In this document: positions 1-32,000 of the stretch, one piece after another
Position numbering within the stretch: the stretch's first letter is position 1
Layout of the letters: every line of letters starts with the position of its first letter
DNA from: Pseudomonas aeruginosa
GTDB lineage: Bacteria > Pseudomonadota > Gammaproteobacteria > Pseudomonadales > Pseudomonadaceae
Direction: 5' to 3'
NCBI RefSeq assembly: GCF_001457615.1
Contig: NZ_LN831024.1
Location: 510,001-542,000, forward strand
Length of the DNA stretch: 32,000 nt
Notes under the pieces: generated by a model
The model's input: only the letters and a program-made list of their open reading frames with translations
The model's database searches: none
What the model was told of the DNA's origin: nothing
Position numbers and translations under genes: made by a program

Positions 1-336
1 CACATCGACGACAGCCTGGTCGGCCACCTCGCCGAAGAGGCCTACCAGCCGGAGTTCGGCGCCCGCGAGCTGAAGCGGCAGATCCGCCAGCAACTGGAGA
101 CGCGCCTGGCCACGGCGATGCTCAAGGGCGAGGTGAAAGAGGGCGAGACGGTCACCTTCTTCTACGACGCCAAGGACGGCGTCGGCTACCGCAAGGGCGC
201 CGCGCCGAAGCCGGCGGCACGCAAGAAATCCGGCGCCGGCGAGACGCCCAAGGGCCGCGCGACGGCGGCGAGGAAGCCGGCGGCGAAGAAAGGCGCCGCC
301 GCCAAGGGCAAGGCCGACAAGCCGAAGGCCAAGTGA
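1..336 (+). CDS. clpG: 3' end of a Clp/Hsp100-family AAA+ chaperone (ClpG/ClpB-like disaggregase); the CDS enters from the left edge of the window
   Basis: Frame 1 is open from base 1 and stops at TGA 334-336. The translation HIDDSLVGHLAEEAYQPEFGARELKRQIRQQLETRLA carries the GAR-L-R-I C-terminal small-domain motif of Clp ATPases, followed by a Lys/Ala/Pro-rich tail. Its position just upstream of creBCD matches my memory of PA0459 (ClpG) in P. aeruginosa. Confidence 0.75.
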   Translation, partial: HIDDSLVGHLAEEAYQPEFGARELKRQIRQQLETRLATAMLKGEVKEGETVTFFYDAKDGVGYRKGAAPKPAARKKSGAGETPKGRATAARKPAAKKGAAAKGKADKPKAK

Positions 337-437
337 CCCGACCAAGGTTGGGGAACAAGGCACCGGCCGGTCGGTCGAAATCTCACCCCGGCCTGCGAAT
401 GCGGCCGGGGCGTTCGATATCTCATGAGGAATTGCCG

Positions 438-1016
438 ATGCGCGTCACCACCCACGCTACCCTGGCCGCGGCCCTGCTGCTCAGCGCCGCCTCCGCGTTC
501 GCCTTCAATCTCGGGGATGCCGCCAAGGCGGTCGCCGGGGCATCCCAGGGCGACTCCGCCCAGGTAGCCACCACCCCGCAGACCAGCGGTCTGCTCGGCG
601 CACTCACCGGCCAGCTCGGGGTCAGCCAGGAGCAGGCGGTCGGCGGTACCGGCGCCCTGCTCGGCCTGGCCAAGAACCAGTTGGCCGGCAACGATTATTC
701 GCAACTGGTTAAGACCATCCCCGGCCTCGACAAGCTGGCCGGCAACAACGCCCTGGCCGGTCTCGGCGGGCTCGGCAACGTGCTCGGCAAGAGCGGCGGC
801 GACAGCAAGGGCCTCGGTTCGCTGCTCGGCAATGCGGACAGCATGGGCGACGTGAACAAGGCCTTCGGCACCCTGGGCATGGATAGCGGGATGACCGAGA
901 AGTTCGCCCAGGTGCTGGTCGACTACTTCGGCAAGCAGGGCGCCAACAGCGAGCTGCTGGGCAGCCTGAGCAATCTCTGGGGAGTGAGCAAGGCGGGCGG
1001 CTCGTCGCTGCTCTGA
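438..1016 (+). CDS. Secreted Gly/Leu-rich hypothetical protein (DUF2780-like)
   Basis: ATG at 438 sits 7 nt after GAGGA (426-430). The N-terminus MRVTTHATLAAALLLSAASAFA looks like a signal peptide. The body is rich in LLG/LGG motifs. The ORF-track start at 333 (GTG) has no RBS and adds an Arg/Pro-rich leader. Confidence 0.7.
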   Translation: MRVTTHATLAAALLLSAASAFAFNLGDAAKAVAGASQGDSAQVATTPQTSGLLGALTGQLGVSQEQAVGGTGALLGLAKNQLAGNDYSQLVKTIPGLDKLAGNNALAGLGGLGNVLGKSGGDSKGLGSLLGNADSMGDVNKAFGTLGMDSGMTEKFAQVLVDYFGKQGANSELLGSLSNLWGVSKAGGSSLL

Positions 1017-1033
1017 TCTGCCGCCAGCGGATC

Positions 1034-1142
1034 GGCGGATAACCGCGCTGCGGTTATTCGCCCTACGAAGTGGGTGCGGCGCCCGGATATTCGTTGCCCG
1101 CACCGGTAGGGCGAATAACGCCCCCGGCGTTATCCGCCCTAC
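1034..1142. repeat. Two inverted copies of a REP-like palindromic element between convergent genes
   Basis: GGCGGATAACCGCGCTGCGGTTATTCGCCCTAC (1034-1066) and GTAGGGCGAATAACGCCCCCGGCGTTATCCGCCCTAC (1106-1142). Each is an imperfect hairpin. The same family recurs at 9513-9550 and 19273-19303. Confidence 0.8.
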
Positions 1143-1168
1143 GAGATGGGTGTGCTTCGGCCGGTACT

Positions 1169-2056
1169 TCAGCGCAGTTGCCGCAAGCGGGCGATGCGTT
1201 CGTCCTTTTCTTCCCACATGCGCGAGACCCATTCCTGCACGTACTGGCGGAACACCGGGTCGTTCTCGTAGTCGCCCTGCCACAGGGCGGGATCGATCGG
1301 GCGGGTCTGGATGTCGACGATCACCTTCGGCACCCGTCCGCAGAGCAGGTCCCAGAATCCCGGCACCTTGTCGCTCGGGTAGACCACGGTGACGTCGAGC
1401 AGGGCGTCCAGTTGCTCGCCCAGCGCGGCGAGGACGAAGGCCACCCCGCCGGCCTTGGGCTTGAGCAGGTGGCGATAGGGCGACTGTTGCCGGGCCTTCT
1501 TCTGCTCGCTGAAACGCGTGCCTTCCAGGTAGTTCACCACGGTCACCGGGATGCGCTTGAACTTCTCGCAGGCGGCCTTGGTGATCTCCAGGTCCTTGCC
1601 CTTGAGTTCCGGGTGCTTCTCCAGGAAGGCCTTGGAATAGCGCTTCATGAACGGATACTCCAGCGCCCACCAGGCCAGGCCGAGGAAGGGCACCCAGATC
1701 AGCTCCTTCTTGAGGAAGAACTTGAAGTACGGGGTGCGCCGGTTGAACACCTGGATCAACGCGGGGATGTCGACCCAGGACTGGTGGTTGCTCACCACCA
1801 GGTACGAGGTGTCCTGGCGCAGGTCGCTGGCGCCGCGCACGTCCCAGACCGTCGGCGTGCAGGTGGCGAAGATCCACTTGTCGATCTCCGCCCAGGTCTC
1901 GGCGATCCACATCACGCCCCTGGAGCAGAGGTCTTTCAGGCGCTGGCCGGGGAGCACCAGCTTGAGCAGTGCGATCAGCATCATCGGGCCGATCAGGATC
2001 AGCGTGTTGAGAAGCAGCAGAAGGCTGCTGGTCAGGCCGGTCAACAGTTCCCGCAT
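1169..2056 (-). CDS. Membrane-anchored acyltransferase (PlsC/YihG-like lysophospholipid acyltransferase family)
   Basis: Start ATG 2056 (MRELLTGLTSSLLLLLNTLILIG, N-terminal TM segment). HX4D motif NHQSWVD and EGTR motif (NYLEGTRF) are present. The longer track ORF (to 2260) adds an Arg-rich leader with no support. Confidence 0.8.
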   Translation of the reverse strand: MRELLTGLTSSLLLLLNTLILIGPMMLIALLKLVLPGQRLKDLCSRGVMWIAETWAEIDKWIFATCTPTVWDVRGASDLRQDTSYLVVSNHQSWVDIPALIQVFNRRTPYFKFFLKKELIWVPFLGLAWWALEYPFMKRYSKAFLEKHPELKGKDLEITKAACEKFKRIPVTVVNYLEGTRFSEQKKARQQSPYRHLLKPKAGGVAFVLAALGEQLDALLDVTVVYPSDKVPGFWDLLCGRVPKVIVDIQTRPIDPALWQGDYENDPVFRQYVQEWVSRMWEEKDERIARLRQLR

Positions 2057-2198
2057 GGTTGGTTTCCCTGTCCTGGGTGTGGGTCGACGCGGCCCATCAT
2101 ACGCATCCGCGCCGCGCCGCCCAAGCCGCCGGCGTGGCGAACGAAACCGCGCCGTGCTAGTCCTATGTGGACCTCGTATCACTTCAGGAGATGCCCGC

Positions 2199-2708
2199 GT
2201 GAAGCGTGCCCTTGCCTTGCTCTCGCTGTTCGCCCTGCCGGTCCTCGCCGCCGAACCCAACCTCTACGGCCGCTACGAATGGGTCTCCCTGCCGGAGCTG
2301 GACCGTACCCTGCAGGCGAAGATGGACACCGGCGCCTACACCTCCTCGCTGTCGGCCAAGGACATCGAGTTGTTCCAGCGCGACGGCGAGGAGTGGGTGC
2401 GCTTCCGGCTGGCCACCAAGGAGGCCGACGGCTCGGTGTTCGAGCACAAGCTGGCGCGCATCGGCAAGATCAAGAACCGCGCCGACAACCGCAACGGCGA
2501 GGACGAGGATGAGGACCGCCTGAGCGAACGCCCGGTGATCGACCTGCAGGTCTGCCTGGGCGGAGCGATGAAGACCATCGAGGTCAACCTCACCGACCGC
2601 AGCGCCTTCAACTATCCGTTCCTGATGGGCACCAAGGGCTTGCGCAAATTCCACGTCGCGGTCGATCCCTCCGAGCGCTTCGTCGCCGACAAGCCCACCT
2701 GCAAGTAA
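2199..2708 (+). CDS. Secreted retropepsin-like aspartic endopeptidase / putative ATP-dependent zinc protease family (DUF785)
   Basis: GTG 2199 lies 8 nt after CAGGAG (2185-2190). Signal peptide MKRALALLSLFALPVLAAEP. D-T-G signature in AKMDTGAYTSSL. Acidic insert NGEDEDEDRLSE. Confidence 0.7.
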   Translation: MKRALALLSLFALPVLAAEPNLYGRYEWVSLPELDRTLQAKMDTGAYTSSLSAKDIELFQRDGEEWVRFRLATKEADGSVFEHKLARIGKIKNRADNRNGEDEDEDRLSERPVIDLQVCLGGAMKTIEVNLTDRSAFNYPFLMGTKGLRKFHVAVDPSERFVADKPTCK

Positions 2709-2792
2709 GCGTCCTACGCCACCGGCGGCGCGATTGACGCGCGCGCCGGCTTGCGGCACCGTTCCGGCATTCCCGTCAGCCGCCGTCACGCC

Positions 2793-3482
2793 ATGCCGCA
2801 TATCCTGATCGTCGAAGATGAAGCCGCGATTGCCGACACCCTGCTCTACGCCCTGCAGGCCGAAGGCTTCGCCACCACCTGGGTGACCCTCGCCGGCGAG
2901 GCGCTGGCGTTGCAGGAGCGCCAGCCGGCGGATCTGCTGATCCTCGACGTCGGTCTGCCGGACATCAGCGGTTTCGAGGCCTGCAAGCGCCTGCGGCGGT
3001 TCTCCGAGGTGCCGGTGATCTTCCTCACCGCGCGCGATGCCGAGATCGACCGCGTGGTCGGCCTGGAGATCGGCGCCGACGACTACGTGGTCAAGCCGTT
3101 CAGCCCGCGCGAGGTGGCGGCTCGGGTCAAGGCCATCCTCAAGCGCATGGCGCCGCGCCCGGCGGCGCTGGAAGGGGCCGCGCCGAGCGGGCCGTTCCAG
3201 GTCGACGAGGAGCGCGTGCGGATCCACTACCGCGACACCCCGCTCAACCTCACCCGCCACGAGTTCCGCCTGTTGCAGACGCTGCTCGGGCAGCCCGAGC
3301 GGGTATTCAGCCGCGAGCAGTTGCTCGACGCCCTCGGCGTCGCCAGCGAGGCCGGCTACGAGCGCAACATCGACAGCCACATCAAGAGCCTGCGCGCCAA
3401 GCTGCGCCAGGTGAACGAACGCGGCGAAGCGATCCAGACCCATCGCGGCCTGGGCTACAGCTACAGCCCGGACCACGCCTGA
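2793..3482 (+). CDS. creB: OmpR-family response regulator CreB
   Basis: MPHILIVEDE receiver domain with DVGLPD phospho-acceptor region, plus a C-terminal winged-helix (RGLGYSY). 229 aa, the same length as E. coli CreB. The stop overlaps the creC ATG by 1 nt. Confidence 0.9.
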   Translation: MPHILIVEDEAAIADTLLYALQAEGFATTWVTLAGEALALQERQPADLLILDVGLPDISGFEACKRLRRFSEVPVIFLTARDAEIDRVVGLEIGADDYVVKPFSPREVAARVKAILKRMAPRPAALEGAAPSGPFQVDEERVRIHYRDTPLNLTRHEFRLLQTLLGQPERVFSREQLLDALGVASEAGYERNIDSHIKSLRAKLRQVNERGEAIQTHRGLGYSYSPDHA

Positions 3483-4906
3483 TGCCGCTCGGCGTTCGGA
3501 TCTTCCTGGTCTACTTCCTGTTCGTCGGTCTCACCGGCTACTTCGTGCTGAGCACGGTGATGGACGAAGTGCGCCCCGGCGTGCGCCAGTCCACCGAGGA
3601 AACCCTGGTGGACACCGCCAACCTGCTCGCCGAGATCCTCCGCCAGGACGTGAAGAACGGCACCCTGGCACAGAGCGACCTGCCGGAGATGCTCGAGGAC
3701 TACGGCAAGCGCGTGCCGCAGGCGGATATCTGGGGCTTGCGCAAGGAGGCGGTGAACCACCGCATCTACGTCACCGACGCCAGCGGCAAGGTGCTGCTGG
3801 ACTCCGCCGGGGTGGCTGTCGGCCAGGACTATTCGCGCTGGAACGACGTCTACCTGACTCTCCGGGGCCAGTACGGCGCGCGCTCCAGCCGCGAAGACCC
3901 GGACGACCCGGATTCCTCGGTGATGTACGTGGCGGCGCCGATCAAGGATGGCGGGAAGATCATCGGGGTGGTTTCGGTGGCCAAGCCGAACAGCAGCCTG
4001 CAACCCTACATCGACCGCTCGCAGCGGCGCCTGGCCTGGCTCGGTGCCGGGCTGATCGCCCTCGGGCTGCTGGTCGGCGGCCTGCTCTCCTGGTGGCTCA
4101 GCGGCGCGCTGCGGCGCCTCACCCAGTACGCACAGGCGGTCAGCGAGGGGCGCCGCGCCGAGCTGCCGCGCTATCGCGGCGGCGAGATGGCGCAACTGGC
4201 CGACGCGGTGGAACGCATGCGCACGCAACTGGAAGGCAAGGACTACGTCGAGCGCTACGTGCATACCCTGACCCACGAACTGAAGAGCCCATTGGCGGCG
4301 ATCCGTGGCGCCGCCGAGTTGCTCGACGGCGAGATGCCGGCCGAGCAGCGGGCGCGCTTCGTCGGCAACATCGCCGGCGAGAGCGAGCGCCTGCAACAAC
4401 TGATCGAGCGCCTGCTGAGCCTGGCCCAGGTGGAGCAGCGGCAAGGCCTGGAGGAGGTCGGCAAGGTCGACCTGCGGGAGATCGCCGCGTCCCTGCTGGA
4501 AGGCCAGGCGGCGCGTATCCAGCGCCAGCGATTGCGGGTGGAGAACCGCCTGGAAGGTCCCTGCGAGGTTCGCGGCGAGCAGTTCCTGCTGCGCCAGGCG
4601 CTGGCCAACCTGCTCGACAACGCCCTCGACTTCACCCCGCCCGGCGGCATCCTTCGCCTGCTCGCCGAGGTCGACGGCGAGGGTATCGCCTTGCGCCTGT
4701 TCAACCAGGGGCCGGCGATTCCCGACTACGCCCTGGCGCGCCTCACCGAACGCTTCTACTCGCTGCCGCGCCCGGCCAGCGGGCGCAAGAGCACCGGGCT
4801 GGGACTGAACTTCGTCGCCGAGGTGGCGCAACTGCATGGCGGCCGGTTGCAGGTCGGCAACCGCGACGACGGCGTCGAGGCGCTGCTCTGGCTGCCGCGC
4901 GGCTGA
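3482..4906 (+). CDS. creC: Sensor histidine kinase CreC
   Basis: 474 aa. N-terminal TM segment, periplasmic domain, second TM segment, H-box HELKSPLAAIRGAAELL, and N/G boxes (LLDNALDFTP, GLGLNFV). Translationally coupled to creB. Confidence 0.9.
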   Translation: MPLGVRIFLVYFLFVGLTGYFVLSTVMDEVRPGVRQSTEETLVDTANLLAEILRQDVKNGTLAQSDLPEMLEDYGKRVPQADIWGLRKEAVNHRIYVTDASGKVLLDSAGVAVGQDYSRWNDVYLTLRGQYGARSSREDPDDPDSSVMYVAAPIKDGGKIIGVVSVAKPNSSLQPYIDRSQRRLAWLGAGLIALGLLVGGLLSWWLSGALRRLTQYAQAVSEGRRAELPRYRGGEMAQLADAVERMRTQLEGKDYVERYVHTLTHELKSPLAAIRGAAELLDGEMPAEQRARFVGNIAGESERLQQLIERLLSLAQVEQRQGLEEVGKVDLREIAASLLEGQAARIQRQRLRVENRLEGPCEVRGEQFLLRQALANLLDNALDFTPPGGILRLLAEVDGEGIALRLFNQGPAIPDYALARLTERFYSLPRPASGRKSTGLGLNFVAEVAQLHGGRLQVGNRDDGVEALLWLPRG

Positions 4907-4911
4907 GGCGC

Positions 4912-4939
4912 CTCCACGGAAACTCCATCGACTCTCCAC
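4912..4939 (+). promoter_or_regulatory. Three direct repeats CTCCAC/CTCCAT/CTCCAC with 11-bp phasing; candidate CreB (cre-tag-like) binding site upstream of creD
   Basis: CTCCAC at 4912, CTCCAT at 4923 and CTCCAC at 4934. The spacing is exactly one helical turn, 70-97 nt upstream of the creD ATG. It resembles the E. coli cre tag TTCACnnnnnnTTCAC. Confidence 0.4.
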
Positions 4940-5008
4940 ACGGCGACCCGAAGCCCGCCATCGCGGCGCCGCAGACTTTCCGCCATCACCCCGACGGAGA
5001 GTCCCCCC

Positions 5009-6367
5009 ATGAACCGCACGCTGGCCTACAAGCTCGGCGCCATCGCCCTACTCATCCTGCTATTGCTGATTCCCCTGTTGATGATCGACGGCCTGATCCG
5101 CGATCGCCAGGAGGTTCGTGACGGCGTGCTGCAGGATATCGCCCGCAGCTCCAGCTACAGCCAGCGCCTCACCGGCCCGCTGCTGGTGGTGCCGTACCGC
5201 AGGACGGTGCGCGAGTGGGTCACCGAGGAGAAGACCGAGAAGCGCGTGTTGCAGGAGCGCGAGCAGCGCGGCGAGCTGTACTTCCTGCCCGACCGCTTCG
5301 CCCTCGACGGGCAGATGCGCACCGAGCTGCGCTACCGTGGCATCTACCAGGCGCGCCTGTACCACGTCGACAACAAGGTTGCCGGCTACTTCCAGGTGCC
5401 TGCGCACTATGGCATCGAAGAAGACCTGGAGGACTACCAGTTCGAAACGCCGTTCCTGGCGATGGGCATCAGCGACATCCGCGGCATCGAGAATGCCCTG
5501 CGCCTGTCCCTCAACGGTGCCAGCGTCGACTTCGAGCCGGGTAGCCGGGTCGGCCTGCTCGGCAGCGGTGTGCACGCACCGCTGCAAGGCGTCGACGGGC
5601 GCCAGGCGCAGCGCCTGGAGTACGCCTTCGACCTGTCGTTGCTCGGCAGCGAGCGGCTGGACATCGTGCCGGTGGGCCGCGACAGCCAGGTCATCCTGAA
5701 GGCCGACTGGCCGCACCCGAGCTTCGGCGGCGAGTTCCTGCCCAGCGAGCGGGAGATCACCGCCCAGGGCTTCACCGCGCGCTGGCAGACCAGCTTCTTC
5801 GCCACCAACATGGAAGAGGCGCTGCGCAGTTGCGTGGAGGAGCAGCGTTGCGACGGCTTCCAGGCGCGCGCCTTCGGCGTCGGCCTGGTCGATCCGGTGG
5901 ACCAGTACCTGAAGGCCGACCGCGCGATCAAGTACGCGCTGCTGTTCATCACCCTGACCTTCGCCGGCTTCTTCCTCTTCGAGGTGCTCAAGCGCCTGGC
6001 GGTACACCCGGTCCAGTACGCGCTGGTCGGCCTGGCGCTGGCGTTCTTCTACCTGCTGCTGCTGTCGCTGGCCGAGCACGTCGGCTTCGAGCTGGCCTAC
6101 CTGGTCTCCGCCGGAGCCTGCGTCGGCCTGATCGGCTTCTACCTGTGCTTCGTCCTGCGCAGCGTGGCCCGAGGGCTGGGCTTCAGCGCCGGCCTGGCAG
6201 GGCTGTACGGCCTGCTCTACGGCTTGCTGAGCGCGGAGGACTACGCCTTGCTGATGGGCTCGCTGCTGCTGTTCGCGGTGCTTGCCGCGGTGATGGTGCT
6301 GACCCGCCGCCTGGACTGGTACGGGGTCGGCCGCAAGGACTTCCCGGCGGTACCCGCCAGGGCCTGA
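5009..6367 (+). CDS. creD: Inner-membrane protein CreD
   Basis: 452 aa. GGAGA RBS at 4996-5000. N-terminal TM segment, large periplasmic domain and a C-terminal cluster of TM helices. Position directly downstream of creBC. Confidence 0.9.
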   Translation: MNRTLAYKLGAIALLILLLLIPLLMIDGLIRDRQEVRDGVLQDIARSSSYSQRLTGPLLVVPYRRTVREWVTEEKTEKRVLQEREQRGELYFLPDRFALDGQMRTELRYRGIYQARLYHVDNKVAGYFQVPAHYGIEEDLEDYQFETPFLAMGISDIRGIENALRLSLNGASVDFEPGSRVGLLGSGVHAPLQGVDGRQAQRLEYAFDLSLLGSERLDIVPVGRDSQVILKADWPHPSFGGEFLPSEREITAQGFTARWQTSFFATNMEEALRSCVEEQRCDGFQARAFGVGLVDPVDQYLKADRAIKYALLFITLTFAGFFLFEVLKRLAVHPVQYALVGLALAFFYLLLLSLAEHVGFELAYLVSAGACVGLIGFYLCFVLRSVARGLGFSAGLAGLYGLLYGLLSAEDYALLMGSLLLFAVLAAVMVLTRRLDWYGVGRKDFPAVPARA

Positions 6368-6416
6368 CGACGAAGGCGGCGGCGCCGGCCGCCGCCGATT
6401 TCCAAGGAGGAAAAGC

Positions 6417-6719
6417 ATGCGCCTGTTCTTCGAGTTCACCCTCTGTGCCGCCCTCGGCCTGCTGGTCAGCGGCGTGATCCTGATCTTTCTGCTGTTCTTC
6501 GGCAAGTTCGGCCTGATCGAGTACTGGATCGCCAGCGGCAAGCCCCTGGCCCACGCCATGCTGGTGCTGATGCCGGACGGATTCTGGGAAGGCCTCAGCG
6601 GCATCGAGGGCGCCGCCGGCAATCCGCACGTGCGCTCCTTCCTGGAGCTTTGCATGGGGCTCGGACAGAGCGCGCTGTTGCTGGGCCTGCTGCTGTTCCG
6701 CCTGGTGTGCTGGAAATGA
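6417..6719 (+). CDS. Small hypothetical membrane protein (100 aa)
   Basis: Strong SD AAGGAGG (6404-6410) 6 nt before the ATG. Two hydrophobic segments (residues about 5-28 and 75-97). Confidence 0.6.
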   Translation: MRLFFEFTLCAALGLLVSGVILIFLLFFGKFGLIEYWIASGKPLAHAMLVLMPDGFWEGLSGIEGAAGNPHVRSFLELCMGLGQSALLLGLLLFRLVCWK

Positions 6720-6863
6720 ACGGCTATGTCGGCCTGCGCGACGACCGTCGCGACGGCGAGCGCCTGGCGGCGCGGATCGGCCTGCTGTTCCCCGGCCCCT
6801 CGGCGGCCTGGCTGCAACGCGCCGAGCGCCTGCGGCGGCAGCAGGCGTCGGCGGGCCTCGGGG

Positions 6864-7484
6864 TCAGGCGCGGGTGGCCTGCATCGACGGGCGCTGGCTG
6901 ACTTCGGCGAACCAGGCGGCGAGTCGCGGGTAGCGGCCGCGCCAGTCCCACTCCGGCTGGCGCAGGTCGAGATAGCCCAGGGCGCAGGCGACGCCGATGG
7001 CGGCGATGTCGAAGCGCGCCTGCAGTTCGGCGATGCAGTCGCCCTCCAGCCACGCCAGGGACCGCCCGATCTTTTCCCGCTGTGCTTCGAGCCAGGTGTC
7101 CCAGCGCTTCTCCTCGGGGCGGACGAAGGTTTCGTAGCGGGACAGCACCGCGGCGTCGAGGACGGCGTCCGCCAGCGAGGCGATGGTCAGGCGTCGCCAG
7201 CGGGCGCTGCCTTCGCGGGGGATCAGCGGTTCGCCGACGTGCTGCTGGTCGAAGTAGTCGCAGATCACCCGGCTGTCGTGCAGCACCTGGCCGTCCGGCA
7301 GGCGCAGGGCGGGAATCTTGCCGGCCGGGTTGCTGGCGTTGAGCTGCCGGATGGGCGCGACCGGCGTCGGCGTGACTTCCTCGAGCGCCACGCGCTCGCG
7401 TTGGCCGGTTTCGTGGAGCAGGACCAGGACCTTGCGCACGAAGGGCGAGGCGGCGGCGTAGAACAGCGTATGGGTAGCGCTCAT
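6864..7484 (-). CDS. Glutathione S-transferase-like protein
   Basis: 206 aa. AAGGAG RBS upstream of ATG 7484. Thioredoxin-fold N-terminus LFYAAASPFVRKVLVLLHETG and a GST C-terminal helical domain. Lies 19 nt downstream of the preceding gene on the same strand. Confidence 0.8.
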   Translation of the reverse strand: MSATHTLFYAAASPFVRKVLVLLHETGQRERVALEEVTPTPVAPIRQLNASNPAGKIPALRLPDGQVLHDSRVICDYFDQQHVGEPLIPREGSARWRRLTIASLADAVLDAAVLSRYETFVRPEEKRWDTWLEAQREKIGRSLAWLEGDCIAELQARFDIAAIGVACALGYLDLRQPEWDWRGRYPRLAAWFAEVSQRPSMQATRA

Positions 7485-7502
7485 GCGGGCTCCTTGGAAG
7501 GA

Positions 7503-8453
7503 TCAGTCGCGGACGACGCGCAGACGATCGGCGGCAGGCTCGGCGCTCCAGGTTTCTCCGGGGCGACCGCCGAGCAGGGCGTTGCCGGGCGCCGGCCGGT
7601 CGCTGGGCAGGACGCGGAATGTCGCCTGCTCACTGTCGAAACGCAAGAGCGCCCCGCTGGCGGCGTCGTGCAGCCAGACACGGTCCATGGCGTCGACCCG
7701 CAGGCTGTCCGGGCGGGCCTGGCTGTCCGGCAGCGGCCAGCTCTGCCACGAGGCATCGCTGGGATCGTAGCGGTACAGCCGGGCGCCACCGCTGTCGCTG
7801 GCCCAGAGCCTGCCGATGGAGTCGGCGCCGATCCCGCGCAAGGCCTTCGTGCCTTCAGGCGCGGGCAACCGCTCGGCGCTGCCGTCGAGCGGATCGACAT
7901 GCACCAGCGCGTCGTCCTGCGCGTACCAGACCTCGCCGTCCGGGGTGACGCAGATGCCGTTCGCCGCCTTGCCCTGGGGCGAGGGCCAGACCTCCACCAG
8001 GCGCCTGGCTGGGTCGAGGCGACCGTGGAAGCCGCGGCTGCCGGTGAACCAGAGGCGCCCGTCGTCGTCGAATACCGCGGACTCGAGCCCGGCCGGCGCG
8101 GCCTTGGCCGGTAGCGGGAAACGTTCGCTGCCCAGGCGCTCGCCGCCGATGCGAAGGATGGCGTTGAGGCCGCTGTCGAGCACCCAGGCGTTGCCGCTCT
8201 CGTCGCTGACGATGGCTCGCGGCCGCGCGCCTTCGCCGAGCGGCACCTGCACGCTCTCGCCACTGGTCGGGTCGAGGCGCCCCAGCGAATGCCCGCCGTC
8301 CGCGCCGTACCAGACCGCACCCTGTGCACTGGGCGCGACCGCGTAGGGCGCGGAGCCCTTGTCCAGCGGGTAGTACTGTTCGCCGGCCAGGGCGGCGCCG
8401 GTCGACGACAGGGCCAGGAACAGGCCCAGCAGCGGGTAGGGCAGGTGACGCAT
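7503..8453 (-). CDS. Secreted beta-propeller repeat protein (Vgb/streptogramin-lyase-like fold by repeat pattern)
   Basis: ATG 8453 with GGAGA RBS. Signal peptide MRHLPYPLLGLFLALSSTGAALA. Six to seven internal repeats of the form xxWxxxxxxxxLxRxDP (AVWYGADGGHSLGRLDP, RLWFTGSRGFHGRLDP, EVWYAQDDALVHVDP, RLWASDSGGARLYRYDP, RVWLHDAASGALLRFD and others). The track ORF to 8900 adds a Ser/Arg-rich artefact. Confidence 0.7.
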   Translation of the reverse strand: MRHLPYPLLGLFLALSSTGAALAGEQYYPLDKGSAPYAVAPSAQGAVWYGADGGHSLGRLDPTSGESVQVPLGEGARPRAIVSDESGNAWVLDSGLNAILRIGGERLGSERFPLPAKAAPAGLESAVFDDDGRLWFTGSRGFHGRLDPARRLVEVWPSPQGKAANGICVTPDGEVWYAQDDALVHVDPLDGSAERLPAPEGTKALRGIGADSIGRLWASDSGGARLYRYDPSDASWQSWPLPDSQARPDSLRVDAMDRVWLHDAASGALLRFDSEQATFRVLPSDRPAPGNALLGGRPGETWSAEPAADRLRVVRD

Positions 8454-8538
8454 ACGGTTCTCCCGGAACGACGAGCGGAACGTGGAAAGGCTCTGTCTTG
8501 CTATTCTGGCAGCGCATTGAGCATAGGAGGAACTGCGA

Positions 8539-9396
8539 ATGGCCACACTGGAAATACTCGGGGCGGAATGCCGCGCGGGGGGCGCGGTGAACGACGATGC
8601 GCTGGGCTGCACGGCGCAGGCCGCCTGGGTGATCGACGGTGCCACCAGCATCGGTCGCAGCGTGCTGGGCGTGGAAAGCGACGCGCGCTGGCTGGCCCAG
8701 GCGGTGGACCGGCACCTGCGGTTGCTGCTGGAAGTCGAGCCCGAGCAATCCAGCGAGACCCTGCTGCGGCGCCTGCTCAACGATATCCAGGGCGACTTCC
8801 GCGCCCAGAGCGGCCGCGACTGGCACGACCTCGAAGACATGCCGGCGGCCTGCCTGAGCCTGCTGCGGATTCGCGGCGGAGAAATCGAACTGCTCAACAT
8901 CGGCGACAGCCGGATCCTCGTCGAAGGCGCCGACGGCCAGGTACGCAGCTTCGGCGATTCGGCCCTACACGAACTGGATCGGCAATCCCTGGCGCATTTC
9001 TGCCGGATGCGCGAGGAACATCCGCAGTGGGATCACGCCGAACTGTTCAAGGCCAGCCGCCCGCGCGTGCGGCAGAACCGCCTGCTGATGAACAAGCCCG
9101 AGGGCTACTGGGCGCTGGACATCAGCGACCGCTGGCTCGGCCAGGTGCAGCGCGAGACCTTGCCGCTCGCCGCGTTGCGTTCCTTCGTGCTGATGACCGA
9201 CGGCTTCGACCGGCTGGTCGAGCCTTTCCGCCGCTATACCGACGAACAGTTGCTGCGGCGCCTCGAGGACGTCGGAGTGAGCGCCATGCTCGACGAGTTG
9301 CGCGAGATCGAACAGGGCGACGACCAGGCCCTGGCTTTCCCGCGTTTCAAGATCCACGACGACGCCAGCGCGCTGTGGGGTCGGATCGCGGGGTGA
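8539..9396 (+). CDS. Hypothetical protein, PP2C-like phosphatase fold suspected
   Basis: 285 aa. AGGAGGA RBS 8525-8531. Motifs AAWVIDGATS and FVLMTDGF resemble the metal-binding Asp motifs of PP2C/SpoIIE-type phosphatases. The functional call is tentative. Confidence 0.5.
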   Translation: MATLEILGAECRAGGAVNDDALGCTAQAAWVIDGATSIGRSVLGVESDARWLAQAVDRHLRLLLEVEPEQSSETLLRRLLNDIQGDFRAQSGRDWHDLEDMPAACLSLLRIRGGEIELLNIGDSRILVEGADGQVRSFGDSALHELDRQSLAHFCRMREEHPQWDHAELFKASRPRVRQNRLLMNKPEGYWALDISDRWLGQVQRETLPLAALRSFVLMTDGFDRLVEPFRRYTDEQLLRRLEDVGVSAMLDELREIEQGDDQALAFPRFKIHDDASALWGRIAG

Positions 9397-9512
9397 ACGA
9401 TGATCTCCGGCGCCCGGAATGCAGGTCCTCCCCATTGCGCCGGCTGCCGATATCCCGGCCCTCTCCCTCAGGCGGGAGGAGGGCATCCGGTGCCCGGAAG
9501 GTACGTTCTGCG

Positions 9513-9550
9513 GTAGGGCGAATAACCGCGAAGCGGTTATCCGCCGTTAC
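9513..9550. repeat. REP-like palindromic element
   Basis: GTAGGGCGAATAACCGCGAAGCGGTTATCCGCCGTTAC. Same family as 1034-1142, again between convergent genes. Confidence 0.8.
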
Positions 9551-9568
9551 GCACCTGTGACGCGTCGC

Positions 9569-11962
9569 TCACCACTTGTAGCTGACGCTGCCCACCACGC
9601 TGCGCTGGTCGCCGTAGTAGCAGTAGTAGCCGTCGCAGGACGCCAGGTAGTCCTTGTTGAACAGATTGTTGGCATTGACCGCCACGCTGACGCCTTTCAG
9701 GCTGCCGTTCAATTGGCCCAGGTCGTAGCGCACGGCGGCGTCGTACAGGGTGTACGAGCCGGCGTAGCCGTCGTAGGTGTTGGCCTGGTCGCCGTAGGTC
9801 GAGCCTACGTAGCGGGCGCCGGCACCCACGCTGAAACCGTTCAGCGTACCCTCGTGCCAGGTGTAGTCGGCCCATAGCGAGGCCTGGTTGCGCGGCGCCT
9901 GTTGCAGGCGGTTGCCTGCGTACTGGCCTTTTTTCACTTCGGTGTCGGCGTAGCTATAGGCGCCGATCATCTTCAGGTTGTCGGTGACGTTGCTGGTGGC
10001 TTCCAGTTCTATCCCGGAGACCTTCACTTCGCCCGTCTGCGAAGTGACCGGCGTGCCGCCTATGTTCTGCGACACGCTGACGTTCTCCTGGCGCAGGTCA
10101 TAGACCGCGGCGGTGAACAGCGAGTCGGAGCCTACCGGCTGGTACTTCACGCCGATTTCCCATTGCTTGCCTTCGGTCGGCTTCAGCGAACTGGTGCTGT
10201 TCATATCGGCGCCAGTGGTGGGCTGGAACGACTCCGCATAGGAGATATAGGGCGCCACGCCATTGTCGAAGATGTAGCTGAGCGCCGCGTTGCCGCTGAA
10301 CTTCTTGTCGCGGCTGGTATTGGTGGCGTCGCCCTTGTTGTAGAAGGTGGCGCCTGTGTGCACCCAGTCCTCGCGACCGCCGAGGGTCAGGCGCCAGTTG
10401 TCGAGGGCGATCTGGTCCTGGACGTAGAGGCCGGTCTGGTAGGTCTTCTGCTTGTAGTCGTAGAAGGCCGTCGAACGATCCGGTTTGACGATCGGCTGGC
10501 CGTAGATCGGGTTGATGACGTTGCTCGGCGGCGCGCTGCCAAAGATCGATGTGTATTGGTTGTCGGTGCGGTTGTGATCCAGGCCTAGCAGCAGGGTGTG
10601 GCGCAGGGCGCCTGTTTCGAAGTCGGCCTGGAAGTTGTTATCTACTACGAACTGACTGACGTCTTCATCCACCGAGGTGGTGCTGCGTTCCAGTGTGCCG
10701 TCGGCATGAGCTGTGCCCGCTGTAATCCCCTGGAACGACAGGTCGTTGCGCAGGTAGCGCAGGTTCTGGCGGAACTGCCAGACATCGTTGATCCGCCGCT
10801 CGAAGGCGTAGCCCAGCCAGTAGTAGGTGCGGTCGTAGTATTCCCAGTCCGGATCGCCGAGGTTCTTGTGATGGGAAACCTTGCCGAACGGCGCGTCGTA
10901 CTTGGTTCCGCGTAGCGGCAGGAACTGGCTGGTGATGCCGGTATCGTCGCGGTTGAACTGGCCGAGGAAGGTCAGCCTGGTGTCGTCGTCGATGTTCCAG
11001 GTCAGGCTCGGGGCGATGTTGTAGCGCTTGTCGTCGATATGGTCGACCTGGGTGTTGCTGTCGCGCACCACGCCGGAGACGCGATAGAGAAAGCGTCCCT
11101 CGTCGTCGAGCGGGCCGGTGCTGTCGAAGCTGACCTGCTTGTGGTTGTAGTTGCCGACCTCGGCCTTCACCTCGTGACTGGCGACGTTCTGCGGACGCAG
11201 GCTGACCATGTCGAGCATGCCGCCCGGCGGGGTCTGGCCGTAGACCGAGGAGGCCGGGCCGCGCAACAGGGCGACACGCTCCAGGTTCCAGGTTTCCAGT
11301 TTCGGGTTGTTGTAGACGCCGACCGCCATCGGCAGGCCGTCGAGGAACTGGGTCGGCTTGAAGCCGCGCACCTTCAACCAGTCGGAGCGGGTGTCGCTGC
11401 CGAAGCTGCTGGCGACGACGCCGGGCATGTAGCGCACCGCGTCGTCGAGGCTGTGCACGGCGCGGTCGGTCATCTGCTGGCGGGTCGCCACCGAGATCGA
11501 GCGCGGGGTCTCGAGGATCGGCGTATCGGTCTTGGTGCCGGTCATGCTGCGCTTGGCCACGTAGCCGCTGGTCGGCCCCAGTGGGTCTTCCTCGGCGCCG
11601 CTGACCGTCATCGCCTGCAGCGACAGGGTGTCTTCCGGCACCTTGCGCAGGCTGTAGGTGCCGCCGGCATTTTCCACCAGTTCCAGGCCGCTGCCCTTGA
11701 GCGCTTCGCGCAATGCGCCGGGCGCGTCGAAGCGACCTTGCACGGCGTGGGCGCTGCGTCCTTCGGCGAGCGCCGGATCCAGGGTGAGGACCAGGCCGGC
11801 CTGGGCCGCGATGCGGTTCAGGGTGCCTGCCAGCGGCCCGGCGGCGATGCGGTAGTCGCGTACGCTGGCCTGTTCGGCCGGGGCGGCGTGGAGGAACGGT
11901 GCGGGAACGGCGAGGGCGATGGCTAGGGCGAGCAGGCCGGGACGGAACGTCGGGCGGGGCAT
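9569..11962 (-). CDS. fiuA: TonB-dependent ferrichrome-type siderophore receptor with N-terminal signalling (STN) domain
   Basis: 797 aa. Signal peptide, then an STN-type extension (RDYRIAAGPLAGTLNRIAAQAGLVLTLDP...), plug and 22-strand barrel regions, and the terminal SVSYKW aromatic residue. Adjacent FecIR-type pair. Synteny matches PA0470. Confidence 0.9.
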   Translation of the reverse strand: MPRPTFRPGLLALAIALAVPAPFLHAAPAEQASVRDYRIAAGPLAGTLNRIAAQAGLVLTLDPALAEGRSAHAVQGRFDAPGALREALKGSGLELVENAGGTYSLRKVPEDTLSLQAMTVSGAEEDPLGPTSGYVAKRSMTGTKTDTPILETPRSISVATRQQMTDRAVHSLDDAVRYMPGVVASSFGSDTRSDWLKVRGFKPTQFLDGLPMAVGVYNNPKLETWNLERVALLRGPASSVYGQTPPGGMLDMVSLRPQNVASHEVKAEVGNYNHKQVSFDSTGPLDDEGRFLYRVSGVVRDSNTQVDHIDDKRYNIAPSLTWNIDDDTRLTFLGQFNRDDTGITSQFLPLRGTKYDAPFGKVSHHKNLGDPDWEYYDRTYYWLGYAFERRINDVWQFRQNLRYLRNDLSFQGITAGTAHADGTLERSTTSVDEDVSQFVVDNNFQADFETGALRHTLLLGLDHNRTDNQYTSIFGSAPPSNVINPIYGQPIVKPDRSTAFYDYKQKTYQTGLYVQDQIALDNWRLTLGGREDWVHTGATFYNKGDATNTSRDKKFSGNAALSYIFDNGVAPYISYAESFQPTTGADMNSTSSLKPTEGKQWEIGVKYQPVGSDSLFTAAVYDLRQENVSVSQNIGGTPVTSQTGEVKVSGIELEATSNVTDNLKMIGAYSYADTEVKKGQYAGNRLQQAPRNQASLWADYTWHEGTLNGFSVGAGARYVGSTYGDQANTYDGYAGSYTLYDAAVRYDLGQLNGSLKGVSVAVNANNLFNKDYLASCDGYYCYYGDQRSVVGSVSYKW

Positions 11963-12028
11963 GTGCGGGGCTCCTGGATGGAAACGAGTCTCAATGCCTC
12001 CTTGCCGGACGAGTCGGAAAAAGTGATA

Positions 12029-12058
12029 GGGCCGGCGGGAAAAATTTTTCGCCGGCCC
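12029..12058 (-). terminator. GC-rich hairpin just downstream of the fiuR stop
   Basis: GGGCCGGCG (12029-12037) pairs perfectly with CGCCGGCCC (12050-12058), with an inner AAAAATTTTT extension. On the minus-strand RNA a U5 run follows 7 nt later, so it is not a textbook intrinsic terminator. Confidence 0.4.
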
Positions 12059-12065
12059 GTTCGGT

Positions 12066-13066
12066 TCAGCGTGGCACCACTTCGAACCACCAGGCGTTGT
12101 GCCTCACGCTGCGCACCGGCAGGCTCGGCTCCAAAGCCTGAAGGGCGAGGCGGGTGTCCTTCAGCGGGAAACTGCCGGTGACGCGCAGGTCGGCGATGCT
12201 CGGGTCGACCTGCAGCAGCGCCGGCGAATAGCGCCCCAGTTCCGCCACCAGGTCGGCCAGCCGGGCGTTCTCCACCACCAGCATGCCTTGTGCCCAGGCG
12301 CCGGCCAGAGCCGGGCCGCTTCGCTGGCCTGCAGGCCTTGCGGCAGGATCAGCACCTGCTGGCCTTCCTTGATCACACGCTCTTCGCTGAGCGTTTCCGC
12401 GCGCGCGGCCACCGCCGACTGCAACACGGTGAGGCGCGTGCCGGGTTCCTCGCGGCGCACCAGGAAGCGCGTGCCGAGGGCGCGCATGTCGCCATCGGCG
12501 CTGCTGACCACGAAGGGGCGCGGGTCGCCATGGGCGGTTTCCACCAGGATCTCGCCGGCCAGTAGCACGACCTGGCGGCGTTCGCCGTCGAAGCGGACGT
12601 CGATGGCGCTGCGGCTGTTCAGGCGCACATGAGTGGCATCCGGGAGGGTCAGCTCGCGCTGCTCGCCGGTGGCGCTGTAGGCATCGGCCAGCAGGTAGCG
12701 GACCGGGACGTAGCGGTTGGCCACGCCGAGCCCGACGCCTAGCGCCAGCACTAGCCCCAGGGCGCTGCCGCCGAGCCGGCGCAGGCGGCGCTTGAAGCGT
12801 GCGTTGCCGGACAGCAGGGCGTTGCGCGCCGGCCCGTTGGCGGCTCTCGCCAGGTGCCGGTCGAGGCCGCCGAGCTGTTCCCAGGCGCGTTCGTGTTCGG
12901 GATGCGCCGCGTACCAGCGGTGGAAGGCGCGGTGATCGTCGGGATGGGCTTCGCCGGAGTCGAGCAGCAATTGCCAGGCGATGGCTTCGTCGAGCACCCG
13001 CGCGCGTACCGGCGAATGACGATCGTCGGCGCTCACCGGGGCTCTCCGTAGAGGGCGATGTAGCAC
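12066..13066 (-). pseudogene. fiuR: FecR-type transmembrane anti-sigma/sigma regulator FiuR, apparently disrupted by a 1-nt frameshift
   Basis: The N-terminal 3/4 (track ORF 12161-13066: ...DEAIAWQLLLDSGEAHPDDHRAFHRWYAAHPEHERAW..., TM segment LGLVLALGVGLGV) and the conserved FecR C-terminus (track ORF 12066-12284: MLVVENARLADLVAELGRYSPALLQVDPSIADLRVTGSFPL...) are in different frames. The switch lies around 12300-12330, next to GGG 12313-12315. The tail of the first frame is Trp/Arg/Cys-rich nonsense. An alternative start GTG 13036 overlaps the fiuI stop (GTGA). Confidence 0.75.
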
Positions 13067-13551
13067 TGGCGCAGACCCTGGGCCAGGTATTGGCGCACGC
13101 GTGGCACCGAGACTCCGAGACGCTCGGCGATCTCCGCGTGGGGCATGCCGTCCAGGCGGCTATAGAGAAACGCGCTACGCGCCTTCAGCGACAGCGTGCC
13201 AAGCAGGCGATCGATCTCGCGGAGGTCCTCGAGAATCAGGTACTGCTCTTCGGCCGAAGGCTGCTCCGCTTCCGGAACCAGCGCCAGTTCGGCGAGATAG
13301 GCCTGCTCAAGGGCGGCGCGGCGGAAGTGGTCGATCATCAGACCGCGCGCCACCTTCGCCAGGAACGCGCGCGGTTCCCGCAGGCCGGGCAGCTCCGGGC
13401 GGCCGAGGAGGCGAACGAAGGTGTCCTGGCTGAGGTCTTCGGCGCGCTGGCGGCAGCCGAGGTTGCGGTTCAGCCAGGCAAGCAGCCAGCCGCGGTGGTC
13501 CCGGTACAGGCTACCCACGAATTCGCTGTTGCTGACGTCACCCGCCGACAC
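13033..13551 (-). CDS. fiuI: ECF (FecI-type, iron-starvation) sigma factor FiuI
   Basis: GTG 13551 lies 5-8 nt after GGGGAG and gives 172 aa. Region 2 (FVGSLYRDHRGWLLAWLNRNLGCRQRAEDLSQDTFVRLL) and region 4 HTH (MPHAEIAERLGVSVPRVRQYL) are present. The track ORF to 14568 is an unsupported extension. Confidence 0.85.
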   Translation of the reverse strand: MSAGDVSNSEFVGSLYRDHRGWLLAWLNRNLGCRQRAEDLSQDTFVRLLGRPELPGLREPRAFLAKVARGLMIDHFRRAALEQAYLAELALVPEAEQPSAEEQYLILEDLREIDRLLGTLSLKARSAFLYSRLDGMPHAEIAERLGVSVPRVRQYLAQGLRQCYIALYGEPR

Positions 13552-13590
13552 GACCGCTCCCCATCCCGAAACGGGATTGAATGGAAAAAC

Positions 13591-13613
13591 GAGAATTATT
13601 CGCAAATGATCGC
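13591..13613. promoter_or_regulatory. Candidate Fur box in the fiuI / GST divergent promoter region
   Basis: GAGAATTATTCGCAAATGATCGC is an AT-rich block of AAT/ATT hexamer-like units, 40-60 nt upstream of the fiuI start. My hand alignment gives only about 10/19 matches to GATAATGATAATCATTATC, so the call rests mainly on context (FecI-type sigma genes are typically Fur-repressed). Confidence 0.4.
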
Positions 13614-13719
13614 AAAGTGCGACTATCCCTGCAATTGGCGTCCGTCGGGAAGCCACTTGAGTCGTCCCGCTGGTTTGCCGGAGGATCGGTGTTCCCATAA
13701 CAAGAACAGGAGTCTCGCC

Positions 13720-14469
13720 GTGGCCGAACCTTTGCTGATCATCGGTTCCTATCTGTCCCCCTATGTGCGCAAGGTGCTGGTGCTGCTGGAACTGAAAGGC
13801 ATCGCCTACCGCATCGACCCCATCGTGCCGTTCTTCGGCGACGAGGCCTTCGAGCGCCTCAGTCCGTTGCGCCAGATTCCGGTGCTGGTGGACGGTGACT
13901 TCGTCCTCAACGATTCCAGCGTGATCTGCCAGTACCTGGAGGAGCGCTACCCGCAGCCGAGCCTGTATCCCGTCGACATCGGCCAGCGCGCCCAGGCCCG
14001 CTGGCTGGAGGAGTACGCCGATTCGCGGCTGGGCCAGGTGATCATCTGGCAGTTGTTCCACCAGTTGGTGATCAACCGTGGCATCTGGCAGCGCGAACCC
14101 GACCAGGCGATCCTGCAACGCACCTACGACGAAGACCTGCCATCGATCTGCAACTACCTGGAAGGGCGGGTCCCGCCAAGCGGCTGGCTGTGCGGCGAGC
14201 TGTCCATCGCCGATGTCGCCGTCGCCTGCCTGTTCCGCAATGCCCAGTTGGCGCGCTACCAGGTCGACGGCGAGCGCTGGCCGCGCCTGGCGCGCCTGTT
14301 GGCTGACGCTTTCGCCCTGCCGGCCTTCCAGCATCTGGCGCGTTTCGAGAAGGCCACCGCGCAGACCCCGGTCGCCGAACAGCGCCAGGCGCTGCGCGAG
14401 GCCGGCGCGCCGCTCAGCGCGACCAGCCACGCCCGCGAGCGGCCGGTGCGCGGTCCGATGAGCCGCTGA
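13720..14469 (+). CDS. Glutathione S-transferase family protein
   Basis: GTG 13720 lies 7 nt after ACAGGAG and gives 249 aa. N-terminus IIGSYLSPYVRKVLVLLELKG is a paralogue of the GST at 6864-7484, followed by a GST C-terminal domain. The 556-aa track ORF upstream part is Arg-rich artefact. Confidence 0.8.
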   Translation: MAEPLLIIGSYLSPYVRKVLVLLELKGIAYRIDPIVPFFGDEAFERLSPLRQIPVLVDGDFVLNDSSVICQYLEERYPQPSLYPVDIGQRAQARWLEEYADSRLGQVIIWQLFHQLVINRGIWQREPDQAILQRTYDEDLPSICNYLEGRVPPSGWLCGELSIADVAVACLFRNAQLARYQVDGERWPRLARLLADAFALPAFQHLARFEKATAQTPVAEQRQALREAGAPLSATSHARERPVRGPMSR

Positions 14470-14571
14470 GAGGGAGTGCGGGCGGCGCCCAGGGCGCCGT
14501 CCTGATGAAGCGCCATTCAGCGCCTCGATAAGACCTTCGCGGCGCTGGTGGATCCAGCGTCCGGGCATATT

Positions 14572-14595
14572 TTATATAGACCAGTCTATATAAAG
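14572..14595. promoter_or_regulatory. Perfect 24-bp palindrome (11-bp arms); candidate operator, probably for the downstream TetR regulator
   Basis: TTTATATAGAC CA GTCTATATAAA. It overlaps TATATA/TATAAA -10-like hexamers and ends 13 nt before the thioesterase start. The GGAGG RBS is at 14598-14602. Confidence 0.55.
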
Positions 14596-14608
14596 CGGAG
14601 GCCGCACC

Positions 14609-15013
14609 GTGATGAACGTCCCCGAAGGGTTCCAGCCGCTGTTCCGCAGCAGTCCGTTGCTCGACCTGCTCGGTCCTTTCTTCTGCCGGCAGGACGCCCA
14701 GCGCCAGTTGGTGGTGGCGCTGCGCATCGACGAAAAGCACTGCAACCACGGTGGCACCGCCCACGGCGGCCTGCTCTCGACCCTGGCCGACGTTGGCCTC
14801 GGCTACGCCATGGCGTTCTCCCGCGAACCGCCGCAGCCGATGGTCACCGTCGGCCTGCGCCTGGACTTCTGCGGGGTCGCGCGGGTCGGCGACTGGCTGG
14901 AGGTGCATACCCGGGTCGACAAGCTCGGCCAGCGCATGGCCTTCGCCTCGGCCCGGCTGCATAGCGGCGAGCGCCTGGTGGCCAGCGCCAGCGGCGTGTT
15001 TCATCTGCCCTGA
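14609..15013 (+). CDS. PaaI/hotdog-fold acyl-CoA thioesterase
   Basis: 134 aa, starting at GTG 14609 or ATG 14612. Motif HCNHGGTAHGGLLSTLADVGLGYAM is typical of PaaI-family thioesterases. Confidence 0.8.
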   Translation: MMNVPEGFQPLFRSSPLLDLLGPFFCRQDAQRQLVVALRIDEKHCNHGGTAHGGLLSTLADVGLGYAMAFSREPPQPMVTVGLRLDFCGVARVGDWLEVHTRVDKLGQRMAFASARLHSGERLVASASGVFHLP

Positions 15014-15062
15014 GGCTCGGGCATGCTTGCCCGGTCGTCTGCCGTGAGTTGGGGAGTCAGGT

Positions 15063-15632
15063 TTGCCGAAGAAGTCCAATGCCGCCGAACGGATCGTCCA
15101 TGCCACCGCCTCGCTGCTGGCCAGCCGCGGGTATTTCGGCACCGGGCTGAGCGACATCATCGCTCGCGCCGAGGCGCCGAAAGGCTCGCTCTATCACTAT
15201 TTCCCCGAGGGCAAGCCGCAGATCGCCAGCGCCGCGATCGGCTTCGTCGCCGACGAGGTGGCGTCCTTCCTCGACCGCGCCGGGACCCAGGCCCCCCATG
15301 CGCGCAACGTCCTCCGCCAGTTCACCGCGACCCTGCGTGGCTGGCTGGAGCATTCGCGTTTCGAAGAGGCCTGCCCGGTGCTTTCCACCAGCCTGAGCAT
15401 CGACGCCGAGCTGGCCCCGGTGCACGCTGAATGCCGCCGGGCGCTCCGCGCCTGGCACGCCAGCATCGAGCGTGCGTTGCGCGCCGACGGACTGGCGGAA
15501 AAGCTCGCCGCCTCGCGTGCCTGGCTGATCCTCGCGGCGCTGGAGGGGGCGGTCGCGGTGGCCCGCGTCGAGCGGTCGTTCCAGGCGCTGGATGCGATCG
15601 AGGAAGAATTGCAGGCGCTACTGCCGGCCTAG
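15063..15632 (+). CDS. TetR-family transcriptional regulator
   Basis: 189 aa from TTG 15063 (no in-frame ATG nearby). N-terminal HTH RIVHATASLLASRGYFGTGLSDIIARAEAPKGSLYHYFPEGK. Lies 49 nt downstream of the thioesterase, so it is probably in the same operon. Confidence 0.8.
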   Translation: MPKKSNAAERIVHATASLLASRGYFGTGLSDIIARAEAPKGSLYHYFPEGKPQIASAAIGFVADEVASFLDRAGTQAPHARNVLRQFTATLRGWLEHSRFEEACPVLSTSLSIDAELAPVHAECRRALRAWHASIERALRADGLAEKLAASRAWLILAALEGAVAVARVERSFQALDAIEEELQALLPA

Positions 15633-15665
15633 GCGGGTGTCGCGCCCAGGCCGGCCAGGTATCCG

Positions 15666-17393
15666 TCAGTGCTGCACGCTGTCCACCGCGATCGCTTCGC
15701 CGGAAACTTCGCGGTAGGCCGTGCGGCGCTTGGCCAGGGCGTAGTGGATCAGGCCGGCCAGGCCGGCGCCGAAGAACCAGGAGAACGGCGATAGCTCGGC
15801 GAATGCCGGCAACAATGCCAGCAGGGTGGAGATGATCGCCGCCGGGACGAACGCGGCGATGGCCCGCGGGTTCACCCCTCCCGCGTAGTGATAGGCGCCG
15901 GCGCGGCTTTCGGTGTACAGCTCCGGCAGGTTCACCCGGCCTTTCCGCACCAGGTAGTAGTCGACCATGATGATCCCGTACAGCGGGCCGAGCAGCGCGC
16001 CGAGGCCGCCGAGGAAGTAGAGGATCACCCCGGGGCTGTTGTACAGGTGCCAGGGCAGGATCAGCACTGCGATGGTCGCGCTGATCAGCCCGGCGCGGCG
16101 GAAGTTCAGCAGGTTCGGCGCCAGGTTGGTGAGTACGTAGGCCGGGGCGACGAAGTTGGCCATGATGTTCACCGCCACGGTGACGATCAGCAGCGCCAGG
16201 CTGGCCAGCACCAGGAAGAGGGTGTCGGGGATCGCGGCGACGATGTCGGTGGGGCTCTGGATGAGCTGGCCGTCGATCCTGAACTGGGCGCCGGCGAGGA
16301 CCACCGCGAACAGGCCGAACAGCAGGATGTTCACCGGCAGCCCCCAGAAGTTGCCGACGCTGATGGTGCGGCGGTCCGGGCAGCCGCGGGCGAAGTCGCA
16401 GAAGTTCAGGATCATGGTGCCGTACAGGGTCACCCAGAACGCCGCGCCGCCGAAGATCTTCAACCACATCTGCGAACCGCTCATGGGTTCGCCGCTGGAC
16501 CAGGCGATGGAGGCGCCGGCGCGCAGGTACATCCAGGCGGCGAGGGCGGCGACGGTGAGCAGGATCACCGGTCCGGCGAAGGATTCGTAGCGACGCACCA
16601 TCTCCATGCCGTACGCGAAGATCAGCAGTTGCACGCACCAGATGGCGACGAAGGTCGCCCAGCCCAGGCTCGACAGGCCGAGGATGGCGTCCTGGTCGTA
16701 GGCTGCGAGCCCCGGCCAGATCGCCGTCAGCAGCACGCGCAGGACGATGGAGGCGAGATAGGTCTGGATGCCGAACCAGGCGATGGCGATCACCGCGCGG
16801 ATCAGCGCGGGGAGTTGCGCGCCGTGGATGCCGAAGGCGATGCGGCACATCACCGGGTAGGGCAGCCCGGTCTTCTGGCCCATGTAGCCGGACAGGTTCA
16901 TCAGCCCGTAGACCATCAGCGCGCCCAGGGCCAGCGCGGCGAGGATCTGCGCGCCGCTCATGCCGAGGGCGAAGAGGCCGATGGCGAAGGAGTAGTTGGC
17001 GATGTTGTGCACGTCGTTGGTCCACAGCGCGAACAGGCTGTAGCGTCCCCAGCGGCGCCCTTCGGCCTTGGTCGGGGCGAGATCGGCGCTGTACAGGCGC
17101 GGGCTCAGCGGCGGCAGTTCGGGGCCGGCGTGATGGCTGGCGCGGGGCAGGCAATCGAGACTGGCGGGAGTGCCCAGGTCCAGGCGCGCCGCCGAGAACT
17201 CCGCTGCGCGCAGCCCGGCGCGTGGCAGGCAGTCGAGACTGGCCGGAGTGCCCAGGTCGAGCAGTGAGGCGGAGAACTCCGCGCTCCGCTGACCGGCGCG
17301 CGGCAGGCTGTCGAGGCTTTCCAGGGTGCCGAGGTCGAGCAGCGAGGGAGAAAACTCGCGGGGCGAGGCGGGCGGCTTCGGGGTGCTGGACAT
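15666..17393 (-). CDS. NCS1-family (nucleobase/hydantoin/allantoin-type) cation symporter with a repeat-containing N-terminal extension
   Basis: 575 aa. ATG 17393 lies 7 nt after GGAGGA. NCS1 N-terminal signature LYSADLAPTKAEGRRWGRYSLFALWTNDVHNIANY followed by about 12 TM helices. About 100 residues precede the signature. Confidence 0.85.
   Translation of the reverse strand: MSSTPKPPASPREFSPSLLDLGTLESLDSLPRAGQRSAEFSASLLDLGTPASLDCLPRAGLRAAEFSAARLDLGTPASLDCLPRASHHAGPELPPLSPRLYSADLAPTKAEGRRWGRYSLFALWTNDVHNIANYSFAIGLFALGMSGAQILAALALGALMVYGLMNLSGYMGQKTGLPYPVMCRIAFGIHGAQLPALIRAVIAIAWFGIQTYLASIVLRVLLTAIWPGLAAYDQDAILGLSSLGWATFVAIWCVQLLIFAYGMEMVRRYESFAGPVILLTVAALAAWMYLRAGASIAWSSGEPMSGSQMWLKIFGGAAFWVTLYGTMILNFCDFARGCPDRRTISVGNFWGLPVNILLFGLFAVVLAGAQFRIDGQLIQSPTDIVAAIPDTLFLVLASLALLIVTVAVNIMANFVAPAYVLTNLAPNLLNFRRAGLISATIAVLILPWHLYNSPGVILYFLGGLGALLGPLYGIIMVDYYLVRKGRVNLPELYTESRAGAYHYAGGVNPRAIAAFVPAAIISTLLALLPAFAELSPFSWFFGAGLAGLIHYALAKRRTAYREVSGEAIAVDSVQH
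17146..17363. repeat. Tandem 78-bp repeat, about 2.8 copies, inside the 5' coding region of the permease gene
   Basis: Copies start at 17146, 17224 and 17302 (GGCAGGCARTCGAGRCT...). By hand alignment the two full copies differ at 16/78 positions. They encode 26-aa units EFSxSLLDLGTxxSLDxLPRAGxRxA. Confidence 0.9.
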
Positions 17394-17477
17394 GGCGGTC
17401 TCCTCCGGCAGTCGGAAGAACTCGGCGCGAGGTCGGGTTCGTCTGTTGTTTTTGTATACAAGAATTTCGAAGATTTA

Positions 17478-17494
17478 AGCCAGTTATGTGCCAA
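17478..17494 (-). promoter_or_regulatory. Candidate sigma54 (-24/-12) promoter for the permease gene
   Basis: The minus strand reads TTGGCACATAACTGGCT against the consensus YTGGCACGrNNNTTGCW. GG and GC have the correct 10-nt spacing. The predicted transcription start would be about 75 nt upstream of ATG 17393. Confidence 0.5.
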
Positions 17495-17682
17495 CCGATC
17501 CTCGACCGAATTTTCCGCGCTCTGCGGAAACCGGCCTTTCGGCGGCAAGCCCCTGAAACCGCTTGGGAAAAAGCTGTCGCTTCGATCAGGTAAGAATTTC
17601 GAACCGATTCATAGGCTTATGCGGACGGACGAGGGAGAGGGGAAAAAAGCGGGACGCCAGGAGGCCGCATTGGGAAAATTGT

Positions 17683-17697
17683 GCACAATAATTGTGC
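17683..17697. promoter_or_regulatory. Perfect palindrome GCACAAT-A-ATTGTGC; candidate enhancer/activator site
   Basis: 7-bp arms around one central base, about 190 bp upstream of the candidate sigma54 promoter. The GCAC...GTGC half-sites are reminiscent of NtrC-type sites (TGCACC-N5-GGTGCA). Confidence 0.35.
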
Positions 17698-17740
17698 CCA
17701 GTGTTACCGCCGCGCCCGTCGACGGTGCGCGGCGCGAAGC

Positions 17741-18667
17741 TCAGCCCGTCCGGGAAATATCCAGGCCCTTCAACTGCCCGATCATCCACGCATGGGCGTC
17801 ACGCCCGACATGCTGGACGTGGCTGTAGAGCCGCAGCACGTAGGGCGGAATGTCGAACGGAGCGGGATACAGGGCGAGGCCGGCGGCTTCCGCCAGGGCC
17901 CGTGCGGCATGTCGCGGAGCGGTGAGCAGGAAATCGGTGGAGCCTGCCAGGAACAGCGCCGCCAGCACCGTCGGCAGTTGCACCGCCACTTCGCGACGCA
18001 GGCCGGAGCGGGCCAGCAGCCGGTCGATCACCCCGCTGTCCTCGTTCCACGGCGTCACCACCGCATGCCGTTCGGCCAGGTAGCCCTCCAGCGTCGGCGC
18101 CCCGGCGAGGCGTGGGTGGTCGCGCCGCGCTACCACCACGTAGCGGTCGGCGAACCAGTCATGGGCCTGGATGCCTTCGGGCAGGCGCTCGTGTTCCTCG
18201 TCGTAGCCGAGGGCGAAATCGATCCGCCCGCTGGCCAGGGCCTCCACCGACAGCTTGCGTTCCGCATTGACCAGGCGCAGGCGCACTCCGGGCGCGCTGT
18301 GCTGCAGGCGGTTCATCAGCGGCGGAAGCAGGGCGAAAGCGGTGTAGTCGGTGGCGGCGAAGACGAAGGTGCGCTGGCTCTGTCCCGGTACGAACGGCCG
18401 CCACTCTTCCAGCCCCTCGCCGAGGGCGCGCAGGGCGGCGGCCACCGCAGCGGCCAGGTGCTCGGCACGCTGGGTCGGCTGCATGCGATTGCCCTGGCGC
18501 AGGAACAGTTCGTCGTCCAGCCCCTGGCGCAGGCGCCCCAGCGCATGGCTGAAGGCCGAGGCGCTGATCGCCAGTTCGCTGGCTGCGGTGCCGACGTTGC
18601 GGTGGCGATACAGGGCGTCGAAGACAAGCAGGAGGTTGAGATCGAGACGGCGCAGCAGGGGATGCAT
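17741..18667 (-). CDS. LysR-family transcriptional regulator
   Basis: ATG 18667 gives 308 aa: MHPLLRRLDLNLLLVFDALYRHRNVGTAASELAISASAFSHALGRLR (HTH) plus a substrate-binding domain. Divergent from a GNAT gene. Confidence 0.85.
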   Translation of the reverse strand: MHPLLRRLDLNLLLVFDALYRHRNVGTAASELAISASAFSHALGRLRQGLDDELFLRQGNRMQPTQRAEHLAAAVAAALRALGEGLEEWRPFVPGQSQRTFVFAATDYTAFALLPPLMNRLQHSAPGVRLRLVNAERKLSVEALASGRIDFALGYDEEHERLPEGIQAHDWFADRYVVVARRDHPRLAGAPTLEGYLAERHAVVTPWNEDSGVIDRLLARSGLRREVAVQLPTVLAALFLAGSTDFLLTAPRHAARALAEAAGLALYPAPFDIPPYVLRLYSHVQHVGRDAHAWMIGQLKGLDISRTG

Positions 18668-18691
18668 GTTATTCAGTTGCCGATGATAAGA

Positions 18692-18706
18692 ATGCACTTC
18701 ATGCAT
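18692..18706. promoter_or_regulatory. Dyad ATGCA-N5-TGCAT containing a T-N11-A LysR-type motif in the LysR/GNAT divergent region
   Basis: ATGCACTTCATGCAT lies 25 nt upstream of the LysR start. The inner TGCACTTCATGCA fits T-N11-A. Confidence 0.3.
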
Positions 18707-18754
18707 CTTAGCAGGCGCACTAGGATGGCCGGATCCCCCACCGGAAGGTTGCCC

Positions 18755-19231
18755 ATGACTCTCGAAATCCGTCCCGCCGTACCGGCCGACGCCGAACAGA
18801 TCCTTGCCTTCATCATCGAACTGGCCGACTACGAGCGCGCCCGCCATGAGGTGGTCACCGATGTCGAAGGCATCCGCCGCAGCCTGTTCGCCGAAGGCTC
18901 GCCGACCCGCGCGCTGATGTGCCTGAGCGAAGGCCGGCCGATCGGCTATGCGGTGTATTTCTACAGCTACTCGACCTGGCTGGGGCGCAACGGCATCTAC
19001 CTCGAAGACCTCTACGTCACCCCTGAGTACCGTGGCGTCGGCGCCGGTCGCCGGCTGCTCCGCGAGCTGGCCCGCGAGGCCGTGGCCAACGACTGCGGAC
19101 GCCTGGAGTGGAGCGTGCTGGACTGGAACCAGCCGGCCATCGACTTCTACCGCTCCATCGGCGCGCTGCCGCAGGACGAGTGGGTGCGCTACCGGCTGGA
19201 TGGCGAGGCGTTGCGCAAGATGGCGGAGTAG
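18755..19231 (+). CDS. GNAT-family N-acetyltransferase (diamine/SSAT-like)
   Basis: 158 aa from ATG 18755, with GGAAGG upstream. Acetyl-CoA motif YVTPEYRGVGAGRRLLRELA. The 516-aa track ORF upstream part is antisense to the LysR gene. Confidence 0.8.
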   Translation: MTLEIRPAVPADAEQILAFIIELADYERARHEVVTDVEGIRRSLFAEGSPTRALMCLSEGRPIGYAVYFYSYSTWLGRNGIYLEDLYVTPEYRGVGAGRRLLRELAREAVANDCGRLEWSVLDWNQPAIDFYRSIGALPQDEWVRYRLDGEALRKMAE

Positions 19232-19272
19232 CTGGCGGCAAGCCGGCGTTGATGCCGGGGGAGTGCGTGGGG

Positions 19273-19303
19273 GTAGGGCGAATAGCGCCTGGCGATATCC
19301 GCC
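19273..19303. repeat. REP-like palindromic element (degenerate copy)
   Basis: GTAGGGCGAATAGCGCCTGGCGATATCCGCC between convergent genes. Same family as 1034-1142 and 9513-9550. Confidence 0.7.
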
Positions 19304-19309
19304 AGTTTC

Positions 19310-20243
19310 TCACCGAGGACGCCTGGCGCCTGCCGAGTCATCGCCACCGGTATCCATGCCGCTCTCCCGTAGCGCTGTAGCGTTGTCCCGCAGGAACGCC
19401 CACAGGCGTTCCGCTACCGGGCCCTGCGCGCGATCGCGCCGGCGCGCCGCCACCACCTCTTCGCTGCGTCCTGGCAGATGCGGCCCGGCCAGAGCGAGCA
19501 GGCGGCCGTCGGCCAGTTCCTCGTCGACCAGGAAGTCCGGCAGGTGCCCCCAGCCGAGGCCCTGGAGGATCACCTCTTTCTTCGTTCGCTGGTCCGGCAC
19601 GCTGCACTGTCGCGCGCCGGCGAGCATGAAATAGTCCGTCGGCGGAGAATGGCGGGCGCTGTCGCGCATCACACACTGGGCGAAGGGGCGCAGTTGTTCC
19701 GGGCGCACCGGTCGCGGCGGAGGATCGCCGAGCAGGCCCGGCGCGATGACCGGGACCAGCCCGACCCTGCACAGGTCGAGCCATTCCAGGCGTGGGTCGG
19801 ACTTGTCCACGCGATGCAGGATCAGGTCGGCCTCGCCGTCCAGCAGGCGCTCCAGCGGGCCGCTGACGGTTTCGAACAGCAATTGCAGGCGGGTCTGCGG
19901 CTGGCTGCCGAAGAACCCTGCGAGCAGCGCCAGGGCCGGGCGCGGCGGGCAGAGGTCGCCCAGTACCACGCGCAGCTCGCTTTCCTCGCCCTGGGCCACG
20001 CAGCCCTTCCAGTTCGTAGAGCAGGGCCTGGGCACGCTGGTGGAAGGAGCGACCGGCGGCGGTCAGGCCGACCCGGTAGCCGCCCCGTTCCAGCAGCACC
20101 AGGCCGAGCTGGCGCTCCAGCCGGGCAACGGCGGCGAACACCGCCGGATGGGAGCGGTGCAGGCGCTGTGCGGCGGCCTGGAAGCCGCCGGCGTCGACCA
20201 CCGCGTCGAAGCATTGGAGGTCGTGGAGGGTGAAGTCGTGCAT
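19310..20243 (-). pseudogene. LysR-family transcriptional regulator, apparently disrupted by a 1-nt frameshift
   Basis: The HTH part (ATG 20243: MHDFTLHDLQCFDAVVDAGGFQAAAQRLHRSHPAVFAAVARLERQLGLVLLERGGYRVGLTAAGRSFHQRAQALLYELEGLR) is in one frame. The effector domain (...VAQGEESELRVVLGDLCPPRPALALLAGFFGSQPQTRLQLLFETVSGPLERLLDGEADLILHRV...) continues in another frame (track ORF 19310-20035). The switch lies within about 19991-20010, which contains GGG (19993-19995) and CCC (20003-20005) runs. Confidence 0.75.
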
Positions 20244-20346
20244 GTCAGCTTCCCTGACAGAGTCGTTCCATTCTTTGTAGTTTTTCCCAGGGACCGTCGC
20301 AACTAGCCTGGCGTGCATGGCAATCACCCTGACCCCGGAGGCTCCC

Positions 20347-21144
20347 ATGGGCAACCTGTCTTTTCTCGCTACCAGCGACGGCGCCAGCCTCGCCTATCGC
20401 CTGGATGGTGCGGCAGAGAAACCGCTGCTGGCGCTCTCCAACTCCATCGGCACCACCCTGCACATGTGGGATGCGCAACTCCCGGCACTGACCCGGCACT
20501 TCCGCGTCCTGCGCTACGACGCCCGCGGCCATGGCGCCTCCAGCGTGCCGCCGGGGCCCTACACCCTGGCCCGGCTGGGCGAGGACGTACTGGAGCTGCT
20601 CGACGCGCTGGAGGTACGGCGCGCGCATTTCCTCGGCCTGTCCCTGGGCGGGATCGTCGGCCAGTGGCTGGCGCTGCATGCGCCGCAGCGGATCGAGCGG
20701 CTGGTGCTGGCCAACACCTCGGCCTGGCTCGGCCCGGCGGCGCAGTGGGACGAGCGCATCGCCGCGGTGCTGCAGGCCGAGGACATGAGCGAGACCGCCG
20801 CGGGCTTCCTCGGCAACTGGTTTCCGCCGGCGCTGCTGGAGCGCGCCGAGCCCGTCGTCGAGCGCTTCCGGGCGATGCTCATGGCCACCAACCGGCACGG
20901 CCTGGCCGGCTCCTTCGCGGCGGTGCGCGATACCGACCTGCGCGCGCAACTGGCGCGGATCGAGCGGCCGACCCTGGTGATCGCAGGGGCGTACGACACG
21001 GTCACCGCCGCCAGCCACGGCGAGCTGATCGCCGCGTCGATTGCCGGGGCCAGGCTGGTTACGCTGCCGGCGGTGCATCTGTCGAACGTCGAGTTCCCGC
21101 AGGCGTTCGAAGGCGCGGTGCTGAGCTTTCTCGGCGCAGACTGA
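20347..21144 (+). CDS. Alpha/beta-hydrolase, 3-oxoadipate enol-lactonase (PcaD)-like
   Basis: ATG 20347 lies 5 nt after GGAGG and gives 265 aa. Nucleophile elbow GLSLGG. HGAS/ARGHG and C-terminal His region typical of the PcaD-like family. Divergent from the frameshifted LysR gene. Confidence 0.8.
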   Translation: MGNLSFLATSDGASLAYRLDGAAEKPLLALSNSIGTTLHMWDAQLPALTRHFRVLRYDARGHGASSVPPGPYTLARLGEDVLELLDALEVRRAHFLGLSLGGIVGQWLALHAPQRIERLVLANTSAWLGPAAQWDERIAAVLQAEDMSETAAGFLGNWFPPALLERAEPVVERFRAMLMATNRHGLAGSFAAVRDTDLRAQLARIERPTLVIAGAYDTVTAASHGELIAASIAGARLVTLPAVHLSNVEFPQAFEGAVLSFLGAD

Positions 21145-21186
21145 TTAGGCTATCGTCGCGCCTTTTCCCTCGGCGCAGGAGCCGAC

Positions 21187-21630
21187 ATGAACGAGCCGGG
21201 CAGTTTCATCTGGACGTGGTACGGGCAGGATGAGCATCGATGGGTCCTGCTCAGCGCAGAGGCGTTCCTGGCGCTCGATTTCCTGGCCCTTGACGGTGCC
21301 ATGCAGAGAGAGACCATCGGCAGTTGCCCGGGCTGCTCTACCTGGTCGGAGAAGGTCGTGCCGTTGCACGAGTGGCTCGAAGGCTGTCCGGGTCGCCAGG
21401 CCGGGAGTTTTCGCGATGCCTTGAGGCGTGTCTGGGCGCTGTGCAACGAGCTGCCCGAGGAAGCGCTGGGCTGCTTCGACTTCGACATCTATGCCCACCC
21501 CGGATGGCAGGCGGTACGTCGAGAGGCCCGGGAGGCGCTGCGGCAGAACGGTTGGGACAGCATCCGTAGCCACGCCGAGGAGCTGCGCGACGACTGTTGG
21601 GAGCGTGTGCATGGCTACCCGAAGAAATGA
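21187..21630 (+). CDS. Hypothetical protein (147 aa)
   Basis: AGGAG RBS 21177-21181. No family recognised. Followed directly by a terminator. Confidence 0.55.
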   Translation: MNEPGSFIWTWYGQDEHRWVLLSAEAFLALDFLALDGAMQRETIGSCPGCSTWSEKVVPLHEWLEGCPGRQAGSFRDALRRVWALCNELPEEALGCFDFDIYAHPGWQAVRREAREALRQNGWDSIRSHAEELRDDCWERVHGYPKK

Positions 21631-21656
21631 AAAAGCCGCCCCTCGGGGCGGCTTTT
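21631..21656. terminator. Bidirectional intrinsic terminator between the hypothetical gene (+) and glcB (-)
   Basis: AAAAGCCGCCCCTCGGGGCGGCTTTT. GC stem flanked by an A-run and a T-run, so each strand's transcript ends in a U-tract. Confidence 0.85.
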
Positions 21657-21677
21657 CGTTGCGCTGCGGCGAACGGC

Positions 21678-23855
21678 CTATAGCCCGTTCTTCGCCTTGA
21701 ACTCACGGCGGCGGCGATGCAGGACCGGCTCGGTATAGCCGTTCGGCTGCCGGGTGCCTTCCACCACCAGCTCCAGGGCGGCCTGGAACGCGACGTTGTC
21801 GTCGAAGTTCGGCGCCATCGGCCGGTAGGACGGGTCGCTGGCGTTCTGCCGGTCGACCACCACGGCCATGCGCTTGAGGCTCTCGACCACCTGCTCCTGG
21901 CTGATCACGCCGTGACGCAGCCAGTTGGCCAGCAGTTGGCTGGAGATGCGCAGGGTGGCGCGGTCTTCCATCAGACCGACGTCGTTGATGTCCGGCACCT
22001 TGGAGCAGCCGACGCCCTGGTCGATCCAGCGGACGACATAGCCGAGGATGCCCTGGGCGTTGTTGTCCACCTCGTTCTTGATCTCTTCCGCGGTCCAGTT
22101 GGTGTTCGGCGCCAGCGGAATGGTCAGGATGTCGTCCACCGAGGCCGGGGTGCGCTTGGCCAGCTCGGCCTGGCGGGCGAACACGTCGACCTTGTGGTAA
22201 TGCAGGGCGTGCAGGGTCGCGGCGGTCGGCGACGGGACCCAGGCGGTGTTGGCGCCGGCCAGCGGATGGCCGATCTTCTGCTCGAGCATGGCGGCCATCA
22301 GGTCGGGCATGGCCCACATGCCCTTGCCGATCTGCGCCTTGCCTTGCAGGCCGGTGGCCAGGCCGACGTCGACGTTGTTGTTCTCGTAGGCGCCGATCCA
22401 CTTCTCCGACTTCATGGCGCCCTTGCGCACCACGGCGCCGGCTTCCATGGAGGTGTGGATCTCGTCGCCGGTGCGGTCGAGGAAGCCGGTGTTGATGAAC
22501 ACCACGCGATCCTTGGCCGCCTTGATGCAGGCCTTCAGGTTCACGGTGGTGCGGCGCTCCTCGTCCATGATGCCGACCTTCAGGGTGTTGCGCGGCAGGC
22601 CGAGGACGTCCTCGACGCGGCCGAACAGCTCGTTGGTGAAGGCGGCTTCTTCCGGACCGTGCATCTTCGGCTTGACGATATACACGCTGCCGGTGCGGCT
22701 GTTCTTGCGGCTGGTGTTGCCGTTCAGGTCATGAATGGCGATCAGGCTGGTGAACAGACCGTCCTGGATGCCTTCCGGCACTTCGTTGCCGTCCTTGTCG
22801 AGGATCGCATCGTTGGTCATCAGGTGGCCGACGTTGCGCACGAACAGCAGCGAGCGGCCGTGCAGGGTCAGTTCGGAACCGTCGGCCCTGGTGTAGACGC
22901 GGTCCGGGTTCATGGTGCGGGTGAAGGTGCTGCCGCCCTTGCTGACTTCCTCGGCCAGGTCGCCTTTCATCAGGCCCAGCCAGTTGCGGTAGATCACTAC
23001 CTTGTCGTCGGCGTCGACCGCGGCGACCGAGTCCTCGCAGTCCATGATGGTGGTGAGGGCGGCCTCCATCAGCACGTCCTTCACGCCTGCGGCATCGGTC
23101 TGGCCGACCGGGCTGCTCGGGTCGATCTGGATTTCGAAGTGCAGGCCGTTGTGCTTGAGCAGTACCGCTTGCGGCTTGGCGGCGTCGCCCTGGAAGGCAA
23201 GGAACTGGCCAGCGTTCTTCAGGCCGGTTTCGCTACCGTTCTTCAGCGCGACGACCAGCGCGCCGTTCTTCACGCTGTAGGAAGTGGCGTCGACATGGGA
23301 GCCGGACTCCAGCGGCGCGGCCTCGTCGAGGAAGGCGCGAGCGAAGGCGATGACCTTGTCGCCGCGAACCTTGTTGTAGCCCTTGCCTTTCTCGGCGCCG
23401 CCTTCTTCGCTGATCACGTCGGTGCCGTAGAGCGCGTCGTACAGCGAGCCCCAGCGGGCGTTGGAGGCGTTGAGGGCGAAGCGCGCATTCATCACCGGCA
23501 CCACCAGCTGCGGGCCGGCCATGCGGGCGATCTCGTCGTCGACGTTCTGGGTGCCGGCCTGGAAGTCTTCCGCCTCGGGCAGCAGGTAGCCGATTTCCTC
23601 GAGGAAGGCCTTGTAGGCAGCGGCGTCGTGGGCCTGGCCGGCGCGAGCCTGGTGCCAGCCGTCGATCTTGGCCTGGAGTTCGTCGCGCTTGGCGAGCAGG
23701 GCTTTATTCTTCGGCGCCAGGTCGTTGATCACGGCCTCCGCACCGGTCCAGAACGTGTCGGCAGAGACGCCGGTTCCGGGGATGGCTTCGTTGTTCACGA
23801 AGTCGAACAGGACTTTGGCGACCTGCAGGCCACCGACTTGAACGCGTTCAGTCAT
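21678..23855 (-). CDS. glcB: Malate synthase G
   Basis: 725 aa from ATG 23855: [29 protein letters not shown].... Full-length similarity to GlcB as I recall it (for example [29 protein letters not shown]). Confidence 0.95.
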
Positions 23856-23917
23856 TGTTTGCCTCACTCTGCTCTAGACCAGCTCTGGACCCGGGCCGCA
23901 CGGCCTTGTAGTCCGAG

Positions 23918-23943
23918 CCGCGGCATACTACATGATGCCGCGG
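23918..23943. other. Perfect 9-bp-arm inverted repeat in the glcB upstream region
   Basis: CCGCGGCAT-N8-ATGCCGCGG, 63-88 nt upstream of the glcB ATG. No U-tract follows it on either strand, so it is not a terminator. It may be an operator or a 5'-UTR hairpin. Confidence 0.3.
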
Positions 23944-24161
23944 GAAAAATCAGTGGTTACGCGTCGCGTTACGACTGGATGACGCTTCACGGTCACGTTG
24001 GCCAGGCTCAATGTTCGCAAAAAAACTGTACTTTGTTCCAGATAAATCTAAAAACAGTACACGATTTATCGCGAGCCCAACTGCGGCGCGGCGTCGCAGG
24101 ATGTTTCACTGCGCTGCGAGCGCCTTGCCTATACTCTCGGAATCGCCTCAGGAGCCTCGCC

Positions 24162-24605
24162 ATGCCCGTCCATGCCGCATCCCTCGCCGATCTCGCCGAC
24201 CTGGTTCCGCTGTTTTCCGCCTACCTCGACTTCTACGAAGTGCCGGCGCCGGAAGAGCAGGTTCGCGCATTCCTCGCCGAGCGCCTGCGCCAGGGCGATT
24301 CGACCCTGTTCCTGGCCAGGGATGCCGAGGCGCGGGCGCTGGGCTTCGTCCAACTCTATCCGCTGTTCGCCTCCCTGGCGCTACGACCTTCGTGGCTGCT
24401 CAGCGATCTCTACGTCCGCCCGGAGGCGCGTCGCCGGGGTGTCGGCGAGGCCCTGATGAACCAGGCCCGGGGTTTCGCCGAAAGCATGGGCGCCTGCGGC
24501 CTGCAACTGGAGACGGCGAAGACCAACCACGCCGGGCAGTCGCTCTACGAGCGCCTCGGCTATGTCCGTGACGAACAGTTCTACACTTACTGGCTGCAGC
24601 TCTGA
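24162..24605 (+). CDS. GNAT-family acetyltransferase
   Basis: 147 aa. CAGGAG RBS 24149-24154. Motif YVRPEARRRGVGEALMNQA. It forms the 3' part of a 962-aa track ORF that is otherwise antisense to glcB. Confidence 0.8.
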   Translation: MPVHAASLADLADLVPLFSAYLDFYEVPAPEEQVRAFLAERLRQGDSTLFLARDAEARALGFVQLYPLFASLALRPSWLLSDLYVRPEARRRGVGEALMNQARGFAESMGACGLQLETAKTNHAGQSLYERLGYVRDEQFYTYWLQL

Positions 24606-24636
24606 ACTCCCATTCGTCCCAGCAGGAGGCAAGCTC

Positions 24637-25152
24637 ATGGATCACCTGGTCCTGACCGTGATCGCCACCGACCATCCCGGCCTGGTCGAGCGCATCGCCC
24701 AATGCATCGCCTCCCACGGCGGCAACTGGCTGGAAAGCCGCATGTCGCGGATGGCCGGGCAGTTCGCCGGGATACTGCGGGTGGCCGTGCCGGCGGAAGG
24801 CTACGACGAACTGGTGGAAGGGCTACAGGGCCTGTCCAGCCACGGTATCCGCGTGCTCCTGGCGGAAAGCGGGATCGAGCCGGTATGCAACTGGAAGCCT
24901 ATCCACCTCGACCTGGTGGGCAACGACCGCCCCGGTATCGTGCGCGACATCACCCGGCTGCTGGCCGAGCACGGGGTGAACCTGGAGAGCCTGTCCACCG
25001 AAGTGCGCCCGGCGCCGATGAGCAGCGAACCGCTGTTCCATGCCGATGCGCTGCTGGCGGTGCCGCTGACCCTGTCGCTGGACACCCTGCGCGAGCGACT
25101 GGAAGACCTGGCCGACGACCTGATGGTGGAGTTGGTGCTGGACGCGTCCTGA
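24637..25152 (+). CDS. ACT-domain protein, GcvR-like (glycine cleavage system regulator family)
   Basis: 171 aa. GGAGG RBS 24625-24629. Two ACT-like halves: LVLTVIATDHPGLVERIAQCIASHGGNWLESRM and HLDLVGNDRPGIVRDITRLLAEHGVNLESL. Confidence 0.75.
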   Translation: MDHLVLTVIATDHPGLVERIAQCIASHGGNWLESRMSRMAGQFAGILRVAVPAEGYDELVEGLQGLSSHGIRVLLAESGIEPVCNWKPIHLDLVGNDRPGIVRDITRLLAEHGVNLESLSTEVRPAPMSSEPLFHADALLAVPLTLSLDTLRERLEDLADDLMVELVLDAS

Positions 25153-25177
25153 AGTTGTTCAGGAAAGCCGGGGACGG

Positions 25178-25751
25178 GCCTGTGGAAAAGCCTTGGGTGA
25201 AACCCTGAAGCCCAGGCGCCGCGAGGCTTGGAGGTCGTAGCGCGTTTTTTGACCAGCTGCGTTGCGGTTATTCCCAAACCAGGTGGACCAGCCTGTGGGT
25301 ATTCTGTGTGGATAACCTTGCAGGCCTCTATCCATGGGCGATACAAGGGTTTGATCGTTTTCTGAGCAGCCTCTCTTGCGCTTTTGCTTGTGGATTAACC
25401 TTCGCCGCTATCGTTGCCCCTGTGCACAAATAACGTGGAGCAGTCTGTGGGTAAGCCGGGGAAAAATCCATGAAGGCCTTTATTCATCGGTATTACAGGT
25501 ATCCGTACGTTTTTTGATCGATGGCTTTTCCGGTTCATCCACAGTTGCTCACAAAAGCCTTGGGCAGATTTGTGGATAAGCCTTGTGTATATCGTTGTAA
25601 CCCTTGGTAAGCCTTGCATGCAGCGGTATGCTCAAAGACTGATCAGGCGCTTTGCAGGGCCTCTTCCGAAGAGTTATCCACGTGCCTGCGGAGAGGAGAA
25701 GGCAGGTATATGCACAAAGTGCGTGCATGATCCTGTGGAAAAGCCTGGGGT
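25178..25751. other. Cluster of DnaA-box-like 9-mers in a long AT-enriched non-coding region
   Basis: Perfect TTATCCACA (seen as TGTGGATAA on the + strand) at 25307-25315 and 25571-25579. One-mismatch boxes: 25181-25189 and 25734-25742 (TTTTCCACA), 25389-25397 (TAATCCACA), 25446-25454 (TTACCCACA), 25535-25543 (TCATCCACA, + orientation) and 25674-25682 (TTATCCACG, + orientation). Weaker sites at 25294, 25421 and 25708. Confidence 0.75.
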
Positions 25752-25805
25752 GGATCGCTGAGCGTCAGTATTGGCGGGGGATAGGAAGGAGTGCGTGTTT
25801 TTTCG

Positions 25806-25833
25806 CCAGGCTTGCGGAGTTCCGCAAGCCTGG
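25806..25833. other. Perfect 13-bp-arm inverted repeat 8 nt downstream of the rarD stop
   Basis: CCAGGCTTGCGGA GT TCCGCAAGCCTGG. The T6 run lies on the wrong side for a canonical rarD terminator: an A-run follows the hairpin on the rarD strand. Confidence 0.35.
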
Positions 25834-25841
25834 GGATAACG

Positions 25842-26738
25842 TCAGCCCGGCTGGGGAAGGCGGCGCAGGCTGCGCCAGGCGTCGAAGCTGTAGACGGCCA
25901 GGGCGAGCCAGATGAAAGCGAAGGCGGTCAGGCGGCTGGAGTCCAGATGCTCGCCGAACAGCAGGATCGCCTGTAGCAGGACCAGCGTCGGCGCCAGGTA
26001 TTGCAGGAAGCCCAGGGTGGCGTAGGGCAGGTGCCTTGCCGCAGCGTTGAAGCAGACCAGCGGAACCAGCGTCACCGGGCCCGCGGCGACCACCCACAGG
26101 GCTTCCGGGGTGCTCCAGAAAGCCGTTTCGCTGGTCGGCCCGTCGGCGAAAAACAGCAACCAGACCAGCGCCAGCGGCAGCAGCAGCCAGGTTTCCACCA
26201 CCAGTCCGGGCAGCGCGGCGACCGGCGCCTTTTTGCGGATCAGGCCGTAGAAGCCGAAGGTCAGGGCCAGCACCAGCGACACCCAAGGCAGGCTGCCGAG
26301 TTGCCAGACCTGCTGCGCCACGCCCAGCGAAGCCAGGGCTACCGCCAGCCATTGCAGGGGACGCAGGCGTTCCTTGAGCAGCAACATGCCGAGCATCACG
26401 TTGATCAGCGGATTGATGTAGTAGCCCAGGCTGGCTTCCAGCATGTGGCCGTTGTTCACCGCCCAGACATAGGTCATCCAGTTGCTGGCGATCAGCAGTC
26501 CGCTGGCGGCCAGCACGACGAAGCGCTGCGGATTCTGGCGTAGCTCGCGCCACCAGCCCGGGTGCTTCCAGAACAGCAGCAGGACGGCGCCGAACAGGGC
26601 CGACCAGACCGCGCGCTGTACGATGATTTCCACCGCGGGAATGCGTTCGAGCAGTTTGAAGTAGAGCGGGAACAGTCCCCAGATCACATAAGCCGTCAGG
26701 CCGAGGACATAGCCCCGACGGAGGTTGGCGGTCGCCAT
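25842..26738 (-). CDS. rarD: EamA/DMT-family transporter RarD
   Basis: 298 aa. MATANLRRGYVLGLTAYVIWGLFPLYFKLL, with 10 predicted TM segments typical of RarD. Confidence 0.85.
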   Translation of the reverse strand: MATANLRRGYVLGLTAYVIWGLFPLYFKLLERIPAVEIIVQRAVWSALFGAVLLLFWKHPGWWRELRQNPQRFVVLAASGLLIASNWMTYVWAVNNGHMLEASLGYYINPLINVMLGMLLLKERLRPLQWLAVALASLGVAQQVWQLGSLPWVSLVLALTFGFYGLIRKKAPVAALPGLVVETWLLLPLALVWLLFFADGPTSETAFWSTPEALWVVAAGPVTLVPLVCFNAAARHLPYATLGFLQYLAPTLVLLQAILLFGEHLDSSRLTAFAFIWLALAVYSFDAWRSLRRLPQPG

Positions 26739-26940
26739 GGAGAATCCTTGAAACGTCAGGCAGGTAAGAATGGCCGTGCACGGTATGCACGCGCGGATGA
26801 CCTGTGAATTCTAGTAGGGGGGTGGCGAGCTTGTCTGCGCACAGTTCCCGCGGAAAAGCACCGGCACACTTGCCGTTCCCTCGCCTGCCCCGCGGCGGGA
26901 CGGATAGCGCCGCGCGCCATTCGCCCCGTCCGCAGGAGGC

Positions 26941-27915
26941 TCAGAACAGCCGCAGCGGTTCCTCGTCCAGCGCCGCCAGTTGTTCGCGCAGCACCAGCAC
27001 CTGCTCGCCCCAGTAACGTTCGCTGCCGAACCAGGGGAAGCTCGGCGGGAACGCCGGGTCGTCCCAGCGCCGCGCGAGCCAGGCGCTGTAGTGCATCAGG
27101 CGGAGGCTGCGCAGGCCTTCGAGCAGCGGTAGCTGGCGCGGCTCGAAGTCGTGGAACTCGTTGTAGCCGTCGACCAGTTCGGCAATCTGCGCCAGGCGTT
27201 CGTGGCGCTCGCCGGCGAGCATCATCCACAGGTCCTGGAGGGCCGGGCCCATGCGGCAGTCGTCGAGATCGACCATGTGGTAGACCTCGTCGCGGCACAG
27301 CAGGTTGCCCGGATGGCAGTCGCCGTGCAGGCGGATCGGCTGGTAGGGCACCTCGGCGAACAGGGCGTCGAGGCGTTTCAGCAGGTCGCGGGCGACCGAC
27401 TCGTAGGCCGGCAGCAGGCTCCTGGGGATGAAATTGCCTTCCAGCAGGGTGGCCAGCGAGGCGTGGCCGAAGTTATCCACAGCGAGCGCCTCGCGGTGCT
27501 CGAACGGCCGCGTGGCGCCGACCGCGTGCAGGCGGCCGAGCAACTGGCCGAGGCGGTAGAGCTGGTCGAGATTGCCCGGCTCGGGCGCGCGCCCGCCGCG
27601 CCGGGGGAACAGGGCGAAGCGGAAGCCGGAGAATGCGAACAGGCTTTCGCCGTCGCGCGACAGCGGCGCCACCACCGGCACCTCGCATTCCGCCAGCTCG
27701 GCGGAGAAGGCGTGCTCCTCGCGGATCGCCGCGTCGCTCCAGCGGTCCGGTCGGTAGAACTTGGCGATCAGCGGCTCGCCGTCCTCGATGCCGACCTGGT
27801 ACACGCGGTTTTCGTAGCTGTTGAGCGCCAGCACCCGTGCGTCGCTGAGATAGCCGAGGCTTTCCACGGCATCCAGGACGAGGTCGGGGGTCAGTTGGTC
27901 GAAGGGATGGGACAT
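26941..27915 (-). CDS. srkA: Stress-response Ser/Thr kinase SrkA (YihE/RdoA family)
   Basis: 324 aa. Start ...LNSYENRVYQV.... Catalytic loop HGDCHPGNLL and metal-binding VDLDD. Confidence 0.85.
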   Translation of the reverse strand: MSHPFDQLTPDLVLDAVESLGYLSDARVLALNSYENRVYQVGIEDGEPLIAKFYRPDRWSDAAIREEHAFSAELAECEVPVVAPLSRDGESLFAFSGFRFALFPRRGGRAPEPGNLDQLYRLGQLLGRLHAVGATRPFEHREALAVDNFGHASLATLLEGNFIPRSLLPAYESVARDLLKRLDALFAEVPYQPIRLHGDCHPGNLLCRDEVYHMVDLDDCRMGPALQDLWMMLAGERHERLAQIAELVDGYNEFHDFEPRQLPLLEGLRSLRLMHYSAWLARRWDDPAFPPSFPWFGSERYWGEQVLVLREQLAALDEEPLRLF

Positions 27916-27976
27916 GACGGGGCATCCAAGGCTCGAAAGACCCCTAGTGTACGCAAGCCGGCGCGGGCCGGCAGGT

Positions 27977-28735
27977 TCACAGCGGCGTGCCGAGCAGGAC
28001 CTGGGCCGGATCGAAGGAGGCGATCACCTTCTGACCCTTCTTCAGCCCCAGGCTGGCCAGGCGTTCGCCGGACAACAGCGCGCAGAGGGTAAGACCGCTG
28101 CCCAGGGCGATGCGCACCTCGCTGGGACCGGCCTTGGCCGCGAGGATTTCCTCCAGGGTGCCGTGCAACTGGTTCGGCTGGTCCTCGCGCGGTTCCAGCC
28201 CGACGTCCAGCCAGCCGGCCTTGATCAGCGCCAGTACCGGGCGGCCGCGACCGAGTTCGAGTTGCTCGGTGCTGGCGCGGGTGATCAGCGCCTCGATGCG
28301 TTGCTGGCCTGGCAGCTCGATGGCGATGCGGTCGTGGAAGCCTTCGCCATGGATCGACAGGACCCGCCCGTGCAATTGGTTGCGTGCGCTGGTGCGGAGC
28401 ATCAGGCGGCCGATCAGGTTGAGGTCCTCGGCGTCTTCCGCGGCCTGCAACACCTGCGCTTGCAAGGCTTCCAGGCGCCGGTAGAGAGCCAGCAGGCGTT
28501 CGCCCTCGGCGGTCAGCCGGGCGCCGCCGCCGCCCTTGCCGCCGACGCTACGCTCGACCAGCGGACGCTCGGCCAGGTTGTTCAGTTCGTCGATGGCGTC
28601 CCAGGCGCCCTTGTAGCTGATGCCCACGGCCTTCGCCGCACGGGTGATGGAGCCCAGTTCGGCGATCTGCGCGAGCAGGGCGATGCGTTGCGGGCGACGG
28701 GTGACGTGCTGGGCGAGAGTGGAGAGTGCGGACAT
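27977..28735 (-). CDS. modE: Molybdate-dependent transcriptional regulator ModE
   Basis: ATG 28735 gives 252 aa. N-terminal HTH GSITRAAKAVGISYKGAWDAIDELNNLAERPLVERSVGGKGGGGARLT and tandem Mop domains in the C-terminus. Confidence 0.85.
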   Translation of the reverse strand: MSALSTLAQHVTRRPQRIALLAQIAELGSITRAAKAVGISYKGAWDAIDELNNLAERPLVERSVGGKGGGGARLTAEGERLLALYRRLEALQAQVLQAAEDAEDLNLIGRLMLRTSARNQLHGRVLSIHGEGFHDRIAIELPGQQRIEALITRASTEQLELGRGRPVLALIKAGWLDVGLEPREDQPNQLHGTLEEILAAKAGPSEVRIALGSGLTLCALLSGERLASLGLKKGQKVIASFDPAQVLLGTPL

Positions 28736-28802
28736 GGAAGCTTCGCTATGAGCGGACGTATACGGCGAAGGCTCCAACAGCCATGGGCAAAACGCAAGGG
28801 CG

Positions 28803-29123
28803 TCACTCGGCGGCCTGGTAGAGACCGTAGCCGGCGGCGGCGCCGGCCAGGTCCCAGGCGAGGTCCTTCCAGCTCCAGCCGCTGCCGGCGGAACGGCTGT
28901 CGTAGAGTTCCTTGCCGACGCCGAAGGCGAGCGAGAAGCTCAGGCCGAAGCGTGCCTGGCGAGCACCGTGCAGGCCGCGGTCGTGGGCCATCTGCATGCC
29001 CGCCGCGGTAAGGGCCGCGGAACTGGCGAAATGCAGGGCCTTGTCTTCGCCCAGCCAGTCGTCTTCGGCGAAGTGGCTGCAACCGCCGAGCAACAGGCAG
29101 GCCACGACCAGCAGTGCGCGCAT
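28803..29123 (-). CDS. Small lipoprotein (YfiM/DUF2279-like)
   Basis: 106 aa. Lipobox LLLGGC in MRALLVVACLLLGGCSH. Conserved DKxxHF and KELxD motifs. Confidence 0.7.
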   Translation of the reverse strand: MRALLVVACLLLGGCSHFAEDDWLGEDKALHFASSAALTAAGMQMAHDRGLHGARQARFGLSFSLAFGVGKELYDSRSAGSGWSWKDLAWDLAGAAAGYGLYQAAE

Positions 29124-29164
29124 GGATCCTCTCCCGTATCGGTTGCGCGGCAGTTTAGCCCAGC

Positions 29165-29890
29165 TCAGCCGGGCTTCGGCGTGCGCGCCAGGCAGTAGAC
29201 GTCGACCCGCGCGGCGCCCGCCCGGCGCAACAGGCGGGAAAGGCGCTCGGCGGTGGCCCCGGTGGTGAGCACGTCGTCCACCAGTGCCAGGTGCAGCCCG
29301 CGAACATCGCTGGCGGGCGCCAGGGCGAAGGCGTGGCGCAGGTTGCGCCGCCGCACCGTCGCGTCCAGCCCCTGCTGGGCCGGAGTATCCAGCACTCGCC
29401 GCAGGCTGTGCGGATCGCAGTGCAGGTCCAGCTCGCCAGCCAGTCGCTCGGCGAGCTGTTGCGCCTGGTTGAAGCCGCGACGACGTTCGCGCCGAGGCGC
29501 CAGCGGGACCGGCAGCAGGCGTGCCGGGCGCGGCAGGCCTTCGGCGTAGCGTTGCCGCAGGTGTTCCGCCAGCAACTCGCCGAGCAGCCGCCCCAGCGGC
29601 CAGGCCGCCTGGTGCTTGAAGCGGTTGATCAGGCTGTCGAGCGGAAAGGCGTAGCGCCAGGGCGCGATCGCCTGTTCATAGGCCGGCGGGCGGCGCAGGC
29701 ACTCGCCGCACACCTGGCCGTCCAGCGGCAGGGGCAGGGCGCAGCGCCGGCACTGCTGGCGCGACCAGGGCAGGTCGGCGGCACAGGCGCGGCACAGCGG
29801 GCGGGGCGGCTGGTCGCTGCGGGCGGCGCAGAGCAGGCAGGCCGGCGGCGGCAAAAGCCAGCGCGTGAGAGGACGAAGCGGGAACGACAT
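29165..29890 (-). CDS. ComF-family phosphoribosyltransferase-domain protein
   Basis: ATG 29890 lies 7 nt after AGGAAG and gives 241 aa. N-terminal Cys pairs (CLLC...CRAC...CRRC...CGEC) and PRTase motif LALVDDVLTTGAT. Confidence 0.8.
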   Translation of the reverse strand: MSFPLRPLTRWLLPPPACLLCAARSDQPPRPLCRACAADLPWSRQQCRRCALPLPLDGQVCGECLRRPPAYEQAIAPWRYAFPLDSLINRFKHQAAWPLGRLLGELLAEHLRQRYAEGLPRPARLLPVPLAPRRERRRGFNQAQQLAERLAGELDLHCDPHSLRRVLDTPAQQGLDATVRRRNLRHAFALAPASDVRGLHLALVDDVLTTGATAERLSRLLRRAGAARVDVYCLARTPKPG

Positions 29891-29975
29891 GGCGGGACTT
29901 CCTGGCGGATGTCGCACCATGCAACCGCAGGCGCGCGCCGCCGACCAGCCGTTGCCAGCGGGTTCGGAACTCGCC

Positions 29976-29984
29976 TGTGGATAA
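29976..29984 (-). promoter_or_regulatory. Isolated perfect DnaA box (TTATCCACA) upstream of the ComF-family gene
   Basis: TGTGGATAA on the + strand, 86 nt upstream of ATG 29890, flanked by the imperfect inverted repeat GGTTCGG...CCGAAACC. Confidence 0.5.
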
Positions 29985-30028
29985 CCGAAACCTTCCTTCG
30001 CTCCTTGCGGAAACGGCCGACGCGTGGA

Positions 30029-30322
30029 TCAGTGGATGAGCCAGCTCATGACGATCAGGCCGAGCACCGTCCAGATCACCCCGCCGACTATCGAGCGGCG
30101 CATGAAGGCGCGTATACCGCTGTAGAGCAGCAACAGGCCGAGCACCAGGAAGACGAAGCTGAACAGCGATGCGTCCATGCCGATGGCCCTGGCCAGGCCG
30201 TGGAGGAAGTCGTCCATGGCGCCCCAGATGCCGCCCAGCAGGCCGGAGAGCAGGTCCACCACGAAGCGGATCGCCCTGCCCAGCATCTCGCCCAGTCCGT
30301 CGAAAAAGCCTTCTGTACCCAT
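30029..30322 (-). CDS. Small hypothetical membrane protein (97 aa)
   Basis: AGGACAGGA lies upstream of ATG 30322. Two C-terminal hydrophobic helices (LFSFVFLVLGLLLLY and VIWTVLGLIVMSWLI). Confidence 0.6.
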   Translation of the reverse strand: MGTEGFFDGLGEMLGRAIRFVVDLLSGLLGGIWGAMDDFLHGLARAIGMDASLFSFVFLVLGLLLLYSGIRAFMRRSIVGGVIWTVLGLIVMSWLIH

Positions 30323-30375
30323 GAGTGTCCTGTCCTGAGTGTTCCCAGCGTTGGATCAGAGATTAGCCGCCGGGT

Positions 30376-31302
30376 TCAGCGCCGGCTGCTGCTTTGCTGC
30401 GGAGCGAGGAACGACTGGCGGAAGTATTCGCGGAACGCGCGCATCCCGGCGCTCGCTTCGGTGTCGCGGCGCCAGGCCAGGCCGACGCTCATCGACGGCA
30501 CCGGGTCGAGCAGCGATAGCGTCTCGATGCGTTTGCCTTCCAGCGACCAGGGCCGGTACACCAGGTCGGAGAGGATGGCCACGCCGGAGCCGTTGGCGAC
30601 CATGCTGCGCACCGCTTCCACCGAACTGGTATGGAGGATCACCTGTGGCCGGTGGCCGCTCTGTTGCCAGTAGCGCAGCGCGCTCTGCCCGGCCTCGTCG
30701 ACGGTGAGCATGATGTAGGGCTCGCCGGCCACGTCGGCAAGGCCCAGGTCGGCCTTCTCGCCCAGCGGATGGCGGCTGGGCAGCCACAACCGGCGCTCGG
30801 AGTTGAACAGGGTTTCGGCGGCGATCCCGGGCTCGGTGAGATTGCCGGTGAGCAGCACGGCGATGTCGTAGCGACCGTCGAGGAGGCCGCGCTCGATGCT
30901 GGCGCGCTCGTCCTCGAACAGTTGCAGCTCCAGTTCCGGGTACCACTGCGCCAGGCGTTGCAGGTGGTGGGGGAGGAAATAGCCCATCACGGTATAGCTG
31001 GCGGCGACCTTCAGGGTGCCTTCGACCCGGGTGTCCGGTTGCGGGCTGTTGAGCGCGTCGTCGACGCTGCGCTGGATCGAATAGGCGTGGTTGAGGAAGT
31101 GCCGGCCGCTGTCGGTCAGGTTCATGCCCTGGGCCGTGCGGGTGAACAGGGCGACGCCGAGCATGCCCTCCAGTTCCTGGATCGCGCTGGTCACCGCCGA
31201 CTGCGAGATGTTCAGGTGGATGGCGGCCTGGGATATCTGGCCGAACTCGGCGGTGGCGATGAAGTAGCGAACCTGGCGGAGGGTCAGGGCCATGGGGAGC
31301 AT
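30376..31302 (-). CDS. LysR-family transcriptional regulator
   Basis: HTH LTLRQVRYFIATAEFGQISQAAIHLNISQSAVTSAIQELE plus an effector domain. The start is either ATG 31302 or ATG 31293, and neither has a clear SD. Divergent from pxpA. Confidence 0.85.
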   Translation of the reverse strand: MLPMALTLRQVRYFIATAEFGQISQAAIHLNISQSAVTSAIQELEGMLGVALFTRTAQGMNLTDSGRHFLNHAYSIQRSVDDALNSPQPDTRVEGTLKVAASYTVMGYFLPHHLQRLAQWYPELELQLFEDERASIERGLLDGRYDIAVLLTGNLTEPGIAAETLFNSERRLWLPSRHPLGEKADLGLADVAGEPYIMLTVDEAGQSALRYWQQSGHRPQVILHTSSVEAVRSMVANGSGVAILSDLVYRPWSLEGKRIETLSLLDPVPSMSVGLAWRRDTEASAGMRAFREYFRQSFLAPQQSSSRR

Positions 31303-31419
31303 CCGGAGGAGGTATCTGTTTTTCAGAAACCAGTCTATCGAATAATAAATCTACCCAATACCTTTCCCGGCTTTTACCGTGGCTCCATCCAACAACAAGA
31401 CAGATGAGGCCTGCGGGCA

Positions 31420-32000
31420 ATGACTGAAGTCGACCTCAATTCCGACATGGGCGAAGGCTTCGGCCCATGGACCATCGGCGATGGCGTGGACGCGGCGATC
31501 ATGCCGCTGATCAGCAGCGCCAACATCGCCACCGGTTTCCATGCCGGCGACCCGAGCAGCATGCGCCGCACCGTGGAGATGGCCGCCGAGCATGGCGTGG
31601 CCATCGGCGCCCATCCGGGCTTCCGCGACCTGGTCGGCTTCGGGCGTCGGCACATCGCCGCGCCGGCCATCGAGCTGGTCAACGACATGCTCTACCAGCT
31701 TGGCGCACTGCGCGAATTCGCCCGGCTGCAGGGCCTGTCGCTGCAACACGTCAAGCCCCACGGCGCGCTCTACATGCACCTGGCGCGGGACGAGGTCGCC
31801 GCGCGCCTGTTCGTCGAGACCCTGCAACGCCTGGAACCGGAACTGCTGCTCTATTGCATGCCCGGTTCGGCCACCTGGCGCATCGGCCGGGAACTGGGCC
31901 AGCCGCTGGTGCGCGAGTTCTACGCCGACCGCGACTACGACCGCAGCGGCTCCATCGTCTTCACCCGGCGGGTCGCCGCCCTCGATCCGCAGCAGGTCGC
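31420..32000 (+). CDS. pxpA: 5-oxoprolinase subunit A (LamB/YcsF family), 5' part running off the right edge
   Basis: ATG 31420: [45 protein letters not shown].... The frame is open to the window end, and it is absent from the ORF track because no stop is reached. Confidence 0.85.

Follow-up and report, generated by a model that had tools for sequence, protein, structure and literature searches.

Off-origin control of the initiator DnaA by datA, DARS1 and DARS2 has been worked out nearly all in E. coli, and DARS-like sequences beyond the enterics exist in the searchable literature only as predictions (e.g. in Vibrio). Pseudomonas, to our knowledge, is without Dam and SeqA. P. aeruginosa possesses two origin-like regions (PMC13438810). 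An earlier note on the 32-kb stretch of P. aeruginosa DNA analyzed here (the window) described a cluster of DnaA boxes in a wide gap between two convergent genes and read it as a datA- or DARS-like locus. The gap raises the question whether it is a site of DnaA control and, if so, of which kind.

A DnaA-box array between the ACT-domain gene and rarD

In P. aeruginosa the gap spans 690 bp (25153-25841) between a PA0484-like, 'GcvR-like' ACT-domain gene (24637..25152, + strand), whose 3' end adjoins the first unit of the array, and the converging PA0485-like rarD, an EamA-family transporter gene (25842..26738, - strand). Both flanks were assigned from open reading frames and family matches, and the names PA0484/PA0485 follow PMC9736018. 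The previously reported stops of the ACT gene (25152) and of rarD (25842) were confirmed, and in line with the claim that the gap holds no credible ORF we found only short, unconserved ones. GC content is 53% in the gap compared with 67% in the window. The two lines counted earlier as 47% and 45% GC (25441-25500 and 25501-25560) recompute to 46.7% and 45.0%; the lowest local GC is 45% and the only A/T tracts are of 6 nt. The exact RarD protein occurs in more than 29,000 collection blocks, at ~0.54-0.55 Mb on chromosomes of 6.3-7.1 Mb. Assuming that assemblies begin at dnaA, as is the convention, the locus is origin-proximal, ~0.55 Mb or ~9% of the chromosome from oriC.

Allowing one mismatch, TTATCCACA matches 12 times in the window, nine of them inside 25181-25839, while 1.32 matches (sd 1.1) are expected by chance in the whole 32 kb and none of 100 shuffles reached 12. 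For all eight boxes of the earlier note the stated position and orientation are right, but a ninth had been overlooked at 25831-25839 (TTATCCCCA, - strand). Seven of the nine point the same way, reading TGTGGATAA on the + strand. The strict consensus TTWTNCACA, with 129 matches reported for the entire 6.3-Mb PAO1161 genome (PMC13438810), matches four times in the gap, a ~280-fold enrichment over that genome figure. With nine boxes at up to one mismatch, compared with five in P. aeruginosa oriC, this non-origin cluster is denser than oriC itself. The longer motif thought to be common to the boxes, TGTGGAWAAGCCTKGGG, is present in four of the nine (25181 and 25734 with no mismatch, 25571 with one and 25446 with three; 0.12 expected) and not in all. 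Similarly, the outermost copies (25178-25198 and 25731-25751) are direct repeats as described, with an identity of 19/21 instead of 20/21.

The flanks of this extended motif turn out to be extra weak boxes of fixed spacing and orientation that reproduce the core geometry of E. coli DARS (PMC6868365). Five units share one grammar, composed of a weak forward box I, 5 bp, a weak reverse box II, 3 bp, a strong reverse box III, 2 bp and a weak reverse box III', with an A6/T6 tract 62 bp downstream of box III. The grammar is specific to the gap: a scan of the window gave four matches, every one of them inside the gap and on the same strand (shuffles gave 0.01 each), and neither the oriC of P. aeruginosa nor that of a fluorescens-type species contains it.

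All five units lie on the + strand. Unit 1 (25155..25200), delineated by box decomposition, scores 17/27, marginally below the threshold of the grammar scan. Its box I TTGTTCAGG (25155-25163) is followed after 5 bp by II CGGGGACGG (25169-25177), after 3 bp by III TGTGGAAAA (25181-25189) and after 2 bp by III' CTTGGGTGA (25192-25200). A T6 tract on the + strand, CGTTTTTTGA (25243..25252; repeat families D3/D5), lies at the fixed offset of 62 bp past box III. Unit 2 (25268..25315) comprises I TTATTCCCA (25268-25276), II GGTGGACCA (25282-25290) and III TGTGGGTAT (25294-25302), the last 113 bp past box III of unit 1, and continues with a perfect box TGTGGATAA (25307-25315). The tract at 62 bp past its box III, CGTTTTCTGA (25356-25365), adjoins a candidate IHF site on the - strand, GATCAAACCCTTG (25344..25356), which matches WATCAANNNNTTR with one mismatch and is the sole IHF-consensus match in the window. 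A solitary DnaA box with one mismatch, TAATCCACA (25389..25397, - strand), is not flanked by the grammar.

Units 3 to 5 are of type B. Unit 3 (25420..25465) contains I CTGTGCACA (25420-25428), II CGTGGAGCA (25434-25442), III TGTGGGTAA (25446-25454) and III' CGGGGAAAA (25457-25465), and its T6 tract CGTTTTTTGA (25508..25517, + strand) again lies 62 bp past box III. In unit 4 (25535..25590) an additional forward box TCATCCACA (25535-25543) precedes I TTGCTCACA (25545-25553) by 1 bp; II CTTGGGCAG (25559-25567), a perfect III TGTGGATAA (25571-25579) and III' CTTGTGTAT (25582-25590) complete it. A forward box with one mismatch, TTATCCACG (25674..25682, + strand), falls within no unit. Unit 5 (25708..25753) consists of I ATATGCACA (25708-25716), II CGTGCATGA (25722-25730), III TGTGGAAAA (25734-25742) and III' CTGGGGTGG (25745-25753). 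The T6 tract 62 bp past its box III, TGTTTTTTCG, leads into a hairpin by the rarD stop (together 25796..25839) with 19-bp arms at 25800-25818 and 25821-25839 (inverted repeat I1, fold z = -3.1), and the ninth box-like 9-mer TGGGGATAA (25831-25839) forms the end of this hairpin.

Conservation and constraint of the core in Pseudomonas

The earlier note had proposed a comparison of the orthologous ACT-rarD gaps, and the boxes are indeed kept across the genus. The element occupies the same gap in ~70 of 77 species-level Pseudomonas genomes and 63 of 80 metagenome contigs, and its conservation at this one syntenic site is vertical. The neighboring ACT protein is 82-99% identical among its Pseudomonas homologs, and the element is retained even where this identity falls to 62-72%. 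Most species carry a single pair of cores, A and B, with only two strong boxes; the spacing from A to B is 112 bp in 68 cases and 113 bp in 39. Lineages differ in having zero to three A-B modules in tandem, with five units in P. aeruginosa, and the A6/T6 tract recurs at +62-64 of box III across Pseudomonas units. In 24 species of the fluorescens group the box blocks are invariant and the hairpin loops variable. The element is missing from the gap of the resinovorans group (46-116 bp) and of a few further lineages, which suggests that it is dispensable or relocated there. The same core also occurs in other genomic contexts, in metagenomes and beside unrelated genes in other bacteria, and one metagenomic family bears a second, canonical core outside the search pattern.

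An offset profile around 222 strong boxes from 77 orthologous gaps shows consensus similarity peaking at four offsets: -26 forward (5.64/9), -12 reverse (4.56/9), 0 (8.51/9) and +11 reverse (4.21/9), over a background of ~2. The corresponding start-to-start distances between boxes are 14 and 12 bp. An alternative register, with the strong box taken as the equivalent of E. coli box II, was rejected, because the -14 offset that it requires has less forward similarity (0.76/9) than any other offset.

Box III shows a DnaA-like pattern of constraint. The 83 substitutions that it shows over 161 distinct units are confined to positions 1, 3, 4 and 5 of TTATCCACA, with none at positions 2 or 6-9, which mirrors the DnaA consensus TT(A/T)TNCACA and its high-GC variant TTGTCCACA (PMC4285127). 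Since site II (CGGGGATNN; 4-7/9 matches) departs from the consensus at exactly the positions that are invariant in box III, its putative identity as a DnaA site comes from its position and orientation alone.

In most species an A6 tract and then an IHF-like 13-mer precede core B, the latter at -36 with a mean of 6.2/9 compared with a background of 2.6, and perfect in some. P. aeruginosa has no IHF consensus at this position; its single match, with one mismatch, lies at a different place and in the opposite orientation.

A putative DnaA-assembly locus and competing readings

We give about an even chance to the prediction that the gap is a cis-acting DnaA-assembly locus built from repeated DARS-core-like units. 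Its parts differ in strength: DnaA very probably occupies the array, the locus probably affects DnaA activity, and the chance that it does so in the reactivating, DARS-like sense is close to even. The datA/DARS-like reading of the earlier note is supported in that every prediction accessible to computation held, and for a hitherto undescribed locus of replication control in Pseudomonas the array is a strong candidate. The searchable literature contains no DnaA ChIP, footprint or deletion phenotype for the array, nor does it connect any DnaA-box cluster of Pseudomonas with PA0484/PA0485, rarD, DARS or datA.

Stepwise assembly would begin with binding of DnaA to the near-consensus box III of each unit. 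Further protomers would then be recruited head-to-tail onto the weak, co-oriented II and III', and finally box I, which faces the other way at 5 bp from II, would take up a single protomer head-to-head. At E. coli DARS1 and DARS2 it is this arrangement that frees DnaA of ADP, and initiation-competent ATP-DnaA is thereby regenerated. In most Pseudomonas the assembly would take place on the dimorphic A/B core pair, 112-113 bp apart, with the A-tract and IHF-like site in between. Given this DARS-core-like arrangement, the locus, ~0.55 Mb distant from oriC, would determine how much active DnaA there is or when it is available. As most species keep only two strong boxes, a catalytic role may fit better than a titrating one.

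Two features argue against a mechanism identical to that of E. coli: the strongest box is III instead of II, and Pseudomonas DnaA lacks a residue on which DARS depends in E. coli. In each of the 118 Pseudomonas DnaA sequences examined that contain the motif, it reads ERFVADMVKAL, with Ala at the position of Gln208 (Ala255 in P. aeruginosa); F239, K243 and L290 are conserved. In E. coli DnaA, Q208A abolishes DARS-dependent ADP release (PMC6868365).

A datA-like negative element is possible but unlikely. Here an IHF-aided array would stimulate ATP-DnaA hydrolysis, or titrate DnaA, after its duplication early in S phase, restraining re-initiation. This would suit an origin-proximal cluster of high-affinity boxes ~0.55 Mb from oriC that has expanded to nine boxes in P. 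aeruginosa and, in most species, carries an IHF-like site between its strong boxes; moreover, the missing Gln208 equivalent speaks against DARS chemistry and not against datA chemistry. However, all units have the I-5-II-3-III core, to which E. coli datA shows zero matches, two strong boxes as in most species make for poor titration capacity, and a head-to-head box pair is the hallmark of DARS (PMC6868365).

We regard as decidedly unlikely a mechanistically distinct switch of the Pseudomonadaceae, in which paired DARS-type cores around an IHF bend would work with a Gln208-less DnaA, either exchanging nucleotide through another interface or toggling between DARS and datA modes as set by IHF, and would serve as the main off-origin timer of initiation.

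It is improbable that the units act on RNA or transcription, be it as 3'-UTR or small-RNA modules (GGA-rich and possibly protein-binding), as tandem terminators or as a DnaA roadblock or regulator for the converging transcripts. Strand asymmetry is strong, with all units in one direction and GGA 2- to 7-fold more frequent than TCC on the + strand, and cores are followed by GC hairpins and then T-rich stretches. Core A, between the ACT-gene stop and a terminator-like hairpin, is probably part of that gene's 3' UTR, and the changes in hairpin B (fold z = -3.4), which are compensatory or of G.U type, are compatible with the + strand alone; from the placement of core A and these changes, some selection acts at the RNA level in the gap. 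On the other hand, the most conserved blocks do not covary: RNAalifold on 24 fluorescens-group gaps gave a covariation term of ~0, with compensatory pairs only in hairpin B, and the long-range pairing TGATCAAAAAAC/GTTTTTTGATCA is conserved in them without covariation. In type A the I/II inverted repeat has frequently given way to the DnaA consensus (CGTGGAT facing ATATCCCCG), type B has no I/II pairing at all, and the substitution spectrum of box III fits DnaA recognition. Stable hairpins do not precede the T6 tracts of P. aeruginosa (four of its five unit tails have z between -1.0 and +0.6), and folding of the unit tails is no better than in shuffles except for the rarD-side hairpin.

Searches for known RNA and promoter signals agree with this. 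The Rfam 15 covariance models gave no match in the window at gathering score, and at E values up to 10 only chance-level eukaryotic families in the gap (microRNA precursors, MAT2A 3'-UTR stem-loops). Scans for sigma-70 promoters in P. aeruginosa, a fluorescens-type locus and Pseudomonas sp. 8AS detected none, and intrinsic terminators were at or below chance; inspection by eye for sigma-54, sigma-28 and RpoH promoters near the boxes revealed nothing convincing. The suggestion of a DnaA-controlled promoter for a small RNA thus finds no support, with neither a sigma-70-like promoter nor an Rfam family detected.

An array for other proteins, for example a GntR-type regulator on the TTGTGCACAA palindrome and another factor on the GGGGAT repeats, with an incidental likeness to DnaA boxes, is very improbable. 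In its favor, type-B box I forms a perfect palindrome of 10 bp, site II departs from the DnaA consensus at positions that are invariant elsewhere, and PA3973, an unrelated TetR regulator, has a ChIP-seq peak in the gap (PMC9736018). Against this, the best-conserved element is the canonical TTATCCACA, which varies only at positions tolerated by DnaA, and the I-II-III arrangement is seen again in E. coli DARS and, in other bacteria, next to unrelated genes.

Finally, a relic or latent secondary origin or an iteron-type plasmid replicon, the former of which could recall the dense boxes with A/T tracts and the second ARS-like cluster oriCII of P. aeruginosa (PMC13438810) and the latter of which had been proposed as a plasmid relic, is hardly credible, given no similarity among 72,556 plasmids or 50,697 phage records by BLAST, no core pattern in viral contigs, no adjacent rep gene, no AT-rich unwinding region (GC at least 45% throughout), a box grammar unlike that of oriC and vertical conservation at one syntenic site.

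Comparison with origins, datA and DARS

The same P. aeruginosa genome contains the DnaA-box clusters oriCI, at rpmH-dnaA, and oriCII, upstream of gidA. The ACT-rarD array lies elsewhere, as the earlier note had correctly placed oriC outside this neighborhood, and the position of oriCII excludes identity with this published second origin. DnaA binds the TTWTNCACA boxes of oriCII in EMSA, and oriCII is a promoter-upstream activator (PMC13438810). The boxes of oriCI do not follow the I-5-II-3-III grammar, and the array has neither the AT-rich unwinding element of an origin, its lowest GC being 45%, nor the box layout of oriC. The DnaA-box clusters (DBCs) of Bacillus subtilis are conserved, intergenic, near the origin and modulate initiation, as cited in PMC13438810. 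They come from a different phylum and are likened to the Pseudomonas element by description only. As far as we know, only plain clustering is described for them, and no DARS-type grammar.

With datA the array shares origin-proximal, high-affinity boxes within ~1 kb, namely nine boxes at up to one mismatch in 690 bp at ~0.54-0.55 Mb. The distance of datA from oriC in E. coli is comparable to ~0.55 Mb. IHF is required by datA; in most Pseudomonas species an IHF-like site lies between core A's strong box and core B's, although none is clear in P. aeruginosa. In contrast to datA, which has several high-affinity boxes and no head-to-head I/II core, most species have two strong boxes only and all units possess the core.

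The closest likeness in arrangement is to DARS, where boxes I and II are opposed across a 5-bp space, II and III share a direction and spacings are strongly conserved (PMC6868365). In MG1655 the cores read TTATCCACT-5-TGTGGATAA-3-TGTGTATTA for DARS1 and TTATTCACC-5-TGTGGATAG-3-TGTGAAGAA for DARS2, and the Pseudomonas units match the orientation and the 5-bp and 3-bp spacings of I-II-III exactly. Five units in the window and 161 in relatives have three boxes within ~35 bp outside oriC. The opposition of I and II is seen in the offset profile, where the only forward peak is at -26 and the reverse peak is at -12, and the start distance of 12 bp between the co-oriented II and III is the same in Pseudomonas, DARS1 and DARS2. 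DARS elements are likewise non-coding and located away from oriC, and an additional co-oriented III' site is present. DARS2 has an IHF/Fis region by its core, and most Pseudomonas species have a candidate IHF site by theirs. DARS2 lies at mid-replichore in E. coli; the origin-proximal Pseudomonas locus is in this respect closer to datA.

Unlike DARS, the Pseudomonas cores form dimorphic A/B pairs with a constant spacing of 112-113 bp, in one to three tandem modules and with the A6/T6 tract at +62-64, and they sit in the convergent ACT-rarD gap instead of at the uvrB or mutH promoters. The near-consensus box also differs: box II of DARS1 is perfect and strongest (PMC6868365), whereas in Pseudomonas III averages 8.5/9 and II 4.6/9. 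A defined cis element of 215-690 bp with predictions at the level of single boxes makes the regeneration or limitation of DnaA a testable question in P. aeruginosa, P. putida and P. fluorescens, and the zero to three A-B modules across lineages form a natural dosage series. The change of Gln208 to Ala in DnaA and the shift of the consensus box from II to III are natural differences from E. coli that would show which features of DARS are essential.

A DnaA-box grammar specific to the PA0484-PA0485 gap

The converging genes PA0484 (ACT-domain protein, 24637-25152, plus strand) and PA0485 (the EamA transporter RarD, 25842-26738, minus strand), named according to PMC9736018, leave a gap of 689 bp (25153-25841) that contains no credible ORF and has a GC content of 53% compared with 67% for the window. 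An identical RarD is present in more than 29,000 collection blocks, on chromosomes of 6.3-7.1 Mb and at ~0.54-0.55 Mb. Allowing up to one mismatch, the DnaA box TTATCCACA matches 12 times in the window, with 1.3 matches expected in 32 kb, and nine of the 12 lie within 25181-25839. Four boxes in the gap satisfy the strict consensus TTWTNCACA, for which 129 sites are reported across the whole PAO1161 genome (PMC13438810). On recount all eight boxes of the earlier note were right, while a ninth at 25831, a box-like hairpin end, had been overlooked; the extended motif said to be shared by the boxes holds for four of them and not for the others, and the outer direct repeats agree at 19 of 21 positions rather than 20. 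Outside the gap, the window holds two perfect boxes (27473-27481, plus strand; 29976-29984, minus strand) and one with a single mismatch (27222-27230, plus strand). Those at 27222 and 27473 are inside an SrkA-like kinase gene (26941-27915), and flanking grammar is absent from all three.

This grammar emerged when all strong reverse boxes of the window (TGTGGATAA on the plus strand) were aligned with those of 76 orthologous gaps. Resemblance to the DnaA-box consensus stays at background (~2/9) at all offsets but four, namely site I at -26 (forward, mean 5.64/9 matches), site II at -12 (reverse, 4.56/9), the anchor site III at 0 (reverse, 8.51/9) and site III' at +11 (reverse, 4.21/9). The four peaks therefore define a unit of I>, 5 bp, II<, 3 bp, III<, 2 bp, III'<, where > is forward and < reverse. 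Five units are found in the window, with box III at 25181, 25294, 25446, 25571 and 25734, and four extra boxes lie in the gap at 25307, 25389, 25535 and 25674. Scanning the 32-kb window for the grammar, with minimum scores of 5 for I, 4 for II and 7 for III and a minimum sum of 18/27, yielded four matches, all in the gap and all on the plus strand, compared with 0.01 for each dinucleotide shuffle. In four of the five P. aeruginosa units, box III is followed exactly 62 bp on by a T6 tract, either CGTTTTTTGA or a sequence close to it. Good boxes number 5-7 in the rpmH-dnaA origin regions of P. aeruginosa and one fluorescens-type species, and none of them shows the grammar, which is therefore not general to Pseudomonas DnaA boxes. 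The locus is not the published second origin oriCII, which lies elsewhere, upstream of gidA.

Deep conservation and DnaA-like constraint

ACT-gap-rarD synteny is kept in 76 of 80 species-level loci retrieved with the ACT protein. Two kinds of core recur: in type A, box I is ATATCCCCG or TTATCCAGT, and in type B it is TTGTGCACA, within the palindrome TTGTGCACAA. The fluorescens group carries one A-B module with two perfect boxes in a gap of ~215 bp; alcaligenes, nitroreducens and other lineages have 2-3 modules in 570-880 bp; P. aeruginosa and P. paraeruginosa show a more diverged version with five units in ~690 bp; and the resinovorans group and a few others have no module in gaps of 46-156 bp. 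The earlier note had left conservation of the boxes to an alignment of orthologous gaps, and in 24 aligned fluorescens-group gaps the box blocks proved invariant, with variable hairpin loops and spacers. From an A core to the B core that follows, the distance is 112 bp in 68 cases and 113 bp in 39. Metagenome contigs were scanned for the exact pattern of the type-B core, which gave 80 stored loci, 63 in the ACT-rarD context; some of their ACT proteins are only 62-72% identical, and these lineages keep the A-B module at the same spacing, a few loci having core B only. L057 and L070 have core A only. No DnaA boxes follow the ACT gene in L031, L032, L034 and L035 (resinovorans group) or in L038, L041 and L048, where the element is lost or relocated; ACT-rarD synteny is retained in all of these except L041, which retains the ACT gene without it. 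Two records are probable contaminants or mislabeled: L016, a 480-bp contig filed as Christiangramia aestuarii that matches the ACT protein of P. aeruginosa at 100% identity, and L057, a 146-kb contig filed as Gordonia sp. that bears a fluorescens-type Pseudomonas locus.

Box III varies as a DnaA box does. It is TTATCCACA in 89 of 161 distinct units, and the 83 deviations are confined to positions 1, 3, 4 and 5, with none at 2 or 6-9, under a selection rule that permitted mismatches at any position. The consensus TT(A/T)TNCACA is degenerate at positions 3 and 5, and G at position 3 gives the high-GC box TTGTCCACA (PMC4285127). Sites I and II of type A form an inverted repeat that is often broken towards the DnaA consensus (CGTGGAT opposite ATATCCCCG), and type B has no I/II pairing; what the two types have in common is therefore their box layout, not an RNA stem.

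In most species core B is preceded by an A6 tract and, ~7 bp on, by a 13-mer resembling the IHF consensus WATCAANNNNTTR (offset -36, mean 6.2/9 against a background of 2.6), in some species a perfect IHF-type TATCAAGGGCTTG whose final bases overlap box I. P. aeruginosa has no IHF-like site at this position; the sole one-mismatch IHF match of the whole window lies within the gap at 25344-25356 (minus strand). Type A cores are followed by A6 at +63, type B cores by T6 at +64, and both by GC-rich hairpins. The fold of the core-B hairpin (z = -3.4) and its compensatory and G.U-type changes, which fit the plus strand only, mark it as a probable plus-strand terminator. Another hairpin (25800-25839) abuts the rarD stop, with near-perfect 19-bp arms (z = -3.1), a T6 run ahead on the plus strand and a terminal TGGGGATAA. 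Neither strand carries a U-tract, and the hairpin may terminate transcription in a non-canonical way. Core B of the fluorescens group is flanked by TGATCAAAAAAC and, ~105 bp away, the exact inverse of that sequence, GTTTTTTGATCA (4609-4620 and 4726-4737 in locus L069; columns 119-131 and 238-250 of alignment A1). They are invariant in 24 species without covariation, and the rarD stop codon lies partly within the second. Instead of forming an RNA stem, they may serve as bend sites or bind a protein.

Proposed action on DnaA and alternative readings

P. aeruginosa DnaA binds TTWTNCACA boxes in EMSA (PMC13438810), and judging from its sequence the locus is very probably occupied by DnaA. We propose that DnaA would nucleate on box III, spread head-to-tail onto II and III' and meet a protomer on box I head-to-head, and that the assembled complex would alter the DnaA nucleotide state. 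In most species this step would be gated by the fixed 112-113-bp phasing of cores A and B and by IHF bending the DNA that separates them. Since most species have two strong boxes only, a catalytic role is more plausible than titration. An effect of the locus on DnaA activity or initiation appears likely, and the chance that this effect is DARS-like reactivation is close to even at best. A datA-like effect is unlikely, and the grammar scan found no match in E. coli datA. Like datA, the locus is origin-proximal, which counts against the DARS-like reading.

The gap elements may act at the RNA level, as could be read from a strand asymmetry (GGA over TCC 2- to 7-fold), the placement of core A within what is probably a 3' UTR and the hairpins that resemble terminators; however, there is no Rfam match, the promoter search of the gap was empty, the conserved blocks show no covariation and the tails of the P. 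aeruginosa units do not fold stably. It is conceivable that another DNA-binding protein recognizes, for example, the palindrome TTGTGCACAA, but this leaves unexplained why the I-II-III layout recurs beside unrelated genes in other bacteria. A ChIP-seq peak of the TetR-family protein PA3973 (5.1-fold) lies between PA0484 and PA0485 at PAO1161 coordinate 546,136 (PMC9736018); a region that is rich in bound protein generally, or one that precipitates easily, could account for it. The relic of a plasmid-type replicon raised in the earlier note finds no support, as no plasmid or phage similarity of the gap was found; the core pattern is also absent from viral contigs.

Comparison with E. coli DARS and similar cores

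Direct reading of E. coli MG1655 gives TTATCCACT-attcc-TGTGGATAA-cca-TGTGTATTA for DARS1 and TTATTCACC-ttttc-TGTGGATAG-agt-TGTGAAGAA for DARS2. Their boxes I, II and III have the orientation and spacing of the Pseudomonas units, and the grammar scan finds exactly one match in each. The essential DARS core consists of three boxes, box II of DARS1 being a perfect consensus, and its hallmark is the opposed box I/II pair, whose bound protomers release ADP (PMC6868365). A third E. coli site with this layout, TTATCCCAG-5-TGTGGATAA-3-GGTGTAAGA, lies upstream of mutH (2969451-2969485; 952-986 of retrieved locus L088), ~300 bp from the DARS2 core and just under the scoring threshold of the scan.

Three differences speak against identity with DARS. 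The consensus box is III in Pseudomonas but II in E. coli DARS1; Pseudomonas site II is off-consensus at positions invariant in box III; and Pseudomonas DnaA has Ala in place of E. coli Gln208, where the substitution Q208A causes a specific defect in DARS-dependent ADP release (PMC6868365). A further point against it is that the gap of the resinovorans group lacks the element. The motif reads ERFVADMVKAL in 118/118 Pseudomonas proteins that have it (among P0121-P0240), the Ala being residue 255 in P. aeruginosa (P0123), and F239, K243, L290, R285 and R334 are conserved. A register equating the strong Pseudomonas box with E. coli box II was rejected, as the required offset has the lowest forward-box similarity of all.

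Similar cores occur in metagenome contigs. In L106, L124, L130, L144, L152 and L171 (43-60% GC), TTGCGCACA-5-TGTGGATAA-3-TGTGGAAAA lies upstream of a divergent priA and is flanked on its far side by a fructosamine-kinase gene. Except in L171, a second, independent canonical core that was not in the search pattern (forward 8/9, 5 bp, reverse 9/9, 3 bp, reverse 8/9) is present ~314 bp further upstream, and the pair looks like a double DARS-type locus of another gammaproteobacterial lineage. Single cores TTGTGCACA-5-CGTGGATGA-3-TGTGGATAA are found in the promoter region between divergent RlmF-like RNA methyltransferase and ThiF-family genes, and further cores upstream of a gene for a 2-hydroxyacid dehydrogenase and beside one for a beta-eliminating lyase (loci for these contexts: L109, L132, L156, L157, L162, L164; L117/L151/L167, L134, L135). 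L117, L151 and L167 also have a perfect IHF consensus (TATCAATCAGTTA) and more boxes 150-300 bp off.

Fujimitsu et al. 2009 reportedly predicted DARS candidates "in various bacterial species", and one from Pseudomonas may be among them; the literature searched describes neither the locus nor a Pseudomonas equivalent of DARS or datA. DARS-like sequences are mentioned for Vibrio cholerae (PMC6090056). Here the core grammar of DARS takes on a modular architecture and a genomic context that are both new, and it departs from E. coli in two defining features.
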